DNA of 64,000 nt from an uncultured Clostridia bacterium (GCA_949482135.1 CASYFC010000008.1:14033-78032); one strand, 5' to 3'; positions 1 to 64,000 are shown, numbered from the stretch's first letter. Notes: generated by a model from the letters alone, not told the origin. Made by a program: numbers and translations.

Positions 1-249
1 TCATCAATAGGAGTTGTAGAATTATTTTTTGTTACTAAGACTGTATCAGGAGCATATTATACAGTTTTTGAAGCGTATACAATTACTATGATAATATATT
101 TAGCAATGACGGTATTTTTCTCAAAGCTTCTTAGAAAAGTTGAAAATAAACTAAATGGTCCAGAAAATTACTCACTTTCTACAACAGATACTTTAGCATA
201 TACTAGCGGAATGTTAAAATATCCAAACAAGGAGGTTAGCCATGAATAA
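1..249 (+). CDS. Amino-acid ABC transporter permease, C-terminal fragment (5' end outside window)
   Basis: Frame 1 is open from the window edge to TAA 247-249. The translation (..[47 protein letters not shown]..) looks like the last TM segment and tail of HisM/GlnP-type permeases. Its end overlaps the ATG (242) of the downstream ATPase, typical operon coupling. Confidence 0.7.
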
Positions 250-976
250 AATAATTGAAATAAATCATTTAAGAAAACATTTTGGAAATCATGAGGTTTT
301 AAAAGATATTAATTTTTCTGTAAATGAAGGAGACGTAACATCTATAATAGGTTCTTCTGGCTCAGGAAAGTCGACTCTTTTAAGATGTATAAATTTACTT
401 GAAACACCTTCTAGTGGTGAGATTTTATATAAAAGTAAAAATGTATTAGATTCAAAGGATATATCATCATATCGCGCAAAAGTTGGTATGGTTTTTCAAG
501 GATTCAATCTATTTGAAAATATGAATGTATTGCAAAATTGCATGATTGGATTAAATAAAGTTTTAAAAGAAGATAAAGAACAAGCCAAAAGAGAAAGTTT
601 ATACTATTTAGAAAAAGTAGGAATGTTACCATACATAAATGCAAAACCTAGTCAATTATCAGGAGGGCAGAAACAACGTGTTGCAATAGCAAGAGCACTT
701 GCTATGAAACCGAGTGTATTATTATTTGATGAACCAACATCAGCCCTAGATCCTCAGATGGTAGGAGAAGTATTAAATGTAATTAAAGATATTGCGGAAG
801 AAGGTTTTACAATGATAATTGTTACTCATGAAATGGCTTTTGCAAGGGATGTTTCAAACCATGTTATATATATGAAAGATGGTATTATTTGCGAAGAAGG
901 ATCTCCAGAAGATATTTTCGGTAATCCTAAAAAGGATGAAACAAAAGTTTTTTTGGATAGATTTATTAATTTTTAA
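242..976 (+). CDS. Polar amino-acid ABC transporter ATP-binding protein (GlnQ/ArtP/HisP type)
   Basis: Walker [13 protein letters not shown] signature [15 protein letters not shown], Walker [13 protein letters not shown]-loop VTHEM. 244 aa. Confidence 0.9.
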
Positions 977-1104
977 AAGAGAGCTTTTGTTCTCTTTTTT
1001 ATTGTCTAAAATAAATTAGTAATGTTACACAAAAAAAATATATAATATTAATCTACGGAAATAGTAAAATGTGTTAGTATTTCTATTTTTTAGCTATTAT
1101 TAAA

Positions 1105-1133
1105 TTGACAAAAATACTAACTGATAGTATAAT
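1105..1133 (+). promoter_or_regulatory. Sigma-A type promoter of giant gene 1
   Basis: TTGACA (1105-1110), 17-nt spacer, TATAAT (1128-1133). AGGAGA SD lies ahead of ATG 1186. Confidence 0.6.
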
Positions 1134-1185
1134 CATACTGAATGTTATGTAAATATATTTTATAAAAATTAGGAGAGGATTTTAA

Positions 1186-4100
1186 ATGAAAAAAGATAAG
1201 AGAATCATAGTAAATATGATATTTTGTTTTATGGTAATTTTTTTAGGACTATTTACAAAAGAGGTTCAAGCAACAGAGAAACAATATCAGTATTTGTCTG
1301 ATATGAAATATGTTTCAAACCAATCTTCTGTTGGTTGGGGAAGCATAACTTTAGATAAAAATTTAGACACCAAATACAATGGTGGGTTAATTACATTAAT
1401 TGTAGATGGACAGCCAAAAAAATTTTTAAAAGGTATAGCAGCACATGCTACATCAACAGTTGTGTATGATATTACAGATTATGATTATGATTTCTTTACA
1501 GCATACATAGGAGTTGATGCAAGTAGGGGATCAACTGGAAATGGTGTAAAATTTTTAATATATACTTCTGTAGATGGTGAAAATTGGGATTTAAAAACAC
1601 CAGCATCACCTAAAGCAATGAAGGGAAATTCAAATGCAGAATTTGTAAAAATAGATATAAAAGATGCAAATTATTTGAAATTGTATGCGCATAATAATGG
1701 AAATGCTGATGGAGATCATTCAGTGTATGCAAATGCAAAATTAGTAAAAGAAGGATATGATGAAAATGTTTCAGTAGCAGATTTTATAAAAACTGTAGAA
1801 GAATATGATGAAGCTATAAAATCTCATTATGGGGAAGAAATAACAGGAGAATATGAATTACTTTTATTACAAAGAGAATTTGTTAAAAATACTGATTATG
1901 AATTATTACAAGCATATGTTCAAATTAGCGAAGATAATATGAATACTGTATCTTGGTTAATGAATGATTTAGAGAATCTTAGATATTATATATTGGGTGG
2001 AACACCAACAGGTGGATATTTTAACTCACTAAAACAACTTACAAGATTATTAAAAGAATATAAAAGTGATTTTGATATTACAGAACCAATATCAGAAGAA
2101 GGTATTAGAAGATTACATAATAGAAGACCAAATGCACCTATTACAAAAGGTGATTTATATAAAAGAATGGCGATAACACTTTCATTAACACACTCTGCAC
2201 AAGTTGCATTATGGATGCAACCTTCAGCAGTAGAAAATCAATCTGATAGTGTTGTACGTTATAGAATTTATAAAGAAATGTATAATCAAGGTAAATTTAG
2301 AGTAACATCAACAGTTGACATTACACCTTGGTTTGAAACTTATACTATAGAAGAAATGCGTTATGTAATGAATACATTACTAGATGACGAATCAATAGTA
2401 TGGCTTAATGAATATACACAAGCCAAAATTGATAAAACACCAAATAATGCATGGGGATTATTAACACCTCACTCTTATATATCATATGTATGGCCAAATT
2501 ATGGAAATCCAATATATTATTCTGAAGAAAACCGTGATTACTTTAATCAATTATTTAGCGTTAATGGTAAAACATTAGATGACTATGGTATATCAAGAGG
2601 AACATTAAATTATAGATTAAATAAATTATGGATGAACTTTAGAAATAAATTTGGAACAGGATGCGTTTGTGGTGGTATATCAAAATCAGGTCACTGTATT
2701 CGTGGTGTACATGGAATAGCATCAGCAGTTATTGGTCAACCAGGTCACGCAGCATTACTATATTACACACAAGATTCAAATGGTAAAGGTTATTGGGGAA
2801 TTGATAATGACGTAAGTGGTTGGACATTATCTGAAAAAGGTGAAAGATTACCTTTAGGTTGGGGTAATGCAAGTTATAGTAGAGGATATTCTGTTGTATA
2901 TATAGCATTAGCTCAAGAAGCAATGAATCAACAAGAAACATTAGAGAATTGCCAAAAAATTATAATGGAAGCAAAAATATATGCAGGAGACCCTGTTAAA
3001 CAAGAAGAAATTTATAGAAAAGCATTAGAAGTACAACCAATAAATATAGATGCATGGTATGGATTATATAGTGCATATTGTGCAAATGCAGAAAAAACAG
3101 AAGATGATTTCTATTACTTAGCAGAAGAGATGGCAGAATCTTTAAAATATTTTCCATTACCAATGTATCATTTAACAAATTTAATTAAACCAAAAATGGT
3201 AAGTGTTGAAAATTCGTATAGATTTACACTTTTACAAACAAGAATATTAAATGAAGCAAAAGCTACTCCTAATAATACAGCAGATAGTTATACAGTATAT
3301 CAACCATCTCTTACAAGATTAGAAGCTAACCATATACTTGGTTCATTAGATACATCAATTGCAAGTTTCTCATTTGATGGAAATGATGCTAACAAAATAG
3401 TGTTATCTAGTCGTTTTGATGGAAACGGAGTTCGTTGGGATTATTGTATAGATGGAAATCCACAAGGTGGATTAGAACACTGGCATGAAGTTGCATTTGA
3501 TGGAAGTGAAGAACATAAATTGTTATTAACACCAGAAGAAATTGCATCAATTACAGCTGAAAACGATATATACATTCACATAGTTGGTGTAAATTATAGT
3601 GAGGAAAACTTATACAAAATAGATATTCAAGAATCAGCAGGATTACCAAAAACATTATATGCAAATGATTTAGAAAATAGATTAATTGCTGCAACTCCTG
3701 CAATGCAGTGGAAATATAACGAAACTGATAAATGGACTTCATATAGTGATGAAACACCTGATTTAACAGGAAATAAGACAGTAATAGTCAGAGTAGGTGC
3801 AACAGGAACATATTTAGCAAGTACAAATAGCAGAACTTACAATTTTACAGAAGATAATCAACCAGATACAAGAAAATATATTCCAGTATCTCATTTATCA
3901 ATTAATGCAGTTTCATCAGAAGCTACTGCTCAAGGAAGACATGCAAGAAATGCTATTGATGCTAATCCAAATACAAATTGGCATTCAGCATGGGATGGTA
4001 GTGATAGAAATAAATTTATTGTTATTCAATTAGATGAACCTAAAAATTTAACTTCATTAGAATATTTACCACTTGCAGGAGGCAATGGTAAAATAGAAAG

Positions 4101-7100
4101 TGCTCAAATTTTAACAAGTATGGATGGGGAGAATTGGACAGAAGTAGTACCTGGAACAGATTGGAGATATGCAAATACAAATGATGTTTCAATGAAAAGT
4201 GTAGATTTTGAACCTACTAAAGCTAAATATATTAAAATTGTAGGTAAGAAAACACAAACTGCATCAGCAAGTAATAGTTTTATGGTAGCAGCAATGTTCA
4301 ATTTATATGAAAACAAAGCAGTAGAAATAGTAGGAACTTATTCATTTGATGGAGAAAATGGTGGAAAGATAGCCTTATTAGATGAATATAAAACTTTAAA
4401 TTGGAAATATAGTTTTGATTCAGGTACAACTTGGAAAGATGGAACAGGAGATGTACATCAATTAACAACAGAAGAGATGAACCAAATTAATGAAAATGAT
4501 AAAATAAAAATTAAATTTGAAGGAAATGAAGCTATATATACTATTAACATAAAAAAAGGAGAAGTTCCTAATATTACACCATATGTAAATGACTTAGAGA
4601 ATAAACTAATTGGAATATCTAATAAAGATATTCTTGAATGGAAATATGAAGAAGATACAACTTGGAAGTCTTATTCAGAAGAAGAACCAATAGTTGAAGG
4701 AAATAAAAAGCTTTTTGTTAGAGCAAAAGCAACAGGTATTTATACAGCAAGCGAAGTATTAGAATATCAATTTACTGAAGATAGCGATACAGATACAGAA
4801 AAATATATATCAATAAGCCATTTATCAATTCATGATAGATCATCACAATCAATAGATGCTACTAGACCATTTTATGCTGAAAATGTAATTGATGGAAATA
4901 TTAATACATTATGGCATACAGACTTTAGATACTCAATAGTTGGTTCTAAAGCATTTGTTAGTATAAAACTTGATGAACCTAAGAGTATATCTGCACTAGA
5001 ATTTACTCAAAAGTTATATAAACCAGATGATCCTTGTTATATAAAAAATGCGATTGTATATGTAAGTGAAAATGGTATGGATTGGATAGAAGCTGGAAGA
5101 ATAGAAAATTGCGAACAAAATGAAGAATTCAAGAAAATTAGATTTAATGAAAGCGTATATGGACAATATGTAAAAATAGAAGTCGAAGGTTATGGTATAT
5201 TTGCAGCTATTGCAATGGTAAATTTATATGAAGATACAACTGCAAAGAAAGTAGCAGATTTCGCATTTGATGGAGAAAATAGTGGAAAAATAATTTTAAC
5301 AGATGAATTTAAAGGTTCAAAATGGAGTTATAGTTTAGACTCAGGAGAAAATTGGAAAGAAGTAACTGAAGATACACATCAATTAACATTAATTGAAATA
5401 GAGCAATTAAATGCAGAGGATAAAATACTAATTCGCTTGGAAAATAGCGATAAAGAATATAGTATTAACATTCAAAAGTATAGTACTCCTACTATTACTG
5501 CATATTTGAATGACTTAGAAAATAGATTAATAGGAGTAAATAATCAAGAAAATCTTGAGTGGAAGACTATAGATAATATACAAGGAAGAAACATAAATAA
5601 TGAGTGGATTAGTTTTACAGAACAAGAACCAATAGTTAAAGGATATAAAAAACTTTTAATAAGAACAAAAGCAAAAGGAATTTTTGCAGCTAGTGATCCA
5701 GTAGAATTTCAATTTACAGCAGATAACCAAGAAGATACAAGAAAATATGTACCAGTATCACATTTATCAGTAGCAGAAGTTTCAGCAGAGGATAAAGGAC
5801 AAAATGGAGCAGCAGTAAATGCAATAGATGGTAATTATAATACAAGATGGTTAAATTCAGCAGCTGGTACAGATAATGAAAAATATATAGTAATAAAATT
5901 TGATTCAGCAATCTATTTAAGTGCAATGGATTATGTACCTCATAGTGAAAATGGAAAAATACTTACAGGAAAAATCTTAGGAAGTATGGATGGAGAAAAC
6001 TTTACAGAAATAAAAGAAGTAACATGGGCAAACAATCAAACAACAAAAACAGTAGATTTTGATGAATCAGTTAAAGTTAGATATGTAAAAATTATTGGAG
6101 TAGAAACATCTTACACAAGTGCTAAAAGACATGTTGGTGCTAGAATGTTTAATTTCTATGAAGATATAACTAAAAAAGAGGTAGTAGTTCCAACAGCAGA
6201 AATAGAATATGATATTGAAACATTAACAAATGGAGATGTTGTTGCTAAATTAGTAAATCCAAGTACAGAAATAACAGTATTAAATAATGATGGAAAAACA
6301 ACATATACATTTACAGAAAATGGAACATTTACATTTGAATTTGAAGATAGTGAAGGAAATAAGGGAACAGCGACAGCAACAGTTGATTGGATATGTAAAA
6401 CATTACCAAATGCAACATTTACTTATGACATAACAGATCCAACAAATCAAGATGTAACAGTAACAGTAACATTTGATAGAGAGAATGTTACAATATTAAA
6501 CAATAATGGAGAAAACACATATACATTTGAAGAAAATGGAGAATTTACTTTTGAGTTTAGAGGACCTTATGGAAATGAAGGAACAGCGACTGCAAGAGTA
6601 GACTGGATATGTAAAACATTACCAAATGTAACATTAACGTATGATATAACAGAAACAACAAATAAACCTGTAACAGTAACAATAACATTTGATAGAGAAG
6701 GAACAAGAGTTACAAATAATGATGGAAAAAACACATATACATTTGAAGAAAATGGAGAATTCATATTTGAATTTGTTGGACCATATGGAAATTCAGGTGT
6801 AGCTACGGCGAGAGTGGATTGGATAGATAATACAATTCCAAAAGCTACTGTAAAATATGATATTGAAGAAAAAACAAATAGAAATGTAGTTGCAACTTTA
6901 GAAACAGAAAGTGATGATATTACAATAACAAATAATAATGGAAATAATACATATACATTTGAAGAAAATGGAGAATTTACATTTGAATTTGTAAACAGTT
7001 TAGGAAATAAAGGAACAGCAAAAGCAAAAGTAGATTGGATAGATAAAAAAGTTCCAAAAGCAATAATAACATATAGTACTCAAGAAGCAACAAATCAAGA

Positions 7101-8982
7101 AGTAATAGCAACAATAAATTTTGATGAAAGTAATGTAACAATCACAAACAATGATGGAAATAATACATATACATTTTCAGATAATGGAGAATTTGTTTTC
7201 GAATTTGTAGATGAAGCTGGAAATATAGGAACAGCAACAGCTAGAGTAACATGGATAGATAAAACTTTACCAGTAGCAACTATTACATATGATATAAATG
7301 AACTAACAAATCAAGATGTAACAGCAACGGTTACTTTTGATAAAGAAAATGTAGTAGTAGAAGGTGGTGATACACATACATTTACAGAAAATGGAGAATA
7401 TACTTTCAAATTTACAGGACCAGCAGGGAATGAAGGTGTTGTAATAGCAAAAGTTACATGGATAGATAAAGTAGTACCAGAACCATTATTGGTATACAGT
7501 ACAATATTACCAACAAATAGTAATGTAACTGCAACAGTAGTTTTTGAAAATGAAAAAGAAGATGAAATAACAATACTAAATAATAATGGAAATAGTTCAT
7601 ATATATTTGAAGAAAACGGAAGTTTCACATTTGAATTTTCAGATAGAGCAGGAAATAAAGGAACAGTAACAGCAAATGTAACTTGTATAGATAAAATAGC
7701 TCCAACAGCAACGATTTCATATGATGCTACAGACAAAACAAATGGAGAAGTAATTGCAACTTTAGGAAATGTAAGTGAAGAAATAGAAATAACGAATAAT
7801 GATGGAAAAGACACATATACATTTACAGAAAATGGAACATTTACATTTGAATTTGTAGATAAAGCTGGAAATAAGGGAACAGCAACAGCAGAAGTTACAT
7901 GGATAGATAAGACTTTACCAGTAGCAACAATCACATATAGTACAGAGTCTGAAACAACAGAACCAGTAATAGCAACTATTACATTTGATAAAGAAAACGT
8001 AACAGTAGAAGGTGGAAACACACATACATTTACAGAAAATGGTGAATATACATTCGAATTTAGAGATGAAGCAGGAAATGAAGGAATGGCTACTGCAAAT
8101 GTTACATGGATTGAAACTGAAGAAAATCCAGATATTCCAGTAGAACCAACTACTCCAACTTTTGAAGTGAGTTTAGAATCTTCAAAAGAAACATTAAATC
8201 CAGGAGATCAATTTGAAGTAAGTGTAAATTTAAATAACATGAAGAATTTCAAAAAAGGTTTAATGGCATTAACAGGAAAGTTTGAATATGACAAAGAAAA
8301 AATAGAAATGATAGATATTTTAGGACAAAATAGTTGGAATTTAGATAAGAATTCATTTAATGATAATAACTTTAGATTTGTAACAGAAAGTAATAATTAT
8401 GTATTAGAAGAAGGAATTATATTTAAAGTAATTTTAAAAGTTAAAGAAACTATAGAAGTTCCAACTGAAGTTATATTCAAATTAGTATCTATTGAAGGAA
8501 GTAATGGTAAGGAAGATATATTTGCAACTGATTCACAATTATCAATAAATATTATAGAAAAAGAACAACAAGAAGAAGCAAAAATCACATCAGAGATATA
8601 TAAGATTGAAGCTCCTTATATATCAAGAATTGGAGAAGAAACAACAGTGGCTGAATTTAAACAAAATGTAGAAGCTAATAGAGAAATAACAATTATAGAT
8701 AATAATGGAAATAAATTAGAAGAAGATGATATTATAGGAACAGGAATGACAGTAAAAGTTGGTGAGGAACTAGAATATACATTAATTGTTATAGGAGATA
8801 TTAATGGAGATGGAAAAATAACAATAACAGATATAGCACAAATAAAATTGCATCTTATAGATAAAGAAATTTTAACAGGATCTAATTTTATAGCAGCAGA
8901 TTTAAATAGTGATGAAGAGCTTACAGTAACAGATTTAGCACAAATAAAATTAATATTTCTTGATGTATCAGTAGTACAATAA
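1186..8982 (+). CDS. Giant secreted multidomain protein 1 (2598 aa): signal peptide, NPCBM, unassigned Cys/His module, 3x [module A - module B - F5/8 type C], 9 Ig-like repeats, cohesin-like, X module, dockerin
   Basis: N-terminal signal peptide (..FTKEVQA/TE). NPCBM signature YLSD..GWGSITLDKN..KGIAAHATSTVVYDI..DHSVYANAKLV. Three discoidin-like segments (NAIDANPNTNWHSAW, NVIDGNINTLWHTD, NAIDGNYNTRWLN). Nine ~70-aa units. Cohesin-like FEVSLESSKETLNPGDQFEVSVNLNNMKNFKKGL..FEYDKEKIEMI. Dockerin DINGDGKITITDIAQIKL / DLNSDEELTVTDLAQIKL. Confidence 0.9.
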   Translation: MKKDKRIIVNMIFCFMVIFLGLFTKEVQATEKQYQYLSDMKYVSNQSSVGWGSITLDKNLDTKYNGGLITLIVDGQPKKFLKGIAAHATSTVVYDITDYDYDFFTAYIGVDASRGSTGNGVKFLIYTSVDGENWDLKTPASPKAMKGNSNAEFVKIDIKDANYLKLYAHNNGNADGDHSVYANAKLVKEGYDENVSVADFIKTVEEYDEAIKSHYGEEITGEYELLLLQREFVKNTDYELLQAYVQISEDNMNTVSWLMNDLENLRYYILGGTPTGGYFNSLKQLTRLLKEYKSDFDITEPISEEGIRRLHNRRPNAPITKGDLYKRMAITLSLTHSAQVALWMQPSAVENQSDSVVRYRIYKEMYNQGKFRVTSTVDITPWFETYTIEEMRYVMNTLLDDESIVWLNEYTQAKIDKTPNNAWGLLTPHSYISYVWPNYGNPIYYSEENRDYFNQLFSVNGKTLDDYGISRGTLNYRLNKLWMNFRNKFGTGCVCGGISKSGHCIRGVHGIASAVIGQPGHAALLYYTQDSNGKGYWGIDNDVSGWTLSEKGERLPLGWGNASYSRGYSVVYIALAQEAMNQQETLENCQKIIMEAKIYAGDPVKQEEIYRKALEVQPINIDAWYGLYSAYCANAEKTEDDFYYLAEEMAESLKYFPLPMYHLTNLIKPKMVSVENSYRFTLLQTRILNEAKATPNNTADSYTVYQPSLTRLEANHILGSLDTSIASFSFDGNDANKIVLSSRFDGNGVRWDYCIDGNPQGGLEHWHEVAFDGSEEHKLLLTPEEIASITAENDIYIHIVGVNYSEENLYKIDIQESAGLPKTLYANDLENRLIAATPAMQWKYNETDKWTSYSDETPDLTGNKTVIVRVGATGTYLASTNSRTYNFTEDNQPDTRKYIPVSHLSINAVSSEATAQGRHARNAIDANPNTNWHSAWDGSDRNKFIVIQLDEPKNLTSLEYLPLAGGNGKIESAQILTSMDGENWTEVVPGTDWRYANTNDVSMKSVDFEPTKAKYIKIVGKKTQTASASNSFMVAAMFNLYENKAVEIVGTYSFDGENGGKIALLDEYKTLNWKYSFDSGTTWKDGTGDVHQLTTEEMNQINENDKIKIKFEGNEAIYTINIKKGEVPNITPYVNDLENKLIGISNKDILEWKYEEDTTWKSYSEEEPIVEGNKKLFVRAKATGIYTASEVLEYQFTEDSDTDTEKYISISHLSIHDRSSQSIDATRPFYAENVIDGNINTLWHTDFRYSIVGSKAFVSIKLDEPKSISALEFTQKLYKPDDPCYIKNAIVYVSENGMDWIEAGRIENCEQNEEFKKIRFNESVYGQYVKIEVEGYGIFAAIAMVNLYEDTTAKKVADFAFDGENSGKIILTDEFKGSKWSYSLDSGENWKEVTEDTHQLTLIEIEQLNAEDKILIRLENSDKEYSINIQKYSTPTITAYLNDLENRLIGVNNQENLEWKTIDNIQGRNINNEWISFTEQEPIVKGYKKLLIRTKAKGIFAASDPVEFQFTADNQEDTRKYVPVSHLSVAEVSAEDKGQNGAAVNAIDGNYNTRWLNSAAGTDNEKYIVIKFDSAIYLSAMDYVPHSENGKILTGKILGSMDGENFTEIKEVTWANNQTTKTVDFDESVKVRYVKIIGVETSYTSAKRHVGARMFNFYEDITKKEVVVPTAEIEYDIETLTNGDVVAKLVNPSTEITVLNNDGKTTYTFTENGTFTFEFEDSEGNKGTATATVDWICKTLPNATFTYDITDPTNQDVTVTVTFDRENVTILNNNGENTYTFEENGEFTFEFRGPYGNEGTATARVDWICKTLPNVTLTYDITETTNKPVTVTITFDREGTRVTNNDGKNTYTFEENGEFIFEFVGPYGNSGVATARVDWIDNTIPKATVKYDIEEKTNRNVVATLETESDDITITNNNGNNTYTFEENGEFTFEFVNSLGNKGTAKAKVDWIDKKVPKAIITYSTQEATNQEVIATINFDESNVTITNNDGNNTYTFSDNGEFVFEFVDEAGNIGTATARVTWIDKTLPVATITYDINELTNQDVTATVTFDKENVVVEGGDTHTFTENGEYTFKFTGPAGNEGVVIAKVTWIDKVVPEPLLVYSTILPTNSNVTATVVFENEKEDEITILNNNGNSSYIFEENGSFTFEFSDRAGNKGTVTANVTCIDKIAPTATISYDATDKTNGEVIATLGNVSEEIEITNNDGKDTYTFTENGTFTFEFVDKAGNKGTATAEVTWIDKTLPVATITYSTESETTEPVIATITFDKENVTVEGGNTHTFTENGEYTFEFRDEAGNEGMATANVTWIETEENPDIPVEPTTPTFEVSLESSKETLNPGDQFEVSVNLNNMKNFKKGLMALTGKFEYDKEKIEMIDILGQNSWNLDKNSFNDNNFRFVTESNNYVLEEGIIFKVILKVKETIEVPTEVIFKLVSIEGSNGKEDIFATDSQLSINIIEKEQQEEAKITSEIYKIEAPYISRIGEETTVAEFKQNVEANREITIIDNNGNKLEEDDIIGTGMTVKVGEELEYTLIVIGDINGDGKITITDIAQIKLHLIDKEILTGSNFIAADLNSDEELTVTDLAQIKLIFLDVSVVQ
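6181..8115 (+). repeat. In-frame tandem array of 9 ~70-aa (~213 bp) beta-rich Ig-like units in giant gene 1
   Basis: Unit consensus: P.ATITYS.T.PTNQDVTATITFDKENVTITNNDGKNTYTFTENGEFTFEF.D.AGN.GTATA.V.WIDK. Unit boundaries were counted at the W(I)D/C-K motifs. Confidence 0.85.
8161..8979 (+). other. Cohesin-like module, X module and dockerin cassette of giant protein 1
   Basis: Cohesin-like beta-sandwich pattern at 8161-8565. X module ITSEIYKIEAPYISRIGEETTVAEFKQNV..TGMTVKV. Two EF-hand-like dockerin segments from 8794. Confidence 0.65.
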
Positions 8983-8989
8983 TAATAAA

Positions 8990-9022
8990 AAGTAGGCATC
9001 TTAAATAAGATACCTACTTTTA
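8990..9022 (+). terminator. Intrinsic terminator after giant gene 1
   Basis: 12-bp stem aagtaggcatct/agatacctactt with one mismatch, 6-nt loop, T-run. Confidence 0.7.
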
Positions 9023-9198
9023 TAATTTTCTTACAAAAAATGAACTATAAAATATTTTAATTATAAAATTAAATCATTAGATCCCAATAAAATTTTGTTA
9101 TATAAATAACTAGAAAATACTACAATATTATGGTATAATGCTAAAAGATAATTAAACTGTAAAATTTATAAATAAAAAGAAAGGATGGATGTAAAAGT

Positions 9199-12100
9199 AT
9201 GAAAAGTTTTCAAAAGAAAATTGCGATAGTGTCGGTTATAGTATGTTTACTTGCAATGGGAACTTACATTTTTGCTAGTTCAAATTCAGTACATATAACT
9301 AAACAAAATGCAAAACCAATGCTATTGCAATCTGGAGGTGGAAATGGGGTTTTATTTACAGAGGAAATCAAAGATGAAACTCAAAATCTACCTACACAAT
9401 CAATTAGAAGTGAGTTTTCAGAAACTTTGGAAACAATACAAGAATATAATGATGCAGTAAAAGTTTCAGCGTTACCAACAACATATTCTGCTGAAACAAG
9501 AGCAACAGGAAAACTCATTTATTTATCAGATATACCACATATGAGTAAATCAACTACTAAATATGGTACTATTCTTAATGATATAACATCAAGTAATACT
9601 AAAATAACAGTAAAAATTGGTGGTACAGCAACAAGTTTTGATAAAGGTATTTGGGCACATGCTACTTCTGATGTATATTATGATTTAAGAAATTTTCAAG
9701 AATATGATTATTTTTCAGCATATTTAGGATTAAATACTACATCAAATGGTGGAAATGGTGTTACATTTGTTATTTCAACATCAAATGATGGTCAAAATTG
9801 GACAGAAAAATATAGAGCAGAAGCATTGCCAAACCAAAATGCAGTAGAATGTAGAATACCTATAGAAGGAAATAGATACTTAAGACTATATGCAAATGAT
9901 AATGGAGCAAATGGTAAAGATCATTCAGTATATGCAGATGCTAAATTATTAACAGCAGATTATAGTGATGGAACAGGAGTTCCTACAGTATTTGATTTAG
10001 AAGCTCAAATCAGAAATATGGATGAAAATGATCCTAATCTTGAACATATGGTTTTACAAAGAGAATTTGTATCAAGAGTAGGAAGAACAACATTACTTGA
10101 TTTTGTAAATCAGGGTGATTCAAGTAGAGAAACACTTGGATGGTTAATGGGGGATAGTGATACTTTAGGGTTATATTTTTATGGTAGTACACCTATTGGT
10201 GGTTATAAAAATTCTTTAAATGTTTTAACAAAATTATACCAAACATATAAAAATGATTTAAATGATGATACAGTAAAAAATGGTGTACGTAATGGTGATT
10301 TATTTAAAAAAATGATTATGGCTATTTCACATACTCATTCTACATTAGTACGTTCATTTTTGCCTAATGTTGAGGAAGATGGAGTTACAAATTCAAATCG
10401 TAATGATCCAAATAGTTCACATGTATCAGATCCAGTAAGACGTTATGCAGTTTATAAAAAAATGTACTTAGCAAATAAATTAAGCGCTGTATTTCCAAAA
10501 CTAGAAGTTGAGGAAATGAAAGTTGTTGTGAGAGCACTAATATCAGATAATGAAATTGAATGGTTTAGGGATTATATTACAAGTAGAGGTCCATATACTC
10601 ATGCTTGGCTATCATATAATGCAAAATTTAGATATTTTGAGGATAAATATTATAGTGAAGAAAATAAAACTATGTGGAATAATAAATTTCACTTTTTAGA
10701 ATATGGTATACCATATCAAAAATATTTAGTTCCACAATGGATAGTTTATGCAGCGGGAACTCAATGTGTTGGTTTTGGAGATACGAGTGCTAATGCATAT
10801 AGTTCAACGGGTATACCAGCATTTCCAGTTCATCAACCTGGTCATATTGCTTATGGAGTTGCACATTATAATAGTAATGGAGATGCTTCTTGGCAATTAT
10901 ATAATTCAGGTGCAACTTGGGGAAATTCATCATATGGTACATCTACATTTTATAATGCAACTAAAAATTCTCCTACTAAACAAGCCGTATATTCATATAG
11001 AGGGTTGCTAGGCTGGGGACAACAATACTCTACTGGATGTGAAAATTTAAGTTATTTAGCAATTGCTCAAGAGGCAGTTAATGATTATAGCAATTATCTA
11101 ATAGCAGAAAAATATGTAATGCTTGCAAATGCCTATAAAGGTGATGAAGCAAAACAAGAAGAATTTTATCGTAAAGCAATAAATGCTCAAAATATAAATG
11201 TTGATGCTTGGTATGGTTTAGTACAATTATATAAAAATAGTAATGTATATACAGAAGAAGATTGTTTGAAGCTTATAAAAGAATTTCAAGTCATATATAA
11301 AGTAAGACCTCTTGCATTTTATGATTTATTTGGAATGATTATTGGAAAGATTACTACTCCAACATTAAATGCAGAAGCTGTTTCTTTAAAAACAGCAACA
11401 TTACAATGGGCTGAAGTAAGTGCAAATAGCATACATAGATCTGTTGCTCAGGTACTATTAGGTAAACCACAATCAGAACTTGCAACATTTTCATTTGATG
11501 GTCAATATGCAGGGCAAATAAGATTAGGTTCAATGTTTAATGAAAATAATAGATCAACATGGGAGTATTCAATAGATGGTGGAAAAACTTGGACAGAAAC
11601 AGATCAGTTATATGTACAATTAACAGAAACAGAATTAGTAGGTGTTAATGAAAGAGATCATATTAGAGTTCATATTATAGGTACAGAGATAAGAAGTACA
11701 ATACAAATAGATAAAACATTAATATTAACTCCTGATATGGAGCTTTATGAAAATGATGCAGAAGATACTTTTTTTGTTTATGGTAATAGAAAATTAGATT
11801 GGAAATATACTGATGATTCAGGTGGAGCTTCTGCTTGGAAATCTTATGATGAAGTAAAACCTAATTTATCAGGTAATAGAAAATTGACTGTAAGACCATC
11901 TGCTACTGGAACAAATTTACCAGCAAATGTACATGTTTTTACTTTTACTGATAATAAATATGAAGCAAATGAAACATATATTAAGGTAAAAAATTTATCA
12001 GTTGTAGACAGTACACCTTCTGGCAAGAATACACCAGCTAAAAATGCAATAGATGGGAATTTTGGTCTTTGGGAAACCCAACAATATACTCATGATTTTA

Positions 12101-15100
12101 CTAGATGGTTGTCAGCTAGTAAAACAGATGAAAATAAATTTATTACACTTGAATTTAAAGAGCCAGTATATTTATCAAGACTAGATTATATACCATCAGA
12201 TGAACAAAACCATTCAGGTCTTGGTAGCAAACCATTTCTTGGCAGAATTATGCAAGGTGAAGTTTTAGGAAGTATGGATGGAGAAAATTGGACTAAACTT
12301 GGTGATATAAATAATTGGGCAAATAATGCTTCAACAAAAACACTAAGATTTGCTGAAACACAAAAAGTAAAATATATAAAAATTATAGCAACGCAAACAA
12401 ATGATGGATATATAGGAGCTAGAGGATTCAATTTTTATGAAGATACAACAAAAGAGGCTCCACCAACAGCAACAGTTATATATAGTACAACTCAAAAAAC
12501 AAATAAAGAAGTTGTAGCAACACTTGAAAATTTTAATTCAGATACAGTTGTAGTGGAAAATGGAATAACAAGTTATACATTTACAGAAAATGGATCATAT
12601 ACTTTTAATTTAAGAGATACAGAAAATGGAAGAACAAATGAAGTTGTTGCAAGTGTTACTTGGATAGATAGGGAAAAACCATCTGCAGATATACAATATA
12701 TAGAGTTGCCAAATACTAAAGGTCATGTTCAAGCAAGAGTTGTAAATATTAGTAAAAATGTATTTATATTAGATGAACAAGATAGACCACTTAGATATAT
12801 AGAAAATAGTGGTAAGTATATTTATGAATTTAATTTTGATCCAGATACTAAACAAATAATAAATATGGTTCAAAAGGATTCAAATAATAATATTAAAATG
12901 GTAAGAGGATATAAATTATTAGATCCAAGTAAACCAGTAAGTAATATACTTGAGGATTCAACTAAGGATATTATAAGTATGGGATTTCCAGAGTCAATGA
13001 GTGCTATGGGTTATCCAGTAGACAAAGAATATATTATTGCATATTTTGCATCATACAGTGGAGCAAATATTACAAAGGAAATCATTTATGATGAAAATCT
13101 TAAAAATGCAACAGTAAACTATACAGCAGAAGAACTTGCAGAATTTAGAACACGTTATACTACAGGTATTCAAGAAGATATACTAAAATATGTATTTACT
13201 AAAAATGGAGAAAAAACATATAAATTAAGAGATAGAATTGGAAATACATCAGAAATAAAAATGTCAGTAGATTGGATAAATAGAGGTCCATATATTGCTG
13301 AGATATCTTATGATAAAGAAAGTTTAACAAAGGGAGATGTAACAGCAACACTTACATTTAAAGAAGAAGGAGTAAGAATAACTAATTTAGATGAAGGAGT
13401 TATAGAAACTTCAAATGGTGGTAAATATGTATTTACAGAAAATGGAGACTTTAGATTTAAACTTTTAGATGCCGAAAATGTTGAAAGTTATTTAGATGCA
13501 AAGGTAACTATAATAGATAGGCAAGTACCACAAGGAATTATTACTTATAATACAACAAGACCAACAAATCAAGATGTAACAGCAACAATCGATTTTGACA
13601 AAACAAATGTTACAATAACAAACAATGCTGGAAAGAACTCATATACATTTACAGAAAATGGAAGTTTCACATTTGAGTTTGTAGATGAAGCAGGGAATGT
13701 TGGAGCTACGACAGCAACAGTTGATTGTATTGATAGAACTACACCAATTGCTCAAATATCATACAGTACAACAAATCCAACAAATCAAGATGTTGTTGCA
13801 AACATAGTAGATTCTAATAAAGATATAACTATTACAAATAATAATGGTGAGAGTATATATACATTTACAGAAAATGGAGAGTTTACGTTTGAATTTGTAG
13901 ATGAAGCAGGAAATACTGGAACAGTAACAGCAAAAGTTGATTGGATTGATAAAGAAGAAATTATACCAACAATAAGTTATAGAATAAATAGCCCAACTGG
14001 AAAAGCAGAAACAGCAATAATTACATTTAATAAACCAAATGTAATTATAACAAATAATAATGGTAAAAATACACATAGATTTGAAGATAATGGAGAATTT
14101 ACATTTGAATTTAGAGATGAAGCTGGAAATACAGGAACAGCAACTGCAACAGTTAATTGGATTGATAAAGAAATTCCAACAGCTGAATTACATTATGATA
14201 GAACAATTGGGACAAAAGAACCAGTTACAGTAACATTAATAAATCCAAGTAAAGATATTATTATTACAAACAATGGTGGTAAAAATACTTATACATTTAC
14301 AAAAAATGGAAAATTTATTTTTGAGTATGAAGATAATGCTGGAAATCCAGGTGAAACTATGGCAGAGGTAACTTGGATAGATAAAGATGCACCAATTGCA
14401 ACAATCGAATATAGTACAACAGAAGATACAACAGAACCAGTAGTTGCAACTCTTCATTTAGAAGATCCAAATATGGGATTACTTCCAACAACTCAAACTT
14501 ATACATTTACAAAGAATGGGGAATATATATTTAATTTTGAAGATAGTTTAGGAAATAAAGGAACAAAGACAGCAAAAGTTAATTGGATTTATAGTGGAAA
14601 TTTAACAGCAGATATTAAATATGAAAAAACAGATGATGGAGTTTTAGCAACTCTAGTAAATGAAAGTGGAAAAATAACAATAACAAATAACGGAGGAAAT
14701 AGAACATATTTGCTTACAGATGAAAATAGTACATTCACATTTGAATATATAGACAGTTTTGGAAATGTAGGAAGAACAGAAGCAAAATTGGAAAATATGA
14801 ATGGACCTGCAACTATAAATTATAGTATTAAAACAAGTCTTACATCAGTAAATGGAAAGCCAACAATGATTGCAAAAATGAGAGCAGATCTTGTGCTTCC
14901 ACTTGGATATCAAATGAAGAAATCTACTGCTCCAAAGTATTATCTATTTGCTGAAAAAGGAACTTATACATTTGAATATATAAATAAAGATACAGGTGAA
15001 GAATATAAAGCAACAGCAACAGCTGATTGGTTCCCAGAAGTTAGTGCTGAATATAGTACAACAGAATTAACTCAAAACAGCGTAGACTTAGTAATTCATT

Positions 15101-18100
15101 TTAATAAAGATGGTGAAGAGTTACAATTAGAAAATAATTTAAATGTAGCTACTAGTAAATATCCAGAAACAATAGGATATTATATAGAGAAGAAAGAAGG
15201 AGCATTAAATACTTATACAATTAAGCACAATATAACTATTACTTTAATGTTTAAGTATCAAGGACAGAGATTATTATCACTTCCAGTCTCTGTAACTAAT
15301 ATAGACGAAGTTGAACCAGTAGGAACTATAAAATATAGTAATACAGAACCAACTTACAGAAATGTAACAGCAACAATTGAATTTAATAAACCAAATGTTA
15401 AAATTTTAAATAATGAAGGAAAAGATACATTTAGATTTGAGGAAAATGGAAGCTTTACATTTGAATATGAAGATGAAGTAGGACGTAGAAGAACATCAAC
15501 AGCTAATGTAGATTGGATTATAGAAGACTCTGATGATGTAGTACCAACTATTTTATACAGTGAGAAAGAACCAACTAACAAAGATGTTATTGCTACAATT
15601 ACATTTGATCAAGATGATGTAAGAATTGTAGATGAGCAAGGAAATGATATACCTAATGGAAATATATATACATTTACAGAAAATGGAACACATGTGTTTA
15701 ACTATATAGATAAAAAAGGAAAAGCTGGAACAGCAACAGCAGAGGTGTTTAACATAGATAAAGATGTTCCAATAGCTAATATAACATATAGCACAACTGA
15801 TAAAACTAATAAACCAGTAACAGCTAGTATTAGTTTTAATGAAGAAAATGTAATAGTTGAAGGTGGAGATACACATACATTTGAAGATAGTGGCTCATAT
15901 ACATTTAACTTTATGGATCAAGCTGGAAATAGAGGTTCAGCAGTAGCAGAAGTTGACTGGATACGTAAAACATTACCAAATGCAACGATAACTTATGATG
16001 AAACAGAATTAACATGCAGAGATGTAACAGCAACAATTAGTTTCGATTTAGAAAATGTAGATATTATAGATGAAGAAGGAAATGTAATTCCTAATGGAGA
16101 TAAATATGTATTTACAGAAAATGGAACACATACATTTAGATTTAGAGGTCCTTATGGAAATGAAGGCTCAGCAGTTGCAAGAGTAAATTACATTGATAAA
16201 GTAGTACCAGTTCCAACAATAACATATGATGTTGAAAACCAAACAAGTGGAAATGTAACAGCAACAATTACTTTTGACAAACGTAATGTAGTAGTTGAAG
16301 GTGGAAATAAACATGTATTCACTGCTAATGGAGAGCATACATTTAATTTTATGGATGAAGCTGGAAATAAAGGTTGGGCAACTGCAAAAGTAACTTGGAT
16401 TGATAGTGATTTGCCAATAGCAACAATTACTTATAATCCAGAAAGACCTGCTGGAACATCTAAAGTAAACACAGATGTTGTAGCAACAATAAGTTTTGAT
16501 CAAGAAAATATAAAAATAGTAAATAATGGTGGAAGTAACCAATATACTTTTGAACAAAATGGAGAATATGAATTTGCATTTGAAAATGCAAATGGAGAAA
16601 GAGGAACAGCACTTGCACAAGTAAGTTGGATAGATAAAGAAATTCCAAAAGCGACAATCACATACAGTACAATAAATCCAACAAATCAAGATGTAACAGC
16701 TAGCATAACATTTGATAAACCAAATGTCAGAATTACAAATAATAATGGAAGTAATACCTATACATTTACAGAAAATAATGAATTTGAATTCGAGTTTATA
16801 GGACCATCAGGAAATGCTGGAAAAGCAAAAGCAACTGTAACTTGGATTGATAAAGTTGCACCTATTGCAACAATAACATATAATCCAGAAAATTCAACCA
16901 ATGGAGATGTAGTTGCAACAATTACATTTAATGAGGAAGATGTAACAATAACAAACAATGATGGAAATAATACTTATACATTTACAGAAAATAGTGAGTT
17001 TATGTTTGAATATAGAGATAAAGCAGGTAATACAGGAAGTGAACTTGCAAAAGTAACTTGGATAGACAAAGAAGACTTAAATGCAACAATTTCATATAAT
17101 ATAAATGAACTAACAAATCAAGATGTAATAGCTAGCATTAGTTTTAACAAAGAAAATGTAACAGTAGAAGGTGGAAATACACATACATTTACAGAAAATG
17201 GAGAATATATATTTGAATATATAGATAGTGCTGGAAACAGAGGAAGCAAGCTTGCTAGGGTTGATTGGATAGATAAGAAAATACCAGTTGGAACAATCAC
17301 ATATAGTACAACAAATCCAACAAATCAAAATGTAACAGCTAGCATAAGCTTTGATAAAGAAGATGTAACAATAACAAATAATGGTGGAAATAACACATAT
17401 ATATTTACAGAAAATAGTGAATTTACTTTTGAATTTATAGATAAAGTTGGAAATATTGGAACAGCTAAAGCTTATGTAGACTGGATAGATAGAAAATTAC
17501 CAGTGGCAACAATAACTTATGATATTAATACATTAACAAATCGTGATGTTATTGCAACAATAACTTTTGATAAAAACAATGTAGAAGTAGAAGGTGGAAA
17601 TACACATACATTTACAGAGAATGGAGAATATGAATTTGCATTCATAGGACCTGCAGGAAATATTGGAACAGCTATAGCAAAAGTTACTTGGATAGATAAA
17701 AAAGCACCAGTTGCAACAATCACATATAGTACAACAAATTCAACAAATGAAGATGTAACAGCAACAGTTACATTTGATAAAGAAGATGTAATTGTTGATG
17801 GAGGAAATGTTCATACATTTACAGAAAATGGCGAGTTTACTTTTAGATATATAGATTCTGCTGGAAATACAGGAACAGCTATAGCAAAAGTTACTTGGAT
17901 AGATAAAACATTGCCAAAAGCAACAATCACATATAGTACAACAAACCCAACAAATCAAGATGTAACGGCTAGCATAAGCTTTGATAAAGAGGATGTAACA
18001 ATAACAAACAATGATGGAAAAAATACTTATACATTTACAGAAAATGGTCAATTTGAATTTGAATTTGTAGGACCTGCAGGTAATAGTGGAACAGCAATTG

Positions 18101-21072
18101 CAAAAGTAAATAACATAGATAAAGATGTTCCAGTACCAACAATCAGTTATGATATTACAAATCCAACAAATCAAAATGTAACAGCAACAATTACATTTAA
18201 TGAAGAAAATGTAACAGTAAAAGATGGAAATACACATGTATTTGAAGATAGTGGAGAATATACATTTGAATTTGAGGATAGAGCAGGAAATAGTGGTACA
18301 GCAATAGCAAGAGTTGATTGGATAAAGAAAACATTACCGAATGCAACATTCACATATGACATAAATACATTAACAAATCAAGATGTAACAGTAACAGTTA
18401 ATTTTGATAGAGAAGGAACTCAAGTTACAAATAATGATGGAAAGAATACTTATACATTTACAAGAAATGGAAGCTTTACATTTGAATTTGTAGGACCTTA
18501 TGGAAATGCAGGTGTAGCAACAGCAACAGTTGATTGGATAGATAAAGAAGAAATCATACCAACAATCACATATAGTACAACAGAGATGACAAATCAAGAT
18601 GTAACAGCAACGATTACCTTTAATAAAGAAGGTGTAACAGTAAAAGGTGGAAATATACATGTATTTGAAGATAGTGGAGAATATACATTTGAATTTGAGG
18701 ATAGAGCAGGAAATAGCGGTACAGCAATAGCAAGAGTTGACTGGTTAAAGAAAACTTTACCAAATGCAACAATCACATACAGTACAACAAATCCAACAAA
18801 TCAAGATGTAATTGCAACAATTACATTTGATATAGAAAATGTTATTGTTTTAGGTGGAAACACACATAGATTTACTGAAAACGGAACATATTTATTTGAA
18901 TTTGTTGGACCTTATGGAAATAAGGGAACAGCAATGGCAGAAGTTTATTGGATAGATAGAGATGAACCAAATGCAACAATCACATATAGTACAACAAATC
19001 CAACAAATCAAGATGTAACAGCAACAGTTACTTTTGATAAAGAAAATGTTACAATAACAAATAATGGAGGAAAAAATACTTATACATTTACAGAAAATGG
19101 AGAATTTGAATTTGAGTTTGTAGGACCTGCTGGAAATACAGGTATTGTAATTGCAACTGTAGACTGGATAGATAAGACATTACCAAAAGCAACAATAACT
19201 TATGATAAATCAGAGCCAACAAATCAAGAAGTAACTGCTAGCATTGCATTTGATAAAGAAAATGTAACAATAACAAATAACAATGGAAAAAATGCTTATA
19301 CATTTACAGAAAATGGTCAATTTGAATTTGAGTTTGTAGGACCTGCTGGAAATGCTGGTACAGCAATTGCAAATGTTACATGGATAGACAAAGAAGCTCC
19401 AGTAGCAGAAATTCGTTATAGTACAGAAAGTGCAACAAATCAAGAAGTAATAGCAACAATTACTTTTAACGAAGAGGATGTAACTGTAGAAGGAGGAAAT
19501 ACACATACATTTACAGAAAATGGAGAGTACATTTTTAAATATTCAGATAAAGCAGGAAATCAAGGTGCAAAATTAGCAAAAGTTACATGGATAGATAAGA
19601 CATTACCAGTTGCAACAATCAGTTATGATATAAACGAGCTAACAAATCAAGATGTAACAGCAACAGTTACTTTTGATAAAGAAAATGTTACAATAACAAA
19701 TAACGATGGAAAAAATACTTACACATTTACAGAAAATGGTCAATTTGAGTTTGAATTTATAGGACCTAGTGGAAATGCAGGTGTTGCAGTTGCAAGTGTA
19801 AATTGGATTGATAAAGTAGCTCCAATAGCAGAGATAGAATATTCAATAGATAAATTGACAAATCAAGATGTAGTGGCAACAGTAGTAAATCCAAGTGAAG
19901 AAATTACTTTTATAGAATCTGATGGAACACATACATTTACAGAAAATGGAGAATATGTTTTTGAATTTATCGATTCAGCTGGAAATAGAGGAACAGTAAA
20001 AGCAGAAGTATTATGGATAGATAAAATAGTTCCAGTTGCAACAATTACTTATAGTACAGAAAATGAAACAATGGATCCAGTAACAGCAACAATAACATTT
20101 GATAAAGAAAATGTAAAAATTATAAATAATGAAGAAAATAATACTTATTTATTTACAGAAAACGGAGAATTTACATTTGAATTTATAGATTTAGCTGGAA
20201 ATACAGGAACTGCAATAGCTAATGTTAATTGGATTCAAAATGATTTACCACAAGAACCAAGTTTTGAATTGAAGTTAACACCTTCAAAAAATACATTAAA
20301 TGTAGGTGAAGAATTTGAAATTGACATTGCAATTGATAATCTTAAAAACATAGAATATGGATTAGTAAGTATTTGTGGACAATTTGAATATGATGAAAGT
20401 ATACTTGAGATCTTAGAAATTAAAGGTCAAAATTCTTGGAATATGGATGAAAATTCATTTAATGATAATAACTTTAAGTTTGTAACAGAAAAAGGAGAAT
20501 ATGTATCTCAAAAAGAAAATATAATAACAATGAAATTGAAAGTAAAAGATACAGTAGAAGGACCATTAGATATTAAATTTAAGGTAATATCAGTAATTGC
20601 AAGTAATAGTGAGAATGATATTGATTCTGACAATGTAGAAATAAATCTACATATAAATGATGGAATAATAGAAGATGGAACAATAACATCTGATAATTAT
20701 AATATTGAAGAAGATATTATATCAAGAATATCACCACAAACAACAGTAGCAACATTTAAAGGAAATGTAACAGCTAATAAAGAAATTACAATAATAGATG
20801 AAGAAGGAAATACTTTAAATGATGATGGAATTCTTGCAACAGGAATGAAACTAAAATTAGATGAAAATATAGAATATACATTAGTTATCACAGGGGACAT
20901 TAATAAAGATGGTAGAATATCTATAACAGATCTTGCAAAATTAAAATTGCATATAATTGAAAAAGATGTTTTGCAAGATTGTAGATATCTAGCAGCAGAT
21001 ATAAATGGAGATGATAGAGTGTCAATAACAGACTTGGCGAAATTAAAGAAATTAATTATTGGAATAGAATAA
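9199..21072 (+). CDS. Giant secreted multidomain protein 2 (3957 aa): same module order as protein 1, with 1x A-B-discoidin unit and 34 Ig-like repeats
   Basis: Signal peptide (..GTYIFA/SS). NPCBM (LIYLSDIPHMSKST..KGIWAHATSDVYYDL..DHSVYADAKLL). Conserved Cys/His module (QCVGFGDTS..GIPAFPVHQPGHIAY). One discoidin-like unit (NAIDGNFGLWETQ). 34 repeat units. Cohesin-like SFELKLTPSKNTLNVGEEFEIDIAIDNLKNIEYGL. Dockerin DINKDGRISITDLAKLKL / DINGDDRVSITDLAKLKK. Extended -10 TGgTATAAT at 9131-9139. Confidence 0.9.
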   Translation: MKSFQKKIAIVSVIVCLLAMGTYIFASSNSVHITKQNAKPMLLQSGGGNGVLFTEEIKDETQNLPTQSIRSEFSETLETIQEYNDAVKVSALPTTYSAETRATGKLIYLSDIPHMSKSTTKYGTILNDITSSNTKITVKIGGTATSFDKGIWAHATSDVYYDLRNFQEYDYFSAYLGLNTTSNGGNGVTFVISTSNDGQNWTEKYRAEALPNQNAVECRIPIEGNRYLRLYANDNGANGKDHSVYADAKLLTADYSDGTGVPTVFDLEAQIRNMDENDPNLEHMVLQREFVSRVGRTTLLDFVNQGDSSRETLGWLMGDSDTLGLYFYGSTPIGGYKNSLNVLTKLYQTYKNDLNDDTVKNGVRNGDLFKKMIMAISHTHSTLVRSFLPNVEEDGVTNSNRNDPNSSHVSDPVRRYAVYKKMYLANKLSAVFPKLEVEEMKVVVRALISDNEIEWFRDYITSRGPYTHAWLSYNAKFRYFEDKYYSEENKTMWNNKFHFLEYGIPYQKYLVPQWIVYAAGTQCVGFGDTSANAYSSTGIPAFPVHQPGHIAYGVAHYNSNGDASWQLYNSGATWGNSSYGTSTFYNATKNSPTKQAVYSYRGLLGWGQQYSTGCENLSYLAIAQEAVNDYSNYLIAEKYVMLANAYKGDEAKQEEFYRKAINAQNINVDAWYGLVQLYKNSNVYTEEDCLKLIKEFQVIYKVRPLAFYDLFGMIIGKITTPTLNAEAVSLKTATLQWAEVSANSIHRSVAQVLLGKPQSELATFSFDGQYAGQIRLGSMFNENNRSTWEYSIDGGKTWTETDQLYVQLTETELVGVNERDHIRVHIIGTEIRSTIQIDKTLILTPDMELYENDAEDTFFVYGNRKLDWKYTDDSGGASAWKSYDEVKPNLSGNRKLTVRPSATGTNLPANVHVFTFTDNKYEANETYIKVKNLSVVDSTPSGKNTPAKNAIDGNFGLWETQQYTHDFTRWLSASKTDENKFITLEFKEPVYLSRLDYIPSDEQNHSGLGSKPFLGRIMQGEVLGSMDGENWTKLGDINNWANNASTKTLRFAETQKVKYIKIIATQTNDGYIGARGFNFYEDTTKEAPPTATVIYSTTQKTNKEVVATLENFNSDTVVVENGITSYTFTENGSYTFNLRDTENGRTNEVVASVTWIDREKPSADIQYIELPNTKGHVQARVVNISKNVFILDEQDRPLRYIENSGKYIYEFNFDPDTKQIINMVQKDSNNNIKMVRGYKLLDPSKPVSNILEDSTKDIISMGFPESMSAMGYPVDKEYIIAYFASYSGANITKEIIYDENLKNATVNYTAEELAEFRTRYTTGIQEDILKYVFTKNGEKTYKLRDRIGNTSEIKMSVDWINRGPYIAEISYDKESLTKGDVTATLTFKEEGVRITNLDEGVIETSNGGKYVFTENGDFRFKLLDAENVESYLDAKVTIIDRQVPQGIITYNTTRPTNQDVTATIDFDKTNVTITNNAGKNSYTFTENGSFTFEFVDEAGNVGATTATVDCIDRTTPIAQISYSTTNPTNQDVVANIVDSNKDITITNNNGESIYTFTENGEFTFEFVDEAGNTGTVTAKVDWIDKEEIIPTISYRINSPTGKAETAIITFNKPNVIITNNNGKNTHRFEDNGEFTFEFRDEAGNTGTATATVNWIDKEIPTAELHYDRTIGTKEPVTVTLINPSKDIIITNNGGKNTYTFTKNGKFIFEYEDNAGNPGETMAEVTWIDKDAPIATIEYSTTEDTTEPVVATLHLEDPNMGLLPTTQTYTFTKNGEYIFNFEDSLGNKGTKTAKVNWIYSGNLTADIKYEKTDDGVLATLVNESGKITITNNGGNRTYLLTDENSTFTFEYIDSFGNVGRTEAKLENMNGPATINYSIKTSLTSVNGKPTMIAKMRADLVLPLGYQMKKSTAPKYYLFAEKGTYTFEYINKDTGEEYKATATADWFPEVSAEYSTTELTQNSVDLVIHFNKDGEELQLENNLNVATSKYPETIGYYIEKKEGALNTYTIKHNITITLMFKYQGQRLLSLPVSVTNIDEVEPVGTIKYSNTEPTYRNVTATIEFNKPNVKILNNEGKDTFRFEENGSFTFEYEDEVGRRRTSTANVDWIIEDSDDVVPTILYSEKEPTNKDVIATITFDQDDVRIVDEQGNDIPNGNIYTFTENGTHVFNYIDKKGKAGTATAEVFNIDKDVPIANITYSTTDKTNKPVTASISFNEENVIVEGGDTHTFEDSGSYTFNFMDQAGNRGSAVAEVDWIRKTLPNATITYDETELTCRDVTATISFDLENVDIIDEEGNVIPNGDKYVFTENGTHTFRFRGPYGNEGSAVARVNYIDKVVPVPTITYDVENQTSGNVTATITFDKRNVVVEGGNKHVFTANGEHTFNFMDEAGNKGWATAKVTWIDSDLPIATITYNPERPAGTSKVNTDVVATISFDQENIKIVNNGGSNQYTFEQNGEYEFAFENANGERGTALAQVSWIDKEIPKATITYSTINPTNQDVTASITFDKPNVRITNNNGSNTYTFTENNEFEFEFIGPSGNAGKAKATVTWIDKVAPIATITYNPENSTNGDVVATITFNEEDVTITNNDGNNTYTFTENSEFMFEYRDKAGNTGSELAKVTWIDKEDLNATISYNINELTNQDVIASISFNKENVTVEGGNTHTFTENGEYIFEYIDSAGNRGSKLARVDWIDKKIPVGTITYSTTNPTNQNVTASISFDKEDVTITNNGGNNTYIFTENSEFTFEFIDKVGNIGTAKAYVDWIDRKLPVATITYDINTLTNRDVIATITFDKNNVEVEGGNTHTFTENGEYEFAFIGPAGNIGTAIAKVTWIDKKAPVATITYSTTNSTNEDVTATVTFDKEDVIVDGGNVHTFTENGEFTFRYIDSAGNTGTAIAKVTWIDKTLPKATITYSTTNPTNQDVTASISFDKEDVTITNNDGKNTYTFTENGQFEFEFVGPAGNSGTAIAKVNNIDKDVPVPTISYDITNPTNQNVTATITFNEENVTVKDGNTHVFEDSGEYTFEFEDRAGNSGTAIARVDWIKKTLPNATFTYDINTLTNQDVTVTVNFDREGTQVTNNDGKNTYTFTRNGSFTFEFVGPYGNAGVATATVDWIDKEEIIPTITYSTTEMTNQDVTATITFNKEGVTVKGGNIHVFEDSGEYTFEFEDRAGNSGTAIARVDWLKKTLPNATITYSTTNPTNQDVIATITFDIENVIVLGGNTHRFTENGTYLFEFVGPYGNKGTAMAEVYWIDRDEPNATITYSTTNPTNQDVTATVTFDKENVTITNNGGKNTYTFTENGEFEFEFVGPAGNTGIVIATVDWIDKTLPKATITYDKSEPTNQEVTASIAFDKENVTITNNNGKNAYTFTENGQFEFEFVGPAGNAGTAIANVTWIDKEAPVAEIRYSTESATNQEVIATITFNEEDVTVEGGNTHTFTENGEYIFKYSDKAGNQGAKLAKVTWIDKTLPVATISYDINELTNQDVTATVTFDKENVTITNNDGKNTYTFTENGQFEFEFIGPSGNAGVAVASVNWIDKVAPIAEIEYSIDKLTNQDVVATVVNPSEEITFIESDGTHTFTENGEYVFEFIDSAGNRGTVKAEVLWIDKIVPVATITYSTENETMDPVTATITFDKENVKIINNEENNTYLFTENGEFTFEFIDLAGNTGTAIANVNWIQNDLPQEPSFELKLTPSKNTLNVGEEFEIDIAIDNLKNIEYGLVSICGQFEYDESILEILEIKGQNSWNMDENSFNDNNFKFVTEKGEYVSQKENIITMKLKVKDTVEGPLDIKFKVISVIASNSENDIDSDNVEINLHINDGIIEDGTITSDNYNIEEDIISRISPQTTVATFKGNVTANKEITIIDEEGNTLNDDGILATGMKLKLDENIEYTLVITGDINKDGRISITDLAKLKLHIIEKDVLQDCRYLAADINGDDRVSITDLAKLKKLIIGIE
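12456..20245 (+). repeat. In-frame tandem array of 34 Ig-like ~70-aa units in giant gene 2
   Basis: Units counted from the translation. Units 1-13 are divergent, and unit 2 carries a large insertion (about 12700-13290). Units 14-34 are close to the consensus. Confidence 0.85.
20261..21069 (+). other. Cohesin-like module, X module and dockerin cassette of giant protein 2
   Basis: Same order as in protein 1 but clearly more divergent in sequence. Dockerin segments start near 20891. Confidence 0.65.
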
Positions 21073-21101
21073 ATAGATATAACTAATATGTATTTTTGAT
21101 G

Positions 21102-30299: not shown

Positions 30300-30328
30300 A
30301 TTATAACAGAATAATTTGTTTTGTGCAA
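30300..30328 (-). promoter_or_regulatory. Sigma-A type promoter of the convergent sRNA
   Basis: Read on the minus strand: TTGCAC (30328-30323), 17-nt spacer, TATAAT (30305-30300). Confidence 0.6.
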
Positions 30329-30355
30329 GTTTTTATTTAATTTTTAATAAAACAA

Positions 30356-30383
30356 AAAAATCAGGATTTTAGCTGATTTTTTG
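30356..30383. terminator. Bidirectional hairpin, probably terminating the 30578..31351 transcript
   Basis: 9-bp stem aaaaatcag/ctgattttt, 8-nt loop, with an A-run before and a T-run after. Confidence 0.5.
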
Positions 30384-30577
30384 TGTGTCTCGACGGTTAA
30401 CTTTATTGATGCTATAGGAATACAAAAATTATATTATTTGATGAACCAGAACGTAAAAAGTATTGTAATATCAAGCAAAAGTTATCTTTTGGGGTAGTTC
30501 CTGGGTAAGTATTTTGAGAGAAGCTGGGAAATGCTAAAAGAAATTTATAAAATAAATTATCATAGTAATTTTTATAT

Positions 30578-31351
30578 TTACTTTTTTAGTTCTTTAAGTT
30601 TATGAAATAGTTTTTCTCTGTTTTCATTATATTCCCATTCTCTAACATAGCATATATAAGTTTGCTCATCTTTTTTCTCTTTCCAATTCAAAGATGTTTC
30701 TGATGTGTCTATATCTTTGTAATTTAATGAATTTTTATTATAATCTTCTATTGATATTTCAAATTTTAGTGTATAACATTCAGAAGTATCTCCAAGACCT
30801 AAATTCTCTGTGCTTATTGAAATTGGTAGAAATGATAATGAATTTTCTATACCTAATAGTGACATTAATTCTTCTCTATTTTCCTCTAATTTATTATTAG
30901 TAGTTTTATATTTATCAATTATATTTTCTAATAGTTTTATAGTTCTTCCTTTATCTGAAATCATACAATAATATCTGCTATTCCCTACATTATGTATCGA
31001 ATTATTAGTTAATTCAATAGTATTATCAGTTATATAAAAATATATTCTGTAATATATGTCTTTATATACAAGAGGTACTCTGATTTTTTCTAAATCAATA
31101 TGTTCTGAAATTTCTTGTAATTCTATTAATTCTATTATCTCTTGCTTTTCTTGCTCTTCTATATTTTTTAAGCTAACAGTATTATAACTTGTTTTACCAG
31201 AGAGAGCAAGTATAAACCATACAGGTGTTCCTATTATAATTAACATCGCAATTAAAACTAAAACTACTGAAATTATTAGAAAAATATTTAATTTATTTCT
31301 TTTCTTTATTTGTTGTATATCTTTATCTAATATTTTCTCCCATTTATCCAT
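30578..31351 (-). CDS. Hypothetical membrane-anchored protein (257 aa)
   Basis: Long ORF with a single TM segment (IFLIISVVLVLIAMLIIIGTPVWFILAL). No recognisable motif. Confidence 0.6.
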   Translation of the reverse strand: MDKWEKILDKDIQQIKKRNKLNIFLIISVVLVLIAMLIIIGTPVWFILALSGKTSYNTVSLKNIEEQEKQEIIELIELQEISEHIDLEKIRVPLVYKDIYYRIYFYITDNTIELTNNSIHNVGNSRYYCMISDKGRTIKLLENIIDKYKTTNNKLEENREELMSLLGIENSLSFLPISISTENLGLGDTSECYTLKFEISIEDYNKNSLNYKDIDTSETSLNWKEKKDEQTYICYVREWEYNENREKLFHKLKELKK

Positions 31352-31748
31352 AAATTTTCCTCAGCTTATTAATATATTATAAAGACATTTTAACATAATT
31401 TATATAGTGATACAATGAATAATAAAATCTCGTAATTCAAAATCACGAGATTTCTTATTTAATATTTAAAATTATAGTCATTATCTATTTTTGAAAATAT
31501 TTCTAAAAATTCTTTCTTTTCTTTTTCAGAAATATTATTTACAAATGAATGTGCTAAAATTTCTCTTTTCATTAATTGATATTCTTCCTCTATATATAAC
31601 CTATCCTTAATTTCTTTTAGACATATGCTCCTTTAATAATTTATAAAATTTTGCAAATAATATTTTATAGAATGATTAAATGGTCTATACAGTATTAAAA
31701 AATTACTATACTCACTACATATAAATAATACAGAAGGGGAATATTAGT

Positions 31749-32012
31749 ATGCAATTAGAAAAAGCTGTTAAAATAAGAATTGACTATTTTATGAAAAAGA
31801 ATAATATTAATTCATTGTGGGAACTATATAAAGCTACAGGTGTTCCAAAATCAACAATTAATTCATTACTATCAGAAAATAATACAAATAATATTCCTAA
31901 ATTGCCTACATTATTGCATATATGCGAAGGTCTTAATACTAACCTAAAAGACTTCTTTGATGACCCAATGTTTTTAGATGTAGAAGATATAACAGAAGAT
32001 TTAAACGATTAA
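31749..32012 (+). CDS. XRE-family helix-turn-helix transcriptional regulator (87 aa)
   Basis: HTH_3-like pattern (..SLWELYKATGVPKSTINSLLS..LPTLLHICEGLNTNLKDFF). GGGGA SD upstream. Terminator hairpin at 32014-32050. Confidence 0.7.
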   Translation: MQLEKAVKIRIDYFMKKNNINSLWELYKATGVPKSTINSLLSENNTNNIPKLPTLLHICEGLNTNLKDFFDDPMFLDVEDITEDLND

Positions 32013-32149
32013 GTATAAATGAAAATAAATTCATTTATGCTTTTTATTTTTTCATCACTCCTTTATTTTACAATTGCTTACATCTACTGAATGTAACTTT
32101 AAATACAATAATATTATATGATTACTAAAATACAAGTTTGGAGTAAATT

Positions 32150-32362
32150 ATGGGGGCAAGAAAATTAAATAATAAACTTAATATTGTATCAAGTAATCTT
32201 TATAAATATCGTACAATGAGAAAAATGTCACAACCAGATATTTGCAGAGAATTAGCTTTAATGGGTGTTACTCTCTATATCAATGATATTTATAAAATTG
32301 AACATATGTTCTCATTTATTTTTGACAACAAAAAAATCCAAGATTTCTCTTGGATTTGGTAG
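32150..32362 (+). pseudogene. Truncated XRE-type HTH ORF reading into the att repeat and tRNA 3' end
   Basis: The N-terminal half looks like an HTH (MRKMSQPDICRELALMGVTLYINDIYKIE). The similarity is then lost and the frame runs through the tRNA terminator and acceptor stem. Confidence 0.45.
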
Positions 32363-32374
32363 CGACGGTGAGAT
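32332..32374. repeat. Proximal att-like repeat (tRNA 3' end plus its terminator hairpin)
   Basis: Partner of 29889-29930, with the 16-nt identical core at 32353-32368. Confidence 0.65.
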
Positions 32375-32433
32375 TCGAACTTACGACCTGCCGGGTATGA
32401 ACCGGATGCTCTAGCCAACTGAGCTACGTCGCC
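32357..32433 (-). tRNA. tRNA with anticodon CAU (elongator Met most likely; lysidine-Ile2 not excluded), CCA encoded
   Basis: Minus-strand cloverleaf: GGCGACG TA GCTC AGTTGGCTA GAGC A TCCGG TTCATAC CCGGC AGGTC GTAAG TTCGAAT CTCAC CGTCGCT A CCA (77 nt). There is one A:C mismatch in the T stem and a G1:U72 pair. Confidence 0.85.
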
Positions 32434-32446
32434 ATAAGCAGATATA

Positions 32447-32475
32447 ATTATACAAGTATTATTGTATTTTGTCAA
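32447..32475 (-). promoter_or_regulatory. Consensus sigma-A promoter of the tRNA gene
   Basis: Minus strand: TTGACA (32475-32470), 17-nt spacer, TATAAT (32452-32447), about 13 nt upstream of the mature 5' end. Confidence 0.7.
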
Positions 32476-32596
32476 GATTTATATTACAAAAATATAAAAA
32501 ATTATTTATAATTTAAATGCTTGAAATAAATTTATACTATTGATAAAATTAATAAATACAAAAGAAATGCAAAAAAATGTGATGGGAGATTTGTAT

Positions 32597-33478
32597 ATGG
32601 AAGATAATAAAGATTTGCTAAATGAAATTGATAAACTAGAAGATAATGAAGAAATTCTAGAAGAAGCAGAAAAAAGTACTTCACATGAAAAAATATTTAC
32701 AATAATTGTTATATTAATTATTATTGTAGCTTTATTTATGATGTATTTATCTTATAAAGGAACATATATTGTTTCTAATAAAGAAAATAAACAAGATGAT
32801 TTTTCAGCATATTTAGATGTTAATAATAACGAAGAAAATAATATACAAAATGAAGAGATAGATTATGAAGAATTAGAAAGACAGAAAAAAGAAAAATTTG
32901 AACAACAAAAAAATAATTTAATAATTACTTCTCAAATATTAGATATTGACGGAAAATTAATTGCAACAATCTATAATGGGAATGAAGAAGGTATTGATAA
33001 TGTATTAGTACAAGTTATTTTTTATAATGGAGAAGACAAACCAATAAAAATTGATGAAAGAACCATAGATGTTTTTGATAGTCAATCAGAGTATTTTTTG
33101 TTTTTTGAACATACACCAAAGGCATATGAAAGATGCGAGTTTTTAATTACTAAAGAGAATTTCTATAATAGTTATAATTCTAACAGAAATAAAATTAGTT
33201 TTTCCTTTGAGGAAAAAAGTGACCAAAATATAATTGAAATTTCAGGAAAAAATGAGTCAGAACATAAAATTCAAAGAGTTAATTTTGCTATTATATACTA
33301 TGATGAAAATGACCAAATAATTGCAATAAGAGAAGGAAGTGAGTATGATATCAAAAAACAAAAAGAATTTAAAATTCAAATAAATAAACAACTATATAGT
33401 TATGATACTTATGAAGATGTACCATATAGCAGATATGAAGTTAGATTATTAAATTCAATGTCATATGTAGAAAAATAA
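32597..33478 (+). CDS. Hypothetical membrane-anchored protein with two similar beta-rich extracytoplasmic domains (293 aa)
   Basis: Tracked ORF starts at 32540, but ATG 32597 has a GGGAG SD 8 nt upstream. Acidic N-terminus, one TM (IFTIIVILIIIVALFMMYLSY), then two segments with a ..V.VIFYNGEDKPI.. / ..FAIIYYDENDQII.. pattern. First gene of a tightly packed 3-gene operon. Confidence 0.65.
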   Translation: MEDNKDLLNEIDKLEDNEEILEEAEKSTSHEKIFTIIVILIIIVALFMMYLSYKGTYIVSNKENKQDDFSAYLDVNNNEENNIQNEEIDYEELERQKKEKFEQQKNNLIITSQILDIDGKLIATIYNGNEEGIDNVLVQVIFYNGEDKPIKIDERTIDVFDSQSEYFLFFEHTPKAYERCEFLITKENFYNSYNSNRNKISFSFEEKSDQNIIEISGKNESEHKIQRVNFAIIYYDENDQIIAIREGSEYDIKKQKEFKIQINKQLYSYDTYEDVPYSRYEVRLLNSMSYVEK

Positions 33479-33488
33479 AGGAGAAATT

Positions 33489-34865
33489 ATGAATTTTTAT
33501 GAAAAAAGATATGAACGAAAATTTTTAAATAGAATTGTTCATACAACACTAAATCCAGATAATCCAGGTGTTGTTAGAATACATTTGGTTCCATCAAAGT
33601 TTTCAATTTTAAAAACAAGACCAAGCATTGTTATTTTAAATGGAAAAGATATTATACCTCTTAATCCAGCTTGGACAATACTTCTTTCAATATTTATTGA
33701 TGAAGTAAATGAACATAAAGGTAATGAAATATCAGATGAGCAGATAGAGAAAATTGTTGAAATTACAATTTCTAGGTTAAAGAAAATTTATAAATTTGCT
33801 AAGGAAGAAAAAGTCAAAGAAGATTTATGGAATATGATTAATTTATTTACATCAATAGCAAATAAAGAAAAGACTGAAATAGATGTTGGACAAATTTCAA
33901 TTGGAGATTTTTCAAAATTTATGAAAGCTCCACATCGTATAGATTTAATGATCAGTTCTATGAAAAAAGATAATCATTGGAATTGTAATCAGCAATGTAT
34001 GCATTGTTATGCTGCAAATCAAAATTTTGCTGAAACACCTGAATTAACAACTGATGAATGGAAGAAAGTAATAGATGTTTGCAAGGATAATTGTATTCCT
34101 CAAATAACTTTTACTGGTGGAGAGCCTACAATAAGAAAAGATTTAGTAGAGCTTGTAGAATATGCAAATTGGTTTGTAACAAGGCTTAATACAAATGGTG
34201 TATTATTGACAAAAAAACTTTGTAAAGAGTTATATGAAGCTAGTTTAGACAGTGTTCAAATTACATTATATTCAAATAATAAGGAAATCCATAATAAATT
34301 GGTTGGAGCAGATAATTTTGATAAAACAATACAGGGAATTAAAAATGCAATAGATGCTGGATTAAATGTAAGTATAAATACACCATTATGTTCATTAAAT
34401 AAAGACTATGTATCAACTCTGAAATTTGCTAAAGAACTTGGAATCATTTATGCATCTTCATCAGGATTAATTGTTACAGGAAATGCCAAAAAAGAAGCAT
34501 CAAAAGAAACTCAACTAACTAAAATTGAAATTACAAAATCTTTAATAGAAGCTTGCGAATATGCTGAAAAACATGAAATGGAATTAAGTTTTACATCTCC
34601 TGGCTGGATTGATGAGGAAATACTAAAAGAATTAAAACTTGATATTCCAGCATGTGGTGCTTGTTTAAGCAATATGGCTGTTTCTCCTGATGGAAATGTT
34701 ATGCCTTGCCAAAGCTGGCTTGGTGAAAAGTCATCTTTAGGAAATATTTTAGAAGATAAATGGGACAAAATATGGAATAATCCAAAATGTAAGAAGATTA
34801 GAAAAAATTCTAGTAAGTCAAGTTTTACTTGTCCTTTGAGAGGAGGTAAAACAAATGAAAATTAA
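33489..34865 (+). CDS. Radical SAM enzyme with a C-terminal SPASM/twitch-like auxiliary-cluster domain and a ~165-aa N-terminal extension (458 aa)
   Basis: CX3CX2C motif CNQQCMHC, GGEP motif (FTGGEPT), C-terminal CGACLSNMAVSPDGNVMPCQSW ... CKKIRKNSSKSSFTCP. SD AAGGAG 5 nt upstream. Confidence 0.85.
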   Translation: MNFYEKRYERKFLNRIVHTTLNPDNPGVVRIHLVPSKFSILKTRPSIVILNGKDIIPLNPAWTILLSIFIDEVNEHKGNEISDEQIEKIVEITISRLKKIYKFAKEEKVKEDLWNMINLFTSIANKEKTEIDVGQISIGDFSKFMKAPHRIDLMISSMKKDNHWNCNQQCMHCYAANQNFAETPELTTDEWKKVIDVCKDNCIPQITFTGGEPTIRKDLVELVEYANWFVTRLNTNGVLLTKKLCKELYEASLDSVQITLYSNNKEIHNKLVGADNFDKTIQGIKNAIDAGLNVSINTPLCSLNKDYVSTLKFAKELGIIYASSSGLIVTGNAKKEASKETQLTKIEITKSLIEACEYAEKHEMELSFTSPGWIDEEILKELKLDIPACGACLSNMAVSPDGNVMPCQSWLGEKSSLGNILEDKWDKIWNNPKCKKIRKNSSKSSFTCPLRGGKTNEN

Positions 34866-35820
34866 CAAAATATTTTTAGTGTTTTTTGTGTTTGCATTAG
34901 CAATACTATTTAATAATATTTGTTTTGCAAAAGATTTAGATCAAATAAATAAATATTATATAACAGTTGATCCTAGAAATGATGGAACTTTAGATATGGC
35001 ATATCATATTGAATGGGAAGTCCTAGATTCTACATCAGAAGGACCTTTAACATGGGTTCAAATTGGAATTCCTAATTCATATGTTGATTCTATAAAAAGT
35101 CCTTCAAGTGAGGTAAAAAGCATAAGATATTATGAAAATAATGGATCATATATAAGAGTAGATTTTAAAAAATCTTATAATGAAGGTGATGTAGTAAAAT
35201 TTGATTTTACTTTTCATCAAAGATATATGTATGAATTAGATTATTCATATTGTACTTACAATTTTACACCAGGATGGTTTGATGATATTGTTGTAAATGA
35301 TTTAAAAGTATATTGGAATGCTGAAAAGGTTACATCAAGTACAGCAGAAGAAACAAATTCGGATAATTATTTAGTATGGTCAGGTAGGCTTGCAAAAGGT
35401 GCAAAATTGAAAACAAAAGTAGAATATCCTAAAAGTGCATTTAATACATTAAATGAAAGTCAGCAAGTAAGTAATGCAGATACGAGTTATAATAGTATTA
35501 ATAACAGAAATTCAATAAATTCAATAAATACAATAATTGTAGTAATAGTTATATTTATTGGATTTACAAATCTTTTGTCTACATTTATGGGAACAGGTTA
35601 CAATAGGCATAGAGGATATGGATATGGAAGACCTTATCATCATCATCACCATCATAATCATTCATCACACCATCATTCATCAACTAATACAAGGAGTTGT
35701 GTAAGCAGTTGTGCATGTGCATGTGCTTGCGCTGGTGGAGGTAGAGCAGGGTGTAGCAAAAAAGACTTTTATGGAACTAACTTAAAAACTAATAATATTA
35801 AAAAAATTTTAAATAAATAA
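34855..35820 (+). CDS. DUF2207-like membrane protein with a His-run and Cys-Ala-repeat C-terminal tail (321 aa)
   Basis: Signal peptide (..NNICFA/KD). Beta-rich ectodomain (YYITVDPRNDGTLDMAYHIEWEVLDS..GPLTWVQIGIPN). One TM (IIVVIVIFIGFTNLLSTFMG). Tail: GYNRHRGYGYGRPYHHHHHHNHSSHHHSSTNTRSCVSSCACACACAGGGRAGCS. The ATG overlaps the radical SAM gene by 11 nt, with a GGAGGT SD inside that gene's last codons. Confidence 0.8.
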   Translation: MKINKIFLVFFVFALAILFNNICFAKDLDQINKYYITVDPRNDGTLDMAYHIEWEVLDSTSEGPLTWVQIGIPNSYVDSIKSPSSEVKSIRYYENNGSYIRVDFKKSYNEGDVVKFDFTFHQRYMYELDYSYCTYNFTPGWFDDIVVNDLKVYWNAEKVTSSTAEETNSDNYLVWSGRLAKGAKLKTKVEYPKSAFNTLNESQQVSNADTSYNSINNRNSINSINTIIVVIVIFIGFTNLLSTFMGTGYNRHRGYGYGRPYHHHHHHNHSSHHHSSTNTRSCVSSCACACACAGGGRAGCSKKDFYGTNLKTNNIKKILNK

Positions 35821-35821
35821 T

Positions 35822-35852
35822 AAAAAGCCTAGATTTTTTTCTAGGCTTTAAA
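35822..35852. terminator. Bidirectional intrinsic terminator
   Basis: 9-bp stem aaagcctag/ctaggcttt, T-rich loop, with A and T runs on both sides. Confidence 0.8.
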
Positions 35853-35854
35853 TT

Positions 35855-36103
35855 TTATTCTTCATCTTTTTTTACTTTGTCAGTTTCTTCCTTTTGGGAA
35901 GTATTTTTGTTGGAATCATCCTTTTTCTTTTTAGCAGTAGGAATAATGAATTTTTTTCTATTATTTACAGAATCTTTTGGTCTTAAAGGATTCATACAAT
36001 CATTTACTTCTGATATGTTTAAAACTGATTCATCACCTATTACAACTTCAATTTCTTCTTCGTTAATTTCTTCTTTTTTATGTTTATTTGATTTTTTTAA
36101 CAT
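35855..36103 (-). CDS. Small Lys/Glu-rich hypothetical protein (82 aa)
   Basis: ATG 36103 has a GAGGTG SD. A perfect consensus promoter lies upstream. The overlapping + strand ORF 35877..36119 is its shadow. Confidence 0.6.
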   Translation of the reverse strand: MLKKSNKHKKEEINEEEIEVVIGDESVLNISEVNDCMNPLRPKDSVNNRKKFIIPTAKKKKDDSNKNTSQKEETDKVKKDEE

Positions 36104-36139
36104 ATTTATCACCTCATAAATAAATTAATGCATAAACAT

Positions 36140-36168
36140 ATTATAGCATAAGCAAAATACTATGTCAA
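36140..36168 (-). promoter_or_regulatory. Perfect consensus sigma-A promoter of the small K/E-rich gene
   Basis: Minus strand: TTGACA (36168-36163), 17-nt spacer, TATAAT (36145-36140). Confidence 0.65.
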
Positions 36169-36282
36169 AAGTAAAAAATTACAATATATTAATATGTAAA
36201 AAGTAGACATAAAAACGCCCTAAAAACTTGACATTGATAGCGTTTCGTGTAATAATATAAGAATACTAAAAAGGAGGAGAAT

Positions 36283-36888
36283 ATGAAACTTAGCAAAGAA
36301 CAAGCAATAATTGAATCAATGCTTTTTGCAGCTGGACGTGAAGTAACAATAAAAGAACTTACTAATGTTCTAGAACTTGGTGCAGAAGATATAGATAGAA
36401 TTATAGTTAATTTGAAATCAGAATATGATGCTAGAAATAGTGGAATAGAGATAATTAAAGTAAATGATTCATATCAACTTTGCACAAGAAAAGAGTATTA
36501 TGAGTATATCTATCCATTATTTGATAATAGAGCAAAGCCAAATATATCAAATGCTGCTTTAGAAACTTTAGCTATAATTGCATATAATCCTAATATCACA
36601 AGAGCAGAAATTGAAGCCATTCGTGGAGTTAATGCAGATGGTACAGTATATAAATTATTAGAATTTGATTTAATAGAAGAGGCTGGTAGATTAGATGCAC
36701 CTGGTAGACCAAATACTTACAAGGTAACAAATAAATTTATGAAAATGTTTGGAATATCAAGCTTAGAAGAATTACCAGATTTACCAAGATATAAATTAGA
36801 CGAAAATGAACAAATTGTTATAGATGAAGTTATGGAGGCTCCAATGCCCGAAAGGGAAGACGTAGATATTGAAAATAAAGAAGAATAA
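36283..36888 (+). CDS. scpB: Segregation and condensation protein B
   Basis: N-terminus ..IIESMLFAAGREVTIKELTNVL.. and tandem winged-helix pattern (..YQLCTRKEY.., ..ALETLAIIAYNPNITRAEIEAIRGV..) typical of ScpB. 201 aa. Confidence 0.85.
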   Translation: MKLSKEQAIIESMLFAAGREVTIKELTNVLELGAEDIDRIIVNLKSEYDARNSGIEIIKVNDSYQLCTRKEYYEYIYPLFDNRAKPNISNAALETLAIIAYNPNITRAEIEAIRGVNADGTVYKLLEFDLIEEAGRLDAPGRPNTYKVTNKFMKMFGISSLEELPDLPRYKLDENEQIVIDEVMEAPMPEREDVDIENKEE

Positions 36889-36936
36889 AAATATCAAGTG
36901 TATAATTAATATACACGTAAAATTGGAGGTTTAATT

Positions 36937-38373
36937 ATGGGAAAAGAAGAATTTGTAAAAGAAATAACAAATATTGAAGATAATTTTGCACAATGGTATA
37001 CAGATGTTGTAAGAAAGGCAGAACTTGCAGATTATACAGATACAAAAGGATGTATAGCTATAAGACCATATGGCTATGCAATTTGGGAAAACATTCAAAA
37101 CTATGCAGATAGAAAATTTAAAGAAGTTGGCATAACAAATCTATATATGCCAGTTCTTATTCCAGAAAGCATGTTAGAAAAAGAAAAAGATCATGTTGAA
37201 GGATTTGCACCAGAAGTAGCTTGGGTTACTATGGGCGGTGGAGAAGAACTTGAAGAAAGGCTTTGTATTAGACCAACTTCAGAAACAATGATGTCAACAA
37301 TGTATTCTAAATGGGTAAAATCTTGGAGAGACTTACCAATACTTGGAAATCAATGGTGTAATGTTTTAAGATGGGAAAAAGAAACAAGACCATTTTTACG
37401 TTCAAGAGAGTTTTTATGGCAAGAAGGTCATACTGTTCATGAAACAGCAAAAGAAGCAGAAGAATTAACATTAAAAATGCTTGATATATATGCTGAAGTG
37501 GCAGAAAATCTTTTAGCAATACCAGTATTAAAAGGTAGAAAAACACCAAAAGAACAATTTGCAGGAGCTGAAGCTACTTATACAATAGAATGTATGATGC
37601 ATGATGGAAGAGCATTACAATCAGGAACATCACATTATTTTGGACAAAATTTCACTAAACCTTTTGAAGTAAAATTCCAAAATAGAGAAGGAAAAGAAGA
37701 ATATGCATATCAAACATCTTGGGGAATAAGTACAAGATTAATTGGAGCTTTAATTATGGCTCATGGAGATAATAGAGGTTTAAAATTACCACCAAGAGTT
37801 GCACCAATTCAAGCTGTTATAGTTCCAATTGCACAACATAAAGAAGGTGTTTTAGAAAAAGTTAATGAAATTTATAAAGATTTAGCTAAAAACTTTAGAA
37901 TGAAATTAGATGATAGAGATAATTGTTCAACTGGTTTCAAATTTAATGATTGGGAAATGAGAGGAGTACCAGTTAGAATTGAAATTGGTCCAAAAGATTT
38001 AGAAAATAATCAAGCAGTTTTAGTAAGACGTGATAACGGAGAAAAAGAAATAATAGAACTTTCTAGATTAAATGAAAGATTAGAAAAATTATTAGATGAA
38101 ATTCAAGAAAGTATGTATAATACTTGTTTAGAAAGAAGAAAAGAGAAAACAACTGTAGCATATACATTAGATGAAATGATTAAACAAATGGAAGAAAATC
38201 AAGGATTTATAAAAACAATGTGGTGTGGAGATGTAGCTTGTGAAGATAAAATAAAAGAAGTTACAGGTGCGCATTCAAGATGTATGCCATTTGAGCAAGA
38301 ACATTTATCAGATGTTTGTCCAGTTTGCGGAAATAAAGCTACAAAAATGGTAGTTTGGGGAAGACAATATTAG
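36937..38373 (+). CDS. proS: Prolyl-tRNA synthetase, archaeal/eukaryote-like type (478 aa)
   Basis: N-terminal ..[17 protein letters not shown].., class II motifs (RPTSET, FLWQEGH, ..[10 protein letters not shown]..), C-terminal zinc motif C..C..CPVCG, ending in ..WGRQY. Confidence 0.9.
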
Positions 38374-38386
38374 TAATAAATAAAAA

Positions 38387-38427
38387 AATAGTAGTAATAG
38401 ATTTTGTTACTACTATTTTCTTTTTTA
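38387..38427 (+). terminator. Intrinsic terminator after proS
   Basis: Perfect 11-bp stem aatagtagtaa/ttactactatt, followed by a T-run. Confidence 0.8.
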
Positions 38428-38534
38428 TTATAAAAAATATTGAAAAAAAATATGTTTTATGATTTAATATTTTATATATTAGGATGTGCTTTTGTGCACT
38501 AATATTTTGATATTTATACAAAGGAGAGAATAGT

Positions 38535-39650
38535 ATGGGAAGTAAATTATCACCTGTAATTATAGTGGTATTATTAGTGGTTGTAATTGTTATTGCAGTC
38601 GTTATTTTTGGTCTTTTTACAGGAAAAGGAGGCTTTACAGATACTCCTGGAGAAAATAAAGTTTCAACTAATGAAATTGCTAAACCAAAATTAAATTTAG
38701 AAAAAGAATCTGATGAAAAAGATGTATCATCTGTAAAAATTATAGCAAATGCAACTATGGAAGATGAAAGTGAAATATCAGAAATAGTTCGTCCAGATGG
38801 AACAATTGAAAAAGGAAATTATACTGTTTTTGAAGCAACAGAAAATAAAAAATATACATTTGAAGTTGTTGCTGCAAATGGTCAAAAAGAAAAAGCAACA
38901 ATAGAAGTTACTGAAATTGCTGAAATATCAGCCACAAATCCATATGTTCCAGTAGGATTTTCTGTAATAAATGAAAATGTGGAAGAAGGTTTTGTTATTG
39001 AGGATGAAAATGGAAATCAATATGTATGGGTTCCAGTTGAATCTGGTAGATTAACACGTGGTACAATGTTAGATGGAAAATTTGAAGATTCAGCTTCATC
39101 AGCTACAGCTTTAGTTAATAGTGTTGCAAAATATTACGGATTTTATATTGGAAGATTTGAAGCTTCACAATATAATATGGATGGAGATGTAGTAGCTGCA
39201 AGTATGGCTGGAAAAGTTCCATGGACAAATATAACATACCTAGATGCTTTTAATTATGCAACAGAAGCAGGAGAAAAATTTGGATATGAAGACTGTTTTA
39301 CAGCATTAATAAATAGTTATGCATGGGATACAGCATTAGATTGGATTGATAAAACTCATAACAATTATTCAAAAAATACAGATAATGGAAATTATGATGG
39401 TACAGTACTTCCTACTGGAACTACAGAAAAAGATACAGTAAACTATATTTGCGATTTGGCAGGTAATGTTAGAGAATGGACAACAGAAATATATAAAGAT
39501 TCATCAAATAACAATACTGGTGGAGTAAAACAAAGAGTTATTCGTGGAGGTAGTGCTAATTTAAGAAGAACCCCATCAAGTCATATAGGATATCCAGAAA
39601 ATACATCTGAAACATATTGGGGATTCCGATTAATATTATATAAACAATAA
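38535..39650 (+). CDS. Membrane-anchored protein with one Ig-like unit and a C-terminal FGE-sulfatase (SUMF1/EgtB-like, C-type-lectin fold) domain (371 aa)
   Basis: N-terminal TM. C-terminal pattern ..FYIGRFEAS..VPWTNITY..AWDTALDWI..GNVREWTTE..RVIRGGSA..YWGFRLILY typical of FGE-sulfatase family domains. Confidence 0.7.
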   Translation: MGSKLSPVIIVVLLVVVIVIAVVIFGLFTGKGGFTDTPGENKVSTNEIAKPKLNLEKESDEKDVSSVKIIANATMEDESEISEIVRPDGTIEKGNYTVFEATENKKYTFEVVAANGQKEKATIEVTEIAEISATNPYVPVGFSVINENVEEGFVIEDENGNQYVWVPVESGRLTRGTMLDGKFEDSASSATALVNSVAKYYGFYIGRFEASQYNMDGDVVAASMAGKVPWTNITYLDAFNYATEAGEKFGYEDCFTALINSYAWDTALDWIDKTHNNYSKNTDNGNYDGTVLPTGTTEKDTVNYICDLAGNVREWTTEIYKDSSNNNTGGVKQRVIRGGSANLRRTPSSHIGYPENTSETYWGFRLILYKQ

Positions 39651-39665
39651 AAGGAGCAATAGTAT

Positions 39666-40292
39666 ATGGGGTTTATAGAATTAAATCATCCTTTAATTTC
39701 TCATAAATTAACAATTTTGAGAAATAAAGAAACAGGTACAAAAGAATTTAGAGAAATAATAGGAGAAATATCTTCAGTTTTATGTTATGAAGCAATGAAA
39801 GATGCCAAACTTCAAGACATAGAAATAGAAACACCAATTTGCAGAACAACAGGAAAGATGCTAGATGAGGATAAATATGCATTTGTTCCAATACTAAGAG
39901 CAGGTACTGGAATGCTAGATGGATTAATTCAGACAATGCCTAATGCAAAAATAGGACATATTGGAATGTATAGAAATGAAGAAACTTTAAAACCTGTAAA
40001 ATATTTCTATAAAACACCTAGTGATATACAAAATAGGGAAGTAATAATATTAGATCCTATGCTTGCAACAGGAGGCTCTGGAATTGATGCAATAACAATG
40101 ATAAAAGAAAGTGGCGCTAAGAAAATTAAATTCTTATGTATTATAGCTGCACCAGAAGGTATAGAAAAGATGAAAAAAATTCATCCTGATGTAGATATTT
40201 ATTGTGCAACAATAGATGAAAAATTAAATGAAAAAGGATATATTGTACCAGGTCTTGGAGATGCTGGAGATAGAATTTTTGGAACTAAGTAA
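39666..40292 (+). CDS. upp: Uracil phosphoribosyltransferase
   Basis: 208 aa. [16 protein letters not shown].., PRPP loop [12 protein letters not shown]-terminal [17 protein letters not shown]. Confidence 0.92.
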
Positions 40293-40323
40293 AAAAGCAA
40301 CCTCATTTGAGGTTGCTTTTTTG
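40291..40323. terminator. Bidirectional terminator between upp and the radical SAM pair
   Basis: Stem gcaacctc/gaggttgc flanked by A6 and T6 runs. Confidence 0.8.
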
Positions 40324-40354
40324 TTAAATATAAACAACTAATAAGAAGTTTGAA

Positions 40355-41167
40355 TTAGCACTCTTTTCCATTCATATAATAGAAAAAGGCACCATTATCC
40401 CACTTTACTCTTATTCCAATTTTTAAGTTTGGTAATTGAGAAGATAGCATTTGAGCAAGTTCTTTCATGCTTTCAGTATCTTTGGTTTCAGTAGAAAAAT
40501 TGTCAACAATGCTATACTTTCGCAATGTCCAAAACACATTTTCATTACTATTTTTTTGGATTATTTCTCCAATTTTTAACAATTCTTCAAAATCTGTATC
40601 ATTAAATACACAAGTTCTGATGTCAACTTTAACCTCTTTTGCATATTTTAATACTCTAAGAGTTTGAATTGTTTTGTTCCACATAATAATGGATTGGCTA
40701 GAAGATATCCCAGCAATTTTTGCTAGCTTTTCTGGTGTTTCAGCTTTTAAATCAACAGATAGAGAATCTAGTAAATGATTATCAACTAAATTTTTAATGA
40801 GTGTAGGGCTAGAACCATTATGAGCCATACTTCCAATTCCATTACGCTTTTTAACAAATTTGAGCAATTTAATAGAAAGGGAAGGATAAGTGCATGGATC
40901 TCCACCTGAAAGTCTAACAATTTGTCCTTTATCTATTGCATCTGAAACTGCATTAAAAACTACAGGTTCATTTACAACAATACTACCGTCTATAATACAT
41001 GAATGTTTATTATAGCCATTTCTCTTGCAATAAGGACAGGAATAATTGCACTTTCCAAAAGGAATTATTCGCATTTCTTTTACTTCTTCACCAAAAGCCT
41101 TCAGAAAGTATGCCTGTCGTGTTTCTTTAAACAACTCTCCTTCATATGGAATAATATAAACCAACAT
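40355..41167 (-). CDS. Radical SAM protein (270 aa), function unassigned
   Basis: CX3CX2C motif CNYSCPYC, LSGGDP motif. The ATG lies 2 nt after the upstream gene's stop, and its SD GGAGGG lies inside the upstream gene's last codons. Confidence 0.8.
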   Translation of the reverse strand: MLVYIIPYEGELFKETRQAYFLKAFGEEVKEMRIIPFGKCNYSCPYCKRNGYNKHSCIIDGSIVVNEPVVFNAVSDAIDKGQIVRLSGGDPCTYPSLSIKLLKFVKKRNGIGSMAHNGSSPTLIKNLVDNHLLDSLSVDLKAETPEKLAKIAGISSSQSIIMWNKTIQTLRVLKYAKEVKVDIRTCVFNDTDFEELLKIGEIIQKNSNENVFWTLRKYSIVDNFSTETKDTESMKELAQMLSSQLPNLKIGIRVKWDNGAFFYYMNGKEC

Positions 41168-41169
41168 AG

Positions 41170-42045
41170 TTATTTCCCTCCATATTTTTTCTCAAGAAAC
41201 GCCTGGAGCGAAATACAGCGCATAGTTCTACAGCAAGGAGTGGGAAAGAAAGAATCACATTTTGCTGCAAGTTCCTCATATTCATCAATAGTAAGTGTTT
41301 TTTCGTTAAGATGAGGGCACAAACTAATTGTCATATCAGGATTGAGGGTAAGATAATTTTTACCCATATAACAGACTTTAGCCGGTTTTCCAGCGAGTAC
41401 TTCCTCATATGCACCTACTTTATTATCAGGAAAAGTATTAATGACTTTGAAGATTTCATTCCTTAAATTTTCATTCATGCCCTCAACAGTAGTAGGATAT
41501 AAGAAATGATTTTCTCCAACAGTTAATGGTTGCCACTTAATGTTATCGAAAACATCAAAAGCAATTGAATAATTTTTAGAATCAATTACTTTAAAGAAAT
41601 CAGTATCAATCATAAAAGATGCTTTGAATTTGATAGCAGGATTCTTTTCTTTAATTTCCATAATTTTCCTACACATTTCCAAAAAGTGAGAATCATCTCC
41701 AAGAATTTCTTCATTGTAAAGAGAAACTTTAATTCTCATAATTCCCATTGTAGAAATTTCATCAGTTGAAAATCTGTCGAAAAGCATACCATTTGTGAAA
41801 TACGAAACTTTACAGACTTCTGCAAGTCTTTTAACCAAATCAGAAATATTTTTATACATTGTAGGTTCGCCACCACTTAAATGGACTTTTTTGATACCAT
41901 GTTTTGTGATGAATTCAATTAATTTTTCAATGTTCAATGCTTCGTTTGAATCATATTTAACTTTGTCGTCAAAAACGTAATTAAAACAAAACTTGCATCT
42001 CTTGTTGCACCGATAAGTAACTCTAACTAATAATTCATTTACCAT
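41170..42045 (-). CDS. Radical SAM protein with a Cys-rich C-terminal (twitch/SPASM-like) region (292 aa), function unassigned
   Basis: CNKRCKFC motif, LSGGEP, C-terminal CYMGKNYLTLNPDMTISLC..C..CC....C. Tracked ORF starts at 42138, but ATG 42045 has a GGAGGA SD. Confidence 0.8.
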   Translation of the reverse strand: MVNELLVRVTYRCNKRCKFCFNYVFDDKVKYDSNEALNIEKLIEFITKHGIKKVHLSGGEPTMYKNISDLVKRLAEVCKVSYFTNGMLFDRFSTDEISTMGIMRIKVSLYNEEILGDDSHFLEMCRKIMEIKEKNPAIKFKASFMIDTDFFKVIDSKNYSIAFDVFDNIKWQPLTVGENHFLYPTTVEGMNENLRNEIFKVINTFPDNKVGAYEEVLAGKPAKVCYMGKNYLTLNPDMTISLCPHLNEKTLTIDEYEELAAKCDSFFPTPCCRTMRCISLQAFLEKKYGGK

Positions 42046-42227
42046 TATAATTCCTCCATTTTGCTTAGTGTTAATAGTTATAGTTTGTTTGTAAGTTTTG
42101 TAATTTCGCCTCCTTAAAAAATTTTTTTCAGGTTTCATATTTTTATATTAATAATGGCTTACATTTTAACATAATTTACATAAAAAATCAACAAAGATAA
42201 ATTTATTATTTTATAGTACAGAACATA

Positions 42228-42256
42228 TTGAAAAAAAATAGCAAATAATGTATAAT
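42228..42256 (+). promoter_or_regulatory. Sigma-A promoter of aspS (short leader, no T-box)
   Basis: TTGAAA (42228-42233), 17-nt spacer, TATAAT (42251-42256). Confidence 0.6.
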
Positions 42257-42290
42257 GTATCCACATTTTGAGATAAAAGAGGGGATAACT

Positions 42291-44054
42291 ATGGTTAACA
42301 AATATAAAACTCACAATTGCGGTGAGTTACGAATTTCAGAAGTAAACAAAGAAGTTAGATTAGCTGGATTCGTACAAACAATAAGAAATCTAGGAAAGAT
42401 GGCTTTTATAGACTTAAGGGATGAAAAAGGAATTACTCAAGTTGTCGTTTCAGAAGAAACCAATTGTGATATGAAAGATATAACAAAAGAATGTACAGTA
42501 ACTGTAACTGGTATTGTTGTAGAAAGAACTAGTAAAAATGATAAAATTCCTACAGGAGATATAGAAGTTGTTGCAAAAGAAATTACAGTACTTGGAAAAT
42601 GTAGAAATTCTTTACCATTCGAAATAAATGTTGAAGGTCAAAATGTTAGAGAAGATTTAAGATTAGAATATAGATTTTTAGATTTAAGAAATGAAAGTAT
42701 TCATAAAAATATATTATTACGTTCTAAAATATTAAAAGATTTTAGAACAGCTATGGATGAGCTAGAATTTACAGAGATTCAAACACCAATTCTTGCTAAC
42801 TCATCACCAGAAGGAGCTAGAGATTTTCTTGTACCAAGTAGATTGCATCCAGGAGAATTTTATGCGCTTCCACAAGCACCACAACAATTTAAACAACTAC
42901 TAATGGTTTCTGGATTTGATAGATATTATCAAATAGCGCCATGTTTTAGAGATGAGGATCCTAGAGCAGACCGTTCACCAGGAGAATTCTATCAATTAGA
43001 TTTCGAGATGAGTTTTGCTACTCAAGAAGATGTATTTGATGTTATTGAAACAGTATTACCAAAAGTTTTTAAAGAAAATACAGACTGGAAAGTTGATGAA
43101 GGACCATTTTTAAGAATACCTTTTAAAGAAGCTATGGAAAAATATGGTTCTGATAAACCAGATTTAAGAAATCCTCTAGTAATTACAGATTTAACAGATA
43201 TTTTTGAAGGAACAGAATTTAATGCTTTTAAAGATAAAACAGTTAAAGCTTTAGTTACTGAAAATATGGAAGATAAACCAAGAAAATTCTTTGATAATAT
43301 GTCTGCATATGCTGTTGATGAATTAGAAGCAAAAGGATTAGCTTGGGTTAAAGTAGATAGTGAAGGAAACTTAAACGGTGGAATTAGCAAATTTATAGAT
43401 GATGAAAGAAAAGAAAAAATCTTTGAAAGAATGAATATTAAACCAGGGAGTGCAATATATTTTGTAGCAGATGAATATAATAAAGCTGTAAAAATTGCGG
43501 GTGGTATTAGAATAAAATTAGGAAATGAATTAGATTTATTAGAAAAAGATGTTTATAAATTCTGTTTTATAGTAGATTTTCCTATGTATGAATTGTCAGA
43601 TGAAGGAACAATAGATTTTAATCATAATCCATTCTCAATGCCACAAGGCGGATTAGAAGCATTAGAGAATAAAGATCCATTAGATATATATGCTTATCAA
43701 TATGATGCTGTATGTAATGGATATGAAATTTTATCAGGTGCTGTAAGAAATCATGATCAAGATATTATGATAAAGGCTTTTGAGATTGCAGGTTATACAG
43801 TAGAAGATGTAAAAGGAAAATTTGGTGCATTATTTAATGCATTTAGCTATGGAACTCCACCACATGCAGGTGCTGCACCAGGAATAGATAGAATAGTTAT
43901 GCTTCTTGCAAAAGAAGATAATATCAGAGAAGTAATAGCTTTTCCAAAGAATAAGAAGGCAAGAGATTTACTAATGAATGCACCTTCTAGAGTTTTTGAT
44001 AAACAACTAGAGGAGGTACATATAAAGTTAGACTTAAAAAATATTGAAGAATAA
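42291..44054 (+). CDS. aspS: Aspartyl-tRNA synthetase
   Basis: OB-fold N-terminus (THNCGELR..VRLAGFV), class II motifs (FYALPQAPQQFKQLLM, FRDEDPRADRSPGEFYQLD, GTPPHAGAAPGIDR). Start taken at ATG 42291, which has a GAGGGGA SD, rather than 42255. Confidence 0.92.
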   Translation: MVNKYKTHNCGELRISEVNKEVRLAGFVQTIRNLGKMAFIDLRDEKGITQVVVSEETNCDMKDITKECTVTVTGIVVERTSKNDKIPTGDIEVVAKEITVLGKCRNSLPFEINVEGQNVREDLRLEYRFLDLRNESIHKNILLRSKILKDFRTAMDELEFTEIQTPILANSSPEGARDFLVPSRLHPGEFYALPQAPQQFKQLLMVSGFDRYYQIAPCFRDEDPRADRSPGEFYQLDFEMSFATQEDVFDVIETVLPKVFKENTDWKVDEGPFLRIPFKEAMEKYGSDKPDLRNPLVITDLTDIFEGTEFNAFKDKTVKALVTENMEDKPRKFFDNMSAYAVDELEAKGLAWVKVDSEGNLNGGISKFIDDERKEKIFERMNIKPGSAIYFVADEYNKAVKIAGGIRIKLGNELDLLEKDVYKFCFIVDFPMYELSDEGTIDFNHNPFSMPQGGLEALENKDPLDIYAYQYDAVCNGYEILSGAVRNHDQDIMIKAFEIAGYTVEDVKGKFGALFNAFSYGTPPHAGAAPGIDRIVMLLAKEDNIREVIAFPKNKKARDLLMNAPSRVFDKQLEEVHIKLDLKNIEE

Positions 44055-44068
44055 AGGAATGTAGTTTT

Positions 44069-45508
44069 ATGAAATTTATTAAAAAAATATTTTTTATATT
44101 TTCTTTAGTGAGTATTTTATTAATAGGAACATCTTTTGCAGATACAGGTAAAGTTAATGTGAGTGCTACAAGAATTAGAAAAGAAAATAATACAGATTCA
44201 GATATAATAACAAATATTTATGAAGATGATGAAGTTGAAATTATTGGTGAAGCAGGAGAATGGTATCAAGTTAAATACGATGGAAATACAGGCTATGTAA
44301 AAAAAGAGTATTTAACTGTATCAAATAAAAAAAATAATACTTCAACAAAGTCAAATACAACGAATACTCAAGCTTCAAAAAATGAAACCAATACAACAAA
44401 TTCAAACAATCAAACAAATACTGCAGTTAAAAATCAAGTAAATGAAAGCAATGCAAATACATCAACTTCACAAAATATGCAGGATCCTTCAAAGGTAACA
44501 ACTAATTCAACATCAACATTAAGGAATATGCCAAGTATTGTTTCTACAGTAATAGCACAATTTGATGCATCAAAGCAATTAACTATATTAGAAGAGATAG
44601 GGAATTGGGTTCAAGTTAGTGATGGTGTTGTTACAGGATGGATACCAAGATCAAAAATTGTTATATCAAATCCAGAAACTGTTAATAGTTCAGATTTTAC
44701 AAATGAAGGAACTCAAAACGAAGTTTCAAATACAGTTTCTGAAAATAAAACAAATACTACAAACTCAACTAATACTTCTAATACAAATAAAAATCAAACA
44801 AATACAACATCAAATGAAACAGCAGTAAATAAGACAGGGAAAATAAATGTAGAAACAGCAAAAGTAAGAGAATCAGCAAGTACATCTGCAAAATTAATAG
44901 AATTTCTAGATTATGATGATAAAGTAACAATAGTTGCTGAAGAGGGAGACTGGTATAAAATCACTAGTTCCAAAGCTTCTGGATATGTAAGTAAGAAACT
45001 AATTACAATACAAAAAGAGGATGTCAGTTCAAGAAATTTATCTGAATCTAGAGGAGAAGTAGAGCAAGATACAACCAAAGTAAATCAAGAAGCGAATTCT
45101 GCTTTAAATAATAGTTTTGCTAATAGCAATGATGGAACACAAGTTGCTGAATATGCAAAAAAATATTTAGGATATTCATATGTTCTTGGTGGCAAAACAC
45201 CAGAATCAGGATTTGATTGTTCAGGATTTACAAGATATGTATATTCTAATTTTGGATATAGTTTAGGAAGCACTGCAGCATCTCAAACAAATGTTGGTTC
45301 AGATGTGGCTAGAGAAAATTTACAAGTTGGTGATTTAATACTATTTTACAATGAAAGTAAAACAAGTATAGGTCATACAGGAGTATACATTGGAAATGGA
45401 GAATTTATACATGCAGCAAATCCATCAAGAGGTGTTGTTACAGATAATCTAAACACCAATTCTTATTATAATGAAAGATTTGTTTCTGCAAAAAGAGTTG
45501 TAGAATAA
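44069..45508 (+). CDS. Secreted cell-wall hydrolase: three SH3-like domains with Asn/Thr-rich linkers plus a C-terminal NlpC/P60 (C40) peptidase
   Basis: Signal peptide. Repeated ..GEWYQVKYDGNTGYVKKEYL.. type SH3b motifs. Catalytic region GFDCSGFTRYVY ... HTGVYIGNGEFIHA. Confidence 0.85.
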   Translation: MKFIKKIFFIFSLVSILLIGTSFADTGKVNVSATRIRKENNTDSDIITNIYEDDEVEIIGEAGEWYQVKYDGNTGYVKKEYLTVSNKKNNTSTKSNTTNTQASKNETNTTNSNNQTNTAVKNQVNESNANTSTSQNMQDPSKVTTNSTSTLRNMPSIVSTVIAQFDASKQLTILEEIGNWVQVSDGVVTGWIPRSKIVISNPETVNSSDFTNEGTQNEVSNTVSENKTNTTNSTNTSNTNKNQTNTTSNETAVNKTGKINVETAKVRESASTSAKLIEFLDYDDKVTIVAEEGDWYKITSSKASGYVSKKLITIQKEDVSSRNLSESRGEVEQDTTKVNQEANSALNNSFANSNDGTQVAEYAKKYLGYSYVLGGKTPESGFDCSGFTRYVYSNFGYSLGSTAASQTNVGSDVARENLQVGDLILFYNESKTSIGHTGVYIGNGEFIHAANPSRGVVTDNLNTNSYYNERFVSAKRVVE

Positions 45509-45526
45509 TTGCTTGGGGGCTAACGA

Positions 45527-47761
45527 TTGGAGGTTAGCTATTTGAAAATAAAACTGTTAATTTTATTATTAATAATGGGGCTATGTTATTATAACATAGC
45601 TCTTATTTTATCTTTTGAAAGAATTTATCCTGAAAAAATAGAAATGTCTTTTTATTGTAAAATAATAAAGGAAAAAGAAGAAAAAGACTATTATAATAAG
45701 TATGTAGTAAAAGTAATAGAAAATAAATCTATAAAAAACAGTAAAAATACAAAATTAATTTTATATGTAAAAAAAGATAAAGAATTAATCCCAGGAGATA
45801 TAATATTTGTTAAGGGAAGTTTTGAAAAAGGAGAAGTAAGTAGAAATTATAAAGGGTTTAGTTATAGGAATTATTTAAAACAAAATAAAATTTATGGAAT
45901 TGTATATGTAGAAGAAATTGATAAAAAATTTCATGTAAAAGATTATAATTATTTTTTGTTTAAAATAAGAAACTGTTTTGAAAGAAAAATAGATAGCTTG
46001 TATGAAAAAGATTATAGTGCTTTTTTAAAGAGTCTATTAATTGGAAATAAAAGTGAGCTATCAGAAGATATAATGCAAGATTTCAAAAGTGCAAATATTT
46101 CACATATTTTAGCAATTTCAGGGTTACATGTATCATTTATTTTGTTAGGAATTAATTTTGTATTAGAAAAGATTATTATTAGTAAAAAAATAAGAAATAT
46201 TTTTTTATTATGTTTTTTAATATTATTCTTAAATTTAACAGGTAATTCAATATCCTGTATGAGAACATGTATTATGAATTTTTTTATAATTTTATGTTCT
46301 GTATTTTACAAAAAAAATAATTTTTATATGAGTTTTATTTTATCACTATTTTTTATAATAATAATTAATCTATATAATATATTTAGTGTGGGATTGTGGC
46401 TATCATATGCAGGAACAATTGGAATTGTAGTAACTTATGACTTTTGGTATAGAGTAATATTCAGAAAAAAATGTCATAAAAGCATTGCTTTAAGTTTATC
46501 TGCACAAATTTTTATATTTCCCATAGTGATATATGTATTTAATTGTTTTTCGCTTACTTTTTTTATTTCAAATTTTATTATAACAATTTTTATTGGTTAT
46601 ATATTAGCAATTGGATATATAAGTATATTTATTTCTTTTATATTTTTTCCTATTTCAAAGTTTTTATCATATTTAGAAAAGACAATGATTTATATTATTT
46701 TAAAAACAGCTAATATAGTAGGGAGAATCCCATTATCAAGGATTTTTGTAATAACTCCAAGTTTTTATTTAATTATGCTTTATTATGTAATATTATTTGG
46801 TTTTATAATTTACTTTAGAATTCATAAAGTTCATATGCTAAAAATCTTTTTATGTAAAAGATTAGACTATTTAAAGTTATTAAAGTCAAAGATTTATAAT
46901 AATAAATTATTAAAGAAAGTCGTAATAATAAGTATAATTTTATCTTTAACTTCACAGGTTTATAAAATCGATTTTAATTTAAAAATTCACTTTGTAGATG
47001 TAGGACAAGGAGATTGCACATTTATAACAACTCCATTTGGAAAAAGGATTTTAATTGATGGAGGAGAAGGTAATTCAGATAAATATGATTATGGAGAAAA
47101 AGTGGTATTTCCATATTTGTTAGATAGAGGAATAAAAAGAGTGGACTATGTAATTGTTTCACATGCGGATAGTGACCATATTGGTGGATTAATATATATT
47201 TTAGAAAACATGAAAGTAGAAAATATTTTAATTGGGCTTCAACCAAAAACTTCAACTCAATTAGAAAAATTAATTGAGTTGGCTAATAAGAAAAGAATTA
47301 ATATTATGACTTTATCCAAAGGTGATATAAAAAAGATAGATAAAATTATTAATTTGGAAGTGCTTTGGCCAGATAAAAATAATTTAATATATGAAAATGC
47401 ATTAAATAATAATTCTTTAGTTTTCAAATTAAAATACAATAATTTTTCAATATTATTTACAGGTGATATAGAAGAAATTGCTGAAAAAGAAATTGTTTTA
47501 TCTGAATTAAAGTCCACGATAATAAAAATTGCACATCATGGTTCAAAAACTTCGTCTACAGAAGAATTTATAAGTAATGTAAATCCAAGGATTGCTTTAA
47601 TAGGTGTAGGAAAGAAAAATAGTTTTGGACATCCCAATAATGAGATTATAGAAAGACTTGAGAAAAGTAATATTAAAATATATAGAACAGATATAAATGG
47701 AGAGATATCTATTATTGTAAATACAAAAGGAATAATTAAAATAAAAAAACATATAGAATAA
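45527..47761 (+). CDS. comEC: DNA internalization-related competence protein ComEC/Rec2
   Basis: Polytopic membrane core plus a C-terminal metallo-beta-lactamase domain (VDVGQGDCTFI, SHADSDHIGG, AHHGS). TTG start with a GGGGG SD; exact start uncertain. Confidence 0.85.
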   Translation: MEVSYLKIKLLILLLIMGLCYYNIALILSFERIYPEKIEMSFYCKIIKEKEEKDYYNKYVVKVIENKSIKNSKNTKLILYVKKDKELIPGDIIFVKGSFEKGEVSRNYKGFSYRNYLKQNKIYGIVYVEEIDKKFHVKDYNYFLFKIRNCFERKIDSLYEKDYSAFLKSLLIGNKSELSEDIMQDFKSANISHILAISGLHVSFILLGINFVLEKIIISKKIRNIFLLCFLILFLNLTGNSISCMRTCIMNFFIILCSVFYKKNNFYMSFILSLFFIIIINLYNIFSVGLWLSYAGTIGIVVTYDFWYRVIFRKKCHKSIALSLSAQIFIFPIVIYVFNCFSLTFFISNFIITIFIGYILAIGYISIFISFIFFPISKFLSYLEKTMIYIILKTANIVGRIPLSRIFVITPSFYLIMLYYVILFGFIIYFRIHKVHMLKIFLCKRLDYLKLLKSKIYNNKLLKKVVIISIILSLTSQVYKIDFNLKIHFVDVGQGDCTFITTPFGKRILIDGGEGNSDKYDYGEKVVFPYLLDRGIKRVDYVIVSHADSDHIGGLIYILENMKVENILIGLQPKTSTQLEKLIELANKKRINIMTLSKGDIKKIDKIINLEVLWPDKNNLIYENALNNNSLVFKLKYNNFSILFTGDIEEIAEKEIVLSELKSTIIKIAHHGSKTSSTEEFISNVNPRIALIGVGKKNSFGHPNNEIIERLEKSNIKIYRTDINGEISIIVNTKGIIKIKKHIE

Positions 47762-47764
47762 ATG

Positions 47765-47800
47765 AAAACTGGCGGAATTCTATTTAAAGAATTCCGCCAG
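47765..47800 (-). terminator. GC-rich hairpin terminating pncB (minus strand)
   Basis: Perfect 12-bp stem ctggcggaattc/gaattccgccag. A U-run is present only on the minus-strand side. Confidence 0.75.
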
Positions 47801-47838
47801 TACTGCTAAAACTTATTAATTCTGGTTTTTACACTGAA

Positions 47839-49053
47839 TTACTCGTGAGTCATACGCCAATTGATGCTTCTTTGCAGATAGTCGATATATGCTGGATTCT
47901 TACACATACCCTTACCAGGTGTGTCAGAAATCTTGGCCACATCTTGCCCATTGCAAGCAGTGGTCTTCATGACAATGTTCAGAGCAGGTACCATTGTGTC
48001 ATTAGACAAATACGTACCAATACCAAAAGCAACCTTTGCACGACCAGCGAAGTGGGCATTAAGATTGTGTGCCTTTTCGAAGTCAAGGCTGTCACTGAAC
48101 AATAAGGTTTTTGTTGTTGCATCAATGTTCAAGCTGTTGTAGTGAGCAATCATTTTCTCGCCCCACTCATAGGGATCACCACTGTCATGGCGTACACCAC
48201 TAAACAGGGTGGCATAGGTCTTCTGGAAGTCTTTAAGGAAACAATCAGTTGTGATTGCGTCTGTTAAAGCTGTGCCGTTCAGTACACCATATTCCTTTAC
48301 CCATGCTTCCATTGCATACCAATTAGAGTATGCAGGATTGTGCTTATGTTCGCCCTGACCAACGCACATAATCCACTCATGAGCCATTGTGCCCACAGGA
48401 GTTACACCATATTTTTTGGCAAGGTATACATTAGATGTGCCCACACACTTGGAAGCATGATACTTGGAGTTATTATCGCAAAGCATCTTTACAGCCAAAT
48501 CCTGAGCTTCTGAAGAAAGACGACGGCGAAGTCCAAACTCGCTGAATACTCCGATGTCATAAGTGCCATCGATGAGCCACTGAATCTTTGTCTGCAACCT
48601 TTCCTTAAAGGATGCAAAGAGCTCATCGTAGTTGTAGTTCATCCTGAAGTACACTTCATTTACAATTGAGAGTACCGGAATTTCATACATGGAAGTATTA
48701 AGCCAAGTTCCCTTGGCTTCAATAGAGAGACCGCACTTTGCTCTTCTAGAAATTTTGAAGTCCTTATAGCGTGGCTGCCAAAGGCGAAGAAAATCAACAT
48801 AAGAACCACGAATCCACTCGATTCCATCAAGATAAGCCAGCTCATCTTCTTTGAATCGAAGCTTGCAGTATTCCTTAATCTGATACTTGATTTCTTCGAC
48901 CATCTCCTTAGTGAACTTTACGTCCTTGTTACGGCACTTGAAAGTCCAAGTAGTCTTGTAGGCAGGAAACTGATGAAAAATGGCCTGTCCCATGGAAAAC
49001 TTGTACATATCAGTTTCCAAAAGGCTGTTGATGATACGATTTAAATGTTTCAT
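47839..49053 (-). CDS. pncB: Nicotinate phosphoribosyltransferase
   Basis: 404 aa. The N-terminus LLETDMYKFSMGQAIFHQF parallels E. coli PncB LLDTDAYKLHMQQAVFHHY. AAGGAGGA SD. Confidence 0.85.
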   Translation of the reverse strand: MKHLNRIINSLLETDMYKFSMGQAIFHQFPAYKTTWTFKCRNKDVKFTKEMVEEIKYQIKEYCKLRFKEDELAYLDGIEWIRGSYVDFLRLWQPRYKDFKISRRAKCGLSIEAKGTWLNTSMYEIPVLSIVNEVYFRMNYNYDELFASFKERLQTKIQWLIDGTYDIGVFSEFGLRRRLSSEAQDLAVKMLCDNNSKYHASKCVGTSNVYLAKKYGVTPVGTMAHEWIMCVGQGEHKHNPAYSNWYAMEAWVKEYGVLNGTALTDAITTDCFLKDFQKTYATLFSGVRHDSGDPYEWGEKMIAHYNSLNIDATTKTLLFSDSLDFEKAHNLNAHFAGRAKVAFGIGTYLSNDTMVPALNIVMKTTACNGQDVAKISDTPGKGMCKNPAYIDYLQRSINWRMTHE

Positions 49054-49195
49054 GTGGAAATCCTCCTTGTTGTTAAGAATGTGAGTTTTAGCTTATTATG
49101 GATCAAAAAATTATATTATATCCATTAATAAGTATTTTGTTACCGACTTATTGTATCATAGTTTACATAAGAAAGCAAGAGCGATGTGAAATTTT

Positions 49196-49789
49196 TTGAA
49201 TAGAAATCAATTTCTAAAGCATAATATTACTATGAAAAGAATTATATTTTATAGTATTTTAATATTTATGTTCTCATGCTTAATAGGATTTCTTTATGCA
49301 AGAATATGGAAAACAAATAATGGAGATGTCGCAATAGATAGTAATAATATAAGTAGTAATACACAAGTACAAGAAACTTATTCAACAGACGAAAAGTTAA
49401 GTTTTAATTCTACTTTTGCAATAAAGAAATATTATGATGAATGTGGACATTTTGAATTTAATTATTCTGAGCTTCCTAAAGAGCTAGTAAACCTTACTCA
49501 AAAAGAAATTGAAAATTTATATCCTGCTTGGACAGTTGATGAATTTAGTTCAACAGGAGTAGTACTATCTAAAAAAGAAAATAATATCTGTAATGAACAT
49601 TATGTAATTAAATTAGCTGATAATAGTGTAGATATATACCACTTAGAACAAAATGGGGAAGAGAGCTTATATAGAACTACTAATATAATGAAGGAATATT
49701 TGACTCAAGATGATATAAACAATTTAAAAAATGGAATATATGTTTATGGAAAAGGGAATATAAATTCTGTTATAGAGGACTTTGAATAA
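49196..49789 (+). CDS. Membrane-anchored protein with a BofC-C-terminal-like domain (sporulation-associated family), tentative
   Basis: TM segment followed by ..HYVIKLADNSVDIYHLEQNGEESLYRTTNI..LTQDDINNLKNGIYVYGKGNINSVIEDFE, which resembles the BofC C-terminal motif from memory. TTG 49196 or ATG 49232 could be the start. Confidence 0.5.
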   Translation: MNRNQFLKHNITMKRIIFYSILIFMFSCLIGFLYARIWKTNNGDVAIDSNNISSNTQVQETYSTDEKLSFNSTFAIKKYYDECGHFEFNYSELPKELVNLTQKEIENLYPAWTVDEFSSTGVVLSKKENNICNEHYVIKLADNSVDIYHLEQNGEESLYRTTNIMKEYLTQDDINNLKNGIYVYGKGNINSVIEDFE

Positions 49790-49825
49790 TAAAATACCCC
49801 AGAAAATTAATCTGGGGCATATTTG

Positions 49826-52150
49826 TTATATACTAAATTTTAATTTATCGTTTTCCATGTATCCATAAATTGTTTGAGATGAAGTAACATCTCCTCTTAA
49901 AATCATTTCAGCAATTTCATCTTCAACTAATTTTTGAATAGCTCTTCTTAAAGGTCTAGCACCATATTTTAAGTCTGTACCTTTTGAAACGATAAACTCT
50001 TTTGCTTCATTATTTAGATTTAGTTTGATTTCTTTAGTATCAAGAGCTTCTTGAGTTTTTTCAAGCAATAAATCAACAATTTGAAGTAATTCATCTCTTG
50101 TTAGTGGTTTAAATGCTATTGTTTCATCAACTCTATTTAAAAATTCTGGTCTAAATAAATCTTTTAATGCGGATAACATTTTATCACTGCCTTCTTGGGC
50201 TTGATTTCCAAAACCAATAGAATTTGTATTTAAGTTTGAACCAGCATTTGATGTCATAATTATAATTGTATTTTCAAAATTAACAGTGTTTCCTTGACTA
50301 TCTGTAAGTTTTCCATCATCTAATACTTGAAGTAAAACGTTAAATACATCGGCATGAGCTTTTTCAATTTCGTCTAAAAGAATGATTGAATATGGTTTTC
50401 TTTTAACCTTTTCTGTTAATTGACCTGCATCATCATAACCAACATATCCTGGAGGTGAACCTATTAATTTTGAAGTTGAATGACTTTCCATGTATTCAGA
50501 CATATCAATTCTAATAATATTATCTTCACTACCAAACATTTCATAAGCTAGAGCTTTAGCAAGTTCTGTTTTACCAACACCAGTTGGACCAACAAATATA
50601 AAAGATGGTGGTCTTTTTGAACTTTGAAGGCCAGCTCTATTTCTTCTAATCGCTTTTGCAACAGCATTTACAGCATCATCTTGTGAAATAACGTGTTTAT
50701 GAAGATTTGCTTCTAAATTTAATAATTTTTCTGTTTCAGCCTCTGTTATTTTTGTAACTGGAATTTTTGTCCAGCGTTCAATAACTTCAGCAACATCTTG
50801 AACAGTAAGTATAGAAGGTTTTAGTTCTTTTTCTATTGCATTCATACGTTCTATTAAATTACATTCTTTAGTTTTTAAATCTGCTGCTTTTTGATATTCT
50901 TCAATTGAATCAGAAGAAACAGCTTCTTCTTTTTCTTCAGCAACTTTCTTTAAGTCATTTTTTATAACTTCAAGCTCAAATAAAGCTTTATTATTTAAAT
51001 TTATTTTTGAGCAAGATTCGTCAATTAAATCTATAGCTTTATCTGGTAAGAATCTATCATGTATATATTTTTCAGACATTTTTACTGTTTTTTCAATAAT
51101 GTCTGGTGTTATAGTAACTTTGTGGAAGTCCTCGTAGTATTTTTTAATTCCTTTTATGATTTCTATTGTTTCATCAACAGTTGGTTCTTCAACAAGAACT
51201 GGTTGGAACCTTCTTTCTAAAGCTGAATCCTTTTCAATATATTTTCTATATTCTTTTAAAGTAGTTGTTCCAATTAATTGGATTTCACCATTAGATAAAG
51301 ATGGTTTTAATATATTGGCAGCATTCATAGAATGTTCTGCATCACCAGCTCCAATTATATTATGGATTTCATCAATTACTAAAATAATATTTCCATATGT
51401 CTTACATTCATCAACTAAAGCTTTCATTCTTGCTTCAAATTGACCTCTAAATTGTGTACCAGCTATAATTGCTGTCATATCTAAAAGATAAACTTCTTTA
51501 TTTAATAATTTTGCAGGTACTTCTTGGTTTGCAATTTTTATAGCTAATCCTTGTGCTATTGCAGTTTTACCAACACCAGGTTCACCAATTAAGCATGGAT
51601 TGTTTTTTGAACGTCTATTTAAGATTTGAATCATTCTTTCAATTTCACGTTCTCTACCAACAACTAAATCTAATTGATTGTTTTTAGCTTTTTCTGTAAG
51701 ATTTGTACCATAATTATCTAGAAATTTCTTTTTATTATTTTTTGGTTTCTTTTGGACTTTTACAGTTTTGTTTCCAGAAGCATCTTCTTGTTGCTCACTA
51801 CTAGGATTAGAGGCTTGGTCTTTATTATTTGTAAGATTTGTTTTGAAAATTCCGAAAAAGTTTTTTTCAGGTGATGATTCATCATCTAAATCTTCTAAAT
51901 CTTCAGTGTTAATTCCTAATGCTTCTAAATTCATATTTTCAGAAAAGTCTTTTAATATATTTTCAAATTGATTAGACATATCTTCTAATTCATCATTTGA
52001 AATGTTAGCATTTTTGGCTAAAACTTCTAAAGGATTGATACCTTTTTCTTTAGCACAATTATAGCAAAGACCTTCAACTGTTTTTTTGCCATTTTCAAAT
52101 TTATTTAAAAATACAACTGCGGTATTTTTATTACATACTGAACATATCAT
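49826..52150 (-). CDS. clpE: Clp/Hsp100 ATPase of the ClpE type (N-terminal zinc ribbon, two AAA+ modules)
   Basis: N-terminal CSVC..CYNC. Walker A motifs GEPGVGKT and [11 protein letters not shown]-like linker. ClpP-docking IGFG loop. No ClpC-type N-repeat domain. Confidence 0.8.
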
Positions 52151-52340
52151 CTATAAAATATCTCCTTAGTTTTCATTTTTTTTACTTTTGTATAGACATT
52201 ATAATACAATATTTTTAAAATATAGTCAATGGAATTTATTGAAAAAACAAAATATATAAGGAAAAAGTTGGCAATCGCCTATAATGACTGCTACAATAAA
52301 ATTTGACCAATTTGTCATGTTAATTGCTCATTGATTAGTC

Positions 52341-52369
52341 TTGATAAATTTTTCCTTTAGTGCTATAAT
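52341..52369 (+). promoter_or_regulatory. Sigma-A promoter of the 52402 gene
   Basis: TTGATA, 17-nt spacer, TATAAT. Confidence 0.55.
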
Positions 52370-52401
52370 GAAATCAATTTTAGGAATAAGGAGAACTTAA
52401 A

Positions 52402-53277
52402 TTGAGAAGAGCAATTAGAAGATTTGTTGGTTCTTTAACAGGAACTAAAAGATATATGTTTTTAATAGGTTTATTATTAGTATGTGTTGTAGCATTATGT
52501 ATAGGTGTATATATTCAATTTTTTTATAAATATTCAGATACAGATCCATTTATGATAGGTATTAATATTGGAGCTAAGAAAACAGAAGAGGAAATTGCGG
52601 TTTTAAAAGCTGATTTTAATAGTTTGTTTACAAACTCTATTACTGTTCAAACCTCAAATCCTATTATTGCAAATAGAATAGAACTTAATAATCAAAATTA
52701 TGTATATACAGTTTATAATTTAGTAAATGAAGATGAAAATTTCTATACTGTTAATGCACAAATACCGATGATAAATATAAATTCTAAAAAAGTAAAAGAA
52801 ATTAATTCTCAAATTAAAACAGAATTTTATGACATAGCAAATTCTATAATGAGACAAAAAGAAGGATATACAATATATACTGTTTCTTATGTAGCTTATA
52901 TTAATGAAGATGTTTTATCATTAGTAATTAAATCATCATTAAAAGAGCAAAATAAAGCAGAAAAAGTTACTGTAAGAACTTATAATTATAGTATTGCTGA
53001 TGAAAAATTATATACTTTAGAAGAGCTAATAAAATATAAAGGAACAACTGTAGATGAAGTTCAAGCAACAATAGATAAAGATATAAGAACAGCTTATAAT
53101 AACGCTAAAATAATTGCTGAAACATATGGAAATTTATACGAGAGAGATTTACAAAATAGTATGTATAAAGTGGATCATACAGATACATTTTTCTTAACAC
53201 AAGATGGATATGTTTATATAATTTATGCATATGGAAATAAAGACTATACTAACGAGATGGACTTAATAATATTTTAA
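52402..53277 (+). CDS. Hypothetical membrane-anchored protein (291 aa)
   Basis: TTG start with an AAGGAGA SD, one TM, then an extracytoplasmic domain. It vaguely resembles DUF4163/DUF3298 (RsiV/PdaC-type) domains, but I cannot confirm this. Confidence 0.6.
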   Translation: MRRAIRRFVGSLTGTKRYMFLIGLLLVCVVALCIGVYIQFFYKYSDTDPFMIGINIGAKKTEEEIAVLKADFNSLFTNSITVQTSNPIIANRIELNNQNYVYTVYNLVNEDENFYTVNAQIPMININSKKVKEINSQIKTEFYDIANSIMRQKEGYTIYTVSYVAYINEDVLSLVIKSSLKEQNKAEKVTVRTYNYSIADEKLYTLEELIKYKGTTVDEVQATIDKDIRTAYNNAKIIAETYGNLYERDLQNSMYKVDHTDTFFLTQDGYVYIIYAYGNKDYTNEMDLIIF

Positions 53278-53291
53278 TAGGAGGAAGAACA

Positions 53292-54506
53292 TTGAAAAAA
53301 ACAATTTTTGTACTAGTAATTTTCATATTAATAATGAATTTTCTAGCAATTAATGTATTTGCTACTGAAACTGGAACAACAGATAATACTGAGTATTCTA
53401 ATGATGCAGAATTAATAGAATCATCGGATTCTGTAACTGATACTTATGGAAAAATAATTGAAGTAAAAGGTACTAAAGAAGTAAAAACTGGAACTGTTGT
53501 GGATAAAGTACAAGAAGTAAAGGTTGAAATCGTTGAAGGAGAATATATAGGTGAAGAATTTGAAACTGCTTATACTTTATCATATGATATTGAAGGAAAG
53601 ATTATGGCATATGAACTTGAAGTTGGAGACAAAGTATTAGTACAGTTATCTGAAGATTCAGAAGGGAATGTTACAGCTACAGTTCAAGATGTTGTTAGAT
53701 CTGGATATATAATAGGAATGTTTGTAGTATTCTTATTAAGTATAGTTTTAGTTGGTGGTAAAAAAGGTATAAAAGCAATATTAGGATTACTATATACAAT
53801 TGTTTTAATATATCTTATTATGATAAAAGGTATATTTAAAGGTGATAATGCAATAATTTCTTCAATAGGAACATCAATGCTTGTAATTTTAGGTACATTT
53901 ATTATAATTGGTGGATTTAGTAAAAAAATCACTACAGCAGCAATAGGTACTTTAGGAGGAGTAGTTTCTGCTGGACTTATGGCATTAATATTTAATCATT
54001 TAGCAAAAATGTCTGGTGCTTGCGAAGATGCAATACAATTAAGTGTAAGTATGTCTGCAATTAATTTTGATTTTAGAGATTTATTATTTGCAGGAATTAT
54101 AGTTTCAGCTCTTGGTGCTTGTATGGATGTTGGTATGTCTATTGCATCAAGTTTAGATGAGATAAAAATGAAAAAATCAGATATAACTTGGACTGAATTA
54201 TTTAAGAGTGGAATGAATATCGGAAGAGATGTTATAGGTACAATGACTAATACTTTAATTCTAGCTTATGTAGGTGGTTCACTAACATTGATATTATTAT
54301 TCATGGCTTGTAATATGAATATAGTTGAAATCTTAAATAAAGAAACTATTGCAGAACAGGTAATTTCAGCTATAGCAGGAAGTATGGGAGTAATTTATAC
54401 AGTTCCAATTACATCATTTATTTATTCAATTTTAAATAAAGATAGAGTTATATATAAAAAGAATTCAGAAAATAGAATAGATGGAAAAAGAAGTTTAAAA
54501 ATATAA
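53292..54506 (+). CDS. YibE/F-family polytopic membrane protein
   Basis: Signal/ectodomain followed by about 7 TM segments with the ..GACMDVGMSIASSLDEI.. motif typical of YibE/F. TTG start with an AGGAGG SD. Confidence 0.7.
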   Translation: MKKTIFVLVIFILIMNFLAINVFATETGTTDNTEYSNDAELIESSDSVTDTYGKIIEVKGTKEVKTGTVVDKVQEVKVEIVEGEYIGEEFETAYTLSYDIEGKIMAYELEVGDKVLVQLSEDSEGNVTATVQDVVRSGYIIGMFVVFLLSIVLVGGKKGIKAILGLLYTIVLIYLIMIKGIFKGDNAIISSIGTSMLVILGTFIIIGGFSKKITTAAIGTLGGVVSAGLMALIFNHLAKMSGACEDAIQLSVSMSAINFDFRDLLFAGIIVSALGACMDVGMSIASSLDEIKMKKSDITWTELFKSGMNIGRDVIGTMTNTLILAYVGGSLTLILLFMACNMNIVEILNKETIAEQVISAIAGSMGVIYTVPITSFIYSILNKDRVIYKKNSENRIDGKRSLKI

Positions 54507-54542
54507 AAAAGGAAGTTCTTATGAACTTCCTTTTTTATATTT

Positions 54543-55832
54543 TTATCTAAATAAATCAAATATTGAACCAGAGAAGTTTGGCTCTTTTTGAATAGTTACT
54601 TGATTTTGAGACTCTTCTGTTTTTTCAGGAACTTCTCCAAGTTCAAGCTCGATTTCTTTTTCTTCATTATTTCTAATTATTGTTAATTTTACTTTTTCAC
54701 CAATACTATAAGTGTTTTTTACTCTATTTAATTCATTTACTGATTTTACATCCGTATCTTCGAATTTCTTAATTATATCACCTTTTTGTAATCCAGCTTT
54801 TTCAGCAGGAGAATCTTTTTCAACTTCTTCTACATATATTCCTTGAGGAACATTGTATTTTTCTGTAAGTGTAGTATCTACTGAAGAACCTGAAATACCA
54901 ATATATGGTCTTTTAACTTCTTTATTTTCAATTAATTGTTCTATAATAGATGTTGTTGAAGAAATAGGAATCGCAAAACCAATACCTTCAATACCATTTC
55001 CAGCAAGTTTCATTGTATTAATTCCAATTACTTCTCCATTTGCATTTACTAATGCTCCACCACTATTACCAGAATTTATAGCAGCATCTGTTTGAATTGC
55101 TAAGTAAGTTGTTCCATCACTTTGAACTTCTCTATTTATAGCACTGATAATACCAGTTGTTACAGAGTAATCCATTCCTAAAGGATTTCCTACTGCCATT
55201 ACGTATTCACCAACTTTACTAGTATCTGAATTACCAATAGTTGCAGGGACTAATCCTTCTTTTTCTATTTTTAAAACAGCTAAATCTGTATATGGATCTG
55301 TGCCAACTACAGTTGCATCATAAAATGTTTCATCACTATAAAGATTAATTTTAATATTTGTTGCTTCTGAAATTGCATAATATGAAGCTGTATTTTCAGA
55401 AGAAATAACATGATTGTTTGTTAAAATATATCCATCTTCTGAAATAATAATACCAGAACCAGTGGCTTTTCCTTCACTTGACCCAAATATTGAACTTACT
55501 TGATATGTTACTGTTATACCAACAACTGATGGTAATACTTTTTCAGCAACAGCAATAGATGTGTTTGAATAATCTGCTATGTTAATCAAATTTAATGGAT
55601 TATCATTAGATGTTCCAGCAGATGTTGATGTTGTTCCTTTTAAATAAGTTTTACCAACAATTTTTTCTCTTATAGTAGGTACTCCAAAGCAAGTACCTAT
55701 TACTAAAGTTGCTCCAACAATACCTGAAAGAAATGGTACAAAAACTGTTTTTCCAAAGTTATTTGATTTTTTTGGAGTAGTATCTTTCTTTAATGTAGTA
55801 TCATTAGAATAAAATTCATTTTCATTCTCCAT
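54543..55832 (-). CDS. htrA: HtrA/DegP-family serine protease with a PDZ domain
   Basis: TM anchor, catalytic TNNHV / D / GNSGGALVN, C-terminal PDZ (GLQKGDII). Start taken at ATG 55832 (GGAGGT SD) rather than 55895. Confidence 0.88.
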   Translation of the reverse strand: MENENEFYSNDTTLKKDTTPKKSNNFGKTVFVPFLSGIVGATLVIGTCFGVPTIREKIVGKTYLKGTTSTSAGTSNDNPLNLINIADYSNTSIAVAEKVLPSVVGITVTYQVSSIFGSSEGKATGSGIIISEDGYILTNNHVISSENTASYYAISEATNIKINLYSDETFYDATVVGTDPYTDLAVLKIEKEGLVPATIGNSDTSKVGEYVMAVGNPLGMDYSVTTGIISAINREVQSDGTTYLAIQTDAAINSGNSGGALVNANGEVIGINTMKLAGNGIEGIGFAIPISSTTSIIEQLIENKEVKRPYIGISGSSVDTTLTEKYNVPQGIYVEEVEKDSPAEKAGLQKGDIIKKFEDTDVKSVNELNRVKNTYSIGEKVKLTIIRNNEEKEIELELGEVPEKTEESQNQVTIQKEPNFSGSIFDLFR

Positions 55833-56012
55833 TTTATTACCTCCATAAATAAATACATTATTTTTTAATGTATTACAAATTAAGAAAAAATGCAAGTAAA
55901 TGTTGATTATACTAAGTAAAAAACTTTTCTTTTTTCTTGCATTATTTTTTTACTATATATATAATATCTATATATAATTAAAATAAACTTAAAACTAAAA
56001 AAAAAATATAAT

Positions 56013-56657
56013 ATGGATGTAAAAATGAAAGAAAAAGAAATTGAAAGATTAACTATTTTAAAAGAAGAAGAAAATAAATTATATAATGAAAATGTAAAAT
56101 TTATTTGTGGAATTGATGAGGCTGGAAGAGGACCACTTGCTGGTCCAGTTGTTGTTGGAGCTGTTATTTTACCAGAGGATTCTTTTATTGAAGGAGTTAA
56201 TGATTCAAAAAAAGTTTCTGAAAAAAAACGTGAAAAAATTTACGAACAAATTATTGAAGAGGCAATTGCCTACAGCGTAGGAATAGTTGATCAAAAAACA
56301 ATAGATGAAATAAATATTTTAAATGCTACTAAGTTAGGCGTTAAGTTAGCATTAGAAGGTTTAAATCAAAAACCAGATGTTATAATGGTAGACGCATTAA
56401 ACAATCTAGATACATTAGGAATACCTTATATTTCTGTTGTTAAAGGAGATGCAAAAAATTATTGTATTGCTGCTGCATCTATTATTGCGAAAGTAACAAG
56501 GGATAGAATTATGCGCGAATGGGATGAAGTATATCCTATTTATGGTTTTTCGAAACATAAAGGATATGGAACAGCAGAACATATTGGAATTATAAAAGAA
56601 AATGGACCTTGCATTTTACATAGAAAATCTTTTATAAAAAATTTTACTAAAGTTTAA
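56013..56657 (+). CDS. rnhB: Ribonuclease HII
   Basis: GIDEAGRGPLAGPVV, ..DSKK.., ..ASIIAKVTRD.., ..KGYGT..H motifs. Confidence 0.9.
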   Translation: MDVKMKEKEIERLTILKEEENKLYNENVKFICGIDEAGRGPLAGPVVVGAVILPEDSFIEGVNDSKKVSEKKREKIYEQIIEEAIAYSVGIVDQKTIDEINILNATKLGVKLALEGLNQKPDVIMVDALNNLDTLGIPYISVVKGDAKNYCIAAASIIAKVTRDRIMREWDEVYPIYGFSKHKGYGTAEHIGIIKENGPCILHRKSFIKNFTKV

Positions 56658-56688
56658 TAAAAAATAATATAGATATACTAAAGAAAGG

Positions 56689-58002
56689 ATGAATATAATG
56701 GATATTAAAAGCATTATTCGTAAGAAGAGGGCAAAAGAAGAACTAACTAAAGATGAAATTAATTATTTTATTGGTAAGTTAGAAAAAGGAGAAATTTCAG
56801 AAGCGCAAGCAGCTTCATTAATAAGTTACATTTATATTAATGGACTTACAGAAGAGGAAATTTTAAATTTAAGTCTTGCTATGGCAGAATCTGGTGATAT
56901 GATAGACTTAAGTGATATCGCAGAAAACATTGTAGATAAACATTCAACAGGTGGTATAGGTGATAAAGCCACAATATTATTAATGCCTATTTTAGCTTCT
57001 TTAGACATTCCCGTTGCAAAAATTTCAAGTAGAGGATATGGTGTTTCAGGAGGTACGATTGATAAATTAGAATCAATACCAGGATTTACAACAGATTTGT
57101 CTATAGAAGAGTTCAAAAAAAATCTAAAAGATACTAATGTTTGCATAATGAATCAAGGTCTTTCATTTGCTCCAGCAGAAGGAAAAATGTATAAATTACG
57201 AAATGCAACTGCATGTGAAAATAGTTTGCCAATTATTGCTGCTAGTTTAATGAGTTTAAAAATAGCAACAGGAAGCAACAAAATAGTATTTGATATTACG
57301 TGTGGCAGAGGAACATATATAAATAATAGAGATGAAGCAAAACGTTTATCCAAATTACTTGTAAGACTTGGTAAATCTTTAGGTAAAGATGTTGCGTGTG
57401 TTGTAACCAATATGAATCAGCCACTAGGATATTCTATTGGACACAATTTAGAAATGAAAGAAACAATTAATGCTTTAAAAGGAATTATTTCTGAAGATTT
57501 GGGAAATGTTATAGAAGCTCTTGGAAGTATTATGATAGCTTTAGCTACAGAAAGTAAAGATTTAGAAGCAAATGCTTTAATGATTAAAAATACAATTAAA
57601 TCTGGTGCAGCATTTGAAAAATTTAAAGAAATGGTAGCAGCTCAAGGTGGAAATACAGAATATATTGATAATCCAGAATTATTCAAAAGTTCAAAATATA
57701 TTATGCCAGTTTTATCAACAGAAACAGGAACAGTAGAATCTATAGATGCTGACATGGTTGGAAGTATAGCATATTATTTAGGTGCTGGAAGAATGAAAGA
57801 TGAAGGCTCTATAAATAGAACTGCTGGTATTACTTTAAACAAAAAGGTTGGAGATACAGTTACTGTTGGAGAAACTTTGGCTTACATTCATACAGATGAA
57901 GATAGTAAAATAAATGGAACTACTCAAAACTTGAAAGAAGCATTTATTATCACAAATAAAAAAATAAACTTCAAATCAAGAGTTCTTGAAATAATAAAAT
58001 AG
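56689..58002 (+). CDS. pdp: Pyrimidine-nucleoside (thymidine) phosphorylase family protein, divergent paralogue
   Basis: DKHSTGGIGDK, SSRGYGVSGGTIDKLESIPG (canonical: SGRGLGHTGGT). 437 aa. Start could be 56689 or 56698. Confidence 0.8.
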   Translation: MNIMDIKSIIRKKRAKEELTKDEINYFIGKLEKGEISEAQAASLISYIYINGLTEEEILNLSLAMAESGDMIDLSDIAENIVDKHSTGGIGDKATILLMPILASLDIPVAKISSRGYGVSGGTIDKLESIPGFTTDLSIEEFKKNLKDTNVCIMNQGLSFAPAEGKMYKLRNATACENSLPIIAASLMSLKIATGSNKIVFDITCGRGTYINNRDEAKRLSKLLVRLGKSLGKDVACVVTNMNQPLGYSIGHNLEMKETINALKGIISEDLGNVIEALGSIMIALATESKDLEANALMIKNTIKSGAAFEKFKEMVAAQGGNTEYIDNPELFKSSKYIMPVLSTETGTVESIDADMVGSIAYYLGAGRMKDEGSINRTAGITLNKKVGDTVTVGETLAYIHTDEDSKINGTTQNLKEAFIITNKKINFKSRVLEIIK

Positions 58003-58014
58003 AAAGGTTATTTA

Positions 58015-64000: not shown

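What the first reader, a model, noticed from the sequence alone, without database searches (positions are those of the whole stretch)
32597..35820. Tightly coupled operon pairing a radical SAM/SPASM-like enzyme with a large membrane protein whose cytoplasmic tail looks like a RiPP-type Cys-rich core
Seen: three genes have 10-nt and -11-nt junctions, and the SD of each downstream gene lies within or just after the upstream gene. Gene 2 is a radical SAM enzyme (CNQQCMHC) with a C-terminal auxiliary-cluster region (CGAC..PDGNVMPC..C..C) and a 165-aa N-terminal extension that could be a substrate-recognition domain. Gene 3 is a DUF2207-like protein with a signal peptide, an ectodomain and a single TM. 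That topology places the C-terminal ~95 aa in the cytoplasm. The tail contains six Cys in 20 residues (SCVSSCACACACAGGGRAGCS). Established: SPASM/twitch radical SAM enzymes install thioether and other crosslinks on Cys-rich peptide cores, as in sactipeptides and SCIFF/ranthipeptides (six Cys in 45 residues), and usually sit next to their substrate genes. Inference: the enzyme may modify the tail of a 321-aa membrane protein rather than a small peptide, which would be an unusual substrate class. I know of no characterised example.
Basis: partly seen in the sequence, partly recalled or inferred. Interest (0 to 1): 0.72.

Follow-up and report, generated by a model that had tools for sequence, protein, structure and literature searches.

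The report
Radical SAM enzyme paired with Cys-tailed membrane protein
A radical SAM enzyme built like a peptide-antibiotic maturase always sits next to a membrane protein with an almost invariant cysteine-rich cytoplasmic tail, in gut, rumen and sediment anaerobes of several phyla, so the enzyme probably modifies that tail, a substrate type not described before.

Summary
Three + strand genes are tightly coupled: a 10-nt gap, an 11-nt overlap, and a Shine-Dalgarno site at each junction. They lie between a divergent tRNA-Met and a terminator.

Gene 2 is a radical SAM/SPASM protein that reaches no curated equivalog cut-off. Its predicted fold matches RRE-bearing RiPP maturases best (SkfB, SuiB, CteB, TigE).

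Gene 3 has a signal peptide, an all-beta ectodomain, one TM helix and a disordered 77-aa tail. The tail carries (CA)4-GGG-R-A-G-C-[S/T]-x-K-[D/N]-[F/L]-Y. This core is nearly invariant in 275 distinct tails. It is encoded by 90 different nucleotide versions with free synonymous change.

Of 126 related loci from Bacillota, Dehalococcoidia, Aminicenantes, Zixibacteria and Krumholzibacteria, 115 were informative, and all 115 have the two genes adjacent. No third gene and no small ORF is conserved. Gene 1 is a clade-specific accessory with only 31 homologues.

Pfam has no model that the window protein reaches. NCBIfam and PADLOC have no match for it, and I found no paper on the pair.

Best reading: the enzyme installs crosslinks, probably thioethers, in the tail of its partner. 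The nearest precedent is the StsA CxCxCx4GxGxG sactipeptide. The chemistry is untested. I rate it a new variant of a known kind, of high interest.

The parts
32521..32549 (+). Promoter-like site (TTGAAA-17-TAAAAT, with TG) upstream of gene 1. Consensus match only.
32597..33478 (+). Gene 1, 293 aa. Single-TM membrane protein with a weak DUF5780 match. Clade-specific accessory, not part of the conserved pair.
   Evidence: Only 31 homologues, several on the same contigs as the pair. No hit in the 46 genome loci.
33479..33483 (+). Shine-Dalgarno AGGAG for gene 2, directly after the gene 1 stop codon.
33489..34865 (+). Gene 2, 458 aa. Radical SAM enzyme with an N-terminal RRE-like domain and a truncated SPASM (twitch-like) C-terminal domain.
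33489..33938 (+). N-terminal domain of gene 2 (residues 1-150). Predicted as four strands followed by three helices. Invariant H18, T20, R30, H32, G52, D112. No sequence-level family match.
33984..34007 (+). CX3CX2C motif (C166 NQQ C170 MH C173), ligands of the radical SAM [4Fe-4S] cluster.
34653..34838 (+). Auxiliary-cluster region (residues 389-450) with C389, C392-X9-G-X4-C407, C434 and C448. The CX2CX5C segment of the full SPASM motif is absent.
34840..34846 (+). Shine-Dalgarno GAGGAGG for gene 3, inside gene 2.
34855..35820 (+). Gene 3, 321 aa. Signal peptide, beta-sandwich ectodomain, one TM helix and a Cys-rich cytoplasmic tail.
34930..35511 (+). Ectodomain (residues 26-219). The all-beta core at 29-192 has pLDDT above 90. 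Structural matches are ribophorin-I/OST1 and the M1-aminopeptidase N-domain.
   Evidence: Weak DUF2207 N-domain hits in family members.
35512..35586 (+). Transmembrane helix (residues 220-244).
35587..35694 (+). Disordered linker. It starts with a conserved juxtamembrane G-Y-x-x-H-x-G-Y-G-Y motif (Y249 and G254 invariant). The rest is a hypervariable His/Tyr/Ser-rich stretch.
35695..35775 (+). Conserved Cys-rich core, S281 to G307 (SCVSSCACACACAGGGRAGCSKKDFYG). Proposed substrate site.
35824..35849 (.). Bidirectional intrinsic-terminator hairpin that ends the operon.

Best explanation
Genes 2 and 3 form an obligate two-gene cassette. Gene 2 encodes a cytoplasmic radical SAM enzyme with the domain plan of a RiPP maturase: an RRE-like N-domain, a radical SAM barrel and a SPASM/twitch auxiliary-cluster domain. 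Gene 3 is translationally coupled to it and encodes a type I membrane protein. Its disordered cytoplasmic tail presents the invariant core (CA)4-GGG-R-A-G-C-[S/T]-x-K-[D/N]-[F/L]-Y.

Proposed mechanism. The following steps are inferred, not shown:
1. The N-domain docks on the tail. The conserved juxtamembrane G-Y-x-x-H-x-G-Y-G-Y motif could act as an internal 'leader'.
2. The 5'-deoxyadenosyl radical abstracts a hydrogen from an acceptor residue.
3. Cysteine thiols, held at the auxiliary cluster, form intramolecular thioether crosslinks. Two patterns are plausible. One is Cys-to-Gly/Ala sactionines in a hairpin, as in StsA (CxCxCx4GxGxG). The other is a C-x3-D/N ranthionine, as in PapA.

The product would be a rigid, crosslinked module that stays attached to the membrane protein. 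It would not be an exported peptide, because no protease or exporter is conserved nearby.

Gene 1 is a lineage-specific passenger in the same operon.
For: Shown here:
- Coupled gene layout with SD sites, bounded by a tRNA gene and a terminator.
- Adjacency in 115 of 115 informative loci. The tail gene is immediately downstream on the same strand in 111 and immediately upstream in 4. The loci come from Bacillota, Dehalococcoidia, Aminicenantes, Zixibacteria, Krumholzibacteria and Sabulitectum. The same pairing appears in other assemblies.
- Only these two families recur across loci. No small ORF is conserved beside them.
- The tail core is nearly invariant while the linker varies freely. Conservation acts on the peptide, not on the DNA.
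- The enzyme's best matches, both by profile and by predicted fold over its full length, are RRE-bearing thioether or crosslink RiPP maturases: SkfB, SuiB, CteB and TigE. The N-domain has a beta-beta-beta(-beta)-alpha-alpha-alpha topology.
- Enzyme and tail vary together. The 7 non-Bacillota enzymes keep the full CX2CX5CX3C. Six of their tails have GGG[G/A]AGC, and the four Aminicenantes, Zixibacteria and Krumholzibacteria tails add H-x-C-P-x-C. The seventh (L046) runs off its contig at GGGR.
- Some loci carry 2-3 tail-protein paralogues beside one enzyme, like multi-precursor RiPP clusters.

Precedent from the literature: StsB makes three nested Cys-to-Gly sactionines on a CxCxCx4GxGxG core (PMC10288494).
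Against: - There is no biochemical evidence.
- The N-domain has no sequence-level match to PqqD/RRE or to any other family. Its strand region is modelled at only moderate confidence.
- The enzyme reaches no curated sacti- or ranthisynthase model. StsB scores 78 bits against a cut-off of 625.
- Two related loci (L082, L105) keep an intact enzyme, but the partner's tail is Gly-rich and has no Cys block.
- The residues after the core (KDFY) are not conserved outside Clostridia, so a C-x3-D link cannot be universal.
- A Cys-rich tail could instead bind metal or an Fe-S cluster.
Confidence: 0.6

Rival explanations
1. The tail is a metal- or Fe-S-binding module, or a membrane docking site, that recruits the radical SAM enzyme to the membrane. 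The enzyme then acts on another substrate such as a lipid, a cofactor or another protein. The tail is a partner, not a substrate.
For: The tail is rich in Cys, and in this clade also in His, like metal-binding tails. Two loci keep the enzyme with a Cys-less tail. A lipid-modifying radical SAM enzyme (GDGT-MAS, 7tol) is among the sequence hits to the core.
Against: The His-rich stretch is not conserved. The best full-length structural matches are peptide maturases with RRE domains, not lipid or cofactor enzymes. No third conserved gene supplies another substrate. Near-invariance of Ala and Gly positions as well as Cys positions fits enzyme recognition better than simple metal ligation.
Confidence: 0.17
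2. This is a true RiPP pathway. The membrane protein is an oversized carrier or leader, and the modified C-terminal 25-45 residues are cleaved off and released as a bioactive peptide.
For: The core is short and C-terminal. It is preceded by a disordered linker and resembles sactipeptide or ranthipeptide cores (PMC10288494). Some loci have several paralogues per enzyme.
Against: No protease, exporter or immunity gene is conserved near the pair in 126 loci. The tail is cytoplasmic by topology. The ectodomain is itself well conserved, so it has a function of its own. Short tail-only proteins in the databases look like fragments.
Confidence: 0.13
3. The enzyme performs a non-crosslinking change on the tail, for example Cys to formylglycine as anSME does, epimerisation, or construction of a protein-derived cofactor.
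For: anSME is a SPASM enzyme that acts on full-length proteins, and it appears among the structural and sequence hits. SPASM enzymes catalyse many kinds of chemistry (one search lists PqqE, MftC, AhbD and NirJ at similar scores).
Against: The tail has no C/S-x-P/A-x-R sulfatase motif. anSME matches only the core and lacks the N-domain; its alignment covers about 330 columns against 417-480 for the RiPP maturases.
Confidence: 0.1

Closest known systems
StsB/StsC/StsA sactipeptide system of Streptomyces sparsogenes (PMC10288494)
   Same: A radical SAM/SPASM-type enzyme that uses an RRE. The substrate core has alternating cysteines followed by a glycine-rich acceptor stretch (CxCxCx4GxGxG against CACACACAGGGRAGC). 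Three nested Cys-to-Gly thioethers were shown experimentally for StsA.
   Different: StsA is a short peptide with a leader, and its RRE is a separate protein (StsC). The enzyme here scores 78 bits against the StsB model cut-off of 625, so it is not a member. The Cys and Gly spacing differs. The substrate here is the tail of a membrane protein of 300-450 aa.
SkfB/SkfA (sporulation killing factor sactisynthase, PDB 6efn)
   Same: It is the best match in the PDB by profile (1.4e-22) and by predicted fold (3.4e-16 over 417 columns). It has an N-terminal RRE, a radical SAM barrel and a single-cluster twitch-type C-terminal domain. The Bacillota form here has likewise lost the second-cluster cysteines.
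   Different: Identity is about 18%. SkfA is a small secreted peptide with one Cys-Met thioether. The NCBIfam skfB model scores 58 bits against a cut-off of 300.
SCIFF/CteB and PapB ranthipeptide systems
   Same: A Cys-rich core next to an RRE-SPASM maturase. The C-x3-D/N element in Clostridial tails resembles PapA C-x3-D motifs (the PapA motif is from my own knowledge). CteB is among the top structural hits.
   Different: Their substrates are peptides of about 45 aa. No SCIFF or ranthipeptide maturase model is reached. The C-x3-D element is not conserved outside Clostridia.
QhpD/QhpC and anSME (SPASM enzymes acting on proteins)
   Same: Both are precedents for a SPASM radical SAM enzyme modifying a polypeptide that remains a functional protein rather than becoming a natural product. 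anSME is a structural hit to the core.
   Different: QhpC is a small soluble enzyme subunit and anSME targets sulfatases. Neither substrate is a membrane protein tail. Neither enzyme family is matched at membership level.
DUF2207 (PF09972) membrane proteins
   Same: A signal or TM segment, a beta-rich ectodomain, a TM segment and a low-complexity Gly-rich C-terminal tail. The N-domain gives weak hits in 10 of 30 family members. The Cys-less tails of L082 and L105 are Gly-rich.
   Different: The window protein does not reach DUF2207, and the distant members tested have no Pfam hit at all. The Cys core and the obligate radical SAM neighbour are not known DUF2207 features.

Membership tests
Radical SAM superfamily (PF04055) | CX3CX2C cluster motif and the Radical_SAM domain above the Pfam gathering score | tested here: met
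   C166-X3-C170-X2-C173. PF04055 scores 79.4 bits against a cut-off of 29.5.
SPASM subfamily (PF13186 / TIGR04085) | SPASM domain hit above the cut-off | tested here: met
   PF13186 scores 41.4 bits against 21.5, over residues 389-443.
SPASM subfamily (PF13186 / TIGR04085) | Complete seven-Cys motif CX9-15GX4C ... CX2CX5CX3C ... C, giving two auxiliary clusters | tested here: not met
   The window protein and all 118 Bacillota homologues lack CX2CX5C. Only C389, C392, C407, C434 and C448 remain. Seven non-Bacillota family members keep the full motif. The window enzyme is therefore twitch-like.
RRE-dependent RiPP radical SAM maturases (sacti-/ranthisynthases) | N-terminal PqqD-like RiPP recognition element | tested here: inconclusive
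   AF2 gives strands at 17-58 followed by three helices at 60-124. Full-length Foldseek alignments to SkfB, SuiB, CteB and TigE cover it. There is no sequence-level hit to PqqD or to any PDB chain.
RRE-dependent RiPP radical SAM maturases (sacti-/ranthisynthases) | Adjacent short precursor peptide with a leader and a core | tested here: not met
   The conserved neighbour is a membrane protein of 300-450 aa. No small ORF is conserved nearby.
RRE-dependent RiPP radical SAM maturases (sacti-/ranthisynthases) | Thioether (S-C alpha/beta/gamma) formation on the substrate | not testable with these tools
   Needs co-expression and MS.
Curated radical SAM equivalogs (NirJ2, AhbD, MoaA, PqqE, MftC, StsB, SkfB, AlbA, WgkB, KxxxW maturase and others) | Score at or above the NCBIfam curated cut-off | tested here: not met
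   The best score is 114.9 bits against a cut-off of 500 (NirJ2). All 25 listed models are far below their cut-offs.
Anaerobic sulfatase-maturating enzymes | anSME-level similarity and a C/S-x-P/A-x-R target motif in the substrate | tested here: not met
   PDB 4k37 matches only at E about 1e-7 and over the core only. No such motif exists in the tail.
DUF2207 (PF09972) | Pfam hit at the gathering score | tested here: not met
   The window protein has no hit at E<0.1. Ten of 30 relatives give sub-threshold hits with a best E-value of 1.9e-4. Seven distant members have no hit.
Known anti-phage defence systems (PADLOC) | Match of the partner proteins to a defence-system model | tested here: not met
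   The only match is generic radical SAM core similarity to pVip. Genes 1 and 3 have none. The motif gives 0 hits in viral contigs.

The most novel reading that the evidence does not exclude
The enzyme may not merely staple the tail. It may build a protein-derived cofactor or a metal-sulfur centre on the (CA)4-GGGRAGC scaffold. That would turn a single-pass surface protein into a redox- or metal-responsive transmembrane device. The extracellular beta-sandwich would then be coupled to an enzyme-made cytoplasmic centre, a kind of membrane protein maturation with no precedent.
Probability: 0.12. Interest if true: 0.92.

Novelty: new variant of a known kind. Interest (0 to 1): 0.74.

Why it matters
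Radical SAM/SPASM maturases are known for making small crosslinked peptides. A few modify soluble proteins. Here one is locked, across at least five phyla and thousands of sequences, to the cytoplasmic tail of an integral membrane protein. Many of these sequences come from human-gut and rumen Clostridia.

If the tail is the substrate, RiPP-type chemistry would extend to membrane proteins. It would also define a large uncharacterised protein family that Pfam, NCBIfam and PADLOC do not cover. It would give RiPP genome-mining tools, which look only for short precursors, a concrete blind spot to fix.

The hypothesis can be tested directly with one co-expression and MS experiment.

Tried and rejected
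- Pfam, NCBIfam and PADLOC scans of gene 3 gave no family. DUF2207 is only sub-threshold in relatives.
- Sequence searches with the enzyme's N-domain alone found nothing significant in the PDB or Pfam. The RRE assignment therefore rests on the predicted fold.
- I looked for a hidden small precursor ORF or a third conserved gene near the pair and found none.
- I rejected a nucleotide-level repeat or RNA element as the cause of the (TGY GCN)n conservation. There are 90 codon versions with free third positions, and Rfam finds only the tRNA.
- I rejected a phage or defence association.
- A tail-only search for other architectures returned short hits that look like contig-end or frameshift fragments. 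They are not evidence for free peptides.
- Literature searches for the motif strings, for DUF2207 with radical SAM, and for membrane-anchored RiPP precursors found nothing relevant.
- The weak YxzE-like 'bacteriocin' Pfam hit to the TM-plus-tail region was followed into the literature and gave no useful link.
- I could not apply the six-residue 'catalytic site proximity' test of PMC10288494, because its supplementary tables are not held.
No enzyme-tail complex prediction was possible.
- The source databases give no names for the NCBI-held homologues.
Full report
**1. What is in the window**

Three + strand ORFs occupy 32597-35820. Gene 1 is 32597..33478 (293 aa; an upstream TTG at 32540 is a less likely start). 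Gene 2 is 33489..34865 (458 aa). Gene 3 is 34855..35820 (321 aa). The junctions are a 10-nt gap and an 11-nt overlap. AGGAG lies directly after the gene 1 stop and 5 nt before the gene 2 ATG. GAGGAGG lies inside gene 2, 8 nt before the gene 3 ATG. Upstream is a divergent tRNA-Met(CAT) at 32357-32433. Downstream is a strong bidirectional hairpin terminator at 35824-35849. Public gene calls on other assemblies of the same organism give the same three products.

**2. Gene 2**

Pfam finds Radical_SAM (4.6e-22) and SPASM (1.8e-10) above their cut-offs. The cluster motif is C166-NQQ-C170-MH-C173. No NCBIfam equivalog is reached. The best score is NirJ2 at 115 bits against a cut-off of 500. Haem, MoaA, PqqE, MftC, StsB, SkfB, AlbA and other models all score 55-115 bits.

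A family profile finds SkfB as the best solved structure (1.4e-22). It then finds PqqE, GDGT-MAS, SuiB, MoaA, BtrN and BlsE, with CteB and anSME further down.

The AF2 model (mean pLDDT 78, pTM 0.81) has an N-terminal domain of four strands (17-58) and three helices (60-124), ahead of the barrel. Foldseek's best hits align over 417-480 columns. They are all RRE-bearing RiPP maturases: SkfB, SuiB, CteB and TigE. anSME, BlsE, MoaA and viperins match only the core.

The N-domain alone has no significant sequence match in the PDB or Pfam. 'RRE-like' is therefore a fold-level inference.

The C-terminal region holds C389, C392-X9-G-X4-C407, C434 and C448, but not the CX2CX5C of a full SPASM. All 118 Bacillota homologues share this truncation. 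Seven non-Bacillota homologues keep CX2CX5CX3C. The window enzyme probably holds one auxiliary cluster and is twitch-like. This is an inference.

**3. Gene 3**

AF2 gives a signal-peptide-like helix and a confident all-beta ectodomain (residues 29-192, pLDDT above 90). It also gives one TM helix (220-244) and a disordered tail. With a cleaved signal peptide and Arg/His residues after the TM helix, the 77-residue tail is cytoplasmic. This is inferred from the positive-inside rule. The ectodomain resembles the ribophorin-I/OST1 lumenal domain and the N-domain of M1 aminopeptidases.

The window protein has no Pfam or NCBIfam family. Ten of 30 relatives give sub-threshold hits to the DUF2207 N-domain, and distant members give none.

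The family is large, with 3123 clusters at E<=1e-3. In the 120 best hits, down to about 40% identity, the linker after the TM helix varies freely in His/Tyr/Asp/Ser/Gly content. The block S-C-A-C-A-C-A-C-A-G-G-G-R-A-G-C-S-K-K-D-F-Y-G is almost unchanged.

Over 275 distinct tails the logo is (CA)4-GGG-R-A-G-C-[S/T]-x-K-[D/N]-[F/L]-Y, with most core positions at 97-100%. The 13-codon core is encoded by 90 different nucleotide versions with free synonymous change. Selection therefore acts on the peptide, not on a DNA or RNA element.

**4. Co-occurrence**

A scan of one genome per species with the gene 3 profile returned 46 loci. They come from Lachnospiraceae, Oscillospiraceae, Gemmiger/Allofournierella and other Clostridia. 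They also come from Dehalococcoidia, Aminicenantes, Zixibacteria, Krumholzibacteria and Sabulitectum. In 45 of them a gene 2 homologue is adjacent. The 46th contig starts inside gene 3.

A metagenome scan seeded with the enzyme returned 80 loci. Every locus with room beyond the enzyme gene has a gene 3 homologue adjacent. The 10 without one end within 255 nt of the enzyme's stop codon.

Overall, 115 of 115 informative loci have the pair. The tail gene is immediately downstream on the same strand in 111 and immediately upstream in 4 (L028, L059, L121, L046). Other assemblies show the same pairing.

All-against-all clustering of locus ORFs finds only these two families recurring. No small ORF is conserved beside them. 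Some loci carry two or three tail-protein paralogues around one enzyme (L003, L004, L007).

Gene 1 is not part of the unit. It has no hit in the 46 genome loci. It has only 31 homologues in 5.8 billion proteins, all in the window's own clade and often on the same contigs as the pair.

**5. Co-variation and exceptions**

The seven enzymes with a complete SPASM motif belong to the non-Bacillota lineages. Six of their tails read GGG[G/A]AGC instead of GGGRAGC, and the seventh (L046) is cut at GGGR by the contig end. The four Aminicenantes, Zixibacteria and Krumholzibacteria tails add a downstream H-x-C-P-x-C. The KDFY segment is replaced in Oscillospiraceae and other groups. The universal element is therefore (CA)n-GGG-x-[A/V]-G-C.

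Two human-gut loci (L082, L105) have an intact enzyme, but the neighbour's tail continues as Gly repeats and ends without any Cys block. The DNA diverges from sister loci exactly at that point. These are the only counter-examples I found. They could be decaying alleles or assembly problems in GC-rich repeats.

**6. How it most likely works**

Shown:
- an obligate, translationally coupled pair;
- an enzyme with RiPP-maturase architecture;
- an invariant, accessible, disordered Cys/Ala/Gly core on the cytoplasmic side.

Inferred: the enzyme binds and modifies the tail.

The closest chemical precedent is StsB. It makes three nested Cys-to-Gly sactionines on a CxCxCx4GxGxG core (PMC10288494). The alternating cysteines followed by a Gly-rich stretch here are of the same type. 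The C-x3-D/N element in Clostridial tails recalls PapA-type ranthionines (my own knowledge). The juxtamembrane GYxxHxGYGY motif (Y249 and G254 invariant) is a candidate docking site for the N-domain.

No protease or exporter is conserved, and the ectodomain is itself conserved. The modified tail therefore probably stays on the protein. I put about 0.6 on 'the tail is covalently modified by the enzyme', and within that about two thirds on thioether crosslinks.

Rivals are:
- tail as a metal-binding or docking partner (0.17);
- tail released as a peptide (0.13);
- other chemistry such as FGly formation or cofactor building (0.10).

**7. Comparison with known systems and novelty**

The enzyme is a member of the radical SAM superfamily and of the SPASM/twitch group. 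It is not a member of any curated functional family. The system works like a sacti- or ranthipeptide pathway, but it fails the defining feature of a short leader-core precursor.

None of Pfam (2025), NCBIfam release 20 and PADLOC covers the tail protein. The source databases give no names. Full-text searches found no description. Subscription-only papers were not searchable, so prior description cannot be fully excluded.

I rate it a new variant of a known kind. The enzymology is familiar and the substrate class and biological role are new.

**8. Context**

The neighbours are not conserved with the pair. They are:
- giant dockerin/NPCBM/F5-F8 proteins at 1186-26910;
- an SF1 helicase with DUF2726;
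- scpB and proS (called genes);
- an FGE-sulfatase-domain membrane protein.

The motif is absent from viral contigs.

Noticed in passing
window 32334-32475 (- strand): tRNA-Met(CAT) at 32357-32433 has a perfect 12/12 sigma-70-type promoter (TTGACA-17-TATAAT, 32475-32447) and its own terminator-like hairpin (32357-32334). It is divergent from the operon. The 70-aa + strand ORF 32150-32362 runs into the 3' end of the tRNA gene and looks like a remnant.
   Followed up: partly
window 1186-26910 (+): Three very large ORFs of 2598, 3957 and 1909 aa. The two that were scanned (the 2598-aa and 1909-aa ORFs) carry NPCBM, F5/8 type C and C-terminal dockerin type I domains. They suggest cellulosome-like glycan-binding surface proteins. 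The pair in locus L127 is also flanked by giant repeat proteins (Flg_new), probably by coincidence.
   Followed up: partly
window 27100-29883 (+): A 927-aa SF1 helicase (AAA_11/AAA_12) with a C-terminal DUF2726 nuclease-like domain. PADLOC matches are MkoA/MkoC (1e-54 to 1e-55), PDC-S37 and Hhe, so it may be a defence helicase-nuclease.
   Followed up: partly
window 38535-39650 (+): A membrane-anchored 371-aa protein with an FGE-sulfatase (formylglycine-generating-enzyme-like) domain, 2.7 kb downstream of the radical SAM gene. It does not recur in the related loci.
   Followed up: partly
L082:3150-3310 and L105:2400-2560: Two human-gut loci where the enzyme is intact but the partner's tail ends in Gly repeats (GGGFGGG...) with no Cys block. 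The DNA diverges from sister loci exactly where the Cys block should start.
   Followed up: yes
L003:6911-9563; L004:4125-8221; L007:2004-6117: Loci with two or three tail-protein paralogues beside one radical SAM gene. L003 has three in tandem, and the middle one lacks the tail. In L004 and L007 the copies flank the enzyme on opposite strands.
   Followed up: partly
L004, L005, L010, L014, L017 and others (Lachnospiraceae tail proteins): The Lachnospiraceae versions are 400-450 aa. They insert a zinc-ribbon-like CPxCG...CxYCG element and a conserved 'SSPNTYVHV' segment in the cytoplasmic linker before the Cys core.
   Followed up: no
P0406 (218 aa): A protein with a DnaJ J-domain and G/F region joined to a typical tail (…CACACACAGGGRAGCSVKDFY). 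It may be an assembly chimera through Gly-rich DNA, or a different carrier for the same tail.
   Followed up: no
window 35855-36112 (- strand): An 85-aa Lys/Glu-rich ORF converges on the same bidirectional terminator. Public annotation calls it as an 82-aa gene. It has no Cys and no family.
   Followed up: no
gene 2, residues 18-32 (window 33540-33584): The N-domain has an unusually invariant H18-x-T20 ... R30-x-H32 signature across phyla. RRE domains are usually poorly conserved, so this may mark a specific binding or metal site.
   Followed up: no
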